The notes under the pieces: model-generated | What the model was told of the DNA's origin: nothing | The model's input: only the letters and a program-made list of their open reading frames with translations | Databases searched by the model: none | DNA from: Candidatus Omnitrophota bacterium | Lineage (GTDB): Bacteria; Omnitrophota; Gorgyraeia; Tantalellales; Tantalellaceae | Assembly (NCBI GenBank): GCA_049642015.1 | Contig: JBAROI010000054.1 | Coordinates: forward strand, 553 to 64,552 | Reading direction: 5' to 3' | DNA length: 64,000 nucleotides | Shown: positions 1 through 64,000 of the stretch, in pieces | How positions within the stretch are numbered: the stretch's first letter is position 1 | Layout: each line of letters begins with the position of its first letter | Program-made: the position numbers and the translations under genes

Positions 1-171
1 ACTGGAAAAATGCAAAGAAACGTTAAAAGTATGGCAGGAAAAGCCTGATAAAACCTTGCGCTCGGTCAGTGTCATAGTTGTTGCGATCGGTTTGTTGCTT
101 CTCTATTCCGCGTAAGATAAGCGCAAGATGGCTTTTAAGTATACGTATAGAGATACGCTATAATAAGCGCT

Positions 172-672
172 ATGGAGATACTTGCCCTTTCTATTCTGAT
201 AATCTTCAGCCTGGCCGGGTTTGCGGCTATTTTCTTTACGACATTCGGGACGCTTATTATCCTGATAGGCGCTGTCCTGCACGGACTTTTAACGGGCTTT
301 TCCGCTCTTTCCTTAAGAACGTTCCTGATACTACTCACGCTTTATTTGTGCGGCGAGGTTCTGGAGTATGTTTTGATCATAATGGGGGCTAAAAAACTAG
401 GGGCTTCCAATGCCGCGGTGGCGGGTGCTATAATAGGCGGGATAGTAGGGGCTATCGTTGGCGCGCCCGTGCTGGGAGTGGGCCTTATTCTCGGGGCTTT
501 TCTCGGGATTTTTTTCGGAGCTTTTATTGTTGAACTGATCATCCAGAGGGACCTGGTAAAATCACTTAAGGCCGGAGCAGGCGGCGTTTTTGGCAGGATA
601 GGTTCAGTAGTTGTCAAAGTAGTGATAGCCGTTATTATGCTGAGCATTATTGCTTCCGGAATAATTTCTTGA
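172..672 (+). CDS. Gly-rich multi-pass membrane protein (DUF456-like)
   Basis: ORF with several hydrophobic helices and GxxxG-rich segment (GAIIGGIVGAIVGAPVLGVGLILGAFLG); family assignment from memory. Confidence 0.45.
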   Translation: MEILALSILIIFSLAGFAAIFFTTFGTLIILIGAVLHGLLTGFSALSLRTFLILLTLYLCGEVLEYVLIIMGAKKLGASNAAVAGAIIGGIVGAIVGAPVLGVGLILGAFLGIFFGAFIVELIIQRDLVKSLKAGAGGVFGRIGSVVVKVVIAVIMLSIIASGIIS

Positions 673-673
673 T

Positions 674-1408
674 ATGAGATATCGAACAGTAACAGTTTTC
701 ACAGTAATTCTTGTATGTGCGGCTCTTGCGGCCGGATTTTTTCTCTGGCGTTTAAGGCTTTCTGAAATGAGAACAGCTGTGGGATGGGAAGAGGATTTTA
801 ATTCTGTTTCCAGGAGCGGCAGGCCCGTTATTCCGAAAGGCTGGAGGAGGCAAAAAAAACTTGGAACGAAATCGGCTGTTTTCTCCGCGGAAAAAGATAA
901 AAAGAACGGCTTGTCTTTCCTTCATATGGAGGCGGACAAGGCGAGTGCTACGCTTCTTTGTAAACCCGGGAACGTCGACCTGAAAAAGACACCCGTTTTA
1001 AAATGGCGCTGGAGGGCAACGGTTTTGCCTGAAGATGCGGACGGCAGGATAAAGGATAAGGACGATCAGGCTATTGGGATCTATGTAGGCACCGGAAGCG
1101 TTTTGAACCAAAAAGCGATATCGTACAGATGGGATACGGAGACCCCTAAAGGGGCTGAAGGGTCTTGCGATTACGGGGATGGAATGGTTAAGGTTAAGTG
1201 GTTCACGCTGAGAAATAAGCAAGATGCCGGCAGCGGCCGGTGGTTTGTCGAAAAGCGTGATTGTGCCGAAGATTTTAAAACGGCCTGGGGTTTTTATCCA
1301 AAGAAGATTTATCTGGGTGTTTCCTGCAACAGCCAGTATACTGGGACTAAAGCCGCGGCGGATTTGGACTGGATAGAGTTCATGTCCACGTCCGGTAACA
1401 ATGGTTAA
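674..1408 (+). CDS. DUF3047-like secreted/anchored protein (paralog 1)
   Basis: N-terminal TM/signal; shares W-W-R / KDDQA-IGIYV / SDSD-like motif pattern with ORF 12926..13936; DUF3047 assignment by recollection. Confidence 0.45.
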   Translation: MRYRTVTVFTVILVCAALAAGFFLWRLRLSEMRTAVGWEEDFNSVSRSGRPVIPKGWRRQKKLGTKSAVFSAEKDKKNGLSFLHMEADKASATLLCKPGNVDLKKTPVLKWRWRATVLPEDADGRIKDKDDQAIGIYVGTGSVLNQKAISYRWDTETPKGAEGSCDYGDGMVKVKWFTLRNKQDAGSGRWFVEKRDCAEDFKTAWGFYPKKIYLGVSCNSQYTGTKAAADLDWIEFMSTSGNNG

Positions 1409-1411
1409 ACA

Positions 1412-2227
1412 ATGATCACTGAAAGTTTACCAAAACGGATAATCAAAACACCTGTGCTTGTGGAAACCGAGCAGTTTTTGGTCAAGCTGGCCGAAAACCA
1501 GGAAGAAGTCGAGAAGACCCTGCGTCTCCGCTACGAGGTCTTTAATATCGAGCAGGGAAGGGGACTTAAAACCGCTGAAGAACACTCGATCGACTCTGAC
1601 GAGTTTGATCATTACTGTTTGCATTTATTTGTGCTGGAAAAATGGTCCGGCCGGGTAATAGGGACATACCGCATCCATCTTGGCATGGTGGCAAAGTCCG
1701 CGAAGGGTTTTTATTCTTCGAGAGAGTACGAGATAAAGGGGCTCTATAAAATAGCGGACAAATGCATGGAATTAGGCAGGTCCTGTGTGACGCCGGAATT
1801 CCGCACCGGCAGCGTGATCGCCCTTCTCTGGAAAGCGATAACTGAACTTTTGGTCAGAACGGAACTTACTTTCATGCTTGGATGCGTTAGCCTTGAGGAA
1901 GAGGACCCTGTAACGGGATGGGCTTTATATGAGTATTTTCACAGGGCGAATTTATTGAGCGAGCATATCGCCGCTATTCCCCATCCTGAGTTTGAACTGG
2001 AGCGTCCGCCGGATCACGAGATAGAAAAGTTCTTATCGGACGAAAGAGCTCTTAAAAAATGCATTCCTCCGCTTTTCAAGGGTTACCTCCGGCTCGGCGG
2101 CCTTGTATGCGGACAGCCCGCGCTGGACAGTGAGTTCGGAACGATCGATTTTTTCATAATGGTCGATACTACCAGGATCCCGGAACGCTACGTCCGGCAT
2201 TTTAATTACATTAGGAACATTGGTTGA
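1412..2227 (+). CDS. olsB: GNAT-family N-acyltransferase, OlsB-like (ornithine/amino-acid lipid N-acyltransferase)
   Basis: LRLRYEVFNIEQG...DEFDHYCLHLFV...GTYRI pattern typical of hemolysin-like Acetyltransf_5; immediately followed (8-nt overlap) by PlsC-family acyltransferase. Confidence 0.6.
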   Translation: MITESLPKRIIKTPVLVETEQFLVKLAENQEEVEKTLRLRYEVFNIEQGRGLKTAEEHSIDSDEFDHYCLHLFVLEKWSGRVIGTYRIHLGMVAKSAKGFYSSREYEIKGLYKIADKCMELGRSCVTPEFRTGSVIALLWKAITELLVRTELTFMLGCVSLEEEDPVTGWALYEYFHRANLLSEHIAAIPHPEFELERPPDHEIEKFLSDERALKKCIPPLFKGYLRLGGLVCGQPALDSEFGTIDFFIMVDTTRIPERYVRHFNYIRNIG

Positions 2228-3014
2228 TATCATGGCGTTTTTTCTTCGTTTATACCGGATCACGGCGCTTGCCGTATGGCTTCTGTTCATCATCCTTTTA
2301 ACCATACCGTACCAATTCAGAGGCTGGAACGGGGTTAAAAAGATAAACCGCCTCGTCCATTTACTGATGACGGGCGCCGCAAAGATCATTAATCTGCGTG
2401 TTAAATTGTCAGGCGAAGTTCCCGATGCGTCCGCGGGTTTGGTTGTTTCAAACCATCTTAGTTATCTGGATATAATCGCCCACGGCTCGGTTTTTCCCAT
2501 TCGTTATTCCCCAAAATCAGAGATCGCAAAATGGCCGATCCTTGGATGGGTTACCGCTTTAAGTCATCCGATATGGATCAAAAGAAAAATGAAACAAGCG
2601 TCCAAAGAGACCTTGAAAGATTTCGCGGAAACCGCCAAACATGGAATAAACCTTTTAGTTTACCCGGAGGGAACAAGTTCTGACGGAAAGAGCGGTGTTC
2701 TTCCGTTCAAGTCCACTCTTTTTGAAGCCGCCGTTGCGGAAGACCTGCCGGTCATTCCCGTACTGACGCGCTATCGTGAGGCTCCCGGAAGAACTACCGT
2801 ATGCTGGTACGGCGACATGACCCTGCTTCCTCATCTCTGGCAGGTGCTGGGCTTTCCTTCCATAGAATCGGAACTTCATCTTCTTCCACCTGTTTTTCCG
2901 GAAGGAAGGTCAAGAAAGGAAATGGCTTCCCACGTGCATGAACTTCTCAGCCGTGAATATAATAAGATTATCGGTGTGGACGCAAAATGGCAAACATCAG
3001 AAAGCATGTTTTGA
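2220..3014 (+). CDS. olsA: lysophospholipid acyltransferase (PlsC family), OlsA-like
   Basis: N-terminal TM, VVSNHLSYLDII (HX4D-type motif) and YPEGTSS motif; operonic with OlsB-like gene. Confidence 0.65.
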   Translation: MVDIMAFFLRLYRITALAVWLLFIILLTIPYQFRGWNGVKKINRLVHLLMTGAAKIINLRVKLSGEVPDASAGLVVSNHLSYLDIIAHGSVFPIRYSPKSEIAKWPILGWVTALSHPIWIKRKMKQASKETLKDFAETAKHGINLLVYPEGTSSDGKSGVLPFKSTLFEAAVAEDLPVIPVLTRYREAPGRTTVCWYGDMTLLPHLWQVLGFPSIESELHLLPPVFPEGRSRKEMASHVHELLSREYNKIIGVDAKWQTSESMF

Positions 3015-3265
3015 TAAGCGGGATGGTCCAGGGAGTGTTTTTTCGCTCCGACACGAGGGAGATGGCGCGCAGCCTCGGGATGACGGGTTGGGTCAGGAAC
3101 TGCTGGGACGGAAGAGTGGAAGCCGTCTTTGAAGGAGAGGAATCCATGGTTGACCACGCGGTCGAATGGTGCCGTAAGGGACCTCCTTCAGCTCATGTAA
3201 ATAAAATTGATGTTACTACCGAAAAATATACCGGTCAATTCGATACTTTTGATATAACGTACTAA
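2987..3265 (+). CDS. acyP: acylphosphatase
   Basis: GMVQGVFFRSDTR...GWVRNCWDGRVEAVFEGE signature of acylphosphatase fold. Confidence 0.8.
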   Translation: MANIRKHVLISGMVQGVFFRSDTREMARSLGMTGWVRNCWDGRVEAVFEGEESMVDHAVEWCRKGPPSAHVNKIDVTTEKYTGQFDTFDITY

Positions 3266-3278
3266 AGGGGGGTGTGAG

Positions 3279-3587
3279 ATGTTGGCAGAGATAAGCATTA
3301 TACCTGTTGGCGAAGGCGTTTCGATCAGCAGTCATGTGGCCAGAATGGCGAACATCATCGACGAAAGCGGCCTGGATTACAAGATCAATCCGATGGCTAC
3401 GGTCATAGAAGGCGATTTCGATGAGGTCATGCGCCTTGTAAAGAAATGCCACGAGACTATTATGGAAGAGGCAGAAAGGGTCATCATCAATGTGGTCATA
3501 GACGACCGCAGGGATAAGACGGCCCCGCGCCTGGATAAGAAGCTGGAGTCGGTGGAACAGAAGGCCGGAAAGACCTTGAAGAAGTAG
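3279..3587 (+). CDS. MTH1187/YkoF-family (DUF77) protein
   Basis: ~100 aa; AEISIIPVG...INPMATVIEG...VVIDDRRDK matches thiamine-binding YkoF/MTH1187 family. Confidence 0.7.
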   Translation: MLAEISIIPVGEGVSISSHVARMANIIDESGLDYKINPMATVIEGDFDEVMRLVKKCHETIMEEAERVIINVVIDDRRDKTAPRLDKKLESVEQKAGKTLKK

Positions 3588-3612
3588 GCGCGTTCAGGCC
3601 AAAAGACCGAAT

Positions 3613-4356
3613 ATGAGAAACCTCACAAGAACCGGAACGAATATCAATTCAAAAATAGGTAAGGCGATAGGCGATTACGGCCTCATCGAAGACGGCGACA
3701 AAATACTGGTCGCCGTTTCCGGCGGGAAGGATAGCCTCACTCTCCTGACGCTCCTTAAGGAGATCCAGAGATGGGCGCCGGTAAAGTTTGAACTTTTCGC
3801 GGCGCACATAATGACGGACTTTCGCTGCGGCGGCTGTGTGCATGAAAATAGTCTCTCCGGCATATTCAAGGAAATGAGTGTCGAATATGTTTTCAGGGAC
3901 ATCAAGGTGCTTGATGAAGAAGGCAAGACCACGTGTTTCTGGTGTTCCTGGAACAGGCGCAAAGCGCTTTTTGAGATCGCGGCCGAACTCGGCTGTAATA
4001 AAGTAGCCCTGGGACATCACAAAGACGACATCGTTGAGACCGTTCTTATGAACCTTCTTTATAAGGGCGAGATATCTACCATGAATCCCTGTCAGGAGAT
4101 GTTCGACGGCAAGATCGTCATCATCAGGCCTCTTTGTTACGTGGAAGAGAAGACGATAAAGAAATTCGCGAAAGAAAGCAAATTCCCTGAACAACTATGC
4201 AAGTGTCCCTTCGGAAAAGATTCAAAAAGACGGTACGTGAAAAAATTCATCAGGGAGACGGAAAAAAGCACACCGCGCCTCAATGTCAAAACAAATATTT
4301 TTAAAAGCATTGCCAGGATCAAAGAAGATTACATTAATGTGAAAGAGGAAAAATGA
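3613..4356 (+). CDS. ttcA: tRNA 2-thiocytidine(32) synthetase TtcA (PP-loop ATPase)
   Basis: SGGKDS PP-loop motif, paired CxxC motifs (CGGC, CKCPFGK). Confidence 0.8.
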   Translation: MRNLTRTGTNINSKIGKAIGDYGLIEDGDKILVAVSGGKDSLTLLTLLKEIQRWAPVKFELFAAHIMTDFRCGGCVHENSLSGIFKEMSVEYVFRDIKVLDEEGKTTCFWCSWNRRKALFEIAAELGCNKVALGHHKDDIVETVLMNLLYKGEISTMNPCQEMFDGKIVIIRPLCYVEEKTIKKFAKESKFPEQLCKCPFGKDSKRRYVKKFIRETEKSTPRLNVKTNIFKSIARIKEDYINVKEEK

Positions 4357-5180
4357 AAAAGGTTTTTGTTCTCGCAATAATTTTTTTCCATCTGGTTGGC
4401 ACTGTTTTTTGCCAGCCGGAAGACATGGAAGTTAAGATCTTTAAAATAAAAAACAGACGCGCAGAATCCTTGCTGCCTGTAGTTGAGCACATGAAAAGCG
4501 GCGAAGGCAAGGTAACGGTTGACTCCAACACGGACAGCCTGATAGTCGTCGATTATCCGCAGAACCTGACAAGGATGGCGGAAGTCCTCAAAACTTTGGA
4601 TGTTCCCGAGAAGCAGGTTGAAATAAAGGTCCTTGTCGCGGAAATCACGGATGCCTTTTTGGGGCAGGCGGGCCTGAGCTTTGGACAATCGGTCATGACG
4701 CCGGAAAGGTTTGACCGGATGCGGTACCTGCTTGAAAAGAGTGAAAACTCAAACGTACGTTCAGAAATGACAGTTCTGACGATGAGCGGACAGCCCGCGA
4801 CCATAAAAGTCGCCCAGGAGGAGATATTATGGGGGGCGGTGGTAAGCGTGCCCGAGAGTAAAACAATAACGGTCGCGCCTGTCGCGAAAAGAAGCGCCGG
4901 GAAATTCCTGGAAGTCTTGCCCAGAGTGAACAACGACGGCTCTATTACCGTTACCTTGAGGCCGGAAGTAAGCGAGTTCCAAAAGGACCGCAGTATATAT
5001 GAGAGGTCCATTATAACCCAGGTTAACGTTGGAAACGGTGATACAATAGCGATAGGCGGCCTTGAGGCGGAAAAAAAATATACCGAGCAGACTGGGATCC
5101 CACTTACCGGGACAAGGGTTCATGCGGGGATGAAGGAAAGAAGAAAAATAATAATGTTCCTTACTGCAACCGAAAAATAA
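4353..5180 (+). CDS. minimal secretin-family outer-membrane protein (signal peptide + one secretin-N domain + secretin domain)
   Basis: Signal peptide; secretin-N-like domain (LIVVDYPQNLTRMAEVLKTLDV); C-terminus GDTIAIGGL...GIPLTG...RRKIIMFLTATEK matches secretin C-terminal consensus; ATGA overlap with ttcA stop. Confidence 0.55.
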   Translation: MKKVFVLAIIFFHLVGTVFCQPEDMEVKIFKIKNRRAESLLPVVEHMKSGEGKVTVDSNTDSLIVVDYPQNLTRMAEVLKTLDVPEKQVEIKVLVAEITDAFLGQAGLSFGQSVMTPERFDRMRYLLEKSENSNVRSEMTVLTMSGQPATIKVAQEEILWGAVVSVPESKTITVAPVAKRSAGKFLEVLPRVNNDGSITVTLRPEVSEFQKDRSIYERSIITQVNVGNGDTIAIGGLEAEKKYTEQTGIPLTGTRVHAGMKERRKIIMFLTATEK

Positions 5181-5312
5181 TCCGATTTTCTTGCAAAACG
5201 GATAGATTGCATATATCATTTACATTAATAGGGATATGGAAATTATAACAATAGTTAATTTTAATAGGACAAAAAGGCAATTGTCAAGATAAGCGCAAGA
5301 AGAGGAGAAGCG

Positions 5313-5666
5313 ATGGATAGCTCAATTTGTCAGGTAGAATCACAGGGCGAGGTTACGGTGCTGTCCATGAACCTGGATGACGTTGACGTTCACCAGGAGA
5401 GGGTCCTGATGAGGGATTTCTTCAAACTCGTGGACGAGGGCAGCAAGAACATAGTCATAGACCTTTCCCGGACAAGCCACATCGCTTCGGTCGGGATAGC
5501 CGTTTTAATATTCATGCTTAAAAGGACGAAAAAGAAAGATTGCAACCTTGCGATCTGCGGCGCCAGCGAAAAGATAAAGAACGTTTTGAAGACAACGAAC
5601 GTCGACACCTTGTTTGAAGTGTACGATGACAGGGAAAAAGCCATAAGCCGGCTTACTTCCGCATAG
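5313..5666 (+). CDS. STAS-domain protein (anti-sigma-factor antagonist-like)
   Basis: SpoIIAA-like layout: VLSMNLDDVDV...IVIDLSRTSHIASVGIAVL...VYDDREKA. Confidence 0.65.
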   Translation: MDSSICQVESQGEVTVLSMNLDDVDVHQERVLMRDFFKLVDEGSKNIVIDLSRTSHIASVGIAVLIFMLKRTKKKDCNLAICGASEKIKNVLKTTNVDTLFEVYDDREKAISRLTSA

Positions 5667-5679
5667 AACGGGACTGATC

Positions 5680-6003
5680 ATGGAAAGTAACATAATGCGC
5701 CTGATGGCATCCTATCTTCTTGCCGGGTTCCTTGTTTTTCTGCTTATACAGTTGAGGAGGGATCCGGAGCGAAGGCGCGCCCTTGGATTCAAGTCCCTTC
5801 TGGGTCGTTTCTTTCTGGCAGTGTTTATTTTTTACGCGTTTCCTTTGATCGCGTTCCTGTCATATCACTGTTTTAAAGTTGTAATTGTGCAAAAGTACAC
5901 CACACATCAATTTAAGCTATACGCCATTTCGGTGTTGTTTAACGAGTTTAATGGATATTATTTGGCGATATGGAACTGGGTCAAGAATCAGCTTAGGCTG
6001 TGA
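5680..6003 (+). CDS. hypothetical membrane protein
   Basis: ORF with 3 predicted TM helices; no recognisable family. Confidence 0.3.
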   Translation: MESNIMRLMASYLLAGFLVFLLIQLRRDPERRRALGFKSLLGRFFLAVFIFYAFPLIAFLSYHCFKVVIVQKYTTHQFKLYAISVLFNEFNGYYLAIWNWVKNQLRL

Positions 6004-6015
6004 GGGGGGGGAGGC

Positions 6016-6534
6016 ATGAAGAAGACCGTTTTAGTAATGGTGGCGGTGATCGTCCTGGCGGTGCTGGTGTTTGTCGGCCGCGGATTATTATTCGGGAGGA
6101 ATATTTACAAAGATGAAAATGTTGTTTTTGCGTATCCAGAGGGATGGCAGGGGAGCAGCAGGACAGATTTCATGTTTTATCCGCCCCAGATCGGAGTGGA
6201 AGAGGAGGGCATGAAAAGCCGCATCAGCTTAAGGGTGGACGACATGATGGCGAAAAACGCGGCAATAAACGTCACTCCTGAGAAGATCAAAAAAGGGCTC
6301 GCACAGCGCATCCCGGACGTAAGCTTCCTGGCTGAGACATCGACCACAGTATCCGGTAAGAAAGGATACCGTGTCGTGATCGGAGGCAGTTTCCGGAAAG
6401 TGCCCATCAAGGGAATAGGCATATTTGTCGCAAAAGGGGCGAAATTGTACTCGATAACGTACACCTCACCCATTGATTCCTTTGAGAAGGACCTGAAAGA
6501 ATTTGATAAGTTCCTTAAATCGATAAAATTTTAA
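6016..6534 (+). CDS. hypothetical membrane-anchored protein
   Basis: ORF with N-terminal TM anchor; GGGGG-rich SD (6004-6012) upstream. Confidence 0.35.
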   Translation: MKKTVLVMVAVIVLAVLVFVGRGLLFGRNIYKDENVVFAYPEGWQGSSRTDFMFYPPQIGVEEEGMKSRISLRVDDMMAKNAAINVTPEKIKKGLAQRIPDVSFLAETSTTVSGKKGYRVVIGGSFRKVPIKGIGIFVAKGAKLYSITYTSPIDSFEKDLKEFDKFLKSIKF

Positions 6535-6535
6535 A

Positions 6536-7012
6536 ATGAAAATAATAATAATCTCGACAGCTTTAATGTTATTTTACGTATTCATCGCGTTCATCGGCCT
6601 TTTCTTGTATACTAAGCCTTCCAGGGCGATCGAACTGCAGAAAAAGTTTTACGAAAAGATAAACTGGAGGATAGAGCCGGTATCGATGGAAAAGGAGATC
6701 CGCAATACCAGGATCATGGGGCTGATCTTGCTCATTGCGACCTTTGTGTCGATAATATTATCAGTCTTGAGTTGCGGGGCCTTTGCGGACGAGGACAGGA
6801 AGCTGCCAGAGAAGGGCGTGACGCAGATGGAGGACTTCGGAGGCGGGCAGTACATGACGGGCGGCGGCGAAATAGTGCAGATGGACGACCTGGGCGACGA
6901 CGATTACCTGACGACAGACGGAGAATTGATACAGACGGAAGACATGGGCGGCGGGGACTACCTGACAAGCGAGGGAAAGATACTGCAAATAGAAGGCGAA
7001 GGAAAGGATTAG
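6536..7012 (+). CDS. membrane protein with C-terminal acidic Gly-rich tandem repeats
   Basis: Two TM helices then 3.4 copies of a 19-aa unit (xEDhGGGxYhTxxGEIhQ) encoded by 57-nt DNA repeats. Confidence 0.4.
   Translation: MKIIIISTALMLFYVFIAFIGLFLYTKPSRAIELQKKFYEKINWRIEPVSMEKEIRNTRIMGLILLIATFVSIILSVLSCGAFADEDRKLPEKGVTQMEDFGGGQYMTGGGEIVQMDDLGDDDYLTTDGELIQTEDMGGGDYLTSEGKILQIEGEGKD
6827..7009 (+). repeat. 57-nt coding tandem repeat (3.2 copies)
   Basis: Encodes the 19-aa acidic Gly-rich repeat of ORF 6536..7012. Confidence 0.6.
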
Positions 7013-7016
7013 CGGC

Positions 7017-7286
7017 ATGCCTGACGAAGAAAATATAATTTCGGATGAGCTGAAATTAAAATTACAGGAAGACGAGATCATAAAGTCGGTCAAGTCGTCC
7101 GGGGAATATCTTTATTACTGGAACATGCAAAAGATGACCCTGGCCCTTTTTTTACTTCTTCTCACAGCGAGTATTATCTGGAGCTGGTGGATCCTGCTCA
7201 TCTCGTTCACCTTTCTCGGTGTTAATCTGTACGCGAACTTCAAAAGGATGAGGTTGCTGCTGGAGCATAGAACCGCAAGTCATTGA
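7017..7286 (+). CDS. hypothetical small membrane protein
   Basis: ORF with two TM helices; abuts neighbours. Confidence 0.3.
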   Translation: MPDEENIISDELKLKLQEDEIIKSVKSSGEYLYYWNMQKMTLALFLLLLTASIIWSWWILLISFTFLGVNLYANFKRMRLLLEHRTASH

Positions 7287-8050
7287 TGCTAAAAAAATTC
7301 TCAATCCTAATTTTGATCTGCTCGATATCCTATCAATTTGCCTGGGCCGGCGAGGCGCAGGGCCCCGATGTTGTCACCATTCAGCTTAAAAATAAGGGAA
7401 AGGTCGAAGGTGTTATCGTCAAAGAGACGGAAGAAGGGATATTTGTGGATGTCGGTTTCGGGACCGTCGGCGTTTCAAAGAGCGAGATCGAAGAAATAGA
7501 GTATCCCGCGGGCGGCGAAAAAGGCGATATGGTGAGGACCTGGAGAATGCACCGGACCGAAACCATAAGAAATATAAAGAGAAGAAGAAGTGACGAAGAA
7601 GCGGTGGAGAGAAGAATAGAAGAAAGCATGAGGGCCAAGGAAAAGATCGCCGAAAAAGCAAGAAGGGAAGAAGGATACAGGGTAAAATTCGCGGACAGGT
7701 CCAGGATCCAGGTGGAAGCCGTTCTTAACGAAGAAGCCACGGCGACGCTCCTTGTTGATACCGGGGCTACCCTCGTGGTCATACCCCTTGAAGTTGCGGA
7801 ACGCTTGACCGGCGTGGACCTGGATTCCGCGAGAAAAATAGAAACGAAACTTGCGGACGGGACGGTGAGGGAAAGCGTTCCCATAATGTTAAGATCTGTC
7901 GAAGTCGGTGATATGAAAGCCAGGAACGTAGAAGCTGCCGCAATGGATCTGCAGGGGAAAAGTGGCCTTCTGGGGATGTCTTTTTTGAGCCGGTTCCACA
8001 TACACATGGATGCTGAAAATAAAGAGCTGGTGTTCAGGGAGAAGAAATAG
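7283..8050 (+). CDS. retropepsin-like (clan AA) aspartic protease with signal peptide
   Basis: LLVDTGATLVVIP active-site motif (D-T-G-A) in C-terminal domain; N-terminal signal sequence. Confidence 0.65.
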   Translation: MMLKKFSILILICSISYQFAWAGEAQGPDVVTIQLKNKGKVEGVIVKETEEGIFVDVGFGTVGVSKSEIEEIEYPAGGEKGDMVRTWRMHRTETIRNIKRRRSDEEAVERRIEESMRAKEKIAEKARREEGYRVKFADRSRIQVEAVLNEEATATLLVDTGATLVVIPLEVAERLTGVDLDSARKIETKLADGTVRESVPIMLRSVEVGDMKARNVEAAAMDLQGKSGLLGMSFLSRFHIHMDAENKELVFREKK

Positions 8051-8054
8051 AGCC

Positions 8055-9287
8055 ATGGATAACGAACGGCGGAAAAAGCCCGAACTGGTAGCACCCGCAG
8101 GAGACTGGAGCTCGCTTTACAGCGCTTCCGAGGCCGGCGCTGATGCCGTGTATTTCGGCGTCAAGGGCCTTAACATGCGCGCGAGCGCGAGAAATTTTGA
8201 TATTCTTGAAATAAGAAAAGTAATGGATTTTCTTCGCGGGGAAGGCAGGAAGGGATACCTGGCTTTGAACGTCCTTGTCTATGACCGCGAGATGGACCTG
8301 GCAAGAAAGATCCTGGACGCGGCCCGGGAGGCGGGAGTTGACGCCGTCATCGTCTGGGACATGGCGGCGCTTTCGATCGCGAAGGAACTCGGACTTTGCG
8401 CGCACCTTTCGACCCAGGCGAGTGTCGCCAACCTGCCGGCGCTGAAGGCGTATTCCTCCCTGGGTGTTGACCGGGTCGTATTGGCAAGAGAGTGCGCCTT
8501 AAAAGACATAGAAAATATGATACAGGGCCTCTCCCGGGAAAAAATAAAATGCAGGATCGAGACGTTCATCCACGGGGCGATGTGCGTAAGCGTTTCCGGC
8601 AGATGCTTTCTTTCCCATCATTCTTTTTTCAGGTCGGCGAACAGGGGCGATTGTATCCAGCCATGCAGGAGGGAATTCACCATTATTGATAAGGACAAGG
8701 AGTGCGGTTACGTGCTGGGGGAGGATTACGTATTAAGCGCGAAAGACCTGTGCACCGTAGGATTCATAGACAAACTGATAGAGGCCGGCATTCACGCCTT
8801 CAAGATCGAAGGAAGAATGCGTCCGCCGGAATACGTAAGTGTCGTTACTTCTGTCTACAGGGACGCTATAGATTCGTTTTTTGAAGGCGGTTTTGATGAT
8901 GATAAGAAAGAGGAGCTTTTAAAAAGGCTCGGCCGGTCCTTTAACAGGGGCTTTACGAGCGGGTTCTATTTCGGCAGGCCCGATGATACCGGAGGAAGAG
9001 TAAGCAGGGAGTACGAAAAAGTCTACCTGGGAGAGGTCGTTAAGTTCTATAAAAAAGTAGGCGTTGCCGAGATAATGGTAAGGGGCGAGGCTTTGAACAC
9101 GGGCCAGGAGATATTAGTTACAGGTAAAAAAACGCCTGCCAGCTTTGCCAGGGTGACGGAAATGCAGATAGAACACGAGGCGGTTGAATCGGCCGAAAAG
9201 GGACAGGCTGTAGGGGTTAAACTTCCGTTTGCGGTCCGTCGGGACGATAAAGTTTTTCTCTGGAAGTCAAGTGAGGCCCAAACTTAG
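8055..9287 (+). CDS. peptidase U32 family protein (collagenase-like; RlhA/UbiU-type)
   Basis: ELVAPAGDW...AGADAVYFG N-terminal U32 signature, Cys-rich core, C-terminal beta-barrel domain; start moved from 8010 to in-frame ATG 8055 to avoid overlap with upstream gene. Confidence 0.8.
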   Translation: MDNERRKKPELVAPAGDWSSLYSASEAGADAVYFGVKGLNMRASARNFDILEIRKVMDFLRGEGRKGYLALNVLVYDREMDLARKILDAAREAGVDAVIVWDMAALSIAKELGLCAHLSTQASVANLPALKAYSSLGVDRVVLARECALKDIENMIQGLSREKIKCRIETFIHGAMCVSVSGRCFLSHHSFFRSANRGDCIQPCRREFTIIDKDKECGYVLGEDYVLSAKDLCTVGFIDKLIEAGIHAFKIEGRMRPPEYVSVVTSVYRDAIDSFFEGGFDDDKKEELLKRLGRSFNRGFTSGFYFGRPDDTGGRVSREYEKVYLGEVVKFYKKVGVAEIMVRGEALNTGQEILVTGKKTPASFARVTEMQIEHEAVESAEKGQAVGVKLPFAVRRDDKVFLWKSSEAQT

Positions 9288-9500
9288 CAAAGCTAAGTTT
9301 GGTGGCCGAACTTGACCCAGCCTTCTAAGCTGTTAATGGGCAGTAGTGATTTAAGAGAAAAGTTAACTGAAATACAAAAGGATTTTTGAAACTTACCAGC
9401 ATAGAAGGCTGGGTTTAATTCGCAGACGGCCTAAAAGGCCTACAATTTATGTCGTCCATAGAGGACTCCATAAATTGTCTGCTCATTAAAAAAGGAGGTA
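9268..9500 (+). repeat. family-1 structured intergenic leader element, copy A
   Basis: caagtgaggccc + ccaaacttagc/gctaagtttgg hairpin + gccgaacttgacc + cccag...ctggg stem (75-nt insertion in loop) + tttaattcgcagacggcctaaaaggcc + acaatttatg/cataaattgt hairpin + ctcattaaaaaaggagg SD. Confidence 0.7.
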
Positions 9501-9503
9501 AAG

Positions 9504-9752
9504 ATGAAACTTAATGTGAAAGCTTTTGCTCTGGCGGGCGGCATCCTGTGGGGGGTAAGCATGTTTATTCTTACCTGGTGGATCATGATGTTCACGGGTA
9601 ATACCGGCGACCCTACCATTGTCGGAAAGATGTATTATATAGGTTACAGCATAAGCCCGCTAGGAAGCCTGATAGGCGCGGTGTATGGATTTTTCGACGT
9701 CGGTTTCGCCTGTGCGGTCTTCGCGCTGTTATATAACAAGCTGGCAAAATAG
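9504..9752 (+). CDS. hypothetical small membrane protein
   Basis: 82 aa, two TM helices; AGGAGG SD 6 nt upstream; preceded by family-1 leader element. Confidence 0.4.
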   Translation: MKLNVKAFALAGGILWGVSMFILTWWIMMFTGNTGDPTIVGKMYYIGYSISPLGSLIGAVYGFFDVGFACAVFALLYNKLAK

Positions 9753-9760
9753 CAGGTTTC

Positions 9761-10144
9761 ATGAATAAAACTATCATATTGTTAGTTATGCTCGCGCTTT
9801 TCACGGTTTCCGGATGCGCGCCCGCAGGCGTCATTGTAGTTCATCTCAAGGGCGATGCGGAGATAGAGATCGCCAGAAACCAGGAACTTGAGGTCGAGCT
9901 GGAGGCGAATCCGACTACCGGGTACAGCTGGAGAGTGTCCGGCCTCGCGGATAGCAGCATTCTCCGGCAAAAGGGTGGATCACATTACGAAAGAAAATCA
10001 GATCTTATAGGCGGAGGCGGCATAGAGAAGTATCGTTTCGAGGCGTTAAGAGGAGGACGCGCGGATCTTGTTTTCGAGTATCAAAGGCCGTGGGAAGATA
10101 AAGAACCGGTAAAAAAATATACTCTGGGCGTGGTTGTCCGCTAG
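9761..10144 (+). CDS. chagasin-family peptidase inhibitor I42 (lipoprotein)
   Basis: Lipobox (FTVSGCAP); NPTTGYSW, GGGG and RPWE motifs characteristic of chagasin/I42 inhibitors. Confidence 0.75.
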   Translation: MNKTIILLVMLALFTVSGCAPAGVIVVHLKGDAEIEIARNQELEVELEANPTTGYSWRVSGLADSSILRQKGGSHYERKSDLIGGGGIEKYRFEALRGGRADLVFEYQRPWEDKEPVKKYTLGVVVR

Positions 10145-10191
10145 GTCATGCGGATTTGCTTTTTTACCTGTTACATGATATAAATATAACC

Positions 10192-10839
10192 ATGATCGAT
10201 CTACATACTCATTCAATACTTAGTGACGGAGAACTTATCCCCAGCGAGCTTGCCAGGCGCGCGCAGGTTAACGGCTGCCGGGCCATAGCCATCACGGATC
10301 ACGCGGACCACTCGAATATAGAGATCGTGCTGTCAGGCCTTGTAAAAGTATCGAAGGTCTTGAATAAATACTGGGATATTTTCGTGATACCCGGTGTTGA
10401 GATCACCCACGTTCCGGTAGAAGCGATTCCGGACCTTGTCAGATTCGCGAGAAAGAAGGGTGCCGGGATCGTGGTAGGGCACGGCGAATCTCCCGTTGAG
10501 CCCGTGATACCCGGAACCAACGCCGCAAGCATAAAAGCCGGCGTGGATATATTGGCCCATCCGGGCTTTATTAGCGAGGAAGACGCCCGCCTGGCGGCAA
10601 GCAAGGGGGTATACCTGGAAATAACCTCGAGAAAAGGGCATTCCGAGGGGAATAAGCACGTTTTTGATGTTACCCAAAAGACCGGCGCAAATTTGGTTTT
10701 GTGCACGGATACCCATTCGCCGGAAGACATGCTCACGCCCCAGATCCAGCGCGAAATACTCGCCTCCCTGACGGCTTCAGATGAGGTTAAAAACGGTATT
10801 TTAGCCAATTCCGGGAAAATTTTAGAAGGCCTACGCTAA
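10192..10839 (+). CDS. PHP-domain metal-dependent phosphoesterase
   Basis: MIDLHTHSILSDG start typical of PHP family; HxH and conserved His/Asp positions; start chosen at internal MID of track ORF 10156. Confidence 0.6.
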   Translation: MIDLHTHSILSDGELIPSELARRAQVNGCRAIAITDHADHSNIEIVLSGLVKVSKVLNKYWDIFVIPGVEITHVPVEAIPDLVRFARKKGAGIVVGHGESPVEPVIPGTNAASIKAGVDILAHPGFISEEDARLAASKGVYLEITSRKGHSEGNKHVFDVTQKTGANLVLCTDTHSPEDMLTPQIQREILASLTASDEVKNGILANSGKILEGLR

Positions 10840-10871
10840 AATTTGATTCACCTAACAGGAAGAAAAATCTC

Positions 10872-10899
10872 CCTACTGCACTTGACACTTCCGATTTAC
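10872..10899 (+). promoter_or_regulatory. sigma70-like promoter TTGACA-16-TATACT (extended TGaTATACT)
   Basis: ttgaca at 10872-10877, tatact at 10894-10899; ~265 nt upstream of the outer-membrane protein gene (long 5' UTR). Confidence 0.4.
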
Positions 10900-11165
10900 A
10901 TGATATACTTTCTGAAAATATGGTACTCTTGGCATATTTTGCGCAGGGGTAGATATGTTCTTTTACTTATAATTTTTAGGATGTACAGCCGAGGCAGTTT
11001 CAATTCCGGCAAAGAAAGGGGGGAGGAAATGCATATACAAAAATCCTGCCAGGAACTGTCAATATTGAAGGCGATACTAATATAGAAAAACCAAAAAAGT
11101 AAGCAATTCGCTTGCTTGTTTTAATATTTGTTTAGCTTAAAAAATTACCTTTATAAGGAGGTAAA

Positions 11166-12608
11166 ATGAAGTTATTGAAAGTTTTTTGCGTTCTGGTGCT
11201 TGTGTTCGCGGTATCCGCGATCGCACATGCCGAAACGCAGAGCGTAAAAGTGAGCGGTGATATCACCCAGCGCGCTTTTGCGAGAGGTGATTATGACCTG
11301 GATGAAGGGGATCCGGAAGCCGCAAACGGCACCGAATCCAACGACTGGTCAACTTACCTGTTGAGCACGGTCGAAGTTCAGGTTGATGCTGACCTTACCG
11401 ACAACGTATCCGGTGTTATCAGACTCATCAACCAGAGGGTATGGGGCGATGGTCTGTACCAGAGCAACCCCGCCGGCGGCGAACTGAGAGAGATCAGCCA
11501 GAACGGCGCAGTTGGTGTCAAGGCTGTTGCTCCCGGTTCAGCAGACGCGTTTGAGGTTGGGGTCGACCTGGCCTATATCGAACTGAAAGAGTTCCTATAC
11601 TCTCCTCTTACACTGAGGATAGGTCGTCAGGACCTTTGGTTCGGTAAGGGCTTCATCATTGGCGCGAACCTGAACGATATCGCGGGAAGCATTTTCCCGA
11701 CAGAGTACACTGCGGTCTCTTCATTTGACGCAGTCCGTGCGACGTTGGACTATGATCCCTGGACCATTGACGCTGTTTACGCGAAGATAAGCGAAAACGC
11801 CAGAAGGTCCGATGACGATATCAACCTCTGGGGCGTAAACGTCGGCTACGTTTTCGACGCTTACAACGCAGAAGCTGAAGCTTATTGGTGGTTCAAGGAT
11901 GCCAGGAACCCGGGTGCGGGTGTTGGTAACTCCCTGAACAGCATCGATGGCAAATGCTCCAATGACGTTCACGTTATGGGTGGTCGCGGCAGCTTCGATC
12001 CGATCGAAGACTGGACGATCGCTGTAGAAGGTGCTTATCAGCTCGGCCGTTACATGGTGGCTTCTCAGGTGGATAGAAGAGAAAGAAGCGCCTGGGCGCT
12101 CGACGCGATGATCGAATGCCGCTACTGGCAGGATGATTTCGCGTGGAGACCCGTAATGGGCGTAGAATACGTCTTCTACTCCGGCAACGAGAACATGGGC
12201 AATCAGTTAGCTACGACCAGCGGCGACTGGAAGGGCTGGGACCCGATGTACAGAGGCAAGTTTGACACTGCCATCAGAGAGTTCCAGAACTCGTTTTATG
12301 CCACCGCGATGGCCAGCAGCCCGTCCTACACGAACCAGCATCAGCTGCTCGTTACTGGTGTTGTTGAGCCGACAGACAGCCTTACTTTCAAAGCGAAGTA
12401 CGGCCACTTCTGGCTCGCTGAGGACTGGTCAAGCACCAACACTGACAAGAATGTCGGTGACGAAGTCGATCTACTCCTGACATGGGATTACACCGAGGAC
12501 GTTCAGTTCAGTCTTCTGACTGCATGGTTCTTCCCGGGCGATCACTTCGACGGTGGACAGGATTCAGCAGCTACCGACATAGTCGGTTCTGTAAAGCTCA
12601 GCTTCTAA
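11166..12608 (+). CDS. outer-membrane beta-barrel protein (putative porin)
   Basis: Cleavable signal peptide (AIAHA/ET), alternating amphipathic strands, C-terminal ...SVKLSF (terminal Phe), strong SD AAGGAGG, followed by intrinsic terminator. Confidence 0.55.
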   Translation: MKLLKVFCVLVLVFAVSAIAHAETQSVKVSGDITQRAFARGDYDLDEGDPEAANGTESNDWSTYLLSTVEVQVDADLTDNVSGVIRLINQRVWGDGLYQSNPAGGELREISQNGAVGVKAVAPGSADAFEVGVDLAYIELKEFLYSPLTLRIGRQDLWFGKGFIIGANLNDIAGSIFPTEYTAVSSFDAVRATLDYDPWTIDAVYAKISENARRSDDDINLWGVNVGYVFDAYNAEAEAYWWFKDARNPGAGVGNSLNSIDGKCSNDVHVMGGRGSFDPIEDWTIAVEGAYQLGRYMVASQVDRRERSAWALDAMIECRYWQDDFAWRPVMGVEYVFYSGNENMGNQLATTSGDWKGWDPMYRGKFDTAIREFQNSFYATAMASSPSYTNQHQLLVTGVVEPTDSLTFKAKYGHFWLAEDWSSTNTDKNVGDEVDLLLTWDYTEDVQFSLLTAWFFPGDHFDGGQDSAATDIVGSVKLSF

Positions 12609-12630
12609 GTTAAATACATCTAGCTTAACA

Positions 12631-12668
12631 AAGCCCCGGCTCGCAAAACGAGCCGGGGCTTTTTTTAT
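12631..12668 (+). terminator. rho-independent terminator
   Basis: gccccggctcg-caaaa-cgagccggggc stem-loop followed by T7 run. Confidence 0.8.
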
Positions 12669-12840
12669 ACCTGTCTAGAAGTATGTCATCCCGGGCGACT
12701 TCTGCGAAGCCCTTACTAGTTGACAGGCAAGCTGAAGGGCGAAGCAGAGGAGACCCGGGATCACATAAAAGTTTTATTTGATCCCGGATATTCGCCTTCG
12801 GCGAATTCCGGGATGACATATATTCACTTCGGTGAACCGG
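12669..12840 (+). repeat. structured inverted-repeat region (13-bp perfect IR tatgtcatcccgg/ccgggatgacata with inner UUCG-type hairpins)
   Basis: IR arms at 12682-12694 and 12808-12820; inner hairpins cggatattcgcc-ttcg-gcgaattccg and tcac-ttcg-gtga. Confidence 0.5.
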
Positions 12841-12925
12841 GATTTTTCTATGCGCTATACGCTAGTTATATATTGACTTTTGGGATTTAAACATTAGAAT
12901 ATATAATCAAAACAACATATCACAC

Positions 12926-13936
12926 GTGAAATTTTCAAAAAACTTTATTATAACAATTTCTATTATTATCTTCGTAGCGCTGGCGCTGGCGGGTTTTATG
13001 ATATGGAAGGCGAAAAGGCCGCCGCTGAAAGTCGGGCGCGAAGTAATCCGAGATTTCTCGTTTCCCGATGCTAAAAGCTTGAATGAATGGGAAGATAAGC
13101 TTTTGGCCCGCAGCCGCACTGATTACAGCGTGGCCGAAGAGGCGGGCAAGAGCTGCGTCAAGGCCCAAAGCGAAGATTCGGCATCAGCCCTTTTTTACCA
13201 GCGCAACCTTTTTTTCTTAAAGAGGCCCTTTGTAAGCTGGGACTGGAAGGTGGCGAAATTCCCGGAACGGCAGCAGCAAGAGAACCTTGATAAGAAAGAA
13301 GAGTTTGATTTCGGCGCTCAATTTTACGTTATATTCGCATCCAGGTTCTTTCTTAATACAAAGGCCATCCAGTATGTCTGGACCGAAAAGATGCCGGCGG
13401 GGACGGTCAGTAATAGCCCGTATACAAAAAATGTTAAGATCATGGTCCTTGAATCCGGGCCTTCTGAAGAGTGGAAACACGAAGAGCGGAACATAGAAGA
13501 GGATTTTAGAAATCTTTTTGGCAAGGAACTCAATAAGAACGTGGCCGCGGTAGCGCTTATGTCGGATTCTGACAGCACCGGGACCAGCGCTTTAGCTTAT
13601 TTCAGCAATATTGTACTCGGCTATCTTGGAGTGGATTTGAGCAGGCGAAAGCGCTATGTAAAGAAAAAGCTTGTGCGGTCAAAGCGCTTCCCGTTTAGAA
13701 AGATAGAAGTTGAAGTAGCAGAAGAAGTGGAACCGGCAAAGAAAGTAGAGCCGGTAAAAGAAGTGGTGCCGGCAGAGGAAGTAGAGCCGGTAAAGGAAGT
13801 GGAGCCGGTAGAAGAAATAGCACCCGCAGAAGAAGCAGAACCGATAAAGGAAGAAAAGCCAATAGAAGAAGCAGAACCAGCAAAGGAATTGGAGCCAACA
13901 AAGGAATTGGAGCCAACAAAGGAGGAAAGCCATTAA
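12926..13936 (+). CDS. DUF3047-like protein (paralog 2) with C-terminal E/P/K-rich tandem repeat tail
   Basis: N-terminal TM; core similar to ORF 674..1408; C-terminal (EPxKEx) repeats. Confidence 0.45.
   Translation: MKFSKNFIITISIIIFVALALAGFMIWKAKRPPLKVGREVIRDFSFPDAKSLNEWEDKLLARSRTDYSVAEEAGKSCVKAQSEDSASALFYQRNLFFLKRPFVSWDWKVAKFPERQQQENLDKKEEFDFGAQFYVIFASRFFLNTKAIQYVWTEKMPAGTVSNSPYTKNVKIMVLESGPSEEWKHEERNIEEDFRNLFGKELNKNVAAVALMSDSDSTGTSALAYFSNIVLGYLGVDLSRRKRYVKKKLVRSKRFPFRKIEVEVAEEVEPAKKVEPVKEVVPAEEVEPVKEVEPVEEIAPAEEAEPIKEEKPIEEAEPAKELEPTKELEPTKEESH
13705..13930 (+). repeat. tandem coding repeats (~24-30 nt units, gaagtRgagccggtaaaggaa-like)
   Basis: Direct repeats visible in DNA; encode VEPVKEVEPVEE... 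tail. Confidence 0.6.
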
Positions 13937-13967
13937 GTACTTTAATAGAACCCTACAGACACACAAT

Positions 13968-14342
13968 TTGTTTATCATTGTTCTTTCAATGATCATTCCC
14001 ACGGCGTTTGTCGGCGGCTGCCTCTATTATTTTATTTTTACCGTCATGGCTAAACAGCTTGCGCTGCCCGATGTGATAGCGCTGAACCTCCTGCCGGTAA
14101 TTCACAAGATCAACTACCTGCTCCTTTTGGGGCTTCCGGTCCTTTTTGTTGTGATGCTGGGATGGGCCGTTTTTTTGTCGTACAGGTTCATAGCGCCGCT
14201 GGAACGCCTCGAGGTGGACCTCGAAAAGATCGACAAAGGCGATTATTCCGCACGGCTGCAGATCAATAAAGACCACGATCTGAGCCCGATCGCGGACGTG
14301 ATCAACGATCTTGTCGATAAACTGGAAAGGCAAAAAGGGTAA
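13968..14342 (+). CDS. two-TM protein with stand-alone HAMP domain
   Basis: Two TM helices followed by IAPLERLEVDLEKIDKGDYSARLQI...IADVINDLVDKL (HAMP-like amphipathic helices); no output domain. Confidence 0.45.
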   Translation: MFIIVLSMIIPTAFVGGCLYYFIFTVMAKQLALPDVIALNLLPVIHKINYLLLLGLPVLFVVMLGWAVFLSYRFIAPLERLEVDLEKIDKGDYSARLQINKDHDLSPIADVINDLVDKLERQKG

Positions 14343-14349
14343 ACAGGCG

Positions 14350-15141
14350 ATGGGGATACACCAGACAGCTATCGTGGCAAAAAATACCGAGATCGATGAT
14401 TCCGTGGAGATCGGGCCTAATGTCATAATAGAAGAAAAAGTAAGGATCGATCCTGGCGTTAGGATAATGGCCAACGCGTATATCCACAAAAATACGGAAA
14501 TAGGCGAAGGCACCGTCATCCACCCCGGGGCCGTCATAGGGGGCGAGCCGCAGGATTATTCGTACAAGGGCGGGGAGACTTTCACCAGGATCGGGAAGAA
14601 TAACATCATACGGGAATATGTCACCATTCACCGCGGCACCGAGGAGGGTTCGGCGACCGTGGTCGGTGACAATAATTTCCTGATGGTCCAATCCCACCTC
14701 GGCCATAATTGCAGAATAGAAAATGAAGTGACCATCGCCAACGGGGCGCTTTTGGCGGGACACGTTGAGGTTGAAAAGGGCGCCTTTATATCCGGCAATG
14801 TTGTCTTTCACCAGTTCTGCCGGGTGGGTCGCTACGCGATGATAGGGGGATTCACCGGGGTGAACAAGGATGTCCCGCCGTACATGCTGGTCAGGGGGCC
14901 TTCCGTTATAAGGGGTATCAACCTCGTGGGGCTCCGGCGCGCGGGGTTCAGCAGAGAAGTGATAAAAGAAATAAAAGAGGCGTATAGACTGCTGTTTACC
15001 GCGGGAAGAACGACCCGTGAGGCGGCCGAGAAGATCAGGGAGAACTTGAAGTCCGGCGAGATAGAGCATCTTGTCTCGTTTGTCGAAGCTTCTAAAAGGG
15101 GTATATGCAAGCTTAGGTATAGCAAGGAAGAATATTTTTAA
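14350..15141 (+). CDS. lpxA: acyl-ACP--UDP-N-acetylglucosamine O-acyltransferase
   Basis: Left-handed hexapeptide repeats; IHQTAIVAKNTEIDDSVEIGPN...IGKNNIIREYVTIHRGT aligns with E. coli LpxA N-terminus; start set at MGIHQ (14350) rather than track 14311. Confidence 0.85.
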   Translation: MGIHQTAIVAKNTEIDDSVEIGPNVIIEEKVRIDPGVRIMANAYIHKNTEIGEGTVIHPGAVIGGEPQDYSYKGGETFTRIGKNNIIREYVTIHRGTEEGSATVVGDNNFLMVQSHLGHNCRIENEVTIANGALLAGHVEVEKGAFISGNVVFHQFCRVGRYAMIGGFTGVNKDVPPYMLVRGPSVIRGINLVGLRRAGFSREVIKEIKEAYRLLFTAGRTTREAAEKIRENLKSGEIEHLVSFVEASKRGICKLRYSKEEYF

Positions 15142-15143
15142 AT

Positions 15144-15306
15144 CAAGTGAGGGCCAAACTTAGCTTCGCTAAGTTTGGTGGCCGAACTTGACCCCACACC
15201 CAGAATTACCTGGGTGTGGGGTTTAATTCGCAGACGGCCTAACGGCCTACAATTTATGTCGTCCATAATGGACTCCATAAATTGTCTACTCATTAAAAAA
15301 AGGAGG
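15144..15306 (+). repeat. family-1 structured intergenic leader element, copy B
   Basis: Same modules as copy A; begins 3 nt after lpxA stop. Confidence 0.7.
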
Positions 15307-15312
15307 AGAGGA

Positions 15313-15666
15313 ATGGAAAAAAATGATTTAAACAAGCTGATTAAAAAATACGAGCCTGTCATGAAGAAGACCGGCGAGCAGCTCACGAAGGCAATGAAAA
15401 GCGCCGAGAAAGATGTTTCCAAAATGTATAAAATAGCCCAGACCCACGTAGAGATACAGATGAAGAATCTGCAGAAGGAAAAACTCTACTATGAATTGGG
15501 CAAATACGTTGCGGGAAAACTCAAAAAAGGGGAGATCGAGATCGCCGGCCTTGAAAAGTACAAAAAATCCCTAAGCAAGATCGAGTCCGAAGGGAAAATG
15601 ATGAAAAGCAAATTATCCCGGATCGGAACAGGCAAGGGTAAGGAAAAATCTTCTAAGAAAAAATAA
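15313..15666 (+). CDS. hypothetical Lys-rich coiled-coil protein
   Basis: ORF with strong AGGAGG SD, preceded by family-1 leader element; start at MEKNDL within longer track ORF. Confidence 0.4.
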   Translation: MEKNDLNKLIKKYEPVMKKTGEQLTKAMKSAEKDVSKMYKIAQTHVEIQMKNLQKEKLYYELGKYVAGKLKKGEIEIAGLEKYKKSLSKIESEGKMMKSKLSRIGTGKGKEKSSKKK

Positions 15667-15716
15667 CTTCAGGCCCTTTATATCAGGAATAAGCGGTTAG
15701 ACCGCAGGAGAGAAAA

Positions 15717-17075
15717 ATGACAAATAAGATCATTGCGATGACACTTTGCTTTATGCTGGCCGGCATGCCGGCTTTGTCTCATGCCGAAAAGAAAGCTTTT
15801 TGGGTGGAAAGGGATTATAAGACAAATAAGATCAAACGGCTTGTTTCCCAGCTTTACGATAAAAGCAAGCGGACCCAGGCAAAGAAAGACCTTTCAAATT
15901 ACGGCCCGGATGTCCTTGAATATGTGATTCCCCTTCTTAATGACAAAGGCAACGAGTCTGTCCGCATTGCTGCGCTTTATATAATCGGGCAGGTCGGTGA
16001 CAGCTCAGCGGAAGAGGTAGTGGTCGAGAAACTGAGGGACCCGAGCCGCAGGGTAAGAAAGGAAGCGGCTAAGGCATTGAGCGCTATGGGCATGAAAGAT
16101 ATACCGGTCGTGGCCTATAAAGAAAAGAAAAGCCTTTGGGTAAAAAGGGAGACCGGGGAAAACAAGACAAAACGGCTCGCTTTCCAGCTTTACGATAAGC
16201 GCAAAAGAATGGACGCGCAAAGAAATCTTGCGGCTTACGGCAAAGAAGCCACCAGCTATGTTGTGCCGCTCCTGGAGGATAAGAATAATGAGTTCGTCCG
16301 CATCGCTGCTTTGCGTATTATAGCCGACGTGAAGGATAGCTCGGTGGAAGACCAGGTAATAAGAAGGTTGCGCGACAGGGACACCAGGGTAAGGCAGGAA
16401 GCGGCCAGAACGCTGAGCGTAATAGGTACCCAGAAAGCCGTAGACCCCCTAAAAAGGCTCCTTAATGACCGCGACACGAACGTCAGGTTCAACGCGCTCA
16501 TGGCGCTGACTAAAATAGCGCCGAAACAGGAAAAAGAGCTTTTCATAACCGCGCTTAATGATTATGATCCGCGTATCCGGATGGTCGCCATAATTGCTTT
16601 GGGAAAACTCAAGGCCCGCGATGCCGTGCCTTATCTTTCGCAGCTTGTCCAGGACTATGATCCCGCTGTCAGGATGCAGCTCGCGAAGGCGTTCGGGAGG
16701 ATAGGCAGCAAAGAGTGTCTGCAGCCCCTGTTCTGGCTTATGGGGGACCCTGATCCCAATGTAAGCATTCTTGCCGTTGAAAACATAAGCAGGCTCAATA
16801 TCCCCGAAGCCGAAACTCCGCTGATCGAGGCAGCATATAATCCCGATTCAAGGGTGGCCAGCATTGCCATATTGTCACTTGGAAGAAGGAACAGCCCGAA
16901 GGCGCTGGAGATCGCGAAAGAGAATCTGGATGATGAGCATATGTCAGTAAGGCTTGCCTGTATCGAAGTTATCGGGAGAAACGGAGACGAGGGAGACAGG
17001 CAGATGCTTGAGCCTCTTCTTGAAGCCGAATCATCCCAGGTAAGACAAAAGGCCAGAGAGGTCCTGCAGAGGTAA
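15717..17075 (+). CDS. HEAT-repeat (PBS-lyase-type) protein with signal peptide and internal ~110-aa duplication
   Basis: Repeated ...RVR.EAA.ALG... HEAT-like units; two near-duplicate N-terminal modules (KKAFWVERDYKTNKIKRL... / KKSLWVKRETGENKTKRL...). Confidence 0.55.
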   Translation: MTNKIIAMTLCFMLAGMPALSHAEKKAFWVERDYKTNKIKRLVSQLYDKSKRTQAKKDLSNYGPDVLEYVIPLLNDKGNESVRIAALYIIGQVGDSSAEEVVVEKLRDPSRRVRKEAAKALSAMGMKDIPVVAYKEKKSLWVKRETGENKTKRLAFQLYDKRKRMDAQRNLAAYGKEATSYVVPLLEDKNNEFVRIAALRIIADVKDSSVEDQVIRRLRDRDTRVRQEAARTLSVIGTQKAVDPLKRLLNDRDTNVRFNALMALTKIAPKQEKELFITALNDYDPRIRMVAIIALGKLKARDAVPYLSQLVQDYDPAVRMQLAKAFGRIGSKECLQPLFWLMGDPDPNVSILAVENISRLNIPEAETPLIEAAYNPDSRVASIAILSLGRRNSPKALEIAKENLDDEHMSVRLACIEVIGRNGDEGDRQMLEPLLEAESSQVRQKAREVLQR

Positions 17076-17084
17076 AAACAAGAG

Positions 17085-18200
17085 ATGACAACGGATAACA
17101 CGCCGTCAAGATCCAAGAGGTACTCAGCGGTAAAGACGCGTTTTTTTATTGCTGACCTTGTTCTGACGGTTGTAGCGCTTATGGTGTTTCAGCTATTCGT
17201 TTCCCGCGCCGTATCGCAGGCGGCCCTCAACTCGTTCAATTCCTTTTATCTCGCCTGCCTTGTCTACATGATGGTATTTTTGCTGTTCATGTATGTCGTG
17301 GGCTTCCCGCTTCATCTTGCGAGCTCTTTCTTTGTCGAGCGCCGTTACGGCCTGTCCGACCGGGGATTTCCGTCGTGGGCCCTGGATGAGATCAAATCCG
17401 TGGCGCTTTCTTCCGTTCTCTCGGTGATATGTATCCAGGTTTTTTATCTCGTCCTGCGCAATTTTCCGCATACGTGGTGGATAATCGTTTCGATACTCTG
17501 GATATTTTTTTCCATCGTTTTAAGCCGGCTTCTTCCCGTGCTGATCATCCCGATATTTTTCAAGTATATCCCGATCGAGAACAAGGAGCTTAAGGAAAGG
17601 ATACTTGATTTGGCGCGCAGAGCGGGTGTATCACTGACGGACATATGTCAGATAGATCTCAGCACGAAGACGAAGAAGGCCAACGCGGCGCTTGTGGGGC
17701 TGGGCAGGACGCGAAAAGTCATCCTCGCGGATACTTTAACAAATGAATTTACAACGGAAGAGGTAGAGGCAGTCGTTGCCCATGAATTCGGCCATTTCAA
17801 GTACAAGCATATCTGGCAGCTTCTCGCTTTTTCGGGAGCGGTCACCCTGGCGGGTTTCTATATCCTTTCTCTTGTAGCCGAAAAGCTGGTGAACTTGACC
17901 GGCGCGTCCGGGCTCGATGACTTATACCTTTTTCCGGCACTTTTGCTTCTCATGATCTTTTTCGGGCTTGTTATCCTGCCCTGGCAAAACCTGTTTTCGC
18001 GCGTGCTGGAGCGCCAGGCGGACAGATTCACCCTGGATATTACGGCCGACGCCGGCACTTTCATATCGGTAATGAGAAAGCTGGCTTCGATGAATCTGGC
18101 GGACGTCGATCCGTCATGGTGGCGGAAGGTGTTTTTTTACGATCATCCCCCGATAGTAGAGCGCATAAAGATGGCGGAGCATGGCAAGCAGCAAGCGTAA
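17085..18200 (+). CDS. M48-family zinc metallopeptidase (Ste24/CAAX-protease-like)
   Basis: Multi-TM; HEFGHFKYKH (HExxH) and downstream ERQADRF motif typical of M48A. Confidence 0.75.
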   Translation: MTTDNTPSRSKRYSAVKTRFFIADLVLTVVALMVFQLFVSRAVSQAALNSFNSFYLACLVYMMVFLLFMYVVGFPLHLASSFFVERRYGLSDRGFPSWALDEIKSVALSSVLSVICIQVFYLVLRNFPHTWWIIVSILWIFFSIVLSRLLPVLIIPIFFKYIPIENKELKERILDLARRAGVSLTDICQIDLSTKTKKANAALVGLGRTRKVILADTLTNEFTTEEVEAVVAHEFGHFKYKHIWQLLAFSGAVTLAGFYILSLVAEKLVNLTGASGLDDLYLFPALLLLMIFFGLVILPWQNLFSRVLERQADRFTLDITADAGTFISVMRKLASMNLADVDPSWWRKVFFYDHPPIVERIKMAEHGKQQA

Positions 18201-18834
18201 GATAAGAAAGATATACGGTTCTTTAGATAAATATTTCGGAAACCTTGGATGGTGGCCGGCAGATTCGGCGTTTGAGGTGATAGTCGGTGCGGTTTTGACG
18301 CAGAATACGGCATGGACGAATGTCGAAAAAGCCATAACTGAGCTGAAGCGGAACGGGCTTTTGAACCCCGAAAAGATAGAGCGGATGAGCGACACGCGCC
18401 TTGCGCGCCTTATACGGTCTTCCGGATATCATCGCGTGAAAGCGGCGAGACTGAAAGCCGTGTGCCGTTTTTTACGGGACGAATGCGGGTCGAAATTGTC
18501 CAGGCTCAAGAAGGAAAACACGAGTAAACTCAGGCAGAAACTTTTGAGCGTTAACGGCGTAGGGCCCGAAACAGCGGATTCGATCCTGATATACGCATTA
18601 AATAAACCCGTCTTTGTTGTGGATGCTTATACCAGGCGGATATTCGCGCGGCACGGACTTGTCCGGGATGACGCCTCTTACGGTGAAGTTCAGTCTATAG
18701 TGCATGAGGATTTCCCCAGGGAATACAAAAAACTCAACCAGTTTCATGCCCTTTTGGTCGAAACCGGAAAAAGGTTTTGCAAAAAGAAGAAAGGGCTTTG
18801 TAGGGAGTGTCCGTTAAAAGAGATCAGTCGTTAG
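18181..18834 (+). CDS. endonuclease III-related HhH-GPD base-excision repair protein
   Basis: LLSVNGVGPETADSILIY...VVDAYTRRIFARHGL HhH-GPD motif; C-terminal Cys cluster. Confidence 0.7.
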   Translation: MASSKRKIRKIYGSLDKYFGNLGWWPADSAFEVIVGAVLTQNTAWTNVEKAITELKRNGLLNPEKIERMSDTRLARLIRSSGYHRVKAARLKAVCRFLRDECGSKLSRLKKENTSKLRQKLLSVNGVGPETADSILIYALNKPVFVVDAYTRRIFARHGLVRDDASYGEVQSIVHEDFPREYKKLNQFHALLVETGKRFCKKKKGLCRECPLKEISR

Positions 18835-18854
18835 TTTTCAGAAAGGGGGGTGAA

Positions 18855-19139
18855 ATGATTTTCGGGATTTTTGGAGGCAAAAAGAAGGAAGAGGTCCTTA
18901 TAGGCGAAGTCGTGCATTTTTTTCCCAAGGTCAAGGCCGCAATTATAAAGGTAAACAAGGAGAAAGTGGCAATTGGGGACCGGATAAGGATCAAGGGTCA
19001 TACGACGAATTTTGACCAAACGATCAAGTCCATGCAGATAGAACATGAGTTGGTGGAAAGTGTTAAGAAAGGCGAAGAGGTGGCGGTAAAAGTCGGAAAG
19101 AAAGTAAGAAGAGGGGATCAGGTTTTTTTACTTAAGTAA
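18855..19139 (+). CDS. stand-alone homolog of the U32-peptidase C-terminal beta-barrel domain
   Basis: MQIEHELVESVKKGEEVAVKV...RGDQVFLLK parallels C-terminus of ORF 8055..9287 (MQIEHEAVESAEKGQAVGVKL...RDDKVFLWK); SD GAAAGGGGGG upstream. Confidence 0.5.
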   Translation: MIFGIFGGKKKEEVLIGEVVHFFPKVKAAIIKVNKEKVAIGDRIRIKGHTTNFDQTIKSMQIEHELVESVKKGEEVAVKVGKKVRRGDQVFLLK

Positions 19140-19147
19140 GGATCGGA

Positions 19148-19930
19148 ATGGAAGAAACAAGGAAAATACGAGATATAGCGGCTGAAGTTGTGCGCGAAAC
19201 GGGTAAAATCGCTTTCCAGAATATCGGGGAATTAAGAACAATAGAATACAAGAGTGCGCGGACTGACCTCGTGACCGATGTGGACAAACGGTGCGAAAGC
19301 ATTATTATCGAACGGATAAGGAAAGAATACCCCGATCATGCGATACTGGCCGAGGAAAGCGGAGAGAAGCAGGGCCAAAGCGAATACGAGTGGGTGGTAG
19401 ACCCGCTTGACGGTACGACAAATTACGCGCACAGATTTCCTGTTTTCTGCGTATCGATAGGGGTAAAGCGCGGCGATGAGGTAGAAGTCGGCGTTGTGTA
19501 CGATCCTTCGCGGGATGAATTATTTGAAGCATGCCGGGGGAAGGGCGCTTTACTTAATGGCAGTCCTATCAAGGTTTCTTCTGCAGATGCCGTTCGAGAT
19601 TCGCTCCTTGCGACAGGATTTGCGTATAACGTGGAAGGGAAGATAGCTAATCTGGATTACTTCAAGAGAATGCTCGAAAGCGCCCAGGCCGTGAGAAGGC
19701 TGGGATCAGCCGCAATAGACCTGTGTTACGTCGCTTGCGGCAGGCTTGACGGATTCTGGGAGCTGGGTCTAAACCCCTGGGACATGGCAGCGGCCCAGCT
19801 TATCGTGAAAGAAGCCGGAGGAATGGTCACGACGATGAAGGGCGGACAATTCGACATATCTAAAGATGATATACTCGCAAGTAACGGCAGGATCCATGAA
19901 GAAATGACGGACCTGTTTACCAACCTGTAA
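19148..19930 (+). CDS. inositol monophosphatase family protein
   Basis: WVVDPLDGTTNY and ...AAIDL... motifs of IMPase/SuhB family. Confidence 0.8.
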   Translation: MEETRKIRDIAAEVVRETGKIAFQNIGELRTIEYKSARTDLVTDVDKRCESIIIERIRKEYPDHAILAEESGEKQGQSEYEWVVDPLDGTTNYAHRFPVFCVSIGVKRGDEVEVGVVYDPSRDELFEACRGKGALLNGSPIKVSSADAVRDSLLATGFAYNVEGKIANLDYFKRMLESAQAVRRLGSAAIDLCYVACGRLDGFWELGLNPWDMAAAQLIVKEAGGMVTTMKGGQFDISKDDILASNGRIHEEMTDLFTNL

Positions 19931-20032
19931 AAAAAATCTCCCAAAAAGTTAGCCCAATTAAAGTCCAAGAATATTACATATTTCCTAAAAATAAGCGAAT
20001 TTAAACACGAAGTTAGGATATAAAAAAGCCAG

Positions 20033-20061
20033 TTGACTATTGTTCTTATTTATCATATAAT
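20033..20061 (+). promoter_or_regulatory. sigma70-like promoter TTGACT-17-TATAAT
   Basis: ttgact at 20033-20038, tataat at 20056-20061, ~50 nt upstream of ORF 20113. Confidence 0.55.
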
Positions 20062-20112
20062 GGTAAGCGAGAAAAAAGTTAGTATGCTTGGCATTACTTT
20101 GGGAGAAAAACG

Positions 20113-20484
20113 ATGAAATACAGAACGTTGATTGAGCTTATATGCGATGCGGCAAACAGGGAAGACGCGCTCCACACTGTAGGCGAGTATCTGCGCGGTG
20201 AAGTAGAATCAGGCGTTGATATGAGATTCAGGACCATTATGCTTGTCACGCACAAGATCCAGAAATACGGCGTGATGGGCCTTCTGGTCATGTTCTTCCT
20301 GTCTACGATCTTTCTTGGAGTAGCCACGAAAGAGAAGAACAAAAACCTTAGACACATCTCTAGTCTGATCTCAGGCAACACCTATACGATCCAGCCTGTC
20401 CTGAAAACCACTTGTAAAAACGGCTTTAAGAAAGCGTGGGAAAAGAAAAAGGACGAAGCAATTCTTGAATATATAAAGAAGTAA
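20113..20484 (+). CDS. hypothetical protein
   Basis: ORF downstream of a canonical promoter and upstream of an intrinsic terminator; no family recognised. Confidence 0.35.
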   Translation: MKYRTLIELICDAANREDALHTVGEYLRGEVESGVDMRFRTIMLVTHKIQKYGVMGLLVMFFLSTIFLGVATKEKNKNLRHISSLISGNTYTIQPVLKTTCKNGFKKAWEKKKDEAILEYIKK

Positions 20485-20509
20485 AAGCTGCTCGGCAAAA
20501 TTTGGATAA

Positions 20510-20541
20510 GAGAAGGGGTGGTAAAGCCCCTTCTTTTTTTG
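20510..20541 (+). terminator. rho-independent terminator
   Basis: gaagggg-tggtaaag-ccccttc hairpin followed by T7. Confidence 0.7.
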
Positions 20542-20605
20542 TCTACTATCTGGTAAAACCCTTTCCGGTTAGGTATAATTAACGCGTATAAAGGATAGGG
20601 GGAAT

Positions 20606-21037
20606 ATGGCCAGAAAAGGCGAAAAATCAAAAGCGGCCGGAAAGCTGAAGATACTTGTAGTTGACGACCAGATAGGCATATCTTCTTTTTTATTTGATTT
20701 CTTTAGCAAAAAAGGTTACGACGTCTTGCAGGCGAGAAACGCCAAAAAGGCGATAAAATTAGTGGAAAAGGAAAAACCACCCATCGTCCTCCTGGACATA
20801 CGGCTGGGCTGGGGAAAGAACGGAGTCGACGTGCTTAAGGAAATAAAGGAACTTGAGCCCAAGACAAAAGTCATTATGATGACGGGAGTGAAAGACGAAG
20901 AGATCATGAACAGGACCAGAGATCTCGGAGCTGACGATTATATTACAAAACCGTTCAGCCTATCGTACCTTGAAAAGGTCGTGGCGCTTAAGATATTGAA
21001 GCTTCAGATCGAGAGTATAGGCGAAAGCGAGGTGTAG
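20606..21037 (+). CDS. stand-alone response-regulator receiver (CheY-like) protein
   Basis: KILVVDDQ...LLDIRL...MMTG...ADDYITKPF receiver-domain signature residues. Confidence 0.75.
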   Translation: MARKGEKSKAAGKLKILVVDDQIGISSFLFDFFSKKGYDVLQARNAKKAIKLVEKEKPPIVLLDIRLGWGKNGVDVLKEIKELEPKTKVIMMTGVKDEEIMNRTRDLGADDYITKPFSLSYLEKVVALKILKLQIESIGESEV

Positions 21038-21041
21038 AGGT

Positions 21042-21545
21042 TTGGCAGGCAAAAAGATGTTCGGAGGACGCATTATTCGCCTTTTTGCGGGAAAGAAAAC
21101 CCTCCCCAACGGCAAGAAGGCTTATATCGAAGAGGTGGACCACCCCGGGGCGGCGCTCATTGTCCCGTTTGCTTCAGGCAAGATGGTTTTTGTCAGGCAG
21201 TATCGCGCAGTGATCGATAAGTATATCTGGGAGCTGCCAGCGGGCATAATCGACCGGGGAGAGACCCCTTACGCCTGCGCCAAAAGAGAGATCGCGGAGG
21301 AAACGGGCTACAGCGTGCGGAATCTTAGAAGAATAGGGGTCATATACACCTCGCCCGGTTTCTGCAATGAAAAAATTCATATATTCAGGGCTGATTGCGG
21401 GGCCAGAAAAGCGCCGGCTACGGAAGAACACGAGCTCTTAAGGGTCAGGCATTTCAGCAAAAAAGAGGTCGTCAGCCTGTTCAGGAGCGGCAAGATAACC
21501 GATTCAAAAACCATCGCGGCCCTGGCATTTGCGCGAGTTTTGTGA
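21042..21545 (+). CDS. NUDIX hydrolase (ADP-ribose pyrophosphatase-like)
   Basis: NUDIX box GIIDRGETPYACAKREIAEETGY. Confidence 0.75.
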   Translation: MAGKKMFGGRIIRLFAGKKTLPNGKKAYIEEVDHPGAALIVPFASGKMVFVRQYRAVIDKYIWELPAGIIDRGETPYACAKREIAEETGYSVRNLRRIGVIYTSPGFCNEKIHIFRADCGARKAPATEEHELLRVRHFSKKEVVSLFRSGKITDSKTIAALAFARVL

Positions 21546-21550
21546 AAGAC

Positions 21551-21579
21551 TTGACAATTCATATTATATGGGATATACT
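21551..21579 (+). promoter_or_regulatory. sigma70-like promoter TTGACA-17-TATACT
   Basis: ttgaca 21551-21556; tatact 21574-21579; ~25 nt upstream of ORF 21606. Confidence 0.55.
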
Positions 21580-21605
21580 CCAAGCAAAAGATTAAAGGGG
21601 GGAAA

Positions 21606-21896
21606 ATGAAAAGGTTTGTAACGTTTTTTATTATAGTCGCTGTCCTTTTTTGCGCGGTTAATGTTGGCGCGTTTGCATCTACAAACAAGCCCTTGAAAAA
21701 TCTCGGTCAGGGATTAGACGACATACTTTACGGACAGCTTGAGGTTCCGGACAGCATCGACGAAACAGGAACAAAAGGGACGCCGGCGTACCCGGACTGC
21801 ACAAGTAAGACCAACGATGATGTGGGAAGAGGTATAGCCAGATTTGTAGGAGGACTCTGGCGCATAGCGACCTTTTGGTACCCGGAAGAAGATTAA
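21606..21896 (+). CDS. hypothetical small secreted protein
   Basis: Signal peptide, 96 aa, AAGGGGGG SD, followed by bidirectional terminator. Confidence 0.35.
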   Translation: MKRFVTFFIIVAVLFCAVNVGAFASTNKPLKNLGQGLDDILYGQLEVPDSIDETGTKGTPAYPDCTSKTNDDVGRGIARFVGGLWRIATFWYPEED

Positions 21897-21916
21897 TTAG
21901 AATACTGGATCAATAA

Positions 21917-21956
21917 AAAAGCCCGTCTTATATGTAAGACGGGCTTTGTGTTTTTG
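21917..21956. terminator. bidirectional intrinsic terminator between convergent genes
   Basis: gcccgtctta-tatg-taagacgggc hairpin flanked by A-run upstream and T-run downstream. Confidence 0.7.
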
Positions 21957-21967
21957 CGGCCTATAGT

Positions 21968-22516
21968 TTATAGCTTATAGCTGTTATACTTAATAACATC
22001 ATTCCGCTGTTTTAGATTCTTTTCCGGAAGTTCCGTTTCCGCGGGATACCCCAGGGTAATAACCAGTTCGATCTTCTTGAAGCGGGGAACGCGCAGTATC
22101 TTTTTTATTTTCCTTTCATTGAACCAGCCCAATATACATGACCCGATACCAAGTTCCTGGGCCTGCAGAACCAGGTGCGCGCAGGCAATACCTATATCGG
22201 TATCCCGGAAATCGATGTTTCTTAGTTTTCCGCCGATCCACGCGGCAAATTTTTGTTTTTCTGAAACGATAGCGATGAACGCCCGTGCGTCACGCGTGAA
22301 GGAATTCAGATTGCCCGGTCCGTAAGCGGCGGCCCTTGCGACGAGGTCCCTTTTTTCGGGATCGTCGATTATGACGAAACTCCACGGCTGTGCATTACAG
22401 GCGGAAGGGGCGTGCCTCGCTGCTTCCACGCAGAGTTCAAGATCCTTCCGTTCAATGTTTTTGTCGGTATACGCTCGGACGCTTCGCCGCGATTTCGCAA
22501 GATCCAGAAATAACAT
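21968..22516 (-). CDS. nitroreductase-family protein
   Basis: SVRAYTDKNIE...AARHAPSACNAQPW nitroreductase signature; only clearly supported minus-strand gene in first half. Confidence 0.75.
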   Translation of the reverse strand: MLFLDLAKSRRSVRAYTDKNIERKDLELCVEAARHAPSACNAQPWSFVIIDDPEKRDLVARAAAYGPGNLNSFTRDARAFIAIVSEKQKFAAWIGGKLRNIDFRDTDIGIACAHLVLQAQELGIGSCILGWFNERKIKKILRVPRFKKIELVITLGYPAETELPEKNLKQRNDVIKYNSYKL

Positions 22517-22567
22517 GACTCCTCCTTCTGAGGCTGGCTATTTTGTATCATTTTGATTATAATATAG

Positions 22568-23389
22568 TTGATGCGCAAAGTTCAATATATAATTATGATA
22601 ATAGTTATTATGCTCGGGGCCGCGGGATGCGCCAATATTGGCACGATAAGGCCCCTGGTACAAGTTGGGGATATCTCCGGAGAAAAGGTTGCCGCTTCGA
22701 TGTCGGTCAAACCCCGGTTCCTTTCCCGCAAAAAGTTCACCTACTTAATGGCGTGGAACAGTATTCCTATCGGCAGCATTGTCGCCGAAGTGGGCGAGGT
22801 AAGGAAATACCGCGGGCGCGATGTGTACATAGTAACGCTTGTGACCCGCTCCAACAAGTTTCTTTCCAAGATATACAACGTGGAGGATACGTATACTTCG
22901 TACGTCGATGCGGAAACCATGACCAGCCGCAGGTATGAGGCTGACCGGAAGGAAGGGAACTATCGCAAGCACGTCATTGTAGAATATGATTTCGGAAAAA
23001 ACGAAGCCATTTATACGAATCTTACCGACGGTTCCGTTAAACGGTGCAAGATCGAAAAGAACGTCCAGGACCCCTTGAGCGCAATGTGCTATTTCATGGC
23101 GCTTCCGGTCAGCCTGGACGACAAGATCAGCATGACCGTGAACCTGAACGAGAAAAATTACAAGCTGTACGGACAGGTTGAAAGCGTGGATGTCGTGAAG
23201 TTGCCGGTTCTTGGATCGTTCCCCGCTTTCAGGATCAGGCCATACGCCGTCTTGGGGAATGAACGCGTGAAAAAAGGCAGGGGATGGATGTATTTTATGG
23301 CGGACGAAAAGCGGTACCCCCTTTACGGAGTTGTGTGGATACCTTTCGGCAGGGTGACTTCCACGCTTTCCGGGGTCGAGGACATTTAG
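22568..23389 (+). CDS. lipoprotein, DUF3108-like
   Basis: Lipobox LGAAGC; beta-rich sequence; family call tentative. Confidence 0.4.
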   Translation: MMRKVQYIIMIIVIMLGAAGCANIGTIRPLVQVGDISGEKVAASMSVKPRFLSRKKFTYLMAWNSIPIGSIVAEVGEVRKYRGRDVYIVTLVTRSNKFLSKIYNVEDTYTSYVDAETMTSRRYEADRKEGNYRKHVIVEYDFGKNEAIYTNLTDGSVKRCKIEKNVQDPLSAMCYFMALPVSLDDKISMTVNLNEKNYKLYGQVESVDVVKLPVLGSFPAFRIRPYAVLGNERVKKGRGWMYFMADEKRYPLYGVVWIPFGRVTSTLSGVEDI

Positions 23390-23396
23390 GAAGAAG

Positions 23397-24203
23397 ATGA
23401 GAAAAGATAAGCTGGCTATACTGTTGACCTTGCTTCTGGCTACGCCCTTTCTGACAGGCGGGGTAATGACGCTGAACCCGGCTACGGAAGAAGAGGAACT
23501 GATATTTATACCTGCTGCCAAGGAAAGGAACATGGGCAGAAACATCAATAAACAGGTGCACGAACACTTCAAGATCCCGGTAGATCCGCTTGTGCAGAAA
23601 CGCATAGACCAGATCGGCGAAAAACTTGCCGGAGGGACGGACAGAAGAGACATAGTATACCACTTCACGGCATTGAGCGATGAAAAAGAGGACAATTACA
23701 ACGCTTTCGCCGCTCCGGGAGGATATATTTATATATTTGACGATCTTGTCGAGACGATGGAAACGGACGACAAGATCGCCGCGGTTCTGGCCCATGAGAT
23801 GGGGCACATCGAGGCAAAGCATTCGATCAAGCGCCTTCAGGGCTCCCTCGGCACTACGCTGCTGCTGATCCTCGGCAGCCAGATGAGGACGGAGAAAGGC
23901 GACTTCGCCGCGGCAAACAAGGCGATCGGCCAGTTGATGATGGCGTATTCCCGTCACGACGAACGCCAGGCTGACGAACTTTCCGTTAGATACATGGAAA
24001 GAGCGGAGTTTGATCCGGACGGAGCCGTGCAGGCGCTTAAAACACTTAAAAAATTGCGTAAGAAGGCGCCGCTTATGAGGCATTCCTTTTACAGGAGCCA
24101 CCCGTATCTTTCGGAACGCATCGCGCACCTTAAGAACATTATCAGGGGATACACGGATTTTGAATCGTACATAAACATAATGCCCGAAAAGGAGAAATTA
24201 TGA
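23397..24203 (+). CDS. M48-family metallopeptidase (HtpX/BepA-like) with signal peptide
   Basis: LAHEMGHIEAKHS (HExxH) plus downstream glutamate; N-terminal signal. Confidence 0.7.
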   Translation: MRKDKLAILLTLLLATPFLTGGVMTLNPATEEEELIFIPAAKERNMGRNINKQVHEHFKIPVDPLVQKRIDQIGEKLAGGTDRRDIVYHFTALSDEKEDNYNAFAAPGGYIYIFDDLVETMETDDKIAAVLAHEMGHIEAKHSIKRLQGSLGTTLLLILGSQMRTEKGDFAAANKAIGQLMMAYSRHDERQADELSVRYMERAEFDPDGAVQALKTLKKLRKKAPLMRHSFYRSHPYLSERIAHLKNIIRGYTDFESYINIMPEKEKL

Positions 24204-24673
24204 AGAGAATAGCCATAGTTTATTATTCGAGGACGGGGAACACTGAGAAGATGGCCCGTCTTGTGGAGGAAGGGGTAAAATCAGAATCCGGCGTGCGGGC
24301 TGAAGTGAAGAAAGTCGAGGATTTCCCGGCCGCGGAAGCCCTGAAATACGACGGACTGATCATCGGCTCCCCCACGTATTACGGGTCCATGTCCTCCGAA
24401 ATAAAGAAATTCCTGGACGAGACGGTCGAGCACCACGGGAAGCTGTCCGGAAAAGTAGGCGCTGCTTTCAGTTCTGCCGCGAACGTGGGCGGCGGTAACG
24501 AGACCACGGTCCTGTCTGTCCTGAACGCGTTCTTGATCCATGGGATGATCGTCCAGGGGGACCACCGGGGTGACCATTATGGACCGGTTTCGATAGGCTC
24601 ACCCGACGCGCGTGTTAAAAAACAGTGCCACGCCCTCGGTAAGAAAGTGGCTGTGCTTGTGAAAATGCTTTGA
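24200..24673 (+). CDS. flavodoxin-like FMN-binding protein (WrbA/NADPH-FMN-reductase-like)
   Basis: IAIVYYSRTGNTEKMA and GSPTYYGSMSS flavodoxin-type phosphate/FMN-binding loops. Confidence 0.6.
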   Translation: MKRIAIVYYSRTGNTEKMARLVEEGVKSESGVRAEVKKVEDFPAAEALKYDGLIIGSPTYYGSMSSEIKKFLDETVEHHGKLSGKVGAAFSSAANVGGGNETTVLSVLNAFLIHGMIVQGDHRGDHYGPVSIGSPDARVKKQCHALGKKVAVLVKML

Positions 24674-24726
24674 ATTTCAGGATATTACAGTTATACTATA
24701 ATATTATTTAAAGAGAGGAGCCAGGG

Positions 24727-26049
24727 TTGAGCAAGACATTTGTCCTTGATACCAACGTTATTTTACATAATCCCAACTCGCTTGTGTCTTTCGCGGACAA
24801 TACCGTTCTTCTTCCGATCGAAGTACTGGAAGAGCTGGACAGGTTCAAAAAGGGCCACGACGAAAAAGGACGCAACGCGAGAATAGCGATACGGATGCTG
24901 GATGAGTTCCGCCAAAAGGGAGAGCCGGGAAAGGGATACCCGCTCGAAAACGGGGGAACGCTAAAGATCGCAACGGGCACGGATTACAGCGTCATCGCGG
25001 ACCTTGGACTGTCAAAAAGCGTGGCTGATAACAGGATTTTGATCACGGCCTATGTCTTAATGGAGAAAGGGGAACGCGTTGTTTTTGTCTCCAAAGACAT
25101 AAATACCAGGGTAAAGGCGGATGCCCTGGGCATTCCCTGCATGGATTTCGAAAAGCAGAAGGTTGATTTCGAGCACTTCTACACCGGCTGGCGGACTGTT
25201 GAAATGTCAAGGGAAGAGATCGACTCCTTTTACTCCAAGAAAGAATATAAGGTAGAAGCGGGCCGGTTTTGCCCCAATGAGTTCGCTTTTATGGTGGACA
25301 AGGCTGAACCAAAGCACACTGCGATCGGCAGATATAAAGAAGAGTTCGGAATACTGATGCCCCTTATCTTTAACAAGATGCACATTATGTCTATACGGCC
25401 CCGCAACAAGGAACAGGCCATGGCGATGGAGCTGCTTTTGAATGATGACATACACCTGATCACGCTTGTCGGATCCGCGGGTACCGGAAAAACCCTGCTG
25501 GCGATCGCGGCAGGCCTGCAGAAAGTCGTAAAGGACAAATCCTACAACGGCCTTTTGATCTCGCGTCCGGTTATGCCTTTGGGGAAAGATATCGGATATC
25601 TTCCGGGGTCCAAGGAAGAAAAGCTGGAGAGTTGGATGGGGCCCATATTTGACAATATGGAATATATATTCAACGTCGAGAAGGGCGAAAAAGAGGCAAA
25701 AGGAAAGACAAAGAACCTGATCGACAAATATATCCAGGAAGGCGTCATCGAACTGGAAGCCATGACCTTTATGAGGGGCAGGAGCATTCCGAACCAGTTC
25801 ATTATTATCGATGAGGCGCAGAACCTTACGCCGCACGAGGTAAAAACCGTTATCAGCCGTGCCGGGAACAAGACTAAAATGGTGCTTACGGGAGACCCTT
25901 ACCAGATCGACAACCCGTATCTTGATTCTTCAAGTAACGGGCTTACGTATTGCGCGGAGAAAATGAAAGGCCAGAAGATGTTCGGGCATATCATGCTGAC
26001 GAAAAGCGAAAGGAGCTCGCTGGCTTCTCTTGCGGCGGAACTTCTGTAG
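24727..26049 (+). CDS. PIN-domain/PhoH-like ATPase (PhoH2/YlaK type)
   Basis: N-terminal PIN (VLDTNVILH...), Walker A VGSAGTGKT, Walker B IIIDEAQN. Confidence 0.8.
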   Translation: MSKTFVLDTNVILHNPNSLVSFADNTVLLPIEVLEELDRFKKGHDEKGRNARIAIRMLDEFRQKGEPGKGYPLENGGTLKIATGTDYSVIADLGLSKSVADNRILITAYVLMEKGERVVFVSKDINTRVKADALGIPCMDFEKQKVDFEHFYTGWRTVEMSREEIDSFYSKKEYKVEAGRFCPNEFAFMVDKAEPKHTAIGRYKEEFGILMPLIFNKMHIMSIRPRNKEQAMAMELLLNDDIHLITLVGSAGTGKTLLAIAAGLQKVVKDKSYNGLLISRPVMPLGKDIGYLPGSKEEKLESWMGPIFDNMEYIFNVEKGEKEAKGKTKNLIDKYIQEGVIELEAMTFMRGRSIPNQFIIIDEAQNLTPHEVKTVISRAGNKTKMVLTGDPYQIDNPYLDSSSNGLTYCAEKMKGQKMFGHIMLTKSERSSLASLAAELL

Positions 26050-26079
26050 CGGCTGGCGCTGGCGCCTGGGGGATAAGAT

Positions 26080-26400
26080 ATGGAAAGAGTGGTGAGGGCC
26101 GGAAGGCCGAAGAAAAAGAGGGTTGTCCACAGGAAACCCGAAAGTTTTAAATTCAGTCCCAGGGGAAAACGCGGCAAGCCTGACAGCGTTCTCCTGACGC
26201 TGGAAGAATTCGAGGCGATACGCCTGGCGGATTGCCAGTCGAAAAAACATTCCGATGCTGCTGATTCGATGAACATATCCCGTCAGACGTTTGAGAGGAT
26301 ACTTAAGTCCGCCCGCAAGACCGTATCAGACGCTATCGTTAACGGGAAAGCGATAAAAATATGGGGTGGGGCGTATGATTTCGGGAACATGGAATTATAA
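26080..26400 (+). CDS. DUF134 (UPF0251) putative DNA-binding protein
   Basis: GRPKKKR...FKP.G...LTLEEFEAIRLAD...ISRQTFERILKSARKTVSDAIVNG matches DUF134 consensus. Confidence 0.7.
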   Translation: MERVVRAGRPKKKRVVHRKPESFKFSPRGKRGKPDSVLLTLEEFEAIRLADCQSKKHSDAADSMNISRQTFERILKSARKTVSDAIVNGKAIKIWGGAYDFGNMEL

Positions 26401-26410
26401 AGGAGGGACC

Positions 26411-27097
26411 ATGCTGAAAAGATCGTTGATCGTTGTAGTGTTTCTTAGTTTAGTACTCTTGAACGTGGGAGATGCGCTGGCGGTAAGTGCATCCAAGCTT
26501 GACCTGAGAATAAAAGAAGCGCGCGAGGTTTTGGAAGAGATGCAGGAAATGCCGGACCAATCCATACCTAAAGACCTGATAGAAAATTGCGCGGGCATTG
26601 CTATATTTCCTTCGGTCATAAAGGGCGGTTTTATTATAGGCGGACAGTACGGACAAGGCGTGCTGCTGAACAAGGACAAAAAGACGGGCAAATGGAGCCC
26701 TCCGGTTTTTGTTTCGATAGGCGGCGCGAGTTTTGGTTTTCAAATAGGCGGACGCGCGTCGGACATGATCCTCGTTATCGGCGGCAGAAGAAGTGTTGAA
26801 AGCCTTTCGCACAGCAACGTGACCCTGGGAGGGGACGCTTCAGTGGCTGCGGGTCCGGTCGGCAGGGACGCGTCCGTTGATACCGACGTGCTCTTGAAGG
26901 CGGGGATACTTTCATACTCCAGGAGCAGGGGCTTGTTTGCCGGGATCAGTCTTAAAGGCGCCATTGTAGGGCCAATGAAAAATCTTAATGAAAAATATTA
27001 CGGAAAAGGCACTACCGCTGACGACATACTTTTTTCAGGCAAAGTAAAGCCGACTAAAGCGGGACGGGAGCTTATAGGCTTTTTGAATAAGTATTAA
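26411..27097 (+). CDS. SYLF (Ysc84/DUF500) lipid-binding domain protein with signal peptide
   Basis: YSRSRGLFAGISLKGAIVG and GGDASVAAGPVGRDAS motifs of SYLF domain; start at MLKRS after AAGGAGGG SD. Confidence 0.7.
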   Translation: MLKRSLIVVVFLSLVLLNVGDALAVSASKLDLRIKEAREVLEEMQEMPDQSIPKDLIENCAGIAIFPSVIKGGFIIGGQYGQGVLLNKDKKTGKWSPPVFVSIGGASFGFQIGGRASDMILVIGGRRSVESLSHSNVTLGGDASVAAGPVGRDASVDTDVLLKAGILSYSRSRGLFAGISLKGAIVGPMKNLNEKYYGKGTTADDILFSGKVKPTKAGRELIGFLNKY

Positions 27098-27286
27098 CAG
27101 GACGGATCATGCAGATAAATATACGCTACCTGAAGGAAAAGGATATTTTTGAGATCCAGATCGTGGACAAGAAACTCCGTTCACATTTTATTCTCAAAAG
27201 GCCCGAGCTTAACAACCTGAGGACCATGCTGGAAAAGGCGCTCCTGCAGAGCAAAAGCAAGGATAAGGGTAAAAGTAAGGATTAAA

Positions 27287-27721
27287 ATGAGGAAAGTGGC
27301 CCTGATTTTAACGTGTGTGTTTCTTTCCTGCGCGGTTACTGTGAGTACCGCGGCGGAGAGGAAAAAGGCGCAGTCTAAAAAGGTCAAGTACGTTAAGTCC
27401 AAGTATGGTGTGAAAGCCCTTATCGAACTCGGCAAGAGCATGGGAGACATGGCCGAGGAGCTGAAACAGGACACAAAGAATTACAGGAAGGTCACCAAGG
27501 CGATAGACCACGAGACGATAAAAAAGGGAGAAAGCGCATCCAAAGTCGAAAAGGCTTTCGGGGAGCCCGTGATCATTCTCTCCAATGAGAAGGAAAAGGT
27601 CACGAAGTGGATCTATAAACCCGGCAATGTTACTTTTTTCGAAAATAAGAAAGTTTATCTGATCTTTGATGAAGACAACAAACTTGCCGACTGGATAACT
27701 ATGAACGGAAAGGGGCAATAA
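27287..27721 (+). CDS. hypothetical secreted/lipoprotein
   Basis: Signal peptide (LSCAVTVSTAA); Lys-rich; no family recognised. Confidence 0.35.
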   Translation: MRKVALILTCVFLSCAVTVSTAAERKKAQSKKVKYVKSKYGVKALIELGKSMGDMAEELKQDTKNYRKVTKAIDHETIKKGESASKVEKAFGEPVIILSNEKEKVTKWIYKPGNVTFFENKKVYLIFDEDNKLADWITMNGKGQ

Positions 27722-28200
27722 TGGGCGGTAAAAAAATACCTTTGACCCGCGAAGGACATGATAAGCTGGTCAAAGAACTGGAATATATGAGAGGCGAAAA
27801 GAGGCGCCAGATATCTAAAGATATAGGTGAAGCCAGAGAGAAAGGGGATCTAAGCGAGAACGCCGAGTATGACGCCGCTAAAGAGGCCCAGGCCCACAAT
27901 GAAAAGAGGATCGCCGAACTCGAAGAGAAATTAAGCAGGGCCAACTTGATCGAGGAAAAGGATATTACCCTGGATAAAGTTGCGCTGGGTACGACAGTAA
28001 AGGTCAAAGACAAGGCTTCCGGAGAAGAGTTCAGCTACATGCTTGTATCTGAAGAGGAGTCTGATTTTGAAGCAAATAAGATATCCGCCTCTTCTCCTGT
28101 CGGGAAAGCCCTTATGAGCAAGAAAGAGGGCGATGTCGTGGAGATAAGCGTTCCGGCAGGCACGCTTCAATACGAGATCCTGGAAATCACCCTGGAGTAA
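27721..28200 (+). CDS. greA: transcription elongation factor GreA
   Basis: N-terminal coiled coil with GDLSENAEYDAAKE motif; C-terminal FKBP-like domain. Confidence 0.85.
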   Translation: MGGKKIPLTREGHDKLVKELEYMRGEKRRQISKDIGEAREKGDLSENAEYDAAKEAQAHNEKRIAELEEKLSRANLIEEKDITLDKVALGTTVKVKDKASGEEFSYMLVSEEESDFEANKISASSPVGKALMSKKEGDVVEISVPAGTLQYEILEITLE

Positions 28201-28204
28201 AAAT

Positions 28205-29203
28205 ATGTGGAAAAAGATAATAATAGCTTTATTAGTTGCAATGATCGTGTACTCGTTTCTCCCGCTCATTCCATTCTGGTTTATGGAGGGGGCGGAAAAA
28301 AGCGACAATAACGAAGCGAATGTCGAAAGGCTTAAAGACAATAAGGGAGTTTATTATTCTTTTATCGTCTTCGGCGATAACCATTCAGGGCTTATTTTTA
28401 ACGACGCGGCTACGCTCAAGCTCATATGGCACATGAACAGGGAGGACAGGTTCAGGAAAGTCCCGATAGATTTCGTCCTGAACGTGGGAGATGTTTCGCT
28501 TGACGGGGCACGTTCCCATTTTCGCGCGTTTAAAAAGATGCAAAAGCTCATTAAGTGGCCCGTGATCACCGCTATAGGCAATCACGACGACCGCGGGCTT
28601 TTTGGGGAATTTTGCGGAAAAAAGGAATTTGCTTTTGCGGACCGCAACTCGTATTTTATCGTCCTGGACAACGAAGTGGGAGAACTTACCGGGCCGCAGC
28701 TTGAATGGCTTGAAGGAAAACTGAAAGAAGGACAGGGGTTCGGCCACATATTTATAGCGATGCATAAACCCCCCTTCGATCCGTACCAGCAAGAGTGGTA
28801 CAACATGGACTCAAAGCCCTGGGCTTACCGGTTCAGGAAGCTTTGCGCCGAATACGGGGTAGACATGGTCTTTTCCGGCCATAAACACATGTTTAAGAGC
28901 GAAAAGTTTGACGGCGTCGAAAATATCGTGACCGGCGGCGGTGGAATGCTTATAGAGATCCCGGAACAAGACGGCGGTTATCTCCATTACGTGAGAGTAA
29001 TGGTCAATAACGATTATGTGACATATGAGGTAAGAAAAATATCACCTCCTCTCTGGGAATATTTGACTTATTACTTCTGGAAAGAAGCTGTTTACTGGGT
29101 CCGCAACTTTTACGGATCGGGTTACATTTTCGGGAGAAACACGAAGATCCAGCCCCTCCGGGTATCAGAGGTCAACGACAAGGAATACTGGTTTAAGAAG
29201 TAA
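28205..29203 (+). CDS. calcineurin-like metallophosphoesterase (membrane anchored)
   Basis: GDNHSG, GDVSLDG, GNHDD, GHKH metallophosphatase motifs. Confidence 0.7.
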   Translation: MWKKIIIALLVAMIVYSFLPLIPFWFMEGAEKSDNNEANVERLKDNKGVYYSFIVFGDNHSGLIFNDAATLKLIWHMNREDRFRKVPIDFVLNVGDVSLDGARSHFRAFKKMQKLIKWPVITAIGNHDDRGLFGEFCGKKEFAFADRNSYFIVLDNEVGELTGPQLEWLEGKLKEGQGFGHIFIAMHKPPFDPYQQEWYNMDSKPWAYRFRKLCAEYGVDMVFSGHKHMFKSEKFDGVENIVTGGGGMLIEIPEQDGGYLHYVRVMVNNDYVTYEVRKISPPLWEYLTYYFWKEAVYWVRNFYGSGYIFGRNTKIQPLRVSEVNDKEYWFKK

Positions 29204-29242
29204 CCAGGTTTAAGGGTTTCGAATTAAAGTGGCGGTAGATGG

Positions 29243-29272
29243 AGCCAGGGCTAATAGCCCTGGCTTTTTTAT
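29243..29272 (+). terminator. rho-independent terminator
   Basis: gccagggc-taata-gccctggc hairpin + T6. Confidence 0.75.
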
Positions 29273-29282
29273 TAAAAAAGTA

Positions 29283-29310
29283 TTGACAGAGCGCTAAAAC
29301 CTGATATAAT
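29283..29310 (+). promoter_or_regulatory. sigma70 promoter TTGACA-16-TATAAT
   Basis: ttgaca 29283-29288, tataat 29305-29310; drives Rrf2-metY-cysK-metX-metW. Confidence 0.65.
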
Positions 29311-29341
29311 CCTAATTGTCGATAGGGAATTAGGAGAATAT

Positions 29342-29776
29342 ATGCTTATTGGGAAAAAGGGTTATTACTATATAAAAATTCTGCTCTTCTTTGCCTATAG
29401 CGGAGAAACTTCTTTTTCTATTAAGGAAATATCCGAAAGATTAGGTATATCGGAGAAGGTTATGGAGCAGGTTCTTTTGACGCTTAAAAATGCTGGTTTT
29501 TTGACAAGCAAAAGGGGGCCGCACGGGGGCTATAGTCTCGCCCAGGACCCTTCGGAATTGACCATAATAGATATTCTTGAGAAAACCGGGCAAAGAATAG
29601 ATATTCTTCCTCCCGACATCAGGGGAAAAGTGAACGCGATTGATGATGTGCTGTTAGAGGCGGGGGAAGTGGCCAAGAACGAGATCCATAAGGGTCTCAA
29701 GAAACTTAAAATAAAGAATTTAAGAAAGAAGATGGGTGAAAAAGTAACGGAAACTGGATTTAATTATGTGATTTAA
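29342..29776 (+). CDS. Rrf2-family transcriptional regulator (CymR-like by context)
   Basis: Rrf2 wHTH (ISKKGYY..., ISEKVMEQVLLTLKNAGFLTSKRGPHGGYSLA); no Cys ligands; heads Cys/Met biosynthesis operon. Confidence 0.65.
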   Translation: MLIGKKGYYYIKILLFFAYSGETSFSIKEISERLGISEKVMEQVLLTLKNAGFLTSKRGPHGGYSLAQDPSELTIIDILEKTGQRIDILPPDIRGKVNAIDDVLLEAGEVAKNEIHKGLKKLKIKNLRKKMGEKVTETGFNYVI

Positions 29777-29788
29777 CTATGGAGGTAG

Positions 29789-31084
<1,296 letters not shown>

Positions 31085-31236
31085 GTCAGGTGAGGCTATT
31101 ACTTATGGTGCAGAGCGCCATAAGTAATAAAGCCGAACTTGACCCCACACCCAGAATTACCTGGGTGCGGGGTTTAATTCGACCGAATAGTTTACGTGCA
31201 CGTTGTGCACGTAAACTATGGTCTCATTAAAGGAGG
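31085..31236 (+). repeat. family-1 structured intergenic leader element, copy C (module-1 hairpin replaced; module 3 of ttacgtgcac/gtgcacgtaa type)
   Basis: gtgaggc + attacttatggtg/cgccataagtaat hairpin (one G·U) + gccgaacttgacc + cccacacccag/ctgggtgcggg + tttaattcgaccgaata + hairpin + ctcattaaaggagg SD. Confidence 0.65.
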
Positions 31237-31242
31237 GGAGTC

Positions 31243-32175
31243 ATGAAAATATACGATGATATCACAAAAACTATCGGGAATACGCCTCTTGTTAGGATCA
31301 AAAGGGTAAGCGAAGGTCTTCCGGGCAACATCATAGCCAAGCTGGAGTTTTTCAACCCCCTTTCCAGCGTGAAGGACCGTATCGCTATATCCATGATCGA
31401 AGCGGCGGAGAAGGCGGGAAAACTAAAGAAGGACTCGATCGTTATCGAGCCCACAAGCGGCAATACCGGCATAGGTCTTGCTTTTGTCTGTGCCGCGAAA
31501 GGATACAAGCTGATCCTGACCATGCCTGACACAATGAGCGTAGAGAGAAGGGTCCTTTTGAAGATAATGGGCGCGGATCTTGTTCTTACGCCCGGTGAAA
31601 AAGGCATGAAAGGGGCAGTTGAGAAAGCCGAGGAGCTGGTCAAGTCCACGCCGAATGCGGTCATGCCGCAGCAGTTCGAGAACGAAGCCAACCCGGAAAT
31701 TCACCGGAAGACCACAGCGCAGGAAATATGGGACGATACCGACGGAAATATCGATATATTCATTTCCGGGATAGGAACAGGCGGGACCATTACGGGTGTT
31801 GGTGACGTGCTGAAGAAGAAAAAACCCGACGTTAAGATCGTGGGCGTGGAGCCCGAATCTTCAGCCGTGCTCTCGGGAGGAGAACCCGGCCCCCACAAGA
31901 TACAGGGTATCGGAGCAGGTTTCATCCCAAAGGTCTTGAAAAAAGAGTTGATAGATGAGATAATAACGGTTTCTGACGACGAATCCGGAGAGTATGCCCG
32001 CAGGATCGCCAGGGAAGAGGGCATGCTTGTAGGGATATCGTCGGGTGCCGCCATGGCCGCGGCTGTCAAGGTCGCCTCAAGGGAGGAGAACAAAGGAAAA
32101 AACATCGTTGTAGTTTTTCCTGACACCGGCGAAAGATACCTGAGCACGTGGCTTTTTAAAGATTTTATGGATTAA
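31243..32175 (+). CDS. cysK: cysteine synthase A
   Basis: [19 protein letters not shown]-lysine motif; SGNTGIGLA; GIGAGFIP. Confidence 0.85.
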
Positions 32176-32177
32176 TT

Positions 32178-33314
32178 ATGGCAGATAAAAAAACTAAAAA
32201 ATACGTTGAAACGAAATATTTCAACCTGCCAAAGGGGCAGGATTTTGCCCTTGAGAGCGGGGCGAAACTTAAGGGCCTCAAGATAGCTTATGAAGCGTAC
32301 GGCGAGCTGAACAGCAAGAAAAGTAACGCTGTCCTGATCTGCCATGCGCTTTCAGGCGACGCTCACGCGGCCTTCTATCATCGCGGCGAGACAAAGCCCG
32401 GATGGTGGGACGACATGATCGGTCCGGGCAAGGCTTTTGATACGGACAAGTATTACGTGATCTCGTCCAACATAATAGGCGGATGCAAAGGTTCCAGCGG
32501 GCCAAATTCCATAAATCCGGATACAGGCAAGCCCTACGGTTTAAGTTTCCCGATAGTTTCTATAAAGGACATGGTAAACGCCCAGAAAGTACTTATAGAT
32601 TCCCTGGGCATAAAAAAACTCCTTTCGGTATGCGGGGGTTCAATGGGGGGAATGCAGGCATTGCAATGGGCCGTAAGTTATCCTGAAAGCGTGATCTCGT
32701 GCATCCCCGTAGCAACTTCTTTCAAGCATTCGGCCCAGCAGATAGCTTTTGACGAGGTCGGCAGACAGGCCATTATGGCGGATCCCGCGTGGTGCGAAGG
32801 TGATTATTACGATAAAAAGACGCACCCCTCGGCAGGACTTGCGGTTGCCAGGATGATCGGGCACATCACCTATATGAGCAACGATTCGATGGAGGAAAAG
32901 TTCGGCAGGACCCTGAAAAAGAAGGAACTGGGGTATGAGTTTTCCACCGAATTCGAAGTGGAAGGGTATCTCAGGTACAGGGGCGACAACTTTGTTAAAC
33001 GGTTCGACGCTAACTCGTACCTGTACATCACAAAAGCCATGGATTATTTTGACCTCCACAAGGACAAGAAGCTGTCCCAGGTTTTCAGCAAGGTGAAGTT
33101 GCGTTTTCTCGTTATCGCGTTCAGCTCTGACTGGCTTTATCCTCCGCACCAGTCAAAGGAGGTCGTAAAAGCCCTTAAGATGAACGGCATCGATGTGACG
33201 TATTGCGAAATAAGCACTGATTACGGCCACGACGCGTTTCTGATAGAGTTTGACGAGGAAACCAAACTGGTAAAGCATTTTCTGGACAAGACGTTTAAAA
33301 AGGCGGACAAGTAA
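32178..33314 (+). CDS. metX: homoserine O-acetyltransferase
   Basis: alpha/beta hydrolase [13 protein letters not shown] nucleophile elbow; followed by metW. Confidence 0.85.
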
Positions 33315-33317
33315 ACC

Positions 33318-33923
33318 ATGATAAGCGTTAAAAAGGAAGAGTTGAGACTGGACCACAAAGTCATAGGCGACCTCATCGAGCTCGGTTCCATGGTCCTCGA
33401 CCTGGGTTGCGGCGACGGAGACCTCCTTGAATATCTGGTCGTCAATAAGGACGTTAAAGGGAGCGGCGTGGAGATAAACGAGGAAGCTATCTACAGGTGC
33501 GTCGAAAAAGGCCTGAGTGTGTCCCACGGCGATATAGATTCAGGACTTACGGAATATCCGGACAAGCTGTTCGATTACGTGATCTTCAACCAGACCATGC
33601 AGCAGGTCCATAACCCTAAAGACGCCATTCAGGAAGCTTTGAGGATAGGCAAAAAGGCAATCATAGGTTTTCCCAACTTTTGCTATATCAGCGCCAGGCT
33701 GCAGCTGTTTTTTGCGGGACACGTGCCCATAACCCCGTCGCTGCCATACAGGTGGTACGATACGCCTAACTTGCATTTTTTAAGCATCAAGGATTTTAAG
33801 GTGTTCTGCGCGGAACAGAACTTTACCGTTGAAAAGGTATTTTTTCTGACCGAAAAAAGAATGGTCAGATTCATGCCGAATCTGTTCGCGCTCAACGCTA
33901 TATTTCAGATATCCGGGAAATAA
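33318..33923 (+). CDS. metW: methionine biosynthesis protein MetW
   Basis: SAM-MTase-like LDLGCGDGDLL motif; canonical position after metX. Confidence 0.75.
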   Translation: MISVKKEELRLDHKVIGDLIELGSMVLDLGCGDGDLLEYLVVNKDVKGSGVEINEEAIYRCVEKGLSVSHGDIDSGLTEYPDKLFDYVIFNQTMQQVHNPKDAIQEALRIGKKAIIGFPNFCYISARLQLFFAGHVPITPSLPYRWYDTPNLHFLSIKDFKVFCAEQNFTVEKVFFLTEKRMVRFMPNLFALNAIFQISGK

Positions 33924-33939
33924 CCCCGGCCCCCGAAAC

Positions 33940-36900
33940 ATGGATGCCTTTCAGGAGCATTATAAAAGCTTGAACACCGAACAGAAGGAGGCCGTAGACG
34001 CGATCGACGGCCCGCTTCTTGTGCTTGCCGGTCCCGGCACGGGAAAAACGCAGCTTCTCTCGATCCGCGCTTCTAACATTATCCACCAGGAGGAGGCCCT
34101 TCCGGAGAACATCCTCATTCTCACGTTCACGAACGCGGCTGCCAGGGCCATGCGCGAGCGTCTTGCCGGGATCATCGGCCATGACGGATATAACGTTGAA
34201 GTCGAGACGTTCCACAGTTTCGCCAATTCCATAGTGCTCGAATCAGAGGGGGCGATCAAATACGTAAAGGACAAGATCGAGATAGGCGAGATCGAAAAGG
34301 TGCGCGCCCTGGAATACATTCTGGATAATGTCAAAGGGGTCGAACCTTTAAGGCCTTTCGGCGCGCCGTATATCCACCGCAGGGAGATAGAGAAAAGGAT
34401 AAGCGAAATGAAGCGCGAAGGCATTATGCCCGGAGAGTTTAAAAAAGAACTCAAAGATGTGCGGCCGGACGGTATCAACCTTGAAGAAAAACACATTTCA
34501 CGCTTAAAGGCCCTCGCGAACATATACGAAGATTATGAAAAACTCAAGGACGAAAAAGCGACTTTGCTTTTCGACGAAAGAGGTCGTATAGACTACGACG
34601 ATATGATACTCATAGCCCTGGAGGCGCTTAAGAACGACAAGGAACTACGGGAAGCGTTCAGGGAGCAATACAAATACATCATGGTAGACGAATACCAGGA
34701 CACCAACGGGGCGCAGCTGGAGCTTTTGTTCACCATCCTTGATCCGGATTCGCAGAATGTATGCTGTGTCGGAGATGACGATCAGTCTATCTACAGGTTC
34801 CAGGGGGCTACCCTTTCGAATTTCCGCGTATTGAAGGAAAGATTACCCGCACTTAAAACGATCGCCCTCAGGGACAATTACCGTTCCACCGGCGACATAA
34901 TAAATTTCTCAGGCGGGATCATCGGCCAGCTTCCGGAAGAGGAGCGGATAGCCGTGAAAAAGATCAAAGCCTGCAGGGACTACGGCGGCGGGGATATACG
35001 GTTTCTCGAGTTTACGACCGAAGAAGAGGAACTTGCCTTTATCGTAGAAGAGATAAAACGCCAGGCCGGTATCATAAAAAAAGATAAATCGCTTTCGGAA
35101 GAGGAAAGAGAAAAACCTTTTAACAATATCGCCGTTCTCGTGCGCAAGAGAGACTATATATTAAAAGTGATAGACGCTTTTCTCAAGGCCGGCATCCCTT
35201 ACGCGACTGACGGTGAGGAAGACATCCGACAGGAAAAACGCGTGCGCCAGATGCTTGACGTTCTTGAACTGGCCGACGCGGATACGGAAACCGGCGAAAG
35301 GAAGCCCCTTGCCCTGTACAAAGTGCTGACTTCAGATTACGTAGGAGCGTCTCACGCGGATATATTGAAGTTCATCGGATTCGTCAATAAAAACAGGAGC
35401 CTGGCGAAAGAAAAGGGCATCGAAGAGTTCCGCTCGTATAACCTTTTCCAGCGCTTCCAGGAACACTTCACCCGTTTCAAAAAAGATAATGACGGAGAAT
35501 TACTGCCGCCTTCGGCGGATGATTCAGCCGGGCTGGATATTTCCAGGAAACTGAAGCTTGAAGATCCTCACGCCTTGCACAAGGCGGCCTGGGCGATAGC
35601 GAGGCTCCTTACCGACGCCGGAAGCCGGCCGGTTCATGACATGCTCATGCGTTACGTGGACGATACCGGTCTCTACAGGTTTATACTGAAAAAATACGAA
35701 ACCGACAAGGTCTTGCGCGTGCGGGACCTCAGGTCGCTTGTGTCATTTATCAACAGGATAAAGGAATCCGATCTTTCTAACCCGGCAGTCGGACTCGATG
35801 ATTTTCTGGAGGAGCTGGGCCTCAGGGACATGCACGGCATGCCCATAAAGGGTCAGATGGCTACTTTGAGCCAGGACGGCGTCAGGGTTTATACGGCGCA
35901 CAGCGCCAAGGGACTTGAGTTTTATACGGTTTTTATACCTTTTTGTCTCCAGCAGAAGAGCTGGCCGCTTCGTAAAAAACCCGACGTGGTCCCGCTCCCG
36001 CCCGATATTTACAAAAGCAAGGAACGCGTTGAGGAAAAAAGTAAAATAAAGCTACTGGACCGGTATGATGAACTTCGTCTTTTTTATGTGGCTTCCAGCC
36101 GCGCGAAAGCTCACCTGGTATACAGCGCAACGCCGGCGGAAAAAGTGATAGTGAGCCCCTTTTTAAGTCACGTCGGTATTGAACCGGAATCAGGAGCCCC
36201 GGCTGATGAAGAAAAATTCCTGGGCAAGTTTCTTGAAGTCGGTTCGGAGGACGAACCCCTTAAGGGAACTTCACAAATACTAAAAGATATCGTCTCACAT
36301 CTTTCACTGAATCCCACGAGCCTGAATAATTACATCATGTGCGGGAGAAAGTATCTGTACGATAACGTTCTAATGCTTCCCGGCAGAAAGAACCAGCACC
36401 TGGTTTTCGGTAACTGCGCGCACAAGGCGCTCGAAGAGGTCTACACCGTTTTTATGGATAAGAAGATATTTCCGCCCTTCAAGGCCTTTAAAGAGGCCTT
36501 CAAGAAAGAGCTGGAGTATCAGGGCACAAATAAAGCGATAAGAGGGTGGTGCATCGACAGGCTTGAAACGCTGAAAGAGTGGTATAGGATCGAGTCGAAA
36601 TCCCCGGTCATGCCGGTCGAACTTGAAAATAAACTTGAAATAAGTTTTCCGGAAGGCTTGTTATTTAAAGGCACTTTTGACAAGATCGAAGAAGAGGGAA
36701 AGGGAACGATCCGGGTCGTCGACTACAAAACCGGCAAACCCGACAAACACGTAAAGGCGATAACGAACTGTCGCGATCTTCTGGAATACAAATGCGATGA
36801 CTATTACCGCCAGCTTATCGCGTATAAAATGCTGTACGAAGAGTCCGGCAAGAGCAGCAAAAAAGGAAAAGTCGCCAGAGGCGTCCTGCAGTTCCTGGAA

Positions 36901-37116
36901 CCCGTGGGGGCGACGGTAAAAAAATACGACCTCGAAAAAGGCACTTACAAGACAGTTACGATCGACCTGACGGACGATATGGTCAAGGAGTTGGAGAAAG
37001 TGATAGCAAAGTGCTGGAAGGACATACAAGAACTTAAATTTGACAAGCTGCCGGAAAGGGACGCAAGCGACCGGTGCGCCAGGTGTGAATTCGACTCTAT
37101 TTGCTGGGCCCGTTAG
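33940..37116 (+). CDS. UvrD/PcrA-type SF1 helicase fused to C-terminal PD-(D/E)xK nuclease with 4-Cys (Cas4/AddB-like) cluster
   Basis: Walker A AGPGTGKTQ, VDEYQDTN, helicase motifs; C-terminal VVDYKTG nuclease motif and C...CARCEFDSIC cysteines. Confidence 0.75.
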   Translation: MDAFQEHYKSLNTEQKEAVDAIDGPLLVLAGPGTGKTQLLSIRASNIIHQEEALPENILILTFTNAAARAMRERLAGIIGHDGYNVEVETFHSFANSIVLESEGAIKYVKDKIEIGEIEKVRALEYILDNVKGVEPLRPFGAPYIHRREIEKRISEMKREGIMPGEFKKELKDVRPDGINLEEKHISRLKALANIYEDYEKLKDEKATLLFDERGRIDYDDMILIALEALKNDKELREAFREQYKYIMVDEYQDTNGAQLELLFTILDPDSQNVCCVGDDDQSIYRFQGATLSNFRVLKERLPALKTIALRDNYRSTGDIINFSGGIIGQLPEEERIAVKKIKACRDYGGGDIRFLEFTTEEEELAFIVEEIKRQAGIIKKDKSLSEEEREKPFNNIAVLVRKRDYILKVIDAFLKAGIPYATDGEEDIRQEKRVRQMLDVLELADADTETGERKPLALYKVLTSDYVGASHADILKFIGFVNKNRSLAKEKGIEEFRSYNLFQRFQEHFTRFKKDNDGELLPPSADDSAGLDISRKLKLEDPHALHKAAWAIARLLTDAGSRPVHDMLMRYVDDTGLYRFILKKYETDKVLRVRDLRSLVSFINRIKESDLSNPAVGLDDFLEELGLRDMHGMPIKGQMATLSQDGVRVYTAHSAKGLEFYTVFIPFCLQQKSWPLRKKPDVVPLPPDIYKSKERVEEKSKIKLLDRYDELRLFYVASSRAKAHLVYSATPAEKVIVSPFLSHVGIEPESGAPADEEKFLGKFLEVGSEDEPLKGTSQILKDIVSHLSLNPTSLNNYIMCGRKYLYDNVLMLPGRKNQHLVFGNCAHKALEEVYTVFMDKKIFPPFKAFKEAFKKELEYQGTNKAIRGWCIDRLETLKEWYRIESKSPVMPVELENKLEISFPEGLLFKGTFDKIEEEGKGTIRVVDYKTGKPDKHVKAITNCRDLLEYKCDDYYRQLIAYKMLYEESGKSSKKGKVARGVLQFLEPVGATVKKYDLEKGTYKTVTIDLTDDMVKELEKVIAKCWKDIQELKFDKLPERDASDRCARCEFDSICWAR

Positions 37117-37160
37117 AAATCTATTGGGGCAAAAGGGTTTAACGCAATTTCTAACGGGCC
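37108..37160 (+). repeat. family-3 hairpin (ggcccgttagaaat / atttctaacgggcc), copy 1
   Basis: 14-bp perfect stem, 25-nt loop; helicase-nuclease stop TAG (37114-37116) lies inside the 5' arm. Confidence 0.6.
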
Positions 37161-37173
37161 TGGGGAGGCTGAC

Positions 37174-38145
37174 ATGGATAAAAGATTTATAAATGAACTG
37201 AAAGTCAATGAGCAGGTCGACTCTTTTTTTGTGATGAGCAAAAAAGAGCTTAAGCTTACAAAATATGACAAACCTTATTTGCAGATAGCTTTGTCAGACA
37301 AGACGGGAAGAATAGAGGCGCGCCTCTGGGATAATGCCGAAAAATACAACGAAGCGGCGGAAACGGGGGACATCATCCACGTGAAAGGTACGGTGGATAA
37401 GTTCCGGGAAGAAAAACAGTTTAAACTGGATTTTATCGCGAAGGCGGACGAAAGAGCTTTTCGCTTTGAAGACATGGTTCGTGTAGCGGAGAACAGGGAT
37501 AAGCTTTATAAGGACACTCTTTCGTATCTTAAAGAGATAAAAAATCCCTGGATAAAAAAACTGTCGGAAAAATTCACCGAGGACGAGGAGCTTATGGCTC
37601 TTTTCGAGGATGGCATTGGGGGAAAAAGCTGGCATAACGCCTATATCGGCGGGCTTTTAGAGCATACTTACGAAGTGATGCATATAGTTGACCAGATGTG
37701 TAGTCTTTATCCCGAAGTTGACAAGGATATAGCCATATTCGGGTCATTTATTCACGACATCGGAAAGGTGCATGAGCTTGACGTGAAAAAGATGGAATAC
37801 ACGGTAGAAGGAGGGCTGGTAGGACACATAGCCATAGGGCACAAGTTGCTCATGGAGAAGATCCAGACTGTTCCGGATTTCCCGCGAAGCCTCTCGCTCA
37901 GGCTCGAGCACATCATTTTGAGCCATCACGGGGAGTACGAGCAGCAGTCGCCGGTTCTTCCCAAGACGCTTGAAGCAACGATAATATACCAGACGGACGA
38001 GTTGGTTTCCCAGACGAACGCGATAAAGGAGATACAGATCGCCCAAAAGGAAGAGGGCAAAGATTGGAGCCATTTCGTCACGATAAAAAACCGGAAATAT
38101 TACATTAAAGACGCGCAGGACGAGGACTGGAAAATTGAATCGTAA
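37174..38145 (+). CDS. yhaM: OB-fold + HD-domain 3'-5' exonuclease, YhaM-like
   Basis: N-terminal OB fold then HD motif (HNAYIGGLLEHT...HDIGK...SHHGEYE). Confidence 0.6.
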   Translation: MDKRFINELKVNEQVDSFFVMSKKELKLTKYDKPYLQIALSDKTGRIEARLWDNAEKYNEAAETGDIIHVKGTVDKFREEKQFKLDFIAKADERAFRFEDMVRVAENRDKLYKDTLSYLKEIKNPWIKKLSEKFTEDEELMALFEDGIGGKSWHNAYIGGLLEHTYEVMHIVDQMCSLYPEVDKDIAIFGSFIHDIGKVHELDVKKMEYTVEGGLVGHIAIGHKLLMEKIQTVPDFPRSLSLRLEHIILSHHGEYEQQSPVLPKTLEATIIYQTDELVSQTNAIKEIQIAQKEEGKDWSHFVTIKNRKYYIKDAQDEDWKIES

Positions 38146-38503
38146 GGATTTTGAAAAACTCGTAATAAAGGCCCTTGAAGACCTGCCGGAAGCTTTCAAA
38201 CGCAGCCTTAATAATGTTGACGTCGTAATAGAGGACGAACCCACCCCCGATCAGGCAAATAAAGTAGACGCCGCCCACCGCCGCATGGTCCTGGGTCTTT
38301 ATCAGGGCGTGCCCCTTGCCAGGAGAAACCATCTCTACGGCATGGTGATGCCGGATAAAATATCCATTTTCCAGAAGAACATTGAAAGGGTATGCAAGAC
38401 GGAAGAAGACATAGTACGCCTGGTCACGCATACTGTCGAACACGAGCTGGCGCATCACTTTGGAATATCGGATAAACGCCTTAAAGAATTAGGTATCTAT
38501 TGA
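38135..38503 (+). CDS. small zincin-like metallopeptidase-fold protein (DUF1025-like)
   Basis: HTVEHELAHHFG HExxH motif in ~120-aa protein. Confidence 0.55.
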   Translation: MNRKDFEKLVIKALEDLPEAFKRSLNNVDVVIEDEPTPDQANKVDAAHRRMVLGLYQGVPLARRNHLYGMVMPDKISIFQKNIERVCKTEEDIVRLVTHTVEHELAHHFGISDKRLKELGIY

Positions 38504-39588
38504 GAGGATGAGACCCTGATATTGTCTATGTAGATAGGGCCCGAATAAGCGGGTTTCCTGTTTGATTCTATCCTCAGCGCTATTTTCCGCACATCGGACC
38601 TGAAGGCTTCGTCGACTTTCGCCCGTTTCCAGTCGCTTCCCCCTTCCAGCATGTTCGCGCTTATGGTTGTCCACTCTCCGGGGACCAGACGCACGCTGCG
38701 CGACATTTCAACAAATCGCCAGTCTCCGCCGACCGTAAGGATGAGGCGGGCCCTGAGGCCCTCCGGACAATCGGCAGGCACGAAAACATCCGCCTGGATA
38801 CCGTCGTAGTTGCTGAGATCAAGATATTGCTGCACTTCTATCAGGGCCGCGGTCCAATGGCCGCCGGAGAATTCCGCGATGAGTTCAAGGCCGCCGCTCC
38901 CGCTATTCGCGAAGGCGTCCGTCCTCTTAAGGGACCTGGCGACGTGATCCGGCTTATCGACTTCCCAGGCAGGTATCTCCCAGCCATCTTCGTCGACCTC
39001 GAAATCATACAGAGTTTTAACGTTTCGCGCGGCGGGTGCCGTCACGGGAGGCTTGGGTTTAGTTTTAGGTTTTGGAATTTCAATAAATGCGGCTTCAGGC
39101 CGCGAAGCGTGTATTTTATTGGGCAGGTCCTGCTTTAGCCTGGCAACGAACTCCTGCGCTGTTTTGGGCAGGGAAAACCTTATCGTTTCAGACGACGGGT
39201 GCATCACCCCCGGCAAAACGATCTGTATTTTTTCGGACGAAGAGACCCGTTTTAATTTAGCCGTTAAGTCCTGTATTATCCTGGGTGGCTTGGTTTGCTT
39301 TCTGGAAGCGATCCCCGGTTCAACGTTAATGTTTACGTTGAAGACGATACGTTTTCCGCGCAGTAGATAACCTGCCGCGAAAATGATACTGCTGATTATC
39401 CAGAGGATAAAAAGGAAGGTTAACGGAGACCAACGGCGTCGAGGGGGTGCATACTGCACCTTTTCCTGTTGGGCCTTTTCCTGTTGAGCTTTTTCCTGAA
39501 TGGGGGACGAGGGTTTATCCTCTGTATTTCCGAAATATGTACGTGACAGTTCAATATCTATTTGGTCACGCGTTTTATGCTCTCCCAT
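38497..39588 (-). CDS. membrane-anchored protein with Pro/Lys linker and C-terminal carbohydrate-binding-module-like beta-sandwich domain
   Basis: Start with SD on minus strand; N-terminal Gln/Lys repeats, one TM, PKPKTKPKPP linker; C-terminal ...IYIDNIRVS typical of CBM-like domains; divergent from ParA-CBM48 gene. Confidence 0.45.
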   Translation of the reverse strand: MGEHKTRDQIDIELSRTYFGNTEDKPSSPIQEKAQQEKAQQEKVQYAPPRRRWSPLTFLFILWIISSIIFAAGYLLRGKRIVFNVNINVEPGIASRKQTKPPRIIQDLTAKLKRVSSSEKIQIVLPGVMHPSSETIRFSLPKTAQEFVARLKQDLPNKIHASRPEAAFIEIPKPKTKPKPPVTAPAARNVKTLYDFEVDEDGWEIPAWEVDKPDHVARSLKRTDAFANSGSGGLELIAEFSGGHWTAALIEVQQYLDLSNYDGIQADVFVPADCPEGLRARLILTVGGDWRFVEMSRSVRLVPGEWTTISANMLEGGSDWKRAKVDEAFRSDVRKIALRIESNRKPAYSGPIYIDNIRVSSSQ

Positions 39589-39676
39589 AGTCGTAAATCT
39601 CCCGTGCCAAGCTATTTACAATTTGATTATATTAAAGTTTTACATAATAAGTCAAGAATTTATTTACGCGCCATTA

Positions 39677-39705
39677 TTTACATATCATAATTAATATGAT
39701 ATACT
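39677..39705 (+). promoter_or_regulatory. putative promoter (TTTACA-17-TATACT) with 8-5-8 palindromic operator in the spacer
   Basis: tttaca 39677-39682; tatact 39700-39705; palindrome atatcata-attaa-tatgatat at 39682-39702. Confidence 0.5.
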
Positions 39706-39738
39706 TTGCACAAAAAGAAGCGCGAAGCGGGAGTATAC

Positions 39739-40782
39739 ATGAGAGTAATATCCGTTGCCAACCAGAAGGGGGGCTGTGGAAAAACAACCCTGGCCACGAA
39801 CATAGCGGCGTCCTTTTCAGGCCTGGGAAATGAAACCCTACTGATCGACCTGGATCCCCAGGCGCACGCCACGTTCGCCATGGGTTATTGCAAGAAATCG
39901 TCCGACCGCAGGACGTCGTACGATATTTTCCGGGCCCATTTTGAAGGCTCGCCCATACCGTTTGACCAGATCGTCGCGACTGATAGAAGCAAGCTATCGT
40001 TTATATCCGCGAATATGATGCTCAGCGCGGCCGAGATCAATCTCGGGAGCGTGAACGGAGCGGCGGCCATATTGTCCCGCACTCTGTCCGATCCTTTTTT
40101 TGAAAAATACGAATACATCATTATTGACTCACCCCCCAGCTTCGGCTTTTTAACGCTTAATTCCATGTATGCCGCGGATGTGATCCTGGTCCCCATGGAC
40201 CTGGGCTACTTTTCTCTGAACAGCGTTGACAGTGTGCACCGGGTGACGGGCCTGTTGAATTCCGAAACAGGGAGGAACCCTTCGGTATTTTTTGTCCTGA
40301 ACCTTTTTGACAAGCGTTCAAGGTTCGCAAAAAGATTCGAGAACGACGCGATCAAGAAGCTTGGGCCTTATCTTCTTTCCACCAGGATCCACTCAAGCGT
40401 GAGGCTGAGAGAGGCCGCCGAAACCGGCAAGACGATATTCGAACATGATCCCGAATCCACGTCAGCGCTTGATTTTTGCAACCTGACCAAGGAGCTTTTG
40501 ACCATTGAGGATGAGGACATAAATACCAGCATAAAGCAATTCTTTATCCACGCCCCGCAGGCCAGCCACGTGTACGTGCTTGGGGACTTTAACGGATGGC
40601 AGAAATCGCAAGCCAGCCGTCTTTCCCGGCTGGAGGACGGCAGCTGGTCGGCCCACATTATGCTGGATCGAGGAAGATACCGTTACAAGTACCTCATAGA
40701 CGATCAATGGATCCACGATTCTAAAAACCCCCAGAAAGAGACTAATCCGTTTGGCAGCATTGACTCAGTTCTGACAGTTTAA
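39739..40782 (+). CDS. ParA/MinD-family ATPase fused to C-terminal CBM48 (AMPK-beta glycogen-binding) domain
   Basis: Deviant Walker A VANQKGGCGKTT, ParA core; C-terminal HVYVLGDFNGWQ...YRYKYLIDDQWIHDSKNP matches AMPK1_CBM/CBM48; start chosen at MRVISVANQ (39739). Confidence 0.75.
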   Translation: MRVISVANQKGGCGKTTLATNIAASFSGLGNETLLIDLDPQAHATFAMGYCKKSSDRRTSYDIFRAHFEGSPIPFDQIVATDRSKLSFISANMMLSAAEINLGSVNGAAAILSRTLSDPFFEKYEYIIIDSPPSFGFLTLNSMYAADVILVPMDLGYFSLNSVDSVHRVTGLLNSETGRNPSVFFVLNLFDKRSRFAKRFENDAIKKLGPYLLSTRIHSSVRLREAAETGKTIFEHDPESTSALDFCNLTKELLTIEDEDINTSIKQFFIHAPQASHVYVLGDFNGWQKSQASRLSRLEDGSWSAHIMLDRGRYRYKYLIDDQWIHDSKNPQKETNPFGSIDSVLTV

Positions 40783-40863
40783 GGAAAGAGGTAGGCATGT
40801 CACAACCTGTAATCTATGATAAAAATAAACAGGACATAGTTGTTCGCTATAACCGGTAGTGGT

Positions 40864-41283
40864 ATGCAAAAATTCAACGTAAGCCCAGCAAAAGAAAAAA
40901 ATCTTAAAGACAAAATGTGCCGCTTCGGCATAAAAGAGCGCGACCTGACGGAGAAGTTCATCAGGTCAAGCGGCAAAGGCGGACAGCACGTCAATAAAAC
41001 GTCTACCTGCGTATACCTGAAGCATAATCCGACGGGTATAGAGGTCAAATGCGGCAAAGAGCGCTCTCAGGTCCTGAACCGGTTTCTGGCCCGCAGGATG
41101 CTGGCGGGGAAGATCGAGACGATGGTGCTGGGAAAAGAAGCGGAAGAAAAAAAGCGCATTGCGAAAATACGCAGACAAAAGCGCAAAAGGTCCAAAAGGG
41201 CAAAAGAAAAAATGCTCGCTACCAAGAAAAGACGAGCTGAGAAGAAGACCCTGCGCAAGAAAGTAGGACTTGAGAACGATTAG
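40864..41283 (+). CDS. arfB: alternative ribosome-rescue factor ArfB (peptidyl-tRNA hydrolase, GGQ)
   Basis: SGKGGQHVNKT motif, short size, Lys/Arg-rich C-terminal tail; start uncertain (40840 TTG, 40864 ATG or 40915 ATG). Confidence 0.7.
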   Translation: MQKFNVSPAKEKNLKDKMCRFGIKERDLTEKFIRSSGKGGQHVNKTSTCVYLKHNPTGIEVKCGKERSQVLNRFLARRMLAGKIETMVLGKEAEEKKRIAKIRRQKRKRSKRAKEKMLATKKRRAEKKTLRKKVGLEND

Positions 41284-41293
41284 TAGCGCTCTG

Positions 41294-41393
41294 ATAACCG
41301 GTGAAGGGTACTCCGCGCGCAGTTTCCGAAAAATAGTAATCTTAGGTCATTGTTTTCGGACTGTTTGAGCACGGAGTACCCTTCACCGGTTAT
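41294..41393 (+). repeat. family-2 long hairpin element (copy 1)
   Basis: 22-bp perfect outer stem ataaccggtgaagggtactccg/cggagtacccttcaccggttat around conserved core cgcgcagtttccgaaaaat...ttttcggaNtgtttgagcacgg; begins 11 nt after arfB stop. Confidence 0.6.
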
Positions 41394-41430
41394 TAAGGCG
41401 CCGCTAGTACGGGAACGACAAGGGTAGCAG

Positions 41431-42993
41431 ATGGGCAAGAAGATCAGGGAGACTTGGGGCACGCGCCTGGGCGTTATAATGGCTGTTGCCGGATCGGCGG
41501 TAGGCCTGGGCAATTTCCTGCGTTTTCCGGTGCAGGCGGCAAAGAACGGAGGGGGCGCGTTCATGATCCCCTACTTTGTTGCGCTCCTCCTGGTAGGGAT
41601 ACCGCTGATGTGGATAGAGTGGTCCATAGGGCGCTACGGCGGCGGATTTGAGCATTCCTCGGCTCCCGGCGTGTTCCACAGCCTGTGGGAAAAGAACCGC
41701 TTTATCAAGTATTTCGGGGTCATAGGGATATTCGGTCCGCTTGTGATCATGATCTACTACACCTATATCGAATCGTGGACCCTTGCCTACAGCTTTTTCT
41801 CGGTCACGGGAAGATATTCCGGCCTGACGGATCGCTCCTCCATGGAGGCATTTCTATCCGCCTTTCAGGGGTTGACAAAGAATCAGTATTTTTCCAGCAT
41901 AGCCCCGGCGTACATATTTTTTCTGATAACGTTCGCGATCAACATGGCGGTCCTGTCTTACGGTATCCGCGGGGGGATAGAACGGTTCTGCAAGTTCGCG
42001 ATGCCGACCCTGCTTATCTTCGGCATCATACTGGCCGTCCGGGTCCTCAGTCTCGGAGTCCCTGATCCCGCGAAACCCGCATGGAACGTGGCAAACGGAC
42101 TGGGATATCTGTGGAACCCGGATTTTTCCCGTCTTAAAGAAGCGAGGGTATGGCTTGCGGCAACCGGGCAGATATTCTTTACGCTGAGCGTAGGCATCGG
42201 CGTTATACTGACGTACGCCAGTTACCTTAGAAGGGGTGACGACGTGACGCTGTCGGGACTTACCGCGGTAAGCATGAACGAAACGGCTGAAGTCGTCCTT
42301 GGCGGCAGCATCGTGATCCCCGCGGCTTTTATATTTTTTGGTCCGATGGCGATAGGAGCAATAGCCAACTCCGGCGCTTTCAATCTTGGATTTGTAACAA
42401 TGCCTCTGATCTTTTTACACATGCCTTTTTCGGAACTTTTAGGATTTTTGTGGTTCGCCCTTCTTTTTCTTGCCGGCGTCACTTCGTCCGTTTCCCTCGC
42501 GCAGCCGGCCATCGCTTTCCTCGAAGATGAATTCGACATATCGCGGAAAAAGGCCGTGCTGCTTTTCGGTATAGTGACTTTTACCCTGTGTAACGGCGCG
42601 ATATTTTTCCTCGGAAGGGGAGTAGTGGACGAGCTGGATTTTTGGGGCGGCACATTTTGCCTGGTGCTTTTTGCCGCGATCGAAGTGATCTTGTTCGGAT
42701 GGATATTCGGGATAGAGAAGGCGTGGGAGGAAGCTCATCACGGGGCCGACATGAGAATTCCGGGAATCTATAAATACATAATCAAGTACGTAACGCCGGT
42801 ATTTCTTCTGGCGGTTCTTGCAGCGTGGTTCTTCCAGGATTGGCTGCCCATCATGCGTATGGATAACATTTCACCGGAGAACGCTCCTTATATCATGGCA
42901 ACGCGAGTAGGCCTCTTGCTGCTTTTTCTCGCGCTTGCGATAATGGTCAAGGTCGCGTGGAAAAAACGGAGAATAAAGGGGAATCCTGTATGA
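41431..42993 (+). CDS. sodium-dependent transporter, NSS (SNF) family
   Basis: 12-TM; N-terminal GTRLGVIMAVAGSAVGLGNFLRFP signature. Confidence 0.85.
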   Translation: MGKKIRETWGTRLGVIMAVAGSAVGLGNFLRFPVQAAKNGGGAFMIPYFVALLLVGIPLMWIEWSIGRYGGGFEHSSAPGVFHSLWEKNRFIKYFGVIGIFGPLVIMIYYTYIESWTLAYSFFSVTGRYSGLTDRSSMEAFLSAFQGLTKNQYFSSIAPAYIFFLITFAINMAVLSYGIRGGIERFCKFAMPTLLIFGIILAVRVLSLGVPDPAKPAWNVANGLGYLWNPDFSRLKEARVWLAATGQIFFTLSVGIGVILTYASYLRRGDDVTLSGLTAVSMNETAEVVLGGSIVIPAAFIFFGPMAIGAIANSGAFNLGFVTMPLIFLHMPFSELLGFLWFALLFLAGVTSSVSLAQPAIAFLEDEFDISRKKAVLLFGIVTFTLCNGAIFFLGRGVVDELDFWGGTFCLVLFAAIEVILFGWIFGIEKAWEEAHHGADMRIPGIYKYIIKYVTPVFLLAVLAAWFFQDWLPIMRMDNISPENAPYIMATRVGLLLLFLALAIMVKVAWKKRRIKGNPV

Positions 42994-43156
42994 AGCCGCT
43001 TGGATGGATTTTTTTAGTTTTGTCATGGGCCTGCATTTTGGGGCTGGTATTCTTCTGTTTCATGAAAATTTTCAAAAAAAAGGAAATTGATTGATTTTTA
43101 TTAATATTTATATATAATTATAATATTGATATACTTACTGGAACAAGGAGGAAGAC

Positions 43157-43390
43157 ATGGAAAAAGACGTCGCAGTGTTTGAAAAGAACAAATACCAGGA
43201 CGTGAAATTCCGGATCTCGGAATATCAGGGCAATGATGTAATAGATATCCGGATCTGGACCCAACCCCCGCAGGGAGGAGAAAAGGTTCCTACCGGCAAA
43301 GGAGTGAACATCAATGTCAAACTTTTTCCAAAGCTGAAGGAATCCGTTCTTAAGCTGGAGAAAGATCTCGCGGAAGCCAGCATGCTTTGA
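43157..43390 (+). CDS. PC4/YdbC-like ssDNA-binding protein
   Basis: ~75-aa protein with KYQDVKFRISEYQGNDVIDIRIW...GKGVNIN pattern reminiscent of PC4-like fold; tentative. Confidence 0.5.
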   Translation: MEKDVAVFEKNKYQDVKFRISEYQGNDVIDIRIWTQPPQGGEKVPTGKGVNINVKLFPKLKESVLKLEKDLAEASML

Positions 43391-43430
43391 GTGGCCTCGC
43401 TATATAATGCGAAGCCCGTAAGGAATACAC

Positions 43431-43868
43431 ATGCAAAAACGCGAGAGGAGACATTTTATAAGGCATCTTCTTGTTAACCCTCTTGAATTCAAGGTTACCG
43501 AGGAGGAAGAGCCGGAGAAGACGGAGACGATAAACGTAAGCGAGGGCGGACTTCTTTTCATGGCAAAAAAAGACGTCGCACCCGGCACGGTTATAAGGAT
43601 CCAGATGCCGCTCTACGAAAAGACGTTCAACATAAAAGCGAGCGTCGTACACAGTGACAAAGATTCCACATCCGGCCTGTATAAGGTCGGCGTTAAATTC
43701 TTGACCTACTCTGACGCTTTCAAAGTCAAGCTCATCGAACAGATCTATCTAATAGAAGAATATCGTGTTCTTCGCTCACTTCAGCTGGGCAAAGACATGT
43801 CCCTTAAAGAAGCCTCAAGCGAGTGGATAAAAAAGTACTCGGAAACCTTCGAGAAACTTTACTGGTAA
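43431..43868 (+). CDS. PilZ-domain protein (putative c-di-GMP receptor)
   Basis: N-terminal RRHFIR (RxxxR) and downstream D-S-EGG motif. Confidence 0.65.
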   Translation: MQKRERRHFIRHLLVNPLEFKVTEEEEPEKTETINVSEGGLLFMAKKDVAPGTVIRIQMPLYEKTFNIKASVVHSDKDSTSGLYKVGVKFLTYSDAFKVKLIEQIYLIEEYRVLRSLQLGKDMSLKEASSEWIKKYSETFEKLYW

Positions 43869-44000
43869 AACGCCTTCCCGTCAAAAAAAATCAAAGAAAT
43901 TTTTAAAATCTAAACCACTACATTATGTAGGCAAAAATAACCTTGTACCTGCATAATGTAGACTTTTAAAAATTGTTTAAAATGTCAATTTTTTAGCCAT

Positions 44001-44029
44001 TTGACAAATATATATATATTGTGTATACT
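44001..44029 (+). promoter_or_regulatory. dcw-cluster promoter TTGACA-17-TATACT
   Basis: ttgaca 44001-44006; tatact 44024-44029. Confidence 0.65.
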
Positions 44030-44031
44030 TC

Positions 44032-44066
44032 TGGGTTGTAGTGGAATAAAGTGGAGGAGAGTGGAG
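44032..44066 (+). promoter_or_regulatory. putative MraZ operator: four TGGRN direct repeats at 10-bp phasing
   Basis: tgggt 44032, tggaa 44042, tggag 44052, tggag 44062; matches known MraZ TGGGN-N5 repeat architecture. Confidence 0.55.
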
Positions 44067-44506
44067 TGTTCTACGGCGAATACCTACATGCACTTGATAA
44101 AAAAGGGCGGATAATAATTCCCTCAAAATTCCGGGATGTTATTCAGGAAATGTGTATAGAAAAGTTCTACATTACCCGCGGCCTGGATGAGTGTCTTTTT
44201 ATGTTCTCCGAGAGTGAATGGAAGGCCCAGGAGAGCAAGTTCAAGACGATGCCGTTCACCAAACAGAAGGCAAGACAGTTTAACCGTTTATTCTTTTCAG
44301 GCGCCGTTGAAGCCGTTCCCGACAAGCAGTGGAGGATACTGGTACCCGGTTATCTGAAGAATTACGCGAAGCTCTCAAAGAATATCGTTATAGTCGGCAT
44401 ATCTACACGCATAGAGATCTGGGATAAGGACAAGTGGGTTGAATTTTATAAATCCTCAAAGGCGAATTACGAGGAGATTGCCGAACAATTGATGGATTTT
44501 GAATAA
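44066..44506 (+). CDS. mraZ: transcriptional regulator MraZ
   Basis: Start at GTG 44066 gives MFYGEY... matching canonical MFRG MraZ N-terminus and leaves GGAGGA SD; two duplicated MraZ half-domains. Confidence 0.8.
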   Translation: MFYGEYLHALDKKGRIIIPSKFRDVIQEMCIEKFYITRGLDECLFMFSESEWKAQESKFKTMPFTKQKARQFNRLFFSGAVEAVPDKQWRILVPGYLKNYAKLSKNIVIVGISTRIEIWDKDKWVEFYKSSKANYEEIAEQLMDFE

Positions 44507-44526
44507 AAAAAAGGGGGGGACCGTCA

Positions 44527-44717
44527 TGTACAGGCGATACGCTGTTAAATTAAATAAAAGACAAGTTGAATTTATTAATTGCGTGAATATGGTGGAGAGG
44601 ATAAAAAAAGCGCGGGCCCTGCCTTCGGGCATCGATCATCTGGGGGTCAAGTGCTATCAGATCTCTTCATCGGGGACCGGAAAAAACACATACTACACTC
44701 TCAAAGACTGTGTTTGA
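44527..44717 (+). CDS. hypothetical small protein inserted between mraZ and rsmH
   Basis: 62-aa ORF with strong SD (AAGGGGGGGA) 6 nt upstream; fills 200-nt mraZ-rsmH gap; no homology recognised. Confidence 0.3.
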
Positions 44718-45618
44718 GGAATGGGGAAAGCAGTTGCATTATCCGGCACTTTTGAGAGAGACGATCGAGAACCTTAACCTTAAGGCCGGTGATGTGGTAT
44801 TAGACGCGACTTTGGGGGGCGGAGGACACGCGAAAGAGATCCTGGGCAGAATTCTTCCGGGCGGCCGGTTAATAGGGGTAGACAGGGACCCGGAAGCCTT
44901 AAAAAGAGTCCAGGACGAATTACGGGACCATAAAGATACAATAACTTACGTCAGCGAGGATTTCAGGGAGATCGACGAGGTCTTCCATTCTCTGGGCATC
45001 GGGTCGATCGACGGGGCGATATTCGATCTTGGCATGTCATCTTTTCAGGTAGACGACGAAAAACGGGGTTTCAGCTTTTTGAAGGACGGCCCCCTGGACA
45101 TGAGGTTCGATCGGCGCAAGGGAATGACGGCCGCCGACGTGGTCAATAAATTTGGCCGGGAAGAACTGGCCGAGATCATAAAAGAATACGGGGAAGAGAG
45201 GCACGCCCGGTTTGTTGCCGGGGCCATTTGCTCGGCAAGGAAGCAGAAAAAGATCGAGACCACGGGTGAGCTTAGAGATATTATTGCCAGGGCAATAGGG
45301 CGTAAGTATAAAAGACAAAGATTGCATCCGGCGGCAAGGACGTTTCAGGCGATACGGATATACGTTAACGACGAACTCGGGGCGATAAAAGAGGCGATAA
45401 GAGAGACGGTTCCTTATTTGAGGGCGAAAGCGAGAATATGTATTATTTCTTTTCATTCGCTTGAGGACCGCATCGTAAAAAACGCCTTCAGGGACATGAA
45501 GAAGGAAGGCGTGCTGAATGTCCTTACAAAAAAGCCGATAACGCCGGGAAGGGAAGAAGTCAGGGACAACCCGAGATCAAGAAGCGCTAAATTGCGCGTA
45601 GCGGAGAAAGCGGCATGA
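44710..45618 (+). CDS. rsmH: 16S rRNA (cytosine1402-N4)-methyltransferase RsmH
   Basis: DATLGGGGHAKEIL SAM-binding motif; canonical dcw position. Confidence 0.85.
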   Translation: MFEEWGKQLHYPALLRETIENLNLKAGDVVLDATLGGGGHAKEILGRILPGGRLIGVDRDPEALKRVQDELRDHKDTITYVSEDFREIDEVFHSLGIGSIDGAIFDLGMSSFQVDDEKRGFSFLKDGPLDMRFDRRKGMTAADVVNKFGREELAEIIKEYGEERHARFVAGAICSARKQKKIETTGELRDIIARAIGRKYKRQRLHPAARTFQAIRIYVNDELGAIKEAIRETVPYLRAKARICIISFHSLEDRIVKNAFRDMKKEGVLNVLTKKPITPGREEVRDNPRSRSAKLRVAEKAA

Positions 45619-45995
45619 GAGTATACAGATATATTTGTACAGGAGTGATCGTGACGATAATGGCTGTTGGTTATGTCCATCAGCGCGTTGAAATAGTCAA
45701 AACAGGGTACAACCTCCAGAAAGACAGGGAGTACCTGTCCCGCCTCGTTGACCAGAATTCGAAATTAATGTATAATCTTTTCAAACTTGAATCTCCCAGG
45801 AATCTGTTCGCTTCAATGAACGACGAAAAAATAAAGTTCGCACGCCATACGGCAAGGCAGGAAGACGGTCGGACATACCGGACAAGCCGCGTCGTGACCG
45901 TTCCCGGCTACAATGTAGCAAGCGCGGGTAAGGGTTTTGTCGGCCGGTTTCTGGATTTTTTCGTGGCAGATGCTGAAGCGAGTCCCCGTAACTGA
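45615..45995 (+). CDS. ftsL: cell-division protein FtsL-like
   Basis: Single TM + coiled-coil, between rsmH and ftsI; ATGA coupling with rsmH. Confidence 0.5.
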   Translation: MRVYRYICTGVIVTIMAVGYVHQRVEIVKTGYNLQKDREYLSRLVDQNSKLMYNLFKLESPRNLFASMNDEKIKFARHTARQEDGRTYRTSRVVTVPGYNVASAGKGFVGRFLDFFVADAEASPRN

Positions 45996-46025
45996 TTTTT
46001 AGGACCGTGACCAGAATGAGGTAAC

Positions 46026-47696
46026 ATGTTCAAAGCGCGCCAATATCTTGTGCTCTTTCTTTTTATGTTTTTCCTCCTGGCGCTGCTGGCGAGATTGTTC
46101 TATCTGCAGATCGTCGGCTATCAGAAGTTTTCAGGCATGGCGGCCGAGCAGCATAACAGGGTCATGAGGATCGATCCGCGAAGGGGCGCGTTGTGCGACA
46201 GCAACATGGAGCCGCTGGCCATAAACCTGGACTCACCGAGTATTTTTGCGGACCCGCGAAACATAGAAGATCCCGAACACACGGCCGACATACTTTCGGA
46301 TGTACTCGACATCGACCGGGAGATCCTCCTGGAGCGTCTCAAGAAAGATAAATCTTTTGCCTGGGTCAAGAGGAAAGTGAGTGAAGAAAAGGCCGACAGG
46401 GTCAAGGCACTTGGTTTAAAAGGCGTGCACTTCCTTAACGAGCGTAAAAGAAGCTATCCCAACGATAACATGGCTTCGCATGTCGTCGGATTTGCCGGCA
46501 TTGATAATACAGGGCTGGAAGGGGTCGAGCTGCAGTATGATGAGAAACTGAAGGGGAAGCCGGGATGGCGGTATCTTGTTAAAGACGCCAGGAGAAGGAC
46601 CGTCCTGTACAACGAGAGAGATTCCATTCCGCCGCAGAACGGGTATAACATCATCCTTACCATCGACAGCGTTATTCAGTTCATAGTCGAGGAAGAGCTC
46701 AGGAAGATGGTCTCGAGATATCATGCCGATAGCGCTTCGGCTATTGTCATGGACCCCTTTTCGGGCAGGGTCCTGGCGATGGCAAATTACCCCGACTACG
46801 ATCCTAATTCTTTTGACGAAGTATCGACCTCTTTTATCAAAAATACGAGCGTCTCAAGCGTTTTTGAGCCAGGTAGTGTGTTTAAAATAGTGACCGCGAG
46901 TGCCGCCCTGAATGAAAAAAAGTTCGAGACGGATGACGTGATTTACTGTGAAAATGGCAACTACAGGGTCGCCGGAAGAGTATTGCACGATTTTCATAGT
47001 TACGGGGATCTCTCTTTCAGGGAAGTCATAACAAAGTCAAGCAATATCGGGACCGTGAAGGTAGCGCGGGAACTGGGAGAAGAGACTGTTTACGAGTATA
47101 TCGGCAAATTCGGCTTCGGAAGGAAGACCGGGATCGACCTTCCCGGAGAGGTAAACGGCATAAGCAGGTCCCCTTCCGTCTGGTCGGGAAGCGATATTAC
47201 GACTATACCGATCGGCCAGGGCATCGCGGTGACCCCGATACAGCTGGTGCGTGCTATAAGCGTTATCGCCAACGGTGGTTACCTGGTTACGCCGCACGTG
47301 GTTGACCGGATCATGACCTGGGAGGGAGAATTTTACAGTAAGTACGATCCGCCGAAAAAAGCGCAGGTTTTAAGCAGGGATACTTGCAAAAAAATGAAGG
47401 ACATCCTGCGGGGGGCTGTGACTAGCGGGACGGGAAGATACGCCCAGTCCAAGTTTTACACTACGTGCGGTAAAACAGGAACGGCTCAAATGATAAATCC
47501 CAAAGGCGGTTACTATCCCAATAAGTATGTCGCTTCGTTTATAGGGTTCGCCCCGGAGGAAAGGCCCCTTGTGAGCATTGTCGTAACCGCGAAGAACCCT
47601 CATCCTGTTTATTTCGGAGGCACCGTCGCCGGACCGGTCTTCAAAAAGATAGCAGAAAGGACTTTACAGTACCTTGGGTCAGGCAAAAATGAGTAA
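46026..47696 (+). CDS. ftsI: peptidoglycan D,D-transpeptidase FtsI (PBP3-type)
   Basis: N-terminal TM, PBP dimerisation domain, SxxK (SVFEPGSVFK) and SxN/KTG (KTGTA) transpeptidase motifs. Confidence 0.85.
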   Translation: MFKARQYLVLFLFMFFLLALLARLFYLQIVGYQKFSGMAAEQHNRVMRIDPRRGALCDSNMEPLAINLDSPSIFADPRNIEDPEHTADILSDVLDIDREILLERLKKDKSFAWVKRKVSEEKADRVKALGLKGVHFLNERKRSYPNDNMASHVVGFAGIDNTGLEGVELQYDEKLKGKPGWRYLVKDARRRTVLYNERDSIPPQNGYNIILTIDSVIQFIVEEELRKMVSRYHADSASAIVMDPFSGRVLAMANYPDYDPNSFDEVSTSFIKNTSVSSVFEPGSVFKIVTASAALNEKKFETDDVIYCENGNYRVAGRVLHDFHSYGDLSFREVITKSSNIGTVKVARELGEETVYEYIGKFGFGRKTGIDLPGEVNGISRSPSVWSGSDITTIPIGQGIAVTPIQLVRAISVIANGGYLVTPHVVDRIMTWEGEFYSKYDPPKKAQVLSRDTCKKMKDILRGAVTSGTGRYAQSKFYTTCGKTGTAQMINPKGGYYPNKYVASFIGFAPEERPLVSIVVTAKNPHPVYFGGTVAGPVFKKIAERTLQYLGSGKNE

Positions 47697-49149
47697 TACA
47701 GATCTGAATAAATTAGTAGATTCCGGATTTATCAGCAGAGATAACCTCAAGATCGATTCGCGCGAGGTCATAGAGGGTGATATTTTCGTCGCCCTGAAAG
47801 GGACCGCGTGCGACGGGCACGATTTTATCGGTGAAGCTCTTGCCAGGGGCGCCGCCGGGGTAATATGCGAACGCGAAGTGCCGGGGCTCCTCGAAGCCGA
47901 CAGCGCGAAGCTGATAAAGGTCGAAAACGTGAGGAGGGCGCTGGCGCAGGCGGCGAAACGGATATTTGAAGACCCTTCCGAAAAACTGGAAGTTTACGGT
48001 GTTACGGGAACAAACGGGAAAACAACGACGATTTTCCTGATCGACGGCATTCTTTCCGCCGCGGGGAAAAACGGCGGCCTGGTAAGCACGGTCTTTACGA
48101 AGACGTCCGATGATGCTATTACCCGTTCGTCCATGACAACGCCGGACGCGGTCACGCTGAACCGGTTATTGTCAGAAATGGTCTCCGGCGGGAAAAAGGC
48201 TGTTGCCCTGGAGATATCCAGTCACGCGCTTTCTCAAGGAAGGACGCTCGGCATAGGCCTGGACGGCGCTGTTTTTACGAATATCACGCCCGAACACCTT
48301 GATTATCACGGCAATATGGAGAATTACCTCAGGGATAAGTCCAGGATCTTCGATAACCTTAAGTCCGGCGGGACAGGTGTCATAAACCTGGACGATCCGA
48401 CTCTCAAGGAACTTAAGGGAAAATTAAACCTTCCGCGCCTTATCTCTTACGGCACATCTCCGGAAGCGGATATAAGGGCAAAAAACATAAAGACCGGACC
48501 CGATGGATTGAGGTTTGATCTGGTAATGAAAGATGGCCGCGGAGTAAGCATCAGTTCAGGCCTGATAGGAAGACATAATGTTTATAACATGATGGCGGCG
48601 GCGGCTGTTCTTTCCGGGAACGGCATCAACGCGGAAGATATTAAAAAAGGTCTGGAAAGCGCTCAGGCGGTTCCGGGGAGGATGGACGCGGTGAGAAGCG
48701 GAGCCCCATTCAAGGTTTTCGTGGACTACGCCCACACGCCTAATGCTCTTGAAAACGCTTTGAAGTGTCTTCGCTCTATCGCCGGACGGCGGCTGATCTG
48801 CGTCTTCGGGTGCGGAGGAGACCGGGACCGGGCAAAAAGGCCCGTTATGGGGAGTCTCGCGTCAGAGATCTGCGACCACGTGATCGTGACCAGCGACAAT
48901 CCCAGAACGGAGGACCCCGAAGATATTATACGGCAGATCGAAAAGGGGATGCCTGATAACGGTAAATATAGTATAATATTACAACGACGCGAAGCCATTC
49001 GGAAAGCCTTGAAAATGGCGGATGACAGCGACATAGTTATTATAGCCGGTAAAGGACATGAAGATTACCAGATAATAGGCGAAAAGGTCCTGCACTTTGA
49101 CGACAAGGAAGTCGCCGGCGAAATATTGACAGAACTTGGATATGATTGA
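47689..49149 (+). CDS. murE: UDP-N-acetylmuramoyl-L-alanyl-D-glutamate--2,6-diaminopimelate ligase
   Basis: Mur ligase GVTGTNGKTTT; start set at MSNTDL (47689), which aligns with the E. coli MurE N-terminus. Confidence 0.85.
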   Translation: MSNTDLNKLVDSGFISRDNLKIDSREVIEGDIFVALKGTACDGHDFIGEALARGAAGVICEREVPGLLEADSAKLIKVENVRRALAQAAKRIFEDPSEKLEVYGVTGTNGKTTTIFLIDGILSAAGKNGGLVSTVFTKTSDDAITRSSMTTPDAVTLNRLLSEMVSGGKKAVALEISSHALSQGRTLGIGLDGAVFTNITPEHLDYHGNMENYLRDKSRIFDNLKSGGTGVINLDDPTLKELKGKLNLPRLISYGTSPEADIRAKNIKTGPDGLRFDLVMKDGRGVSISSGLIGRHNVYNMMAAAAVLSGNGINAEDIKKGLESAQAVPGRMDAVRSGAPFKVFVDYAHTPNALENALKCLRSIAGRRLICVFGCGGDRDRAKRPVMGSLASEICDHVIVTSDNPRTEDPEDIIRQIEKGMPDNGKYSIILQRREAIRKALKMADDSDIVIIAGKGHEDYQIIGEKVLHFDDKEVAGEILTELGYD

Positions 49150-50518
49150 ACTTACGGTAAAGGACATAGCGAGAGTTACGGACGGAAAGCTTGTCTCGAA
49201 AGACGAGAACGCCGTTGTGTGGGGATTTTCAATAGACTCGAGGACGATATGTCCGGGTGAATTCTTTATCGCCGTCAAGGGGCAGAATTTCGACGGCCAT
49301 GACTTTATCGGCGCGGCCGTTCAGAAAGGAGCCGCGGGCATCCTTGCTGAACGCGATGTAAGTTCTGAATATGGCGGGAAGATCGATCACGTTCTCACGG
49401 TTGAAGATTCGCGCGAGGCCATGGGCCGGATAGCGGCTGAGATAAGAAACCGCGCGCGTATTCCCGTGGTGTGCGCGACCGGCACCAGCGGCAAGACCAC
49501 GCTGAAAGAGATGCTTTCGTGCCTTTTGTCTTCGAAGTACAACGTCCTGAAAAGCAAGAAGTCCTATAATAACATCATAGGTTTAAGCCTGACGTTATTC
49601 GGGCTTAGCCCGAGTCATGACGTAGCCGTTCTGGAATTGGGAACCAACCGCCCGGGCGAGATCTCGGACCTCGCCCAGATAGCGCGTCCGTCCGTGTGCG
49701 TTATCACCAATATCGGCGATGGGCACCTTGAATTTTTAAAGGACCGGGAGGGAGTCTTTGCCGAAAAGGTGAAACTGCTGGATTTTCTGAAAGATTCAGG
49801 CGCGGCGTTTTTGAACAGCGATGACCCGCTTCTAAAGAAGGTAAGCGCGGAAGAAGGCGCGATAAGATTTTTCGGCACTTCCGGTGATCCCGATTTCCGG
49901 ATCACTGATATAAAAAAGGAGAAAAGCGGATATAGTTTTTCTCTCGGCGGAAGCGCTTTTTTTGTTCCCCTGGAGGGAGAACATAACGTTTACAACGCGG
50001 CTGCCGCGATCGCGGTATCGAGGCATCTGGGCGTAGGCGATGAGGAGATACGTTCAAAGATGAAGGAGATGACCCTGCCCGGCATGCGCCTCGAAAGGGT
50101 GGAGGCAGGCGGCGTGACGTTTATCAACGATTCTTATAACGCCAATCCCGATTCTTTCAAGTGCGCCCTGGAAGTTCTGCGGGAAAGCCCCACGAAAGGA
50201 AAAAGGATCGTGGTGGCCGGCGACATGATGGAACTGGGCGCTAAAACCACAAGCTTTCATGAAATAATAGGAAAGAGCATAGCGGGGAAGAATATCGATT
50301 TTCTGATCACTATAGGCGGCATGGCTGAACATATTGCCCGCGGAGCGCTGGAGTCGGGCATGGCGAGGGAAAATGTTGTTCGCGTAGGAAGCCATGAAGA
50401 AGCAGCTGATATAATCCGGCGCGTAGCGAAAGCCGGCGATATCGTATTGGTAAAAGGCTCGCGGGCCAGCAAAATGGAGGAAGTTCTCAGATGTTTTACC
50501 ACCTACTGTATCCACTGA
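49136..50518 (+). CDS. murF: UDP-N-acetylmuramoyl-tripeptide--D-alanyl-D-alanine ligase
   Basis: Mur ligase GTSGKTT, DSYNANP motif. Confidence 0.85.
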   Translation: MDMIELTVKDIARVTDGKLVSKDENAVVWGFSIDSRTICPGEFFIAVKGQNFDGHDFIGAAVQKGAAGILAERDVSSEYGGKIDHVLTVEDSREAMGRIAAEIRNRARIPVVCATGTSGKTTLKEMLSCLLSSKYNVLKSKKSYNNIIGLSLTLFGLSPSHDVAVLELGTNRPGEISDLAQIARPSVCVITNIGDGHLEFLKDREGVFAEKVKLLDFLKDSGAAFLNSDDPLLKKVSAEEGAIRFFGTSGDPDFRITDIKKEKSGYSFSLGGSAFFVPLEGEHNVYNAAAAIAVSRHLGVGDEEIRSKMKEMTLPGMRLERVEAGGVTFINDSYNANPDSFKCALEVLRESPTKGKRIVVAGDMMELGAKTTSFHEIIGKSIAGKNIDFLITIGGMAEHIARGALESGMARENVVRVGSHEEAADIIRRVAKAGDIVLVKGSRASKMEEVLRCFTTYCIH

Positions 50519-51579
50519 AGGATCTATGGTTCGGTTTTAATGTTTTCAGGTACATAACTTTCCGGGCAAGCATGGCCGCGGTAACGGCGTTTTTGCTTTC
50601 CATAATAGTCGGTCCGGCCATTATAGGATGGCTGAAAAAATGGAACGTCGGGCAGTACATCCGCAGGCAGCACGTGGACGATATCTACGATCTTCACAAG
50701 CACAAAGAAGGAACGCCGACGATGGGCGGCGCTATGATCATAGTTTCCGTTCTCATATCGACTATTTTATGGGCGAGGCTGGATAACGACTTTATAATTC
50801 TCGTGCTTGGCGGCATGGTGTGGATGGGCATCATCGGATTTATCGACGATTATTTGAAACTGAAGACCAAGAGCCCCAAGGGCGTGCACGCGATGACCAA
50901 GATCGTCGGGCAGGTGTCGCTTGCCCTTATCGTCGGCCTTTTTGTTCTGCGTAACAGCGCGATCGGAACAGACCTCTACCTTCCGTTTTTGAAGAATGCC
51001 GTTGCGAACCTGGGCGTATTTTATATCCTTTTTATTCTGCTGGTGATCGTAGGCACTTCGAACGCGGTTAACCTGACGGACGGCTTGGATGGGCTGGCGA
51101 TCGGGTGCGTTGTTTTTGTCGCGTTAACGTACGCCGTCGTAAGTTACGTGACCGGTAACGCTGTTGCGAGTAAATACCTTAACGTCTTTTATCTTTCCGG
51201 CTCGGGAGAGTTAACGTGTTTTTGCGCCGCCCTGGCGGGCGCGGGATTAGGATTTTTATGGTTCAACGGCCCTCCCGCAAGCATTTTTATGGGGGATACG
51301 GGAGCGCTTTCGCTTGGCGGAGCCATCGGCATCGTCAGCGTCCTGATCAAAAAAGAAGCGCTTCTCCTGATCGCCGGCGGCATTTTTGCCGTAGAAGCGC
51401 TGTCGGTTATTTTGCAGGTGCTGTTTTTTAAGTTGGGGAAAAAACGTCTCTTCCTGATGACCCCGATCCATCACCATTTTCAGATCAAAGGGCTTGCCGA
51501 ATCCAAGATCACGGTTCGGTTCTGGATCATCGCCGCCTTACTCGCGCTCTTGAGCATGACCACGTTAAAGGTGCGCTAA
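50491..51579 (+). CDS. mraY: phospho-N-acetylmuramoyl-pentapeptide transferase
   Basis: 10-TM; GFNVFRYITFRA N-terminus and NAVNLTDGLDGLA motif. Confidence 0.9.
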   Translation: MFYHLLYPLKDLWFGFNVFRYITFRASMAAVTAFLLSIIVGPAIIGWLKKWNVGQYIRRQHVDDIYDLHKHKEGTPTMGGAMIIVSVLISTILWARLDNDFIILVLGGMVWMGIIGFIDDYLKLKTKSPKGVHAMTKIVGQVSLALIVGLFVLRNSAIGTDLYLPFLKNAVANLGVFYILFILLVIVGTSNAVNLTDGLDGLAIGCVVFVALTYAVVSYVTGNAVASKYLNVFYLSGSGELTCFCAALAGAGLGFLWFNGPPASIFMGDTGALSLGGAIGIVSVLIKKEALLLIAGGIFAVEALSVILQVLFFKLGKKRLFLMTPIHHHFQIKGLAESKITVRFWIIAALLALLSMTTLKVR

Positions 51580-51581
51580 CC

Positions 51582-52898
51582 ATGATCGATATCAGAGGCA
51601 AAAAAGTACTGGTAGCCGGGCTGGGCATAAGCGGTTACGCGGCCGCGGAACTGCTTGCGTGCAAAGGCGCCCTGGTGAAGGTGACCGAGAGCGAAGATGT
51701 CCCGGAGGCGAGGCAGAGACTGAAAAAGCTTGCGTGCTACGAGGTGCAGTATGAGATTGGCGGGCATACGGCGCCTTTTTGCTCGGATGTCGAACTTGTT
51801 GTCATCAGTCCCGGTATGGGCGCTGACTCTTTCCCTGTTTCCGTTGCGCGTGAAAAGGGCATCCCGGTCGTGGGTGAGCTGGAATTGGGGTTCTGGTTCT
51901 GCCCCGCGCCGGTGATCGCCATAACCGGGACTAATGGGAAAAGCACTGTGACGGAACTTATCGGAAGCATGCTTTCTTCTTCGGGCATGCACGCGGTAGT
52001 ATGCGGGAATATAGGCAATCCTTTGAGCGGCGTAGTAGATGAACTTTCGGAAAAGAGCGTGGCGGTAGTAGAGGTGAGCTCTTTTCAGCTGGAGACGATA
52101 AAAGATTTCAAACCCCGCGTTGCCGCTCTTCTGAATATATCCGACGACCACTATGAGCGGCACGGCGATTACACAAGCTACAAGGCGGAGAAGTTCAGGA
52201 TTTTCAGCAACCAGGACGAAAAGGACTGGGCCCTGGTCCATTCTGATTTTCAAGGTGATCCGGCGCTGAAAAATGTCCGCAGCCAGGTCGTTTATTTCGA
52301 TTCCGGAAAAGAAGAAGCCTTTAAAGGAACCATAAAGAGAGAAGAAGTGCCCCTGGAGGGTAAACATAACCTGGAGAATATTGCCTGTTCCATTCTCGCG
52401 TCAAGGATAATGGGCGCGCCGGAGAAAAGCATGCGGGAAGCGATCCTGGCTTTTAAAGGCTTGCCTCACAGGTTTGAAAGAGTGGGGGCGTACGAAGGGG
52501 TGGAGTTTATCGACGACTCTAAAGCCACGAATATCGACGCGGCGAAGCGCGCGCTGGAATCTCTTGAAAAAAAAACGGTTTTAATAGCCGGGGGCAGAGA
52601 TAAGGGCGGCGATTACGATTCCGTTTTACCCGTTGTGGAAGACAGGGTAAAAGCCATGGTGCTTATTGGTGAAGCGCGCGAAAGGATGGCGGAGGCATTT
52701 TCAAAAACGGTGTCCGTTTCCAGCGCCGGAACAATGGGAGAAGCCGTGAAAAAGGCCTATTCGCTGGCGGAGAAGGGAGATGTGGTTATGCTTTCGCCGA
52801 TGTGCTCGAGCTTTGATATGTTTTTGAGCTATAAAGAGCGCGGAGAGGTGTTCCAGGCGGAAGTTAAGAAATTATTCCAGGAGGCGAAAACCGGGTGA
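51582..52898 (+). CDS. murD: UDP-N-acetylmuramoylalanine--D-glutamate ligase
   Basis: GLGISG Rossmann N-terminus, GTNGKST Mur-ligase P-loop. Confidence 0.85.
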   Translation: MIDIRGKKVLVAGLGISGYAAAELLACKGALVKVTESEDVPEARQRLKKLACYEVQYEIGGHTAPFCSDVELVVISPGMGADSFPVSVAREKGIPVVGELELGFWFCPAPVIAITGTNGKSTVTELIGSMLSSSGMHAVVCGNIGNPLSGVVDELSEKSVAVVEVSSFQLETIKDFKPRVAALLNISDDHYERHGDYTSYKAEKFRIFSNQDEKDWALVHSDFQGDPALKNVRSQVVYFDSGKEEAFKGTIKREEVPLEGKHNLENIACSILASRIMGAPEKSMREAILAFKGLPHRFERVGAYEGVEFIDDSKATNIDAAKRALESLEKKTVLIAGGRDKGGDYDSVLPVVEDRVKAMVLIGEARERMAEAFSKTVSVSSAGTMGEAVKKAYSLAEKGDVVMLSPMCSSFDMFLSYKERGEVFQAEVKKLFQEAKTG

Positions 52899-53980
52899 AT
52901 AAGGACGCAAGGATAGTTCTTTTGGTGACGTCGCTGCTTGTGATGATAGGCATAGTGATGATCTATTCCTCGAGCGGTGTATACGCGCACGGCACTTACG
53001 GGGACAGCCTGTATTTTGTGAAGAGGCACCTCATGTATCTTATAATAGGCCTGGCGGTGGCGGTATTCTGCATGTCGGTCCCGCCTATGGGCATCCAGGA
53101 GCACGCCAGGAAGACCATGCTGATCTCCATCGTTCTTCTTTTCGCGGTCCTGGTGCCGGGGATAGGTTCTGAGATCTCCGGGGCAAGGAGGTGGATAAGG
53201 TTCGCGGGCTTCGGGTTTCAGCCCTCTGAACTGGCGAAGCTGGCGGTGATCATTTATCTGGCCGACCTGACGTCACGAAAGAAATATTCCATGCAGGACC
53301 TGAGATACGGTTTTTTTCCACCCTTATTTGTTATCGGTTTTACCGGGGCCCTGGTCCTTGTCGAGCCGGACATGGGAACCTCTATTGCGATACTTTTTGT
53401 GGGGCTGGCTCTTTTGTTTGCCGCGGGGGCAAAAATAAAACACTTGATCTTTGTCGCGGCAAGCATGCTTCCCATGTTATGCCTTGCCGTTATCAGCGCA
53501 CCTTACAGGTTAAGGCGCATAATGATCTTTTTTAATCCATGGCGGGATCCTCGCGGTGCCGGGTTTCAGCTCATACAGTCTTTTATCGCCCTGGGTTCCG
53601 GGGGATTCACGGGCGTGGGGCTGGGCTCGTCGAAACAGAAGTTGTTTTATCTGCCGGAATCGCATACGGATTTCATTTTTTCGATCATCGGCGAAGAACT
53701 GGGTTTTTTCGGGACCGCGTCGGTGCTTATTCTCTTTACTGTTCTTGTATGGTATTCTTTTAGAATAGCGCTGAAGCTAAAAGAGATGTTCATGTCGCGG
53801 GTCGTGCTCGGCATAAGCATGATGATCGCTTTTGAAGTAGCCGTGAACATCGGCGTGTCGACAGGGGCGCTGCCGACGAAAGGGCTTCCCCTTCCGTTTA
53901 TAAGTTACGGCGGCAGCTCCCTTGTATGCCATCTTGCCGCGATAGGTATTATTCTTAACATGTCAAAAGAGGCGGAATAA
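52895..53980 (+). CDS. ftsW: peptidoglycan glycosyltransferase FtsW (SEDS)
   Basis: SEDS-family multi-TM protein; PESHTDFIFS motif. Confidence 0.85.
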   Translation: MNKDARIVLLVTSLLVMIGIVMIYSSSGVYAHGTYGDSLYFVKRHLMYLIIGLAVAVFCMSVPPMGIQEHARKTMLISIVLLFAVLVPGIGSEISGARRWIRFAGFGFQPSELAKLAVIIYLADLTSRKKYSMQDLRYGFFPPLFVIGFTGALVLVEPDMGTSIAILFVGLALLFAAGAKIKHLIFVAASMLPMLCLAVISAPYRLRRIMIFFNPWRDPRGAGFQLIQSFIALGSGGFTGVGLGSSKQKLFYLPESHTDFIFSIIGEELGFFGTASVLILFTVLVWYSFRIALKLKEMFMSRVVLGISMMIAFEVAVNIGVSTGALPTKGLPLPFISYGGSSLVCHLAAIGIILNMSKEAE

Positions 53981-55093
53981 ATGAAAGTATTACTCGCAGC
54001 CGGCGGAAGCGGAGGGCATATTTTTCCCTCGATCGCCCTTGCGCGAGAACTGGAAGAGCACGGTGTTGACGGGATCTATTTCGTATCAAGCAAAAGACGG
54101 CTCGACCGGAATATCCTGAAAAAGGACAGGCATAAAAGTTTTTTTCTTTCCGTAAACCCGATGCCGTTCGGGTTTACGCCCCTGCGCATCCTGGCTTTCA
54201 CTTTTAAACTGCTGATGGATACACTCGCTTCGATATGGATCCTTATCAGGGTCCGCCCGGATTGCGTGGTCGGCTTCGGAGGTTATTCTTCGGGATGCAT
54301 AGCGAAGTTGGCAAGCCTTTTCGGCATCCCTGTGCTTATACATGAACAAAACCTTCTTCCCGGCAGGGCGAATCGCCTGCTGAGCGGCGTTGCTGACCGC
54401 ATCGCGGTCAGTTTTTCCGGATCAGCGAAGTATTTTCCCGGGTCGGAAGAGAAGGTCGTATACTCGGGAAACCCGCTCAGGATGGAGCTTTTGTCGAACA
54501 ACAGGGCGGAATCGGTAAAAAAGCTGGGACTGTCCCCGAAAAAGCCGACAGTCCTTATAATGGGAGGCAGCCAGGGGTCGACCTTTCTTAATCGGGCCGC
54601 TTCTGAAGCGGCATGCCTGATCAAAGCGAAAAACGGCGACGCGGTCCAGTTTATTCATCTTACCGGAAGCAAAGATTACGACAAGGTAAAAGAATTTTAC
54701 GAAAAAAACAATATTTCGTGCAAGGTGTTTTCTTTTCTGGAAAGGATAGATGAAGCTTACGCGGCAAGCGATCTGGCGATAAGCCGCGCGGGAGCTGCCG
54801 CGATATTTGAGCTGGCGTTTTACGCGAAGCCCATGATCCTCGTTCCTTACCCGAGCAGCAAGAACAACCAGAGGTATAACGCGATATATTTTTCTCAAAA
54901 AGGCGCCGCCATTTATAAGGAAGAGACGGACCTTTCCCCGGCAGCTTTGGCGGAAACGGTCAGCGATGTGCTGGCGGATATTTCCAGGAGGAGCCGCATG
55001 TCTCATGCCGCCGGGAATTTAAGTAATCCCGACGCGGGAAAAATGCTGGCAGAAGAAGTTATCGCCCTGGCGAAGAAAAGGATGTATAGATGA
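53981..55093 (+). CDS. murG: undecaprenyldiphospho-muramoylpentapeptide beta-N-acetylglucosaminyltransferase
   Basis: AAGGSGGHIFP N-terminal GT28 motif. Confidence 0.85.
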   Translation: MKVLLAAGGSGGHIFPSIALARELEEHGVDGIYFVSSKRRLDRNILKKDRHKSFFLSVNPMPFGFTPLRILAFTFKLLMDTLASIWILIRVRPDCVVGFGGYSSGCIAKLASLFGIPVLIHEQNLLPGRANRLLSGVADRIAVSFSGSAKYFPGSEEKVVYSGNPLRMELLSNNRAESVKKLGLSPKKPTVLIMGGSQGSTFLNRAASEAACLIKAKNGDAVQFIHLTGSKDYDKVKEFYEKNNISCKVFSFLERIDEAYAASDLAISRAGAAAIFELAFYAKPMILVPYPSSKNNQRYNAIYFSQKGAAIYKEETDLSPAALAETVSDVLADISRRSRMSHAAGNLSNPDAGKMLAEEVIALAKKRMYR

Positions 55094-56463
55094 AAGAGAA
55101 GATCCATTTTATTGGAATAGGCGGGATCGGGATGAGCGGCCTGGCGGCTTTCTCGCTCGCGAAAAATAAAGCCGTGTCTGGGTCCGACCTTGAAAAAAAT
55201 GATCTGACCGCGCGCCTCGGCCGTGACGGCGCGACCGTGTACGAAGGCCACAGCGAAGACAACATTGCGGACGATGTGAAGCTTGTCGTCAGGTCCGCGT
55301 GCATAAAAGATGATAACCCGGAGATCGTAAAGGCCCGCCGTCTCGACATTCCGGTTATTTCCAGGGGGGAGTATCTTAAAAGGGTAATGGAAGAGTTCCC
55401 CGTTTCCATAGCGGTTACCGGCACGCACGGGAAAACGACCACAAGCGGCCTTATTGCGCACATCCTGGAATGCTGCGGCAAAGACCCGGCCGCGCTGATA
55501 GGCGGCGAAATAGAGATATTAAAAGGCAACGCCAAATATGGCCGGGGCGATATAATAGTGGCGGAAGTCGACGAGAGCGATGGGACCTTCAGCGAGATCA
55601 AGTCAACTCACGCGTTGATCACCAGCATCGAAAGAGAGCACATGGATCATTATGATTCGATGGAAAATGTCGTTAAAGCGTACAGGGAATTTGTAAGCCG
55701 CATTTCCCCGCAGGGCACTTTCTTTTTTAACGGCGAAGATCCTACAGTCCGCCACCTTTCGCGCGAGGTCGAGCGAAAAAAGGGGAGCTTCGGCATCAAT
55801 GGCGATTTTCAGGTGACCTGCAAAGGCCTGGAGTGCACAAAATCAATAGAATTCGATTCAGTGATTTCCGGGGTGGATTTCGGAAGAATAAAGAGCTCTC
55901 TGGTAGGCCGGCATAACGTCATGAACATCCTGGGGGCGATCGCGGTCAGTATGTCCATGGGGCTTGGTTTCGAGAAGGTTTCAGAGGCGATCGGATCGTT
56001 CAGCGGCGTCAAAAGAAGATTTGAAGTAATAGACAGAGTGGGAACGATAGAAGTAATAGAGGATTACGCCCATCACCCGACGGAGCTTGACGCCGTGATC
56101 AGCGCGGCCAGGGATTACAGCGAAGGCCGCGTCATCACTGTGTTTCAGCCCCACCGCTATTCGAGGACGCGTGACCTGGCGGGGAGTTTTGTAAATTGCT
56201 TTTACGATTCGAACGTCTTAATACTGACCGACGTTTATTCCGCGTTTGAAGACAAGACAGAGGAAACAGATATACGCGATATTTTTAACGGTATCGATAA
56301 GGACAGGTTCGAGATCCTGGATTTTATGGAAATGGACCGTATCCCGGAATACGTATCGGGTATAGTCCGGGAAAACGACCTGGTCCTTGTCCTCGGGGCC
56401 GGGGATATCCGTAAAATATCCGGTGCGATAGCAGAAAAGATCAGGGAAAAGAAGGGTGACTGA
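55090..56463 (+). CDS. murC: UDP-N-acetylmuramate--L-alanine ligase
   Basis: IHFIGIGGIGMSGLA and GTHGKTTT motifs. Confidence 0.85.
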   Translation: MKEKIHFIGIGGIGMSGLAAFSLAKNKAVSGSDLEKNDLTARLGRDGATVYEGHSEDNIADDVKLVVRSACIKDDNPEIVKARRLDIPVISRGEYLKRVMEEFPVSIAVTGTHGKTTTSGLIAHILECCGKDPAALIGGEIEILKGNAKYGRGDIIVAEVDESDGTFSEIKSTHALITSIEREHMDHYDSMENVVKAYREFVSRISPQGTFFFNGEDPTVRHLSREVERKKGSFGINGDFQVTCKGLECTKSIEFDSVISGVDFGRIKSSLVGRHNVMNILGAIAVSMSMGLGFEKVSEAIGSFSGVKRRFEVIDRVGTIEVIEDYAHHPTELDAVISAARDYSEGRVITVFQPHRYSRTRDLAGSFVNCFYDSNVLILTDVYSAFEDKTEETDIRDIFNGIDKDRFEILDFMEMDRIPEYVSGIVRENDLVLVLGAGDIRKISGAIAEKIREKKGD

Positions 56464-57373
56464 AAAAGTACGAAATAAATTAGTCGAAATATGCGATGCA
56501 ACCGGAAGCCGTGTCGCTTTTGACGAGGATCTTTCCACGCACAGCACGATTTCCGTCGGCGGAAAAGCAAAAGCCTGGTTTGTGCCTTCTTCTCTTGAAG
56601 CCTTGCGCGAAGCGGTCCTTTTTCTGTGCGATTCGGGAACATCTTCAATTGTCGTGGGCAACGGCAGCAACGTCCTGATGCCGGATAACGGGCTGGAAGT
56701 CGCGATCAACCTGGACAACGGTTTTTTCGTTAAGAAAGAGTTCGAAGACAGAAAAGTCCTTGCCGGCGCGGGTGTGGACCTGGGGGGTCTCATTTCCGAT
56801 TGCTGCCTGAGGGGACTCTCGGGGATTGAAGGGCTTGTGGGGATACCGGCTACGGTCGGCGGAGCCCTGGCCACGAACGCTTCATACAAAACGGCGATAA
56901 GCGATTGTCTCGAAAGCGTCCGTGTCATGAATAAAGAAGGTAACGCGAGATGGGTGAAAAAAGGTGACATCAGGTTCGGTTATCGCTCATCTTCTTTTAA
57001 GAACGGTGAAGTGATCGTCGAGGCGGTTTTCAACCTGGCTGAAATGTCGCCGGACCAGCTGAAGCAAGCGCTGAAGGCGAATTTTTGCGACAAAAAACAT
57101 AAACAGCCTCTCGGCGTAAAGACCCTGGGCTGCATATTCAAGAACCCGGAAGGCAGCGAAAGAAAAGCCGGAGAGCTGATCGAGCTAGCAGGCATGAAAG
57201 GCGCGAGCGTTGGCGACGCCCAGGTATCGCAGATGCACGCCAACTTCATCGTCAACAGCGGAAACGCGACCGCACGCGACGTTATTGTGCTCATTGAGGA
57301 AGTGCGCCAGCAAGTCTTCGAGAAGTTTTCGATCGCCCTGGAGCTCGAAATTGAAATATTAGATACCCGGTAG
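56456..57373 (+). CDS. murB: UDP-N-acetylenolpyruvoylglucosamine reductase
   Basis: FAD-binding VVGNGSNVL motif; C-terminal MurB domain. Confidence 0.85.
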   Translation: MTEKVRNKLVEICDATGSRVAFDEDLSTHSTISVGGKAKAWFVPSSLEALREAVLFLCDSGTSSIVVGNGSNVLMPDNGLEVAINLDNGFFVKKEFEDRKVLAGAGVDLGGLISDCCLRGLSGIEGLVGIPATVGGALATNASYKTAISDCLESVRVMNKEGNARWVKKGDIRFGYRSSSFKNGEVIVEAVFNLAEMSPDQLKQALKANFCDKKHKQPLGVKTLGCIFKNPEGSERKAGELIELAGMKGASVGDAQVSQMHANFIVNSGNATARDVIVLIEEVRQQVFEKFSIALELEIEILDTR

Positions 57374-57374
57374 A

Positions 57375-57463
57375 TTGTGTGCGGTATTCCGCGCGCAGTT
57401 TCCGAAAAATCGTATTCTAGTTTAGCGTTTTTCGGATGTTTGAGCACGGAATACCGCACACAA
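57375..57463 (+). repeat. family-2 long hairpin element (copy 2)
   Basis: Outer stem ttgtgtgcggtattccg/cggaataccgcacacaa (different sequence, same pairing) around the same conserved core as 41294..41393; begins 2 nt after murB stop. Confidence 0.6.
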
Positions 57464-57486
57464 GCTGCCGGGGTGCTAAGATTACT

Positions 57487-58416
57487 ATGAAAGAGTTAGA
57501 TGCGCTTAGAAAATACGAGATAGGAGTTTTGGCTGGCGGAAGTTCGAGCGAGCGGGAAATAAGCCTGAAGAGCGGAAGAGCCGTTTTCGATGCTTTGCGC
57601 GAGGCAGGCCTTGACGCGGCGCTCATCGACGTCAAAGAGGACGACTTTGCTTTACTGGTGAACGAGGCCGGCATAGACCTGGCCTTTATCGCCCTGCATG
57701 GCAGGTTCGGCGAGGACGGGACGGTCCAGAAGATGCTGTTCGAAAGAGGCGTTCTTTACACTGGCTCAGGGCCGGAAGCCTCCCGTATGGCGCTCGACAA
57801 GATCGCGTCAAAAGAGCGGTTAAGCGGGAAAGACCTGAAGACTCCCGAGTACATGGTTACGGAGCTCGGAGAAAGCATACCGTACGAAAGCGTCTGGTTC
57901 CCCTGTGTCGTCAAGCCCCAGCATGAAGGGTCGAGCATAGGCCTTACGGTCGTTTCCTCGAAGGAGCACCTGGCAGAGGCGGTGGACAGGGCTTCTAATT
58001 ACAGCAGGCGCATCATCATCGAAAAATTTATTGAGGGCAGAGAGATAACAGTCGGCATACTGGAGAACAGGGCGCTGCCCGTGGTAGAGATCGTCCCCGA
58101 AGGAGGGTGCTACGATTTTAACGCCAAGTATCAATCGGCAAATACCAGGTACATCGTTCCGGCTGATATCGACGAAGACGTTTTTAAACGCGCCCAGGAA
58201 ACGGCGGTAAACGCCCACAACGCCCTTGGCTGCGAGGAATTCTCCAGGGTGGATATGCGGCTTTCGTCCGAGGGAGAATTATTTATTCTGGAGGTCAACA
58301 CCATCCCGGGACTCACCGAGAGGAGTTTGCTTCCGATGGCAGCAAAGGCGGTGGGCTTGAGTTTTACCGAGCTATGCGTTAAGATACTTGTGGGAGCGAT
58401 CAGGAAAGTCAAGTGA
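57487..58416 (+). CDS. ddl: D-alanine--D-alanine ligase
   Basis: ATP-grasp; GVLAGGSSSEREISL N-terminus; start at MKELDAL (57487) within track ORF 57436. Confidence 0.85.
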   Translation: MKELDALRKYEIGVLAGGSSSEREISLKSGRAVFDALREAGLDAALIDVKEDDFALLVNEAGIDLAFIALHGRFGEDGTVQKMLFERGVLYTGSGPEASRMALDKIASKERLSGKDLKTPEYMVTELGESIPYESVWFPCVVKPQHEGSSIGLTVVSSKEHLAEAVDRASNYSRRIIIEKFIEGREITVGILENRALPVVEIVPEGGCYDFNAKYQSANTRYIVPADIDEDVFKRAQETAVNAHNALGCEEFSRVDMRLSSEGELFILEVNTIPGLTERSLLPMAAKAVGLSFTELCVKILVGAIRKVK

Positions 58417-58565
58417 GGGCCAAACTTAGCGAAGCTAAGTTTGCTGGCCGAACTTGACCCCACACCCAGCATATTATGAACATAGCATGCTGGGTGTGGG
58501 GTTTAATTCGACCGAATACCTTACGTGCACAGTGTGCACGTAAGGTATGGTCTCATTAAAGGAGG
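58410..58565 (+). repeat. family-1 structured intergenic leader element, copy D
   Basis: caagtgagggcc + module-1 hairpin + gccgaacttgacc + cccacacccag...ctgggtgtggg + ttacgtgcac/gtgcacgtaa hairpin with outer stem acct/aggt (agtt/aact in copy C) + ctcattaaaggagg SD; ddl stop TGA lies inside the element. Confidence 0.7.
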
Positions 58566-58573
58566 ATAAATAA

Positions 58574-59350
58574 GTGGCGAGAAGAAAAAAAGGACAGGAT
58601 TTTGGAAATCTTTTCAAGAATCTCTTTAGCAGCAAACTTGTTTTGATAGGTCTTTTGTGCATTGTTGTAACAGGAGGTTTTTTTTACGGCATCTGGTATT
58701 TTCTGCATAATGACCCGTTTTTCACTATAAACAGCGTATCGGTGAACGAGGAAGGGGATTATTCCCTGTGGAAAGGGAAGGATAGGCTCGGCAGGCTTTA
58801 TGCGGGAAGGAACATATTTAGCGTAAATCCCGCGGAGATAGAGATAATGATAAGAGATGAAGCCCCGCAGCTGGATACTGTAACCGTGCGGCGGATCATG
58901 CCGGACAGGCTTGAAATAGACGTTGTTCCCCGCAGACCCGTGGCATTTATAGACGCGGGGGAACCTGTTATTATCGACGCTGAGGCGATCGTCTTGAGCC
59001 GGGAAGGCAGCACAGGGGATCTGGTCCAGATAAAAGGGATCAGGTTCTTTTTTTCAAGCCCTTCGGTGGGCGAGCGTATCGACAACGCGATGCTGTCCAA
59101 AGCCCTGGCGCTTCTGGATGCCTTGCGCGAGAAAGGCATCTCCGGAAAAATCCCCGTTAAATTTATTGATATCTCCGACCGGAACGATATCCAGTTCAGC
59201 ATTCTTGACGTCAGGATAAAGATGGGAAACAGCGGTTTTCCCGGAAAAATAATCAAACTCAAAGAGATACTGGATGACCCCGATGTTGACATCAAAGACA
59301 TAAAATACATCGATCTGAGGTTCGAGAAGGCGGTCATATCTCCGAAGTGA
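58574..59350 (+). CDS. ftsQ: cell-division protein FtsQ (POTRA)
   Basis: GTG start 8 nt after GGAGG; single TM then POTRA-like domain; dcw position. Confidence 0.7.
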   Translation: MARRKKGQDFGNLFKNLFSSKLVLIGLLCIVVTGGFFYGIWYFLHNDPFFTINSVSVNEEGDYSLWKGKDRLGRLYAGRNIFSVNPAEIEIMIRDEAPQLDTVTVRRIMPDRLEIDVVPRRPVAFIDAGEPVIIDAEAIVLSREGSTGDLVQIKGIRFFFSSPSVGERIDNAMLSKALALLDALREKGISGKIPVKFIDISDRNDIQFSILDVRIKMGNSGFPGKIIKLKEILDDPDVDIKDIKYIDLRFEKAVISPK

Positions 59351-59489
59351 AGTAAGGACACAACTTACGGAGTGAAACGACGTAAGTTGTAAGTCCGAAC
59401 TTCATCCTGAGCGAACGAACAAAGTGAGTGAGTCGAAGGATCTCAAGAAAGATTCCTCGACTCCCCTGGGTCTTCGCCCGGGGTCGCTC

Positions 59490-59520
59490 GCCCCGTTAGA
59501 AACGGAATTTCTAACGGGGC
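59490..59520 (+). repeat. family-3 hairpin (gccccgttagaaa / tttctaacggggc), copy 2
   Basis: 13-bp stem, 5-nt loop, in ftsQ-ftsA spacer; shares ccgttagaaa arm with copy 1. Confidence 0.6.
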
Positions 59521-59566
59521 TCGGAATGACATCAGGAAGACTAATGAAGTCGAAGGATCTAAAAAG

Positions 59567-60619
59567 ATGAACAGGTATTTTGCGATCTTAAATACGGGAT
59601 CTGACGAGATCACGGCAGTTGCAGCCCGCTGGACGGGGAGCGGCGACTATTTACTGGAAGGTTTCTGCAGGGGCGCCTCGAGGGGCCTTCGGAAGGGAGT
59701 CGTCGACGATATTACCGCCGCGGCAAGCGCTGTGCACGGCGTATTGAACGACCTGAAGGAGAGATCGGGCAAAAAATTTTCAGATGTGTACGCAAGTATA
59801 AGCTCTTCCTCCGTCAGGATCGCTTCGTCCCGGGGGATGGTGGTGCTTTCGAAATACGGACGCGAGATCAACGAGAACGACATAAAGAAATGCGTCCAGG
59901 CCGGGTCCACGGTAAAGATGCCGCTCGATAAAGAGGCCCTGCATTACATAGTTAGCGGGTTTTCCGTTGACGGAGAAAAATCCGTAAAAAATCCTTTGAA
60001 TCTGGAAGGCGTCAAACTTAACGCCAACATGAACATTATCACGATAAACTCTTCGGCGTTAAACAATCTTGCTAAATGTATTACCATGGCCGGCTTTTCT
60101 CCCGCGGGGTTTGTTTTTTCCGGACTTGCCACGTCTTACAGGGTCCTGGACGAAGAGGAAAAAGAAGAAGGGACCGTTTTGCTGGACATAGGAGACGATA
60201 CCGTTGAAGCCCTGGCCTTTTACAGGGGCATATTAAGAGGGTGCAGGGTTTTTCCCATAGGATTGAACGAGATCCTCCTGAAAGGCGAGAATGTCGATAA
60301 AAGCAGCATAGATGATCTTGTTTCACAGATCGTTTCCCTGCCCGGCTGGGATACGACCCGCAAGGTAGTGGTGACAGGCAATGGGGCAATGGTCGACAGG
60401 CTGGTCGAGGTTCTGGAAAAGTCCTTCAAGCGCCCTACCGAGATCGGGACTTTTCTTGTAAAGCCGTTCGAGGAACTCCCTCCCGAAAGAATGAGGTATC
60501 TCGGGAACATCGGCATACTGGATTACCTCCGGGAAAAGAAACTGGCAGAACGTCACTCCGGAAATCCGACAAAAAGGGTTTTCAACAAGATCCTCGCTTT
60601 CATCGACCGCTATTTCTAG
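59567..60619 (+). CDS. ftsA: cell-division protein FtsA (actin-like ATPase), short form
   Basis: Alignable to E. coli FtsA blocks (LDIGDDTVEALAFYRG..., VVVTGNGAM...). Confidence 0.7.
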   Translation: MNRYFAILNTGSDEITAVAARWTGSGDYLLEGFCRGASRGLRKGVVDDITAAASAVHGVLNDLKERSGKKFSDVYASISSSSVRIASSRGMVVLSKYGREINENDIKKCVQAGSTVKMPLDKEALHYIVSGFSVDGEKSVKNPLNLEGVKLNANMNIITINSSALNNLAKCITMAGFSPAGFVFSGLATSYRVLDEEEKEEGTVLLDIGDDTVEALAFYRGILRGCRVFPIGLNEILLKGENVDKSSIDDLVSQIVSLPGWDTTRKVVVTGNGAMVDRLVEVLEKSFKRPTEIGTFLVKPFEELPPERMRYLGNIGILDYLREKKLAERHSGNPTKRVFNKILAFIDRYF

Positions 60620-60703
60620 CTTTATATTCCGCAATTGACAATACCCCTAAATTATGATAATTTTAACCATTAACTTCGTGGCTAAAATAATGGGGTATAT
60701 ATT

Positions 60704-61504
60704 ATGAATAATTTTAAAATAGGGATTATAGGCTGTGGCAATATGGGCGGGGCCATCGTCCGCGGCATGGTCAATAAAGGCATCGTCGAAGGCAAGAATA
60801 TATATTTAGAAGACAAAGATATAAATAAATCGGCGTCTCTTGCCAAAGAGACCGGGGCCCTGGATGAGGACCTTTGTTTTTTGATGAGTAAATCGGACAT
60901 TGTCATCATAGCCGTAAAGCCCCAGGACTTTGATCACCTGTCGGAGGGCATAGTCTCCGAGGTTGCCGGACAGACCTTTATTTCCGTAATGGCGGGAATA
61001 AATATAGATACGATCGTTAAAAAGCTCGGCAGGGAAGTGCCGGTCGCCAGAGCCATGCCTAATATGGGCGCGTTCGTGGCCGAAGGCGTGACATGTCTTT
61101 CGTATAACTCTCTTGTAAACAAGAAGGAAGAGGTAAGATCTGTTTTTTCGGGCATAGGTGAAGTGTTTGAGGTGGAAGAAGGCGCCATGAACGCTGTGAC
61201 GGCCGTCTCCGGAAGCGGACCCGCATACCTTTTTTATCTGGCGGATGCCATGATCTCAGCCGCCGAAAAGTCAGGGCTGGACAAAGATACAGCCGCGAAA
61301 CTTGTTGAGCAGACCTTGCTGGGAAGCACGATGCTGCTCAAAAAGTCGGGAGAGTCGCCCGGCGAGCTTATCTCTAAAGTTGCCTCAAGGGGAGGGACCA
61401 CGGAAGCCGCGTTATCTGTTTTTGACGCGGAAAACCTGAAATCCATCATCGAAAACGCTATCCAGAAGGCGAAAGAACGCTCCGAGGAACTTTCGAAAGG
61501 ATAA
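60704..61504 (+). CDS. proC: pyrroline-5-carboxylate reductase
   Basis: IGIIGCGNMGGAIVRG Rossmann motif; GSGPAYLF; C-terminal P5CR dimerisation domain. Confidence 0.8.
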   Translation: MNNFKIGIIGCGNMGGAIVRGMVNKGIVEGKNIYLEDKDINKSASLAKETGALDEDLCFLMSKSDIVIIAVKPQDFDHLSEGIVSEVAGQTFISVMAGINIDTIVKKLGREVPVARAMPNMGAFVAEGVTCLSYNSLVNKKEEVRSVFSGIGEVFEVEEGAMNAVTAVSGSGPAYLFYLADAMISAAEKSGLDKDTAAKLVEQTLLGSTMLLKKSGESPGELISKVASRGGTTEAALSVFDAENLKSIIENAIQKAKERSEELSKG

Positions 61505-61508
61505 AAAG

Positions 61509-61805
61509 ATGTTTATCGTAGGGGAAGTATTAAAAAGCCTTGCTTTATTAATATCACTGCTCTTCAACGTGATCTACTTCGTTTTGATAATAAGGATCAT
61601 TCTTTCGTGGGTCGGCGCCGACCCTTATAACGAAATAGTCCAGATCATTTACAGGGTTACCGATCCGATATTGGCCCCGTTCCGCAGGCTTCCGCTCCAA
61701 ATGGGCGCGATAGATTTTTCCCCGATCCTGGCCTTTATAGTGCTGAGCGTTCTGAGGAACTTTATCGTTAATATTCTCTACCAGCTGGCGTACCGGCTAG
61801 GATAG
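61509..61805 (+). CDS. YggT-family membrane protein
   Basis: ~98 aa, two TM, YggT-like pattern; common dcw-distal neighbour. Confidence 0.65.
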   Translation: MFIVGEVLKSLALLISLLFNVIYFVLIIRIILSWVGADPYNEIVQIIYRVTDPILAPFRRLPLQMGAIDFSPILAFIVLSVLRNFIVNILYQLAYRLG

Positions 61806-61809
61806 GCAG

Positions 61810-62034
61810 ATGAAACTGAAGGTAAAGGTTTTTCCGAAGTCTTCACGCGAAGAGCTGGTTGAAACCGGCGGAGTCATCAAGGTCTACGTCAAGGCCGCGC
61901 CCGAGAAGGGAAAGGCTAATAAGGCCCTGATAGCGCTTGTCGCGAAAGAATACGGGGTGAAGAAAAGTAAAGTGGTGATCTTGAGGGGCGAAACAGGCAG
62001 GAACAAACTTCTGGAGGTTTTAAAAGATGGGTAA
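61810..62034 (+). CDS. DUF167 (YggU-like) protein
   Basis: KVKVFPKSSREEL...VKAAPEKGKANKALIALVAKEYGV matches DUF167. Confidence 0.65.
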   Translation: MKLKVKVFPKSSREELVETGGVIKVYVKAAPEKGKANKALIALVAKEYGVKKSKVVILRGETGRNKLLEVLKDG

Positions 62035-62890
62035 AATAGGCATTATAGGTGGAAGCGCTCTTTATGCGATAGAAGGACTTGATGTAATAGAAACAAAGGA
62101 AGTCTCAACGCCTTTTGGTGAACCTTCTGATGAGTTTGTGATAGGGAACCTGGCCGGGAAGGAAGTCGTCTTTCTTCCGAGACACCAGAGGACGCACAGC
62201 CTGCTCCCGACCGAGATAAATTACAGGGCCAACATGTTCGCCTTTAAGCTTCTCGGTGTCGACAGGATAATATCCGTATCCGCGGTCGGCAGTCTCAAAG
62301 AGGAGGTAAGGCCCCTGGATATTCTTCTCGTTGATCAGTTCATAGACAGGACCAATCAGGGAAGGTCAACGACCTTTTTTGGTGACGGTATTGTCGCGCA
62401 CATAGCGTTCGCCGAGCCGATCTGCCCCGAGCTCAAAGAGCTGATCTACAAAAGCAACCGCGAGCTTGATGTCAAGATACATGACAGCGGGACTTACATC
62501 AACATGGAGGGCCCGGCCTTTTCGACAAAGGCAGAGTCGTACCTCTACAAAAGCTGGGGCGCTGATGTTATCGGGATGACCAATATACAGGAAGCGCGGT
62601 TGGCCCGCGAAGCCGGCATATGTTACTCCACGATAGCGATGATAACAGATTATGATTGCTGGCATCTCAGTCCGCAGGTCGAAACGGTGTCGGTGGAAAT
62701 GGTCATGCAGAACCTCGATAAGGGCGCTGATATCTCCAAAAAAATGCTGCTGAACACTATAAAGAACATGCCGGATACCAGGTCATGCGGATGCGCGGAA
62801 GCGCTTCGGAACGCTGTTGTCACAAGGAAAGAGGCGGTCCCGAAAGAGATCCTGGAAAGATTAAAACCGATCATCGAAGGGTTCATGTAA
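62027..62890 (+). CDS. mtnP: S-methyl-5'-thioadenosine phosphorylase
   Basis: PNP/MTAP family: MGKIGIIGGSALY...FLPRHQRTHSLLPTEINYRAN. Confidence 0.8.
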   Translation: MGKIGIIGGSALYAIEGLDVIETKEVSTPFGEPSDEFVIGNLAGKEVVFLPRHQRTHSLLPTEINYRANMFAFKLLGVDRIISVSAVGSLKEEVRPLDILLVDQFIDRTNQGRSTTFFGDGIVAHIAFAEPICPELKELIYKSNRELDVKIHDSGTYINMEGPAFSTKAESYLYKSWGADVIGMTNIQEARLAREAGICYSTIAMITDYDCWHLSPQVETVSVEMVMQNLDKGADISKKMLLNTIKNMPDTRSCGCAEALRNAVVTRKEAVPKEILERLKPIIEGFM

Positions 62891-62891
62891 A

Positions 62892-64000
62892 ATGGGCGAA
62901 AAAGTTAACTATAAAGAGACTCTTAATCTTCCGAAGACTTCGTTCTCAATGAAGGCTAACCTGCCCCAGAGGGAGCCCGAGATCCTTAAGAAATGGCAGA
63001 AGTCCGACGTTTACGCCGGGATCATAAAAAACCGCGAAAACGCCGGGAAGACCTTTATCCTGCACGACGGTCCCCCGTACGCGAACGGCCATATCCACAT
63101 GGGACACGTTCTCAACAAGATACTCAAGGATATCTGTGTTAAGTATTTCACGATGAAAGGATATCTCTCTCCCTTTATACCGGGGTGGGATTGCCACGGA
63201 TTGCCGGTCGAGCACCAGCTTTTTAAAGAACTGGACATAGGCAAGGACGATATCAGCCAGGTCGAATTCCGCAAGAAGGCTTATAAATACGCCATGAAAT
63301 ACGTGGACATACAGTCCGACGAGTTTGAAAGGCTCGGGGTGTTCGGGGACTGGAAAAATCCCTACCTGACGCTGACCAAAGACTACGAAGCCGACATTCT
63401 ATCGGCGCTCGCGGACCTTTACGAGAAGGGTTATATCTACAAAGACTTGAAGCCCGTGAATTGGTGCAGATCCTGCGAAACGGCCCTGGCGGAGGCTGAA
63501 GTGGAATACGAGGACAAGACCTCGCCTTCGATCTATGTGAAGTTCGAGTCCGAAGTCAAAGTGGGGGGAAAGAAAACATTTTTCGTTATATGGACCACCA
63601 CGCCCTGGACGCTTGTTGCCAATGTCGCCATTGCCGTTCACCCGGAATTCATGTATTCGTATGTTGAAACCGGAGGCGAAGTATGGATCATGGCCTCTGA
63701 CCTTGCCGGAAGCTTAATGGAGAAATTCCAGATAAAGGATTATAACGTCACGGCCGAACATCCCGGAGGGAAGATAGCGGAAGAAATGAAAAGCGCCAGG
63801 CATCCGTTCATAGACAGGGATTCGGTGATAGTGCGGGCTGATTACGTCACGAAAGAGGAGGGGACGGGCTGTGTGCACACCGCCCCGGGGCACGGCCAGG
63901 AGGATTACCTGACAGGAAAGAAATATGGCCTTCCCATGGTGATGCCCGTTGATAGTAAGGGAAAATTCATGGAGGAAGCCGGCGAGTTTTCCGGACAGGA
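62892..64000 (+). CDS. ileS: isoleucine--tRNA ligase (N-terminal part; continues beyond window)
   Basis: Class I HIGH motif PYANGHIHMGHVLNKILKD and IleS-type N-terminus; no stop before window end. Confidence 0.85.
   Translation, partial: MGEKVNYKETLNLPKTSFSMKANLPQREPEILKKWQKSDVYAGIIKNRENAGKTFILHDGPPYANGHIHMGHVLNKILKDICVKYFTMKGYLSPFIPGWDCHGLPVEHQLFKELDIGKDDISQVEFRKKAYKYAMKYVDIQSDEFERLGVFGDWKNPYLTLTKDYEADILSALADLYEKGYIYKDLKPVNWCRSCETALAEAEVEYEDKTSPSIYVKFESEVKVGGKKTFFVIWTTTPWTLVANVAIAVHPEFMYSYVETGGEVWIMASDLAGSLMEKFQIKDYNVTAEHPGGKIAEEMKSARHPFIDRDSVIVRADYVTKEEGTGCVHTAPGHGQEDYLTGKKYGLPMVMPVDSKGKFMEEAGEFSGQ

Follow-up and report, generated by a model that had tools for sequence, protein, structure and literature searches.

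A gene in the stretch of DNA analysed here (64 kb, the window) encodes, on the evidence of sequence comparison, a functional secretin under selection that is reduced to its core: the mature protein, ~255 residues long, consists of one N3-like domain and a double-walled β-barrel core, and four elements of characterised secretins are missing, namely the N0 domain, the N1/N2 spacers, the β-lip hairpin and the S-domain. Secretins form the outer-membrane portal shared by four major bacterial nanomachines and by filamentous phages, and in the characterised ones it is N0 that makes contact with GspC, PilP or pI. In length, 275 aa, the protein, which an earlier note on this DNA had singled out as a minimal secretin, falls well below every characterised secretin, and the same is true of the sharply bounded family to which it belongs, of which 129 full-length members were compared (249–317 aa, median 275); these are mostly labelled Candidatus Omnitrophota and align end to end as one unbroken domain. 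Searches of the literature on Omnitrophota secretins, and on orphan, minimal, short or truncated secretins, turned up no description of the family.

The gene, its parts and its immediate neighbours occupy the following positions in the window:

3613..4356, + strand: upstream TtcA-like PP-loop gene, 247 aa (Pfam ATP_bind_3, PF01171, 76.4 bits)
4353..5180, + strand: core-only secretin gene, 275 aa, ATG start; the range includes the stop codon
4353..4412, + strand: predicted Sec signal peptide, aa 1–20, MKKVFVLAIIFFHLVGTVFC, then QPED; assigned by inspection, not a lipoprotein signal
4431..4616, + strand: single N3-like ring-building domain, aa 27–88 (Pfam PF03958; aligns to N3 of GspD, XcpQ, ExeD and pIV)
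4617..4700, + strand: first outer-barrel strand (aa 89–99) and short conserved hydrophobic turn (aa 100–116), from the AF2 model and column statistics
4701..5177, + strand: secretin core, aa 117–275, with a helix, the inner barrel with its gates and a final long hairpin (Pfam PF00263, aa 127–251)
4812..4901, + strand: Gate 1 equivalent, aa 154–183, mapped onto pIV G267 and G297; pLDDT low (59–61)
5097..5123, + strand: shortened, degenerate amphipathic-helical-loop (AHL) remnant, aa 249–257, IPLTGTRVH, from alignments to GspD (KVPLLGDIPLIGNLF) and pIV (GVPFLSKIPLIGLLF)
5181..5312, no strand: AT-rich spacer of 132 nt, 3' of the secretin gene
5313..5666, + strand: downstream STAS-domain protein of the anti-sigma-factor-antagonist type (Pfam STAS 52.7 bits; NCBIfam TIGR00377 55.2 bits)

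Both secretin profiles of Pfam match above their cut-offs, Secretin_N (PF03958) at aa 27–88 with 42.9 bits (cut-off 28.2) and Secretin (PF00263) at aa 127–251 with 69 bits (cut-off 27.5; profile positions 2–136 of 169), so that the profile check proposed in the earlier note comes out significant for both families and its reading of a secretin-family protein with a single N-domain is confirmed. A PDB profile search with the 275-aa protein returned GspD and PilQ at E = 1e-31 to 1e-25, with query aa 107–273 aligned to GspD 406–584, and the double-walled β-barrel subunit fold that marks the secretin superfamily is present. The signal peptide that the note had reported is likewise supported on inspection, with MKK followed by a 16-residue hydrophobic stretch, V18 at −3 and C20 at −1; aa 2–18 form a helix in the AF2 model (a monomer), and the n-region/h-region pattern is common to the family. 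Liposecretins are self-piloting lipoprotein secretins, for example HxcQ and BfpB; membership of this group was considered and rejected, since a classical lipobox occurs in three of the 129 members and no more than 42 have a Cys close to the cleavage site, with F at −1 of Cys20 in the protein studied here. The N3-like domain starts 6 residues past the signal peptide and, in alignments to GspD, XcpQ, ExeD and pIV, runs on into the first barrel strand; because it directly adjoins the signal peptide, no space is left for N0, N1 or N2. All characterised secretins have N0 at the N-terminus (PMC8563730), and none is present here, the Pfam search of the 275-aa protein giving no STN (PF07660) match; PF07660 is present in the nearest non-family secretins.

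The secretin C-domain had been called complete in the earlier note, and the motifs quoted for it are indeed there, but the β-lip is absent and the AHL shortened, so that completeness cannot be upheld. In the AF2 secondary structure a strand at 88–99 is followed by a helix at 100–106 and a strand at 113–115, and the hydrophobic turn of aa 100–116 (family consensus FLxxIGLxxGQVIIP) occupies the position of the β-lip hairpin, where alignments place only ~11–17 residues. Relative to the family, K-12 GspD has ~48 extra residues at this position, XcpQ ~40, ETEC GspD ~64 and pIV ~25; at least ~20 were found in all of the 80-plus longer secretins compared, and none in any of the 129 family members. 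Published β-lip lengths are 36 aa in phage secretins, 51–60 in those of the T2SS and ~80 in those with a cap gate (PMC8563730). The AHL signature VPxLGDIPxLGxLF is reported to be essential for membrane insertion (PMC8134430); the remnant in the family (consensus VPLFGIPLS) comprises ~nine residues without the canonical C-terminal ‘LGxLF’, its columns being occupied in 63–122 of the 129 members and deleted in some, and AF2 pLDDT is below 50 at aa 238–260, the AHL tip. The protein stops at the last barrel strand (KIIMFLTATEK) with no S-domain, and tails past the core measure 0–8 aa across the family.

Gate 1 has a length of 29 residues, compared with 30 in pIV, and Gate 2 is ~5 residues shorter than that of pIV. 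The roles of the hinge glycines of Gate 1 are described for pIV (PMC8563730); the first is replaced by Ala here, and 120 of the 129 members have S, T or A at this position, 154 (S47/T42/A31); the second, G183, is G in all 129. G107 is near-invariant (128/129), P190, P204 and T271 are invariant in a 38-sequence alignment, and the E185–R337 salt bridge that links the barrel walls of pIV has retained counterparts: position 97 is acidic (E or D) in 127 of the 129 members, and R218 is present.

Members from 30% to 90% identity are of near-constant length, with intact signal peptides and C-termini, and a pN of 0.14 against a pS of 0.72 gives dN/dS ~0.06. All homologs from both searches (53 and 94) carry Secretin PF00263. 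By its profile scores the 275-aa protein is outside all curated functional secretin subfamilies, falling below the NCBIfam cut-offs for GspD (TIGR02517, 96.9 bits against 351), PilQ (TIGR02515, 85.3 against 284), SctC (TIGR02516, 53 against 238), MshL (TIGR02519, 45.3 against 250), HofQ (47 against 554) and PilN-type IVB (19.2 against 288); the database labels ‘GspD’ or ‘PilQ’ given to family members over-state current knowledge.

The closest known proteins are the T2SS secretins GspD/PulD/XcpQ (PDB 5WQ7, 5W68, 5WLN), especially the engineered PulD 28–42/259–660 (N3 + C + S), which multimerises and inserts into membranes; deletion of N0–N2 is without effect on in vivo assembly of PulD, and mixed multimers form between its full-length and truncated forms (PMC4604470), while N3 is reported to be necessary for pore assembly (PMC8134430). 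Compared with GspD/PulD/XcpQ, the family lacks N0, N1, N2, the β-lip, the S-domain and the ‘LGxLF’ of the AHL, has another residue in place of the first Gate-1 hinge Gly, and is found without pilotin or gsp genes nearby. The smallest characterised secretin, pIV of phage f1 (PDB 7OFH; 405 aa mature), begins with an N0 domain and linker (residues 1–107), whereas the family has no N0; its 36-residue lip represents the shortest known class (PMC8563730), and the family has ~25 residues fewer there; it also retains a full AHL (IPLIGLLF) where that of the family is shortened, identity is 25–26%, and the context of the family is not phage-like. PilQ (PDB 6W6M, 6VE2, 3JC8) carries AMIN and N0 domains and is encoded in pilMNOPQ operons, whereas no pilM, pilN, pilO, pilP or pilin genes are found near family members. 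The only naturally minimal secretin described, mitochondrial GspD of the miT2SS (Horvathova et al. 2021, PMC8134430), is also without N3, which separate GspDN polypeptides provide, whereas the Omnitrophota family retains N3; mitochondrial GspD has a highly conserved AHL and co-occurs with GspE, GspF and GspG homologs, whereas the family is bacterial, with a shortened AHL and no linked Gsp genes. RcpA/CpaC (PDB 8ODN) matches much less well (Foldseek E = 7e-6; absent from the PDB sequence search); the tad operons encode RcpA together with the TadD pilotin, and Omnitrophota Tad loci are reported to come with an RcpA of their own (PMC10066038).

The secretin gene ends a tightly packed co-directional run of genes at 2220..5180. 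Its ATG (4353–4355) overlaps the TGA (4354–4356) of the upstream gene to give the ATGA at 4353–4356 that the earlier note had read correctly; the upstream gene scores 208 bits against the NCBIfam TtcA equivalog NF007972, below the cut-off of 272, and ‘TtcA-like PP-loop ATPase’ would be the safe name for its product. The coupling to ttcA on which the note had remarked is not conserved: ttcA linkage is kept in a 90%-identity ortholog (P0002) and lost in a 76%-identity ortholog (P0003), where an uncharacterised 93-aa ORF takes its place, and at other loci the upstream place is filled by unrelated genes (LemA, Ysc84, Fe-ADH, GGDEF, others). The small ORFs directly upstream of family members are not related to one another, and in these compact genomes a start codon often overlaps the stop of an unrelated gene by four bases. 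A functional ttcA operon was therefore rejected, given the loss of linkage at 76% identity and the unrelated upstream genes, and the translational coupling is local and without functional weight. A MiaB-like tRNA-modification gene adjoins the Verrucomicrobiota-type subclade of the family.

The spacer at 5181..5312 contains promoter-like hexamers on the + strand at 5191–5219 and 5219–5246 (consensus matches only), and no terminator-like hairpin was found in it. The STAS gene beyond is to be taken as a neighbour only, its functional tie to the secretin being putative at most. A STAS gene is also present at the locus of the 76%-identity ortholog, two genes downstream of the secretin, and some other family members have STAS-PilZ, PilZ or GGDEF genes in their vicinity; such neighbours, which would suggest regulation through c-di-GMP or partner switching, recur at some loci and are not general.

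The absence of T2SS, T4P, T3SS and Tad genes within 10 kb of the secretin, reported in the earlier note, is borne out by a Pfam survey of the ORFs and recurs at ~45 related loci. Each of the sizeable ORFs from 1 to 17 kb of the window has an unrelated Pfam family or none; phmmer searches with E. coli GspC, GspE–M and GspO gave no match in the whole window, in which no second secretin was found either, and a prepilin-motif search detected no prepilin-type N-terminus in the window or near family members. The survey of ~45 family loci, covering 8–10 kb around each (less on short contigs), found no T2SS, T3SS, T4P, Tad or inovirus machine genes, and in 593 kb around these ~45 loci, drawn from 50 sources, phmmer gave no homolog of K-12 GspC, GspE–M or GspO, a probe set that includes the ATPase, platform, prepilin peptidase and pseudopilins of the T2SS/T4P kind; these probes are of T2SS type, and GspE probably would catch TadA/CpaF-type ATPases. 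No conserved partner emerged from all-against-all BLAST of the neighbours within five genes on each side at 23 loci, where the only groups were closely related loci with a common gene order, and when 123 neighbours were scanned in batch with Pfam, none of the 25 most frequent families was of T2SS, T4P or Tad type. Recurring Nitroreductase and GGDEF neighbours in that scan came mainly from one three-locus group, and PilZ was found in two of the 123. A hidden conserved partner gene was accordingly rejected, no neighbour being conserved across loci by BLAST, Pfam or comparison of the upstream ORFs.

Because it has no docking domain, no linked genes and changing housekeeping neighbourhoods, the protein is not part of an operon-encoded machine. 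Of the roles considered, the most likely, though tentative and possible rather than probable, is that of a gated outer-membrane ring acting in trans for the type IV filament machines that are widespread in Omnitrophota. Subunits would self-assemble, by analogy with the engineered PulD N3 + C construct, into a gated ring of 12–15 copies that rests on the periplasmic face of the outer membrane or is shallowly embedded in it, where the AHL remnant and the hydrophobic turn would hold it; the ring would then provide T4a or Tad pili, or T2SS-like machinery, encoded elsewhere in the genome with a portal or gate in the outer membrane. Type-4a pilus genes are reported for 135 of 141 Velamenicoccia genomes and for the majority of the other classes of Omnitrophota, and of 116 Velamenicoccia species 74 are reported to have TadBC/RcpA genes (PMC10066038); type IV filament machinery is reported to be nearly universal in the phylum. 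Several observations tell against a portal acting in trans: the absence of N0 argues against canonical coupling; a ring without the β-lip and a full AHL, which are regarded as the membrane-inserting elements, may not span the outer membrane; and the Omnitrophota Tad loci are reported to carry their own RcpA, so that Tad at least needs no extra secretin. The gated-ring model is limited by an AF2 structure that is a monomer with the gate loop and AHL tip poorly defined.

A ring working alone, as a regulated large-bore outer-membrane channel without an inner-membrane machine, is an unlikely alternative but one with several points in its favour, the gene being an orphan at every locus sampled and the protein having lost exactly those parts that couple secretins to machine or pilotin (N0, N1/N2, S-domain) while retaining the gate and assembly core. 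Such a channel would mediate uptake or release of macromolecules (DNA, peptides, host-derived nutrients) in ultra-small host-dependent bacteria rather than pilus or T2SS export; truncated PulD assembles and inserts without partners, and STAS, PilZ and GGDEF genes near several loci could fit regulated opening. Against this, no secretin is known to open unless a substrate or piston reaches it from an inner-membrane machine, unaided membrane crossing is doubtful with the lip and half of the AHL gone, and the signalling neighbours are not general (GGDEF in one three-locus synteny group, PilZ in 2/123). The lack of the β-lip throughout the family and the short AHL, with N3 and the barrel core kept, could instead point to a lip-less accessory or periplasmic ring that does not cross the outer membrane and stacks under, or co-assembles with, a full-length secretin or other pore as an extra gate, spacer or plug. 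The mixed multimers of PulD indicate that hetero-assembly of secretin cores is physically possible, but a partner gene is linked at no locus, the turn FLxxIGL..VIIP and the remnant VPLFGIPLS look like retained membrane-contact elements, and the arrangement is without precedent among characterised secretins; an accessory ring is distinctly improbable.

Far less credence attaches to an export secretin of the inovirus pIV type carried on a prophage, suggested by a tblastn match to gene IV of Ff phage at 25–26% identity (E ~1e-11). The neighbours are housekeeping genes that differ by locus, with no phage genes among them; the N0 domain and 36-residue lip of pIV are absent from the family, whose conservation is vertical and phylum-restricted; and a viral structure library yielded only two significant matches, both to longer pIV-like proteins. 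An inovirus prophage is thus largely refuted by the housekeeping contexts and weak phage matches. There is hardly any likelihood, finally, that the gene is the remnant of a longer, decaying secretin or is tied to tRNA thiolation through the ttcA overlap. A remnant would fit a length less than half of that usual for secretins, but the truncated pseudogene that the earlier note had set against its own reading is ruled out by the family lengths, constant in 129 members, by the end-to-end alignment and by the dN/dS of ~0.06. For a thiolation tie speak the overlap of the secretin start with the ttcA stop and the MiaB-like gene beside the Verrucomicrobiota-type subclade, and against it the loss of ttcA linkage at 76% identity and the frequency of four-base overlaps with unrelated genes.

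All characterised secretins have both an N0 docking domain and a β-lip, and here is a natural, conserved family without either. It would define the minimum sequence for building and gating a secretin ring, for which only engineered PulD fragments have so far been available, and it would pose two problems, how a ring of this kind engages the membrane and by what means it is opened. Were the protein to function as an autonomous pore, it would be the first secretin channel to work by itself, and also the smallest natural unit from which a secretin pore can be built; at ~255 residues the subunit would moreover be a small scaffold attractive for structural studies or for engineering nanopores. For the Omnitrophota, nanobacteria that have not been cultivated and are suspected to be predators or parasites, the family would bear on how pili or macromolecules pass across the outer membrane.

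The open reading frame at 4353..5180 (+) encodes a 275-aa protein that is a secretin by both sequence and fold. Secretin_N (aa 27–88; 42.9 bits against a cut-off of 28.2) and Secretin (aa 127–251; 69 bits against 27.5, covering profile positions 2–136 of 169) are both recovered above their Pfam cut-offs, as an earlier note had read from the sequence, and an AF2 model with the family alignment as input (pLDDT 79.5, pTM 0.63) matches secretins only, with Foldseek in agreement. The signal peptide proposed in the same note is likewise supported: the N-terminus looks like a Sec signal peptide (MKK, a hydrophobic core of 16 residues, V at -3 and C at -1), and this signal-like stretch is a helix in the AF2 model. 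A lipobox occurs in 3 of 129 family members, and judged by this motif the family proteins are not lipoproteins. The identical NCBI entry is titled ‘secretin N-terminal domain-containing protein [Candidatus Omnitrophota bacterium]’. The protein has a secretin-family fold, is under purifying selection, and is made up of a signal peptide, one N3-like domain, a barrel core and a gate.

Mapping onto the filamentous-phage f1 secretin pIV through the family profile, with pIV landmarks taken from PMC8563730, separates retained, altered and missing elements. The first-barrel-strand acid is kept (E97, pIV E185; 127 of 129 members have E or D here), as are its salt-bridge partner R218 (pIV R337) and the second Gate-1 hinge glycine, G183, invariant in all 129, and Gate 1 has kept its length, at 29 residues vs 30 in pIV; the first hinge glycine is replaced by S, T or A across the family, and Gate 2 is ~5 residues shorter than that of pIV. 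Domains N0, N1 and N2 are missing, the N3-like domain beginning 6 residues past the signal peptide, and so is the S-domain, the last barrel strand being the end of the protein. In place of the beta-lip hairpin there is a short conserved hydrophobic turn, FLxxIGLxxGQVIIP, at profile position ~110 (G107 in 128 of 129 members). Relative to the family, extra residues at this site number ~25 in pIV, ~48 in K-12 GspD, ~40 in XcpQ and ~64 in ETEC GspD, and in the 80-plus longer secretins retrieved they always number at least about 20, mostly 27–31; set against published beta-lips of 36 residues in phage secretins, 51–60 in T2SS and ~80 with a cap gate (PMC8563730), the turn places the family under the smallest known lip class. 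The amphipathic helical loop (AHL) is reduced to ~9 residues (family consensus VPLFGIPLS; IPLTGTRVH in the window protein), lacks the terminal LGxLF and is wholly deleted in some members. With the beta-lip missing and the AHL shortened, the earlier description of a ‘complete secretin C-domain’ is too generous; on this alignment what the protein has is the core for assembly and gating, minus the elements presumed to reach across the membrane.

Word-indexed searches with the single protein and with the family alignment, and exhaustive HMMER over 1.84 billion cluster representatives, converged on one set of short proteins and gave 129 full-length members of 249–317 aa (median 275), every one a single domain running end-to-end on the family profile. 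Members score at least 180 bits against that profile and the longer secretins retrieved at most 75 bits (best single domain); in the named database, scores from the family-alignment search drop from at least 200 to at most 135 bits, and most secretins under this gap carry an N0/STN domain. By these profile scores the short secretins are a bounded, conserved family. Comparison with a 76%-identical ortholog (pN 0.14, pS 0.72) gives a dN/dS of ~0.06, approximate because dS is saturated but clear in direction, which together with the constancy of the family refutes a truncated pseudogene, the reading that the earlier note had set against its own.

Nearly all named members are from Candidatus Omnitrophota. 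Five MAGs with typical members (loci L013, L014, L017, L018 and L020) bear the title uncultured Planctomycetales/Planctomycetia bacterium; the family may reach Planctomycetota, or else these third-party names place Omnitrophota genomes imprecisely. A sister subclade of 307–317 aa has one protein labelled Verrucomicrobiota. Textbook secretins are 400–700 aa long. The HMMER search also yielded giant secretins of 3,000–5,500 aa (proteins P0054, P0131, P0102 and ~70 others), each combining 19–37 matched stretches of Secretin_N type with a single secretin domain at the C-terminus; further examples are L024:29-11197 and L049:1-5403, and one of these giants is an open reading frame of 3,722 aa or more that runs off a contig labelled uncultured Planctomycetaceae. 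Giant and smallest secretins in one search imply a size range far wider than the textbook one.

Genes within 10 kb of the secretin gene, by Pfam or annotation:
674-1408: DUF3047 protein with an N-terminal membrane anchor
3613-4356: PP-loop ATPase, 247 aa, TtcA as closest match
4353-5180, + strand: short secretin
5313-5666: STAS protein
11166-12608: alginate-export (AlgE-like) beta-barrel porin family (75 bits), 480 aa with a signal peptide, 6 kb 3' of the secretin, no alginate biosynthesis genes close by
12926-13936: paralogous DUF3047 protein, similarly anchored, with a ~90-residue C-terminal tail of acidic Pro/Glu/Val repeats (EEVEPVKEVEPVEE...)
Others: DUF456, GNAT-type and PlsC-type acyltransferases, acylphosphatase, thiamine-binding-protein-family protein, PsbP-like protein, aspartyl protease, peptidase U32, chagasin-type inhibitor, PHP, HAMP, LpxA

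The secretin gene is the last in a tight series of genes reading the same way (2220..5180), and an AT-rich spacer of 132 nt separates it from the STAS gene. Its ATG (4353-4355) does overlap the upstream TGA (4354-4356) as ATGA, as first noticed, although the upstream gene is shorter than the NCBIfam TtcA model (positions 16–254 of 295) and scores 208 bits, under the 272-bit equivalog cut-off; ‘TtcA-like PP-loop ATPase’ would be a safer name than ttcA. The overlap is retained in a 90%-identical ortholog; in the 76%-identical ortholog a 93-aa unknown ORF, not ttcA, overlaps the start. Every sizeable ORF within 10 kb has a Pfam assignment unrelated to secretion or pili, or none, in accord with the reported absence of T2SS, T4P, T3SS or Tad genes over that distance. 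The whole 64-kb window contains no second secretin, prepilin-type N-terminus or tRNA gene, nor does any Rfam model reach its gathering score there; beyond these 10 kb it carries housekeeping genes, among them methionine biosynthesis, an AddA-like helicase and the beginning of the dcw cell-wall/division cluster with MraW and FtsI-type PBP. Across 1-64000 almost all credible genes lie on the + strand, an extreme bias, and many neighbours share 4-base start/stop overlaps. At 39706-40782 a ParA/MinD-type P-loop ATPase (AAA_31/CbiA) carries a C-terminal glycogen-binding module (AMPK1_CBM/CBM48), an unusual combination. A Ysc84-domain gene (Las17-binding/EipA-like envelope protein) lies at 26366-27097; in another Omnitrophota genome the stop codon of a Ysc84 gene (L006:9312-10004) overlaps the short-secretin start codon.

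The absence of partners extends to the other family loci sampled. When 123 neighbours were run against Pfam as a batch, the 25 most frequent families included none for secretion or pili; genes up to 5 positions away at 23 loci cluster only inside groups of closely related loci, and directly upstream ORFs are mutually unrelated. With E. coli K-12 GspC, GspE, GspF, GspG-K, GspL, GspM and GspO as phmmer probes, no homolog was found in 593,109 bases from 50 sources (including the window, 27 loci and 19 metagenome-scan loci), GspD being the sole Gsp protein with a match. Being an orphan thus characterises the family as a whole, beyond the window locus. The Verrucomicrobiota-type subclade (L025:10001-10933, L030:10001-10924, L031:10001-10954; C-terminal tail 38–44 aa) has a small conserved arrangement of its own, likewise without any machine: a MiaB/RimO-like radical-SAM gene divergently upstream, a 135–136-aa GGACT-domain gene after the secretin, and NUDIX and LysM genes further on, on the opposite strand. 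In the subclade (MiaB/RimO-like) as in the window (ttcA-like), a short secretin has a gene for a tRNA-sulfur enzyme beside it, probably by coincidence. Signalling genes (STAS, STAS-PilZ fusion, PilZ, GGDEF) lie a few genes from members in several lineages (window 5313-5666; L001:6759-7478 and 11899-12279; L002:10843-11181; L007:9237-10013 and 10859-14755; L028:3104-3457); they are not general (PilZ in 2 of 123 neighbours, GGDEF from one three-locus group) and may reflect the mere commonness of such genes in Omnitrophota.

Among the closest analogues is the engineered PulD core: N3, C and S of PulD multimerise and insert in membranes unaided, assembly in vivo being unimpaired without N0-N2 (PMC4604470), and pore assembly needs N3 (PMC8134430). 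Since the natural protein matches this assembly-competent core, a homo-oligomeric gated ring would be expected on the periplasmic side of the outer membrane, which it would probably contact through the AHL remnant and the hydrophobic turn. Nearly all Omnitrophota are reported to have type-4a pili, and many a Tad system (PMC10066038), and the most economical reading, held tentatively, is a portal or gate in trans for a T4a pilus or Tad-like machine; however, the N0 docking domain is missing, and Omnitrophota Tad loci are reported with their own RcpA (PMC10066038).

An autonomous gated pore, as the retained gate and machine-free loci might suggest, is less probable, and an accessory or periplasmic ring not itself crossing the membrane, in keeping with the lost lip, is rather unlikely. 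Some function outside all these readings also has a small but real chance. A prophage pIV is most improbable: phage pIV, although a close analogue, carries N0 and a 36-residue lip. A relic, at odds with the purifying selection, or a tRNA-linked function, suggested by the neighbouring enzymes, is hardly credible.

Scores well under every curated NCBIfam subfamily cut-off (GspD, PilQ, SctC, MshL, HofQ, PilN) leave the database labels ‘GspD’ and ‘PilQ’ unjustified. All characterised secretins share N0, a beta-lip and linkage to a machine, which the short secretin lacks; of their AHL it keeps a remnant, and of their Gate-1 hinges the second glycine. The mitochondrial GspD of some protists, another close analogue, is without N3, retains the AHL in full and is found together with further Gsp proteins (PMC8134430). 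No description of such a family was found in the open-access literature, and its architecture would surprise a secretin specialist.

Follow-up and report, generated by a model that had tools for sequence, protein, structure and literature searches.

What is the element that recurs between unrelated genes in an Omnitrophota genome, and does selection act on it as RNA or as DNA? In the window analyzed here, a stretch of 64,000 nucleotides from a metagenome-assembled genome (MAG) of Candidatus Omnitrophota, an earlier note had described four copies of a structured repeat. It offered two readings: a genome-wide structured-RNA leader, or a MITE-like cassette acting as terminator and re-initiation ribosome-binding site. 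We conclude, with a probability of roughly two in three, that the repeats are a composite, non-autonomous MITE-like mobile DNA element of Candidatus Omnitrophota made of two kinds of palindromic module. Full-text searches and paper look-ups returned no description of this element in the literature.

The basic repeat is an imperfect hairpin of about 60 nt, which we call a unit. Each unit consists of a 6-bp A/T basal helix (TTTAAT/ATTAAA or TCAAAT/ATTTGA), a TC/TC internal loop, a 4-bp helix, a bulge of 1-3 nt, a 10-bp helix and a pyrimidine-rich loop; 144 of 150 units have the TC/TC loop. Module 1 of the element had been taken for a motif of its own. When a covariance model, R1, was built from module 3 alone, it matched module 1 on the minus strand in 4/4 copies (E = 4e-8 to 2e-6), which identifies module 1 as the reverse-complement homologue of module 3. 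A full element, 136-421 nt in length, is therefore an inverted unit (module 1, the E unit), a central CCC...GGG hairpin (module 2, hairpin 2) and a forward unit (module 3, the S unit), and this arrangement gives it the two-fold symmetry of a transposon with terminal inverted repeats. In both flavours of unit, E and S, the polarity of the loop tracks the orientation of the unit. An apparent small ORF in the E unit (ATG/GTG in TCAAATGAAG...) was discarded, as neither its length nor its frame is conserved.

All four copies were confirmed on the sequence, with one shared orientation and one modular build. The motif GCCGAACTTGACC occurs exactly 4 times in the window, and with up to 2 mismatches allowed it has 7 matches where chance predicts 1.5; GGTTTAATTCG also occurs 4 times, and a de novo repeat search of the window recovered the repeat families as well. 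In copy A, the E unit (9267..9317, minus strand; R1 46.9 bits, E = 3.8e-8) contains the TAG stop of the U32 peptidase gene (9285-9287), as the earlier note had said. Hairpin 2 of this copy (9316..9413) had been described as a CCCACACCCAG stem with an insertion, but arm search and folding assign it to a different arm type, CCCAGCCTTCT / AGAAGGCTGGG, around a 76-nt loop of the ~83-nt class. Its S unit (9412..9490, plus strand) is a three-way variant with an extra GGCC mini-hairpin, detected by pattern and, as an insertion variant, by R1 at 19.9 bits; this variant is common in metagenomes. GGAGG (9494-9498) and an ATG (9504) follow. Copy B begins with an E unit at 15143..15193 (minus strand; R1 39.1 bits, E = 2.3e-6), 1 nt after the LpxA stop TAA (15139-15141), whose first base is 4 nt upstream of the first base of the unit. 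Hairpin 2 (15192..15221) has arms CCCCACACCCA / TGGGTGTGGGG and an 8-nt loop, and the S unit (15220..15297, plus strand), again a three-way variant, precedes GGAGG at 15302-15306 and ATG at 15313.

Copy C follows the TAA stop (31082-31084) of a Cys/Met PLP enzyme gene. Its E unit (31086..31144, minus strand; R1 42.8 bits, E = 3.2e-7) carries a variant stem, which had been read as an unrelated hairpin of the same length; it is in fact homologous to the other units, a variant of 59 rather than 51 nt. Hairpin 2 (31143..31172) is of the copy B arm type with one A·C mismatch, and the S unit (31171..31231, plus strand; R1 70 bits, E = 2.3e-13) is followed by GGAGG (31232-31236) and the cysK ATG (31243). 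The E unit of copy D (58409..58459, minus strand; R1 41.6 bits, E = 6.2e-7) holds the ddl stop TGA (58414-58416), which the earlier note had also placed inside the repeat and which is the TGA conserved at unit position +5. Hairpin 2 (58458..58501; arms CCCCACACCCA / TGGGTGTGGGG, 22-nt loop) leads to the S unit (58500..58560, plus strand; R1 69.4 bits, E = 3e-13), GGAGG at 58561-58565 and the ftsQ GTG at 58574. The count of four holds for full copies and misses a solitary fifth unit of E type at 59348..59406 (minus strand; R1 49.2 bits, E = 1.1e-8), the first three plus-strand bases of which are the ftsQ stop TGA; with this half-copy the window contains 4.5 copies. The neighboring genes U32, LpxA, Cys/Met PLP enzyme, cysK, ddl and FtsQ were verified, LpxA and the Cys/Met PLP enzyme by Pfam.

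Identical copies are present in independent assemblies (NCBI MAG, Logan and ENA; loci L041 and L044), so the element is not an artefact of assembly. Assemblies do break or have N-gaps at element copies, and apparent indels relative to the ZINK19 scaffold proved to be 100-nt scaffold gaps at repeats, so we dropped our reading of them as polymorphism. A search of genome contigs with the pattern GTGAGGN{25,45}GCCGAACTTGACCC gave 39 single chance matches only, all in unrelated phyla. Using the covariance model, we recovered 237 units in 721 kb from 120 metagenome loci; because these loci were chosen by unit pattern, the set gives a biased view of how dense the copies are and of how many of them bear genes. 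Among 82 neighboring unit pairs, 75 are proximal-facing (69 E+S, 4 S-S and 2 E-E), 6 are distal-facing and 1 lies on the same strand. One S-S pair (L049) sits visibly between divergent genes.

The edges of the units fit gene boundaries closely. Of the S units, 82 border a gene start and 9 a gene end; of the E units, 12 border a start and 57 an end (odds ratio 43, p = 1e-21). The start codon comes after the unit at a distance of 0-1 nt or 9-16 nt, and stop codons are at 0, +1 or +5. The edge facing the gene end (TCAAATGA / TTAAATGA / TGAAATGA) supplies stop codons that end the upstream ORF, and the edge facing the gene start (CTCATTAAA) ends immediately before the Shine-Dalgarno sequence or start codon of the host. 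Units are even found between cistrons of the spc ribosomal-protein operon, where the 5′ half of the basal helix contains the stop codon and the ATG comes directly after the 3′ half. The tight fit of the edges to stops and starts, together with the presence of units in a ribosomal-protein operon, could reflect use of the hairpins by the host. The Shine-Dalgarno sequence itself, which had been counted as part of the element, is adjacent host sequence: it is present in an empty allele and missing at 15 of the 82 start-adjacent units.

Evidence for mobility comes from sites compared between relatives. At three orthologous junctions the element is present in one contig and absent from the other, the empty alleles reading 'TAA taatccaaat ATG', 'AAG TAA a ATG' and, in the third, a sequence where the Shine-Dalgarno is already in place. 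Six syntenic dcw clusters of other Omnitrophota, with MurC 49-73% identical, contain no unit, even in unfiltered searches. In one orthologous element (L085/L134) with flanks ~80% identical, all three hairpins differ by fully compensated changes and the hairpin-2 loop measures 83 nt in one copy and 26 nt in the other; these hairpin differences suggest turnover or conversion. No consistent direct repeat was seen at the 69 outer boundaries inspected for a target-site duplication, and a TA or TAA(A) duplication may be hidden by the divergence between filled and empty sites. A phage-borne origin was discarded: two viral-contig matches lacked a hairpin and scored 25-29 bits from the fixed flanks, and as both are due to chance, the element is not phage-borne.

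The origin of the central module is suggested by its longer forms. Inside 18 of the 95 resolvable central hairpins (~19%, a share biased by the choice of loci) lies an intact ORF of 76-95 aa that matches Pfam GIY-YIG (PF01541; E = 1e-11 to 1e-17). For the nested nucleases, the nearest structures are 1zg2 and 1ywl, both UPF0213, and SLX1. The catalytic core of these nucleases (Tyr, Tyr-x-Gly, Arg, His, Arg-Glu) is invariant, and they consist of the catalytic domain only, with no DNA-binding domain; with TIGR01453 they reach 20 bits, where the cut-off is 56. To our knowledge, no transposase or homing activity has been described for a GIY-YIG domain of 76-95 aa. The genes are enclosed by inverted arms of 11-18 bp (the 85-aa ORF of L087, for instance, has its own arms, CCCCTCACCTT...), and in 14 element-borne genes the arm type tracks the nuclease subfamily without exception; three unit-less loci have the arm type expected for their subfamily. 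Homologues picked from the protein side in Planctomycetota, CPR and other Omnitrophota have no units and keep the same inverted arms. In L176, unit-less nuclease cassettes occur in tandem with derivatives that have a loop of ~85 nt, and both share a 5′ leader. On sequence comparison, the central hairpin is thus a putative deletion derivative of an inverted-arm cassette around a stand-alone UPF0213/SLX1-like GIY-YIG gene. The nuclease cassette is independent of the units, and its gene accounts for the central module rather than for them. A search for a gene-bearing form of the 60-nt unit turned up a single candidate, which proved to be two separate copies of one unit; no GIY-YIG gene lies within the 64-kb window, and no classical transposase is associated with the element.

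Together, these results support the MITE-like option. The element is short, non-coding and multi-copy, with high copy number and insertion polymorphism in the form of filled and empty sites; its units occur overwhelmingly as inverted pairs (75 versus 7 in other arrangements), and its gene-bearing relatives carry the GIY-YIG gene. Terminal inverted repeats, regarded in the earlier note as the mark of a plain MITE, are present. The functions attached to the cassette are not supported in the form given, since there is no terminator-like T-tract or sigma-70 promoter, the Shine-Dalgarno is host-derived and the initiation region is not more open than its flanks (accessibility 0.54 vs 0.52). Terminator and promoter scans picked up a marginal terminator-like match and a promoter-like one (9/12) in copy A only, and copies B and D gave neither; the real terminator of the genome, at 12630-12662, differs from the element in appearance. 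We rejected a promoter made of TTGACA in some hairpin-2 arms with TTTAAT as the -10, because the spacing suits the shortest loops only and the scans were empty in copies B-D. Hairpin 2 was likewise rejected as a terminator, as it has no proper T-tract and its loops can contain an entire gene.

The alternative that survives best, though we consider it unlikely, is a structured RNA useful to the host: an intercistronic hairpin that protects or processes polycistronic transcripts, or holds stop and start codons near each other and thereby maintains translational coupling between adjacent genes, and that spread by beneficial duplication. The element is always co-oriented with gene boundaries, comes in two boundary-specific flavours and fills the whole spacer. 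Its predicted folding is very strong (-88 kcal/mol, z = -10.9 vs shuffles), and in the spc operon the position of the stop in the basal helix with the ATG right after it juxtaposes stop and start in the folded RNA. The Shine-Dalgarno sequences of copies C and D are unpaired in the minimum-energy fold; the accessibility values given above argue against the idea that they are kept open by design, and against this alternative in general. The compensatory changes cited earlier in favor of RNA are real, but they fail to discriminate RNA from DNA palindromes. What does discriminate is the kind of pair that is tolerated. The stems are 96-97% Watson-Crick, and the S units have 1618 Watson-Crick pairs with 24 G·U and 20 A·C, the E units 1196 with 18 G·U and 9 A·C. 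On neither strand is there an excess of G·U, and the small bias in the E units is in the wrong direction for RNA. The antisense strand folds equally well (-88.0 on the plus strand vs -88.6 on the minus strand). In addition, the unpaired nucleotides and loop polarity track the unit, with the result that the E and S halves of an element yield complementary, not identical, RNA motifs, which speaks against a structured-RNA leader. The pairing constraint is strand-symmetric, a symmetry at the DNA level. Near-perfect pairing in combination with wide sequence divergence needs either selection on the hairpin or a copying process that regenerates palindromes. The element is also missing from orthologous operons of relatives that have the same gene order, namely the six dcw clusters, and the junctions are polymorphic among related contigs. 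Nothing in the 64 kb reached an Rfam gathering score, sub-threshold matches being generic miRNA-type hairpins only. Ribozyme, group I intron and tRNA-like readings, raised by the nuclease ORF in the loop, were dropped given the absence of an Rfam match and the strand-symmetric constraints.

Strand symmetry would equally suit a chromosomal element of the REP/BIME kind with a DNA-level role for the host, such as sites for gyrase, a nucleoid protein or a domesticated nuclease, or punctuation for replication or recombination, kept by selection and not by ongoing mobility. REPs are 20-40 nt long, have a conserved 5′ GTAG and are served by a cognate RAYT (TnpA_REP) gene. Like the BIMEs of Enterobacteria, our element is a mosaic of imperfect palindromic units in alternating orientation, present in hundreds of copies, with conserved imperfections in its hairpins, and it occupies transcribed spacers after stop codons and between operon genes. 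The invariant, non-complementary TC/TC loop further suggests recognition of an extruded hairpin by a protein. However, units of ~60 nt with four structural segments greatly exceed REPs in complexity, a GTAG motif is absent, and neither a RAYT nor another dedicated gene is among the annotated genes of the window. The edges are specialized for gene ends versus gene starts, unlike those of BIMEs, and the central module derives from a self-contained nuclease cassette nested inside. Positions are not kept between related genomes, and the 83- versus 26-nt loop in the single orthologous element compared (L085/L134) also speaks against a kept chromosomal site. We therefore consider this explanation quite improbable. 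That the units are attC-like sites, folded as single-stranded DNA and delimiting exchangeable gene cassettes, is very improbable: an imperfect hairpin with basal helix, unpaired central spacer, bulge and variable top, stop codons that overlap the site and mutually inverted units that bracket genes all recall attC, but the R″/R′ core sequences (RYYYAAC / GTTRRRY) are absent, no integrase is in the window, the bracketed DNA consists of conserved housekeeping operons in fixed order, and presence or absence concerns the spacer element rather than the genes.

Other known systems resemble the MITE-like element in part. Along with attC, the ends of IS200/IS605 elements and PATEs share conserved structure with variable sequence, and bulges or mismatches that give polarity; unlike them, the element has no Y1 HUH transposase or integrase and has other conserved motifs, and the wobble test on its units shows no strand bias. 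The Correia elements of Neisseria (NEMIS/CREE) and the MITEs ERIC, RUP and BOX are also short, abundant and non-coding, have terminal inverted repeats, insert near genes, are co-transcribed and vary in presence between strains; the modular build recalls BOX (A-B-C). Here, in contrast, a TA duplication is not demonstrable, an outward promoter is absent, each terminal repeat is itself a hairpin, and full-length relatives bear a stand-alone GIY-YIG gene in place of a DDE transposase. Another parallel is offered by free-standing GIY-YIG homing endonuclease genes (phage T4 seg and I-TevI relatives): there too, a nuclease gene with intact catalytic residues sits between conserved genes in their direction, is distributed sporadically and spreads horizontally. 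The nested protein differs from them as a UPF0213/SLX1-type catalytic domain with no I-TevI/Seg-type DNA-binding fusion, its gene lies within inverted arms and leaves non-coding derivatives with short loops, and the element is chromosomal, not phage-borne. At a conceptual level, IStrons, group I introns and inteins are also nuclease-associated selfish elements in essential loci with expression intact. Our element has no splicing or ribozyme core, and its neutrality would instead come from stop and start signals at its edges and from folding away.

In the reading that we favor, two units form an inverted pair in the manner of terminal inverted repeats, and the element lands in, or persists nowhere but in, the handful of nucleotides that separate a stop codon from the following Shine-Dalgarno or start codon. 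Its edges are fitted to this niche, with the entrance edge terminating the upstream ORF, and the entire insert can fold away as three hairpins, which may render insertion almost neutral for operon expression. As for movement, we infer that the nuclease might mobilize the central module by acting on hairpin or cruciform DNA, through either break-induced copying or excision, and the units may be mobilized by that nuclease or by another enzyme. More tentatively, and as a possibility to which we give less than even odds, this may be a new class of prokaryotic mobile DNA, in which a minimal, structure-specific GIY-YIG nuclease of the SLX1/UPF0213 type mobilizes inverted-arm cassettes in hairpin or cruciform form. 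The cassettes of Omnitrophota would then have gained ~60-nt adapters that restore stop and start context and fold out of the mRNA, allowing residence in translationally coupled essential operons. If true, the element would function as an intron analogue as far as operon expression is concerned, and the widespread bacterial UPF0213 (YhbQ/YazA) family, of unknown function, would gain a role.

The analysis carries a caution: massive "covariation" in a repeat family alone is no proof of functional RNA, and comparison of G·U with A·C between strands tells a functional RNA from a DNA palindrome. For annotation, starts directly 3′ of units, for example those of SecY and S14, and stops within units are real. 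The element also explains why Omnitrophota MAG assemblies are fragmented at intergenic sites. Read as mobile DNA, it shows a selfish element colonizing very compact genomes while leaving operons unbroken, by way of stop-start gaps and its own stop-codon edge. It further ties the stand-alone UPF0213/SLX1-like GIY-YIG proteins of Omnitrophota, Planctomycetota and CPR to inverted-repeat cassettes, and thereby provides a testable hypothesis for their function.

The window comes from a Candidatus Omnitrophota MAG, and the repeat occurs at the four positions where the earlier note placed it, 9268-9500 (copy A), 15144-15306 (copy B), 31085-31236 (copy C) and 58410-58565 (copy D), with all copies on the + strand and one order of motifs common to them; its families were also recovered by a repeat search of the window. 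The motif GCCGAACTTGACC is found exactly four times in the window (seven matches when up to two mismatches were allowed, versus 1.5 expected by chance), and the invariant junction GGTTTAATTCG also four times, at 9412-9422, 15220-15230, 31171-31181 and 58500-58510. A universally conserved part of 16S rRNA (E. coli ~956-966) has the identical sequence, which is probably a coincidence. The fold of copy D consists of three hairpins (-88 kcal/mol, z = -10.9). The gene identities were confirmed, with a U32 peptidase 5′ of copy A and LpxA 5′ of copy B; copy C is flanked by a Cys/Met PLP enzyme and cysK, and copy D by ddl and ftsQ.

Scanning JGI metagenomes with the pattern GGTTTAATTCGN{35,65}CTCATTAAA gave at least 120 stretches, and nearly all of the matches listed were genuine, in that both motifs flank a hairpin of free sequence with its pairing kept. 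From an alignment of 47 copies of homogeneous length we defined an imperfect hairpin of ~60 nt, the unit, consisting of a basal helix (TTTAAT/ATTAAA), a 2x2 TC/TC internal loop, a 4-bp helix, a 5′ bulge of 1-3 nt, a 10-bp helix and a loop of about 12-15 nt. In this alignment 98.2% of cells are paired, versus 25-43% with the partner slid, and both-sided changes occur at ten pairs, values that were reached by 0 of 500 shuffles. The compensatory changes described earlier are real, although they do not tell an RNA from a DNA palindrome. R1, the covariance model built from the 47 copies, matched module 3, the last part of the element, in 4/4 window copies on the + strand, and module 1, the first part, in 4/4 copies on the minus strand (E = 4e-8 to 2e-6). 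Because R1 matches both on opposite strands, modules 1 and 3 are inverted copies of one unit; the modular build described in the earlier note is retained, but module 1 is not a separate motif. The element has two-fold symmetry, reversed unit, hairpin 2 (module 2), forward unit. R1 also matched a fifth, solitary unit at 59348-59406 (minus strand), the first bases of which are the ftsQ stop codon. Among the matches listed, R1 identified 237 units in 120 metagenome loci, with neighboring units forming 75 proximal-facing pairs versus 6 distal-facing and 1 same-strand. Covariation extends to all 20 pairs, basal helix included, in a larger alignment that is model-derived and hence fitted to R1.

The distal edge of a unit exists in two flavors, which adjoin different gene boundaries. 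Among the matches listed, CTCATTAAA edges adjoin 82 gene starts versus 9 ends, and YTCAYTTRA edges, which on the gene strand read TCAAATGA, TCAAGTGA or TTAAATGA, adjoin 57 gene ends versus 12 starts (odds ratio 43, p = 1e-21). We call these flavors S (start-adjacent) and E (end-adjacent) units; the 75 listed pairs comprise 69 E+S, 4 S-S and 2 E-E. For the same matches, the start codon follows the unit by 0-1 nt in 12 cases and by 9-16 nt in 64, with a Shine-Dalgarno (SD)-like motif between unit and start codon in 67/82. Stop codons fall at offsets 0, +1 or +5 within the unit edge, or else at most 15 nt before it. At locus L049 an S-S element sits between divergent genes, and its outer left flank carries an SD and ATG. 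In the spc ribosomal-protein operon of another Omnitrophota (L074), a lone 53-nt unit makes up the whole L5-S14 spacer. Its basal helix contains the L5 stop TAA in its 5′ strand, and the 3′ strand is followed at once by the S14 ATG; SecY, too, begins right after a unit in the NCBI annotation. The element is thus tolerated in an operon that is highly expressed and translationally coupled. We infer that the edges serve as adapters, such that the upstream ORF would end at the entrance, the downstream start would be left in place, and the insert between the two edges would fold away. The terminator and re-initiation RBS suggested earlier were not supported, as no canonical promoter or terminator was found inside the window copies and the initiation region was no more open than generic flanks.

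We favor a DNA-level element that matters through its hairpin or cruciform form, invariant mismatch included; there may instead be only a generic need for hairpins in the transcript. Folding is equally good for the two strands, and stem pairing is 96-97% Watson-Crick. Among the matches listed, G·U pairs are as scarce as A·C mismatches, with counts of 24 vs 20 in S units and 18 vs 9 in E units. In the latter the sense strand of the mRNA is complementary to the unit, and the small G·U bias hence points the wrong way; hairpin-2 arms, tallied by hand, gave 10 vs 5, which is not significant. The TC/TC internal loop is present in 144/150 listed units of both flavors, and in either flavor the apical loop is rich in pyrimidines when read in unit orientation. 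Since these conserved imperfections follow unit polarity and not transcription, the two halves of an element give complementary mRNA sequences. The nearest neighbor of a unit has the same flavor in 113/147 listed cases, and S and E units are largely separate lineages. Each flavor has therefore kept a fixed orientation to transcription, yet neither has a wobble bias. A search of Rfam gave no match at gathering score, and this together with the strand-symmetric constraints argues against a sequence-specific RNA function, including the structured-RNA leader of the earlier note. The copies are not an artifact of assembly, because the same sequence is found in independent assemblies (NCBI MAG GCA_049645965.1, Logan contigs and an ENA scaffold), several of which terminate or have 100-N gaps precisely at the copies, as expected of a multi-copy repeat.

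The CCC...GGG arms of hairpin 2 fall into a handful of sequence types. Among the matches listed, its loop sizes cluster at ~3, ~25, ~83 and 225-290 nt (one is 386 nt), and 18/95 resolvable hairpins contain an ORF of 76-95 aa that starts directly after the 5′ arm and stops directly before the 3′ arm. All 5/5 ORF subtypes have a GIY-YIG catalytic domain, with catalytic residues invariant across nuclease subfamilies and phyla. Among solved structures, the nearest are those of BH0048 and EF2693, both UPF0213 proteins, then SLX1, and the family is grouped in the literature with Slx1, YhbQ and YazA (PMC7017083). Profile comparison rejected an I-TevI-like identity. Arm type tracks nuclease subfamily in 14/14 listed element-borne genes, and three loci without units have the arm type expected for their subfamily. 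In the reverse approach, from the protein, homologues were picked solely by similarity and length of the contig; an R1 search with filters off found no units in the contexts taken, from a Sedimentisphaerales MAG, a CPR MAG and two metagenome contigs. Inverted arms flank the nuclease gene in the inspected loci, L172, L173, L176 and L179; the arms are CCCGCACCTTCT...AGAAGGTGCGGG or, for the CPR genome, CCCGCCTAAGTTTTTGCG...CGCAAAAATTTAGGCGGG. Given that unit-less homologue loci keep these arms, hairpin 2 is an independent module across phyla. L176 has a tandem array of one gene-bearing hairpin amid two ~85-nt-loop hairpins, both sharing its 5′ leader. Short-loop forms, all four in the window included, are best read as deletion derivatives.

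At L139:13347-13607 the nested GIY-YIG gene is opposite to the downstream gene, every other one being co-oriented; the cassette is thus apparently able to sit either way in hairpin 2. Unit-less cassettes at L176:5840-6400 and L173:5995-6325 have TGAA direct repeats on both sides, possibly a target duplication of 4 bp. Their site is the start codon (...ATGAA[TCCCGCACC...GGTGCGGGA]TGAA...), the arm's last base plus TGAA re-creating the ATG or GTG of the downstream gene, and their 3′ arm, AGAAGGTG, is SD-like in appearance.

The dcw gene order is kept in six other Omnitrophota (MurC 49-73% identical); R1 found no units in these clusters, where large gaps lie at other junctions and involve other repeats. 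An all-against-all comparison of loci yielded syntenic pairs that differ in length at junctions with a unit, from which we read three empty and filled orthologous pairs: 'GAT TAA taatccaaat ATG' vs 'GAT TGA GTGAGG...246 nt...CTCATTT aat ATG', '...tattat aacagaGAGAGGTGGaaaag ATG' vs '...tattag [258-nt element] GGAGGTGGtagct ATG', and 'AAG TAA a ATG' vs 'AGT TAG TGAGG...193 nt...CTCATTAAA ATG'. The second pair has the SD without the element, so the SD is host sequence older than the element and not, as had been claimed, supplied by it. These junctions, the inverted ends and the high copy number support the earlier suggestion of a MITE-like cassette. In contigs L085 and L134 an element occupies the same junction between genes ~80% identical, with many fully compensated changes in all three hairpins and a central loop of 83 vs 26 nt, which looks like replacement or conversion between copies and not slow compensatory evolution. 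A search of viral contigs did not find the element. The 16-nt S8-L6 spacer of L074 (reverse complement 1656-1671), 'TAA gtgaggacataagtct ATG', matches an E unit over its first ~14 nt, and is either a deletion footprint of an element or a hint that the E-unit edge (GAGG) arose from native spacers with an SD.

A second, unrelated repeat family of ~74 nt with inverted ends (GGTACTCC...GGAGTACC) occurs in the window at 41307-41380, where another assembly's scaffold, ZINK19, has an N-gap, and at 57383-57455; one of these copies falls between murB and ddl. In the ftsQ-ftsA spacer 3′ of the solitary unit (59407-59566), GTCGAAGGATCT occurs as a direct repeat (59432-59443 and 59549-59560) and CCCCGTTAGAAA...TTTCTAACGGGG is a hairpin (59491-59519); similar 'TTTCTAACGGG' hairpins are found in L143 and in the S5-L15 spacer of L074. 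Other Omnitrophota have unrelated, differing intergenic repeat families at other dcw junctions (L166:11378-11685 and 12601-12926, L167:3895-4055, L168:3711-3900), so spacer colonization by repeats seems general in the phylum. In 7/7 Omnitrophota dcw clusters the genes after ftsA are proC/yggT, not ftsZ (window 59567-61504; L166-L171), and a promoter-like sequence, TTGACA(T)...N...TATGMTAATTTTAACCATTAA, is conserved upstream of proC in four (L166:15715-15842, L167:15084-15291, L169:15125-15521, L171:15215-15704). At the C-terminal end of a DUF3047 protein gene in the window is an 18-nt periodic coding repeat (13716-13912) rich in Glu, Pro, Val and Lys.

We consider a composite mobile palindromic element to be the best explanation, with a probability of roughly 0.68. 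Closest in behavior are bacterial MITEs and BIMEs (REP mosaics, Correia, BOX), which are likewise short, abundant, modular, transcribed intergenic DNA with inverted ends and polymorphic between genomes. Unlike these, each terminal repeat of the element is an elaborate imperfect hairpin, its two ends are specialized for gene end and gene start, it has no evident target duplication or DDE/HUH transposase, and its central module comes from a cassette with a stand-alone UPF0213/SLX1-like GIY-YIG nuclease. Free-standing GIY-YIG homing endonuclease genes are similarly wedged into conserved operons; however, the element's nuclease has no DNA-binding domain and is enclosed by inverted arms. We found no description of the element in Rfam or the searchable literature, and its interest lies in the link to a nuclease and in its precise adaptation to operon junctions.

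Follow-up and report, generated by a model that had tools for sequence, protein, structure and literature searches.

The metY-cysK spacer lies within a 64-kb stretch of DNA from a Candidatus Omnitrophota genome; we refer to the whole of this stretch as the window. Pfam matches across the operon are Rrf2, Cys_Met_Meta_PP (metY), PALP (cysK), Abhydrolase_1 (metX), and MetW. The gaps between these genes, in the order Rrf2-metY-cysK-metX-metW, are 15, 158, 2, and 3 nt, and the metY-cysK gap is thus the only long one in the operon, as stated in an initial annotation of this DNA. A promoter scan identified a sigma-70-type promoter for the operon, with a terminator-like hairpin upstream of it (Table 1). 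Promoter and terminator scans called no promoter-like or terminator-like site inside the spacer element.

The 158-nt spacer (31085-31242) separates the metY stop codon (TAA, 31082-31084) from the cysK ATG (31243). It consists, in order, of three abutting hairpin modules (M1, M2, and M3), the sequence GGAGG, and the cysK start; we refer to the three modules (31085-31231) as copy C. The predicted fold of the spacer has an energy of -84.2 kcal/mol, compared to -41.0 ± 4.2 kcal/mol for shuffled sequences (z = -10.3). M1 comprises an outer stem (GUCAGGU/ACUUGAC), a GA/GA internal loop, a stem (P1a), and hairpin 1 (31098-31128), and thereby has the 7-bp outer stem, GA/GA loop, 4-bp P1a, and hairpin of about 10 bp by which we define the module. 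The initial annotation had described hairpin 1 and its t-g pair, and we recovered both: positions 31098-31110 pair with 31116-31128, giving 13 pairs that include t31109·g31117. M2 is a CCC...GGG hairpin that abuts M1 and M3 directly, with no linker, and contains one A·C mismatch, equivalent to G·U on the opposite strand. M3 is an inverted, diverged M1; this relationship and the A·C mismatch had been missed. M3 has its parts in the same manner, with a stem (UUUAAU/AUUAAA), a UC/UC internal loop, a second stem (GACC/GGUC), and hairpin 3; it agrees with our definition of the module, by which M3 ends in CTCATTRAAGGAGG, 5 to 9 nt before a start codon on the same strand. The predicted helices of copy C are very stable (20 to 25 bp) and leave the Shine-Dalgarno sequence free. 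The annotation had proposed that the element supplies the cysK ribosome-binding site. Indeed, this site falls within the 3′ end conserved in the whole family, CTCATTAAAGGAGG. A small ORF in copy C, open from a GTG at 31090 to a TAA, was rejected as a candidate gene, since by inspection its frame is broken in copies A, B, and D and in others.

Table 1. Features of the metY-cysK operon and element copies in the window
Feature	Position	Strand	Evidence and details
Terminator-like hairpin	29241-29267		Upstream of the operon promoter
Sigma-70-type operon promoter	29283-29310	+	TTGACA-16-TATAAT; promoter scan
Copy C, M1	31085-31143	+	R1 covariance model, 70.1 bits, E = 5e-18 (match 31085-31145); predicted fold; alignment
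Copy C, M2	31144-31172	+	Central GC-rich hairpin CCCCACACCCAG/CUGGGUGCGGGG; predicted fold; repeat comparison
Copy C, M3	31173-31231	+	R1 on minus strand (31170-31232), 45.4 bits
Shine-Dalgarno sequence to cysK start	31232-31245	+	GGAGG 31232-31236, 6-nt spacer, ATG 31243-31245; all unpaired in predicted fold
Copy A	9266-9498	+	R1, 64.3 bits; M1 9266-9316, M2 9317-9413, M3 9414-9490, Shine-Dalgarno 9494-9498
Copy B	15142-15306	+	R1, 56.9 bits; M1 15142-15192, M2 15193-15221, M3 15222-15297, Shine-Dalgarno 15302-15306
Copy D	58408-58565	+	R1, 61.4 bits on plus strand, 46.2 bits on minus strand over M3; M1 58408-58458, M2 58459-58501, M3 58502-58560, Shine-Dalgarno 58561-58565
Copy E (partial)	59347-59566	+	R1, 68.9 bits (M1 59347-59407)

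A family of modular elements in Omnitrophota

Copy C had been described as a member of a repeat family inserted inside the operon, and this holds: the window contains five copies, one of them partial (copy E, absent from the earlier list). Copy A is preceded by a U32 peptidase gene and followed by an 82-aa membrane ORF (start, 9504), and its M2 is a 97-nt hairpin with a long insert. Copy B follows an lpxA-like gene and precedes a 117-aa ORF (start, 15313). Copy D lies between ddl and ftsQ (GTG, 58574), and the ddl stop codon is the conserved TGA of the element (58414-58416). The ftsQ stop codon, also TGA (59348-59350), is inside copy E, whose M1 has a compensated outer stem (UGAAGU/ACUUCA) and is followed by noncanonical hairpins as far as the ftsA ATG (59567). 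The copies are mosaics: one type of M2 is common to B and C, with 98% identity between them over 50 nt spanning the module; types of M3 are common to C and D (91% identity) and to A and B; and a type of M1 is common to A, B, and D.

We used R1, a covariance model of M1, to identify 29 M1 modules and 19 inverted M1-like M3 modules on diverse Omnitrophota contigs. The modules covary very strongly: in the alignment of all 48, 93.6% of cells pair, both sides change in 21 of 23 pairs, and the covariation score is 0.582, compared to 0.183 in shuffles. For M1 alone, 92.7% of cells pair and both sides change in 15 of 23 pairs, a result equalled by none of 500 shuffles. The M1 model matches M3 modules on the opposite strand at 33 to 52 bits. 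The family layout is hence an M1 hairpin of ~60 nt (units range from 51 to 63 nt), a central M2 hairpin, M3 as an inverted and diverged M1, and the common 3′ end. An exact-pattern scan of 185,579 species genomes and of metagenome sequence gave 11 matches in species genomes, 7 of them in Omnitrophota metagenome-assembled genomes (MAGs), and 12 bona fide copies in metagenomes, every one with the full architecture. As far as sampled, the family is restricted to Candidatus Omnitrophota. Conservation of the blocks GAACUUGAC, UUUAAUUCG, and CUCAUUAAAGGAGG and of the loop motifs GA/GA, UC/UC, and GA-GCGAAGC-GAA extends across genomes whose samples are marine, from groundwater, or from the deep subsurface. 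No gene is common to the window and the element loci from the pattern scan (L001 to L025). Rfam 15 gave nothing in the window at gathering score; matches with E values up to 10 were all far below threshold, mostly to miRNA-precursor hairpin models. Literature searches on Omnitrophota RNA motifs, palindromes, untranslated regions, or GIY-YIG, and on GIY-YIG with miniature inverted-repeat elements (MITEs), found no description of the element. CsrA-type GGA loops, a K-turn, a SECIS-like UGA plus hairpin, and a tRNA-like cloverleaf closed by the Shine-Dalgarno sequence were each rejected, their defining features being unconserved across copies.

Among 27 M1-type copies examined, the downstream gene is on the same strand in every case that the contig allows to be read, and a Shine-Dalgarno sequence closes every complete copy. 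The elements lie between codirectional genes or form 5′ leaders, and fill the interval between the stop codon of the upstream gene and the end of the Shine-Dalgarno sequence of the downstream one; in at least 9 of 15 cases, the stop codon of the upstream ORF is the element's own TGA. One locus, L010, has three elements on both strands, each following the local direction of genes, and two of these begin ~7 nt past a -10 box. The genes that follow element copies are unrelated and include ftsQ, recA, rpmF, parA, and trx.

We compared orthologous operons, a check that the initial annotation had proposed. Five relatives have a readable metY-cysK or cysK-upstream junction, and the element is present in only one, L045 (CysK 87% identical). 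The gap in L034 (CysK 89% identical) is 9 nt, and those in L031, L030, and L029 are 25, 62, and 66 nt, the last with an unrelated hairpin; none has the element. In a relative with an empty site, cysK has a different ribosome-binding site, GAGAGG, that overlaps the metY stop codon. At the L045 junction, M1 is 91% identical to that of copy C, and M2 and M3 are of other types. A 5-nt deletion in the L045 M1 abolishes the outer stem, and the element is still there. Relatives lack copies D and E. A search with the M1 model through 104 kb of sequence from five of the relatives gave no copy, compared to five in the 64-kb window. Orthologous conservation of any copy was not found beyond L045. In the single pair of filled and empty sites (window and L034), there is no clear target-site duplication or defined insertion chemistry. 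Elements are gained and lost between related genomes, and copies exchange modules.

A GIY-YIG nuclease gene in full-length copies

In full-length copies, the arms of M2 are ~270 nt apart and enclose a gene for an Slx1-like GIY-YIG nuclease of ~95 aa. The arrangement M1-(M2 5′ arm-GIY-YIG ORF-M2 3′ arm)-M3-Shine-Dalgarno was found in L007, L036, and L037, at three different gene junctions. The translated M2/M3 junction forms the end of the protein in 39 of 40 homologue clusters: 37 have CQGFNS, the translation of TGTCAAGGGTTTAATTCG, and two more have one-residue variants. In several clusters the protein continues as far as HKSRAH, which is encoded by the 3′ end of M3. L037 has ORF-bearing and ORF-less copies with near-identical M3 modules, and the M2 of the ORF-less copy corresponds to what remains after deletion of the ORF. 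Short-loop members such as copy C are probably deletion or miniature derivatives of the full-length form. The closest solved structures are those of the UPF0213 proteins 1ywl and 1zg2, which are classed as minimal bacterial Slx1-family GIY-YIG nucleases (PMC1564403). PF01541 is the only domain in these ~95-aa proteins, and they have no sequence-specific DNA-binding domain. To our knowledge, Slx1-like GIY-YIG proteins are not transposases, and we know of no role for the stand-alone Slx1-like/UPF0213 proteins of bacteria. Automatic calls of the nuclease gene and of ORFs upstream of elements run on into the repeat, with artefacts such as tails of ...KCQGFNS and heads of LTLDIL.

Copy C has an M2 loop of 6 nt with no ORF, and a family HMM found no GIY-YIG gene or remnant in the window; the nuclease is thus linked to copy C by family membership only. 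The M2 type of the window (CCCCACACCCAG) was not seen with an ORF. The 97-nt M2 of copy A, which translates to MGSSDLREKLTEIQKDF, was considered as a nuclease remnant; the family HMM did not support this. With regard to a MITE system, M1 and M3 are inverted homologues and longer ORF-bearing partners exist; the nuclease is no known transposase.

Origin and possible functions of copy C

From these sequence comparisons, we consider it probable that copy C derives from an intergenic mobile element with a nuclease gene but lacks the ORF, and that it is tolerated because it supplies the ribosome-binding site of the downstream gene. The metY-cysK spacer looks like a mobile-element relic and not like a dedicated regulator. 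The nuclease would aid spread at the DNA level, through either homing into copies that lack the ORF or transposition directed by structure. Elements would persist in operons by virtue of a transcribed 3′ end that offers an unpaired, strong Shine-Dalgarno sequence immediately after a clamping helix, and fresh initiation at cysK would replace the tight metY-cysK coupling of the empty site. As a side effect, the stable hairpins may also block exonucleases or be cleaved. Any such RNA effect is more likely a by-product of the mobile element than the reason for the existence of the sequence, given the unrelated downstream genes, the four of five relatives without the element, and the nuclease gene in full-length members.

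The nuclease could instead travel as a passenger, or could parasitize an RNA element that the host already had. A rather doubtful version of this alternative is that M1-M2-M3 is a functional leader or intercistronic RNA used throughout the phylum (serving, for example, to insulate or enhance translation or as a platform that a conserved factor binds), the M2 loop of which was invaded by a homing-type GIY-YIG gene, as occurs in intron loops. The conserved 10-nt blocks and internal-loop motifs (GA/GA, UC/UC, and GA/GAA), kept in genomes from such different habitats, would also fit an RNA useful to the host, as would the precise fusion to the Shine-Dalgarno sequence. Moreover, the ORF sits exactly in the terminal loop, and a palindromic ORF-less M2 (CCCTTGACAT..ATGTCAAGGG) that is split by the ORF would suit homing. 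However, the distribution is patchy, with no copy in the 104 kb from relatives and no orthologous conservation found past 87% identity; the GA/GAA loop conserved in the family is lost from the window's own copies; and G·U pairs are almost absent, which is unusual in RNA helices under long selection.

The initial annotation had proposed that the element may act as a determinant of RNA processing or stability that uncouples cysK expression from metY. In such a host-selected determinant, cleavage (for example, by RNase III) or an exonuclease block would give the metY and cysK mRNA segments different lifetimes and allow cysK to be expressed independently. Cotranscribed palindromic repeats can affect RNA processing and stability, as for REP in malE-malF and for Correia elements. 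Transcription through copy C would start at the operon promoter, and neither a promoter nor a terminator was called within the copy; its long helices leave the Shine-Dalgarno sequence free; and M1 begins at the stop codon or, in L010, at the 5′ end of the transcript. Nevertheless, we regard this explanation as unlikely. Four of the five relatives have junctions of 9 to 66 nt without the element, the same element precedes genes as unrelated as ftsQ and recA, M2 and M3 are swapped between lineages at the metY-cysK site itself, and the L045 element persists despite the loss of its M1 outer stem.

That annotation had also argued from the t-g pair of hairpin 1, which pairs only as G·U in RNA, that the conserved feature is an RNA structure and not a DNA cruciform. 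In its favor, the orthologous L045 copy retains the T·G and gains a neighboring G·T, both of which would be G·U on the sense strand. At the level of the family, however, the argument fails. G·U accounts for ~1.3% of the 1,080 pair cells in the 48-module alignment and is no commoner than A·C (6 G·U compared to 8 to 13 A·C in the curated M1 alignment). Predicted folds of 20 elements contain 46 sense-strand and 39 antisense-strand G·U pairs, with no difference in energy. The structure also forms when DNA parameters are used and when the antisense strand is folded. There is thus no sense-strand excess, and we rejected G·U as a marker of strand. In the family consensus, the position of the copy C T·G is a non-Watson-Crick GA/GAA internal loop.

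The element resembles the REP/BIME/REPIN sequences of gammaproteobacteria, which are multicopy extragenic hairpins with inverted pairs and mosaics, are cotranscribed in operons, and form lineage-specific sets. Such sequences can alter mRNA stability and, when near a stop codon, upstream translation. In keeping with a REP/BIME- or IS200/IS605-type origin, in which a Y1 (HUH) transposase or RAYT mobilizes single-stranded DNA and orientation is set by the replication strand, the mismatch statistics are strand symmetric and a Y1_Tnp protein is encoded on L036, one of the contigs with an element. We consider this origin very improbable, and rejected a RAYT/IS200 link: the L036 Y1 gene has an inverted repeat of its own, unrelated to the element, on its flanks and no M module there, the window has no Y1 homologue, and the L010 elements switch strand with the genes within 1.5 kb. 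Furthermore, the Omnitrophota units are ~60 nt with conserved internal loops, compared to 20 to 40 nt for REP units; the element is always 5′ of a gene and ends in that gene's Shine-Dalgarno sequence; and the gene nested in the central hairpin encodes a GIY-YIG and not an HUH enzyme, in contrast to the repeat-flanked Y1 transposase of REP systems.

Intrinsic termination or attenuation at M2 and UUUAAUU, lowering cysK-metX-metW transcription relative to metY, is hardly credible: M2 has a GC-rich stem of 11 to 12 bp followed by UUUAAUU, but the terminator scan did not call it in copies B, C, or D, the U tract is interrupted, the M2 arms are far apart in full-length copies, and the same arrangement occurs in the 5′ leaders of recA, thioredoxin, and parA, where constitutive termination would be costly. 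An internal promoter (TTGACA-16-TTTAAT) in short-loop M2 copies was also rejected; it is lost when the loop length changes.

Like GIY-YIG homing genes (T4 seg and I-TevI), the nuclease ORF is promoterless, lies between conserved codirectional genes in the loop of a structured element, shows presence/absence polymorphism, and leaves remnants upon decay or loss. Unlike them, it encodes a protein of the minimal Slx1-like/UPF0213 type, which lacks a DNA-binding domain (PMC1564403), and the element occupies many unrelated sites per genome, is bounded by inverted hairpins of 60 nt, and provides the next gene with its Shine-Dalgarno sequence. In contrast to phage homing genes, it resides in the bacterial chromosome and not in viral contigs; no element was found in IMG/VR contigs, and a phage origin was rejected. 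Correia/NEMIS elements of Neisseria, ERIC, BOX, and RUP are likewise intergenic sequences of 100 to 160 nt with inverted ends that are cotranscribed and form long hairpins; BOX is also modular, and such repeats differ between close relatives. Compared to Correia and other MITE-like repeats, however, the Omnitrophota element shows no TA duplication and no 26-bp terminal repeat, is strictly co-oriented with the downstream gene, and has a partner with a nuclease gene that appears autonomous. The MIRUs of Mycobacterium also lie between operon genes, are oriented with translation, and have ends that overlap stop and start signals, but they are 40- to 100-bp direct tandem units with small ORFs and have no hairpin modules or nuclease.

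The metY-cysK spacer is best viewed as one copy of a family that colonizes intergenic spaces in a poorly known, uncultured phylum. Annotation of Omnitrophota MAGs would gain from a covariance model of the element. Insertion of a selfish element inside essential operons (the dcw cluster and methionine/cysteine synthesis) would be made less harmful by the ribosome-binding site donated at its 3′ end and, in many copies, by its own TGA serving as the upstream stop, a parallel to introns and inteins. Since this nuclease subfamily is always nested in a defined DNA/RNA structure, its predicted substrates are the palindrome of M2 and the hairpins of M1 and M3. We tentatively raise the possibility that a minimal Slx1-like (UPF0213) GIY-YIG nuclease mobilizes a class of bacterial mobile element not described before; it would recognize the DNA hairpins or cruciforms of the element (M1, M2, and M3) and no sequence-specific site, with insertion of the element between a stop and the next start, carrying a ready-made Shine-Dalgarno sequence. 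If so, ORF-less copies such as the metY-cysK spacer would serve as portable cassettes for intercistronic expression and would rewire the translational coupling of operons in Omnitrophota.

The metY-cysK spacer and its modular element

The Rrf2-metY-cysK-metX-metW operon follows a perfect TTGACA-16-TATAAT promoter, and its successive gaps are 15, 158, 2 and 3 nt, which bears out the initial annotation that metY-cysK is the single long gap. No promoter-like or terminator-like sites were called inside this spacer. It is predicted to fold into three abutting domains that leave GGAGGGGAGUC unpaired, at -84.2 kcal/mol compared to -41.0 ± 4.2 kcal/mol for shuffled sequences (z = -10.3). At NCBI, CysK of the window carries an Omnitrophota name, and the DNA belongs to ERZ23498717 scaffold_6. 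In L027, the public copy of this scaffold, the equivalent of copy C (the metY-cysK element) is N-masked.

By repeat finding and alignment, we identified four full copies of the element in the window, all on the + strand; each donates a Shine-Dalgarno (SD) sequence, ending in CTCATTAAA(A)GGAGG followed by a start codon. A fifth, partial copy has a compensated outer stem (UGAAGU/ACUUCA replacing UCAAGU/ACUUGA). Each element comprises three hairpin modules: M1 (NUCAAGU-GA-[4-bp stem]-[hairpin]-[4-bp stem]-GA-ACUUGAC), M2 (a CCC...GGG hairpin) and M3 (UUUAAU-UC-[stem]-[hairpin]-[stem]-UC-AUUAAA). M1 is common to copies A, B and D, M2 to B and C (98% over 50 nt), and M3 to C and D (91%) and to A and B (93%); judged from these alignments, the copies are mosaics of modules. 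Two extra modules recur: the CCTGAGCGAA..GTCGAAGG motif, in or beside elements (copy E and contigs L006 and L010), and the CCCGTTAGAAA..TTTCTAACGGG hairpin (copy E and the metY-cysK copy of the relative L045).

Other repeats were also noticed. Two hairpins of a second, unrelated in-operon inverted-repeat family are long, have GGTAYTCCGCGCGCAGTTTCCGAAAAAT in common and fold at ~-80 kcal/mol. An 18-bp tandem repeat of ~12 units codes for a protein repeat rich in proline, glutamate and lysine. The relative L032 (56% FtsQ identity) has its own ~300-nt structured repeat, and in-operon repeats therefore differ between Omnitrophota lineages.

Positions of the element copies and associated features (window coordinates unless a contig is named)
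Feature	Position	Strand	Context
Copy A	9266-9498	+	between U32 peptidase gene and 82-aa ORF
Copy B	15142-15306	+	between lpxA-like gene and 117-aa ORF
Copy C	31085-31236	+	between metY and cysK
Copy D	58408-58565	+	between ddl and ftsQ
Copy E (partial)	59347-59407		ftsQ stop codon inside; R1 68.9 bits
Operon promoter	29283-29310
metY	29792-31084		Cys_Met_Meta_PP; stop TAA 31082-31084
cysK	ATG 31243		PALP
T·G pair, copy C	31109/31117		arms 31098-31110 / 31116-31128
RTGA stop codons	58414-58416; 59348-59350		copies D and E
U32 peptidase gene	8010-9287		overextended into M1
Two extra modules	59408-59566; L006 234-347; L010 ~2970-3160; L045 455-500
Second repeat family	41281-41406		between ORFs 40840-41283 and 41431-42993
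Second repeat family	57350-57488		between murB and ddl
Tandem repeat	13687-13914		within DUF3047 ORF 12926-13936
N-masked copy C equivalent	L027 ~9888-9983
L032 repeat, two copies	L032 7504-7811; 8727-9052		murC-murB and murB-ddl gaps
Y1_Tnp gene	L036 6771-7247	-	IS200-like

Family membership, covariation and gene context

An exact scan (GAACTTGACC-N14-44-GGTTTAATTCG; one genome per species) gave 11 matches: seven lie in Candidatus Omnitrophota MAGs and show the complete architecture, which the other four matches lack. A further 12 bona fide copies came from a metagenome scan. No Rfam family resembled the element, and no description of it was found in the literature searched. In the alignment of R1, our covariance model of M1 (62 positions, 23 pairs), 15 of 23 pairs had both-sided changes and 92.7% of cells were paired, which none of 500 shuffles equaled. 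With 48 modules, in an alignment fitted to the model, double changes occurred in 21 of 23 pairs, 93.6% of cells paired, and the covariation score was 0.582 versus 0.183 shuffled. R1 also matched M3 on the opposite strand (33-52 bits); hence, M3 is a diverged M1 in inverted orientation, which makes the complete element a quasi-palindrome centered on M2.

The initial annotation had taken one T·G pair in the first hairpin of copy C as a sign of RNA structure rather than a DNA cruciform. The pair is present; the argument fails at the family level, where there is no sense-strand G·U excess. Predicted folds of 20 elements contained 46 G·U pairs in the sense and 39 in the antisense orientation, with equal fold energies (mean difference, +0.5 ± 0.7 kcal/mol). 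The curated M1 alignment held 6 G·U versus 13 A·C (of the latter, five fall in the terminal pair, which is doubtful, and another five at pair 6-69, in AAAUGA variants); the G·U share was ~1.3% of 1080 pair cells, and M2 of copy C itself contains an A·C. Folding the spacer under DNA parameters (z = -9.8), or folding its antisense RNA (-79.6 kcal/mol; z = -12.0), gave the same structure. In A2, an alignment of M1, the T·G of copy C falls at the conserved non-Watson-Crick GA/GAA internal loop of the family, which in copy C is zipped into a near-perfect stem. In favor of the original argument, the orthologous L045 copy retains the T·G and has a G·T beside it. We conclude that the hairpins are real and selected; pair statistics do not discriminate between selection on RNA, DNA or both.

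Among 27 M1-type copies, a same-strand ORF started 145 to 240 nt downstream in every readable case. For 15 copies, a same-strand upstream ORF ended within ~20 nt of the element start, and in at least 9 of these, including copies D and E, its stop was the conserved TGA of the element. The downstream genes are unrelated (cysK, ftsQ, ftsA, recA, rpmF, parA, hom and genes for thioredoxin and the pyruvate:ferredoxin oxidoreductase [PFOR] gamma subunit, among others). In L010, a 2-kb stretch holds three elements, distributed over the two strands, and each is aligned with its own gene. Two of the three begin ~7 nt past a TTGACA-17-TATACT-type promoter and so form the transcript 5′ end. Overall, orientation therefore tracks transcription, not replication.

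RTGA (ATGA or GTGA) is conserved within the opening 9 nt and in many copies serves also as the upstream stop codon; its A variant creates an outer-stem A·C mismatch in about one-quarter of copies. A short-loop CCCTTGACAT-type M2 and the TTTAAT after it read as TTGACA-16-TTTAAT, resembling a sigma-70 promoter (L006, L010, L014, L016 and L018), a spacing lost in long-loop M2 copies.

ORF-bearing partners

In contig L007, lipA and a trxB-like gene flank a complete element whose 15-bp M2 stem (CCCTTGACATTTTTC / GAAAAATGTCAAGGG) closes a ~275-nt loop encoding a GIY-YIG protein (PF01541; E = 2.7e-14). Homologues formed 40 clusters of 70 to 134 aa, those named being Omnitrophota or Omnitrophica. CQGFNS, the translated M2 3′ arm plus M3 start, occurred in 37 of the 40, with one-residue variants in two more; long N-terminal calls start with ...LTLDIL... 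(M1 end plus M2 5′ arm), and HKSRAH (M3 3′ end) closes several C-terminal tails. In clusters P0146-P0178, gene callers ran the ORF on across M2 and M3, giving the tails KCQGFNS...HKSRAH, and backwards to take in M1 sequence, giving the heads ..LTLDIL... Host ORFs lying upstream, such as the U32 peptidase gene in the window and lipA in L007, were likewise extended into M1. The repeat is the cause of these extended calls, which are artefacts of annotation.

DNA from two further contigs confirmed the order M1-[M2 5′ arm-ATG...ORF...-M2 3′ arm]-M3-SD. The L036 element lies between nadE and an asnC-type gene (R1: M1, 75 bits; inverted M3, 45 bits), and the L037 element lies between serS and an unknown gene (65 and 34 bits). 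L037 has a second, ORF-less copy 6 kb away with a nearly identical M3; its M2 (CATTTTG-CGAAA-GCAAAATG) is what deletion of the ORF would leave, and ORF-less M2 loops in L017, L022 and L023 retain the same extended stem. The ORF lacks an SD, and its ATG is placed 2 to 3 nt into the M2 stem, formation of which would be expected to restrain translation of the ORF. Eukaryotic Slx1 is a structure-specific nuclease. The UPF0213 proteins 1ywl and 1zg2, classed as minimal bacterial Slx1-family GIY-YIG nucleases (PMC1564403), are the nearest solved relatives of the encoded protein. The 64-kb window has no GIY-YIG gene, and no ORF was seen within its M2 type among the copies examined. L036 also carries an IS200-like Y1_Tnp gene within its own inverted repeat (GGGACGGTTCTCAA / TTGAGAACCGTCCC); this repeat is unrelated to the M modules, and the window has no homologue of the gene.

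Orthologous junctions and interpretation

In a comparison of orthologous operons, proposed earlier, the element was present in L045 (CysK identity, 87%), as a 134-nt insert, and missing from the other relatives. Their metY-cysK gaps are 9 nt (GCATGAGAGGTTCTTGTG) in L034 (89%), where the SD overlaps the stop codon, 66 nt with a single unrelated hairpin in L029 (82%), 62 nt in L030 (80%) and 25 nt in L031 (78%); L035 (83%) has no metY upstream of cysK. M1 of L045 is 91% identical to that of copy C, the unusual hairpin 1 being present in both, and a 5-nt deletion disrupts its outer stem. L045 carries a CCCTTGACAT-type M2, and its M3 core is the CCCGTTAGAAA... hairpin, found also in copy E. Because M1 is shared and M2 and M3 differ, the insertion is older than the split from L045 and was followed by module exchange with other copies.

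The ddl-ftsQ-ftsA gaps are 54 and 13 nt in a relative at 85% FtsQ identity (from gene coordinates alone), 6 and 7 nt in L032, and 43 and 219 nt in L033. R1 found no copy over 104 kb from five relatives, versus five in the 64-kb window, other genomes being compared as fragments only. This patchiness fits a mobile or fast-turnover repeat, not a conserved regulator. No target duplication was found in the one filled/empty comparison, that of the window with L034. The main rival explanation, in which M1-M2-M3 would be a leader RNA that benefits the host and is parasitised by a homing-type nuclease, carries real weight, since sequence blocks and internal-loop motifs are deeply conserved. On the best-supported reading of the sequences, copy C would belong to a nuclease-associated intergenic element as a miniature form without the ORF.

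Such an element would spread at the DNA level with the aid of the nuclease, either through homing, with the ORF-less M2 palindrome as target, or through structure-directed cutting at the hairpins. Operons would tolerate it, the downstream gene staying translatable from the transcript. At the empty L034 site, metY and cysK would be tightly coupled, as implied by the overlap of the cysK SD with the metY stop codon; with copy C in place, cysK initiation should be independent of metY because a strong, free SD follows the P3 helix, 150 nt past the stop. Hairpins predicted to be so stable may additionally block exonucleases or attract RNase III.
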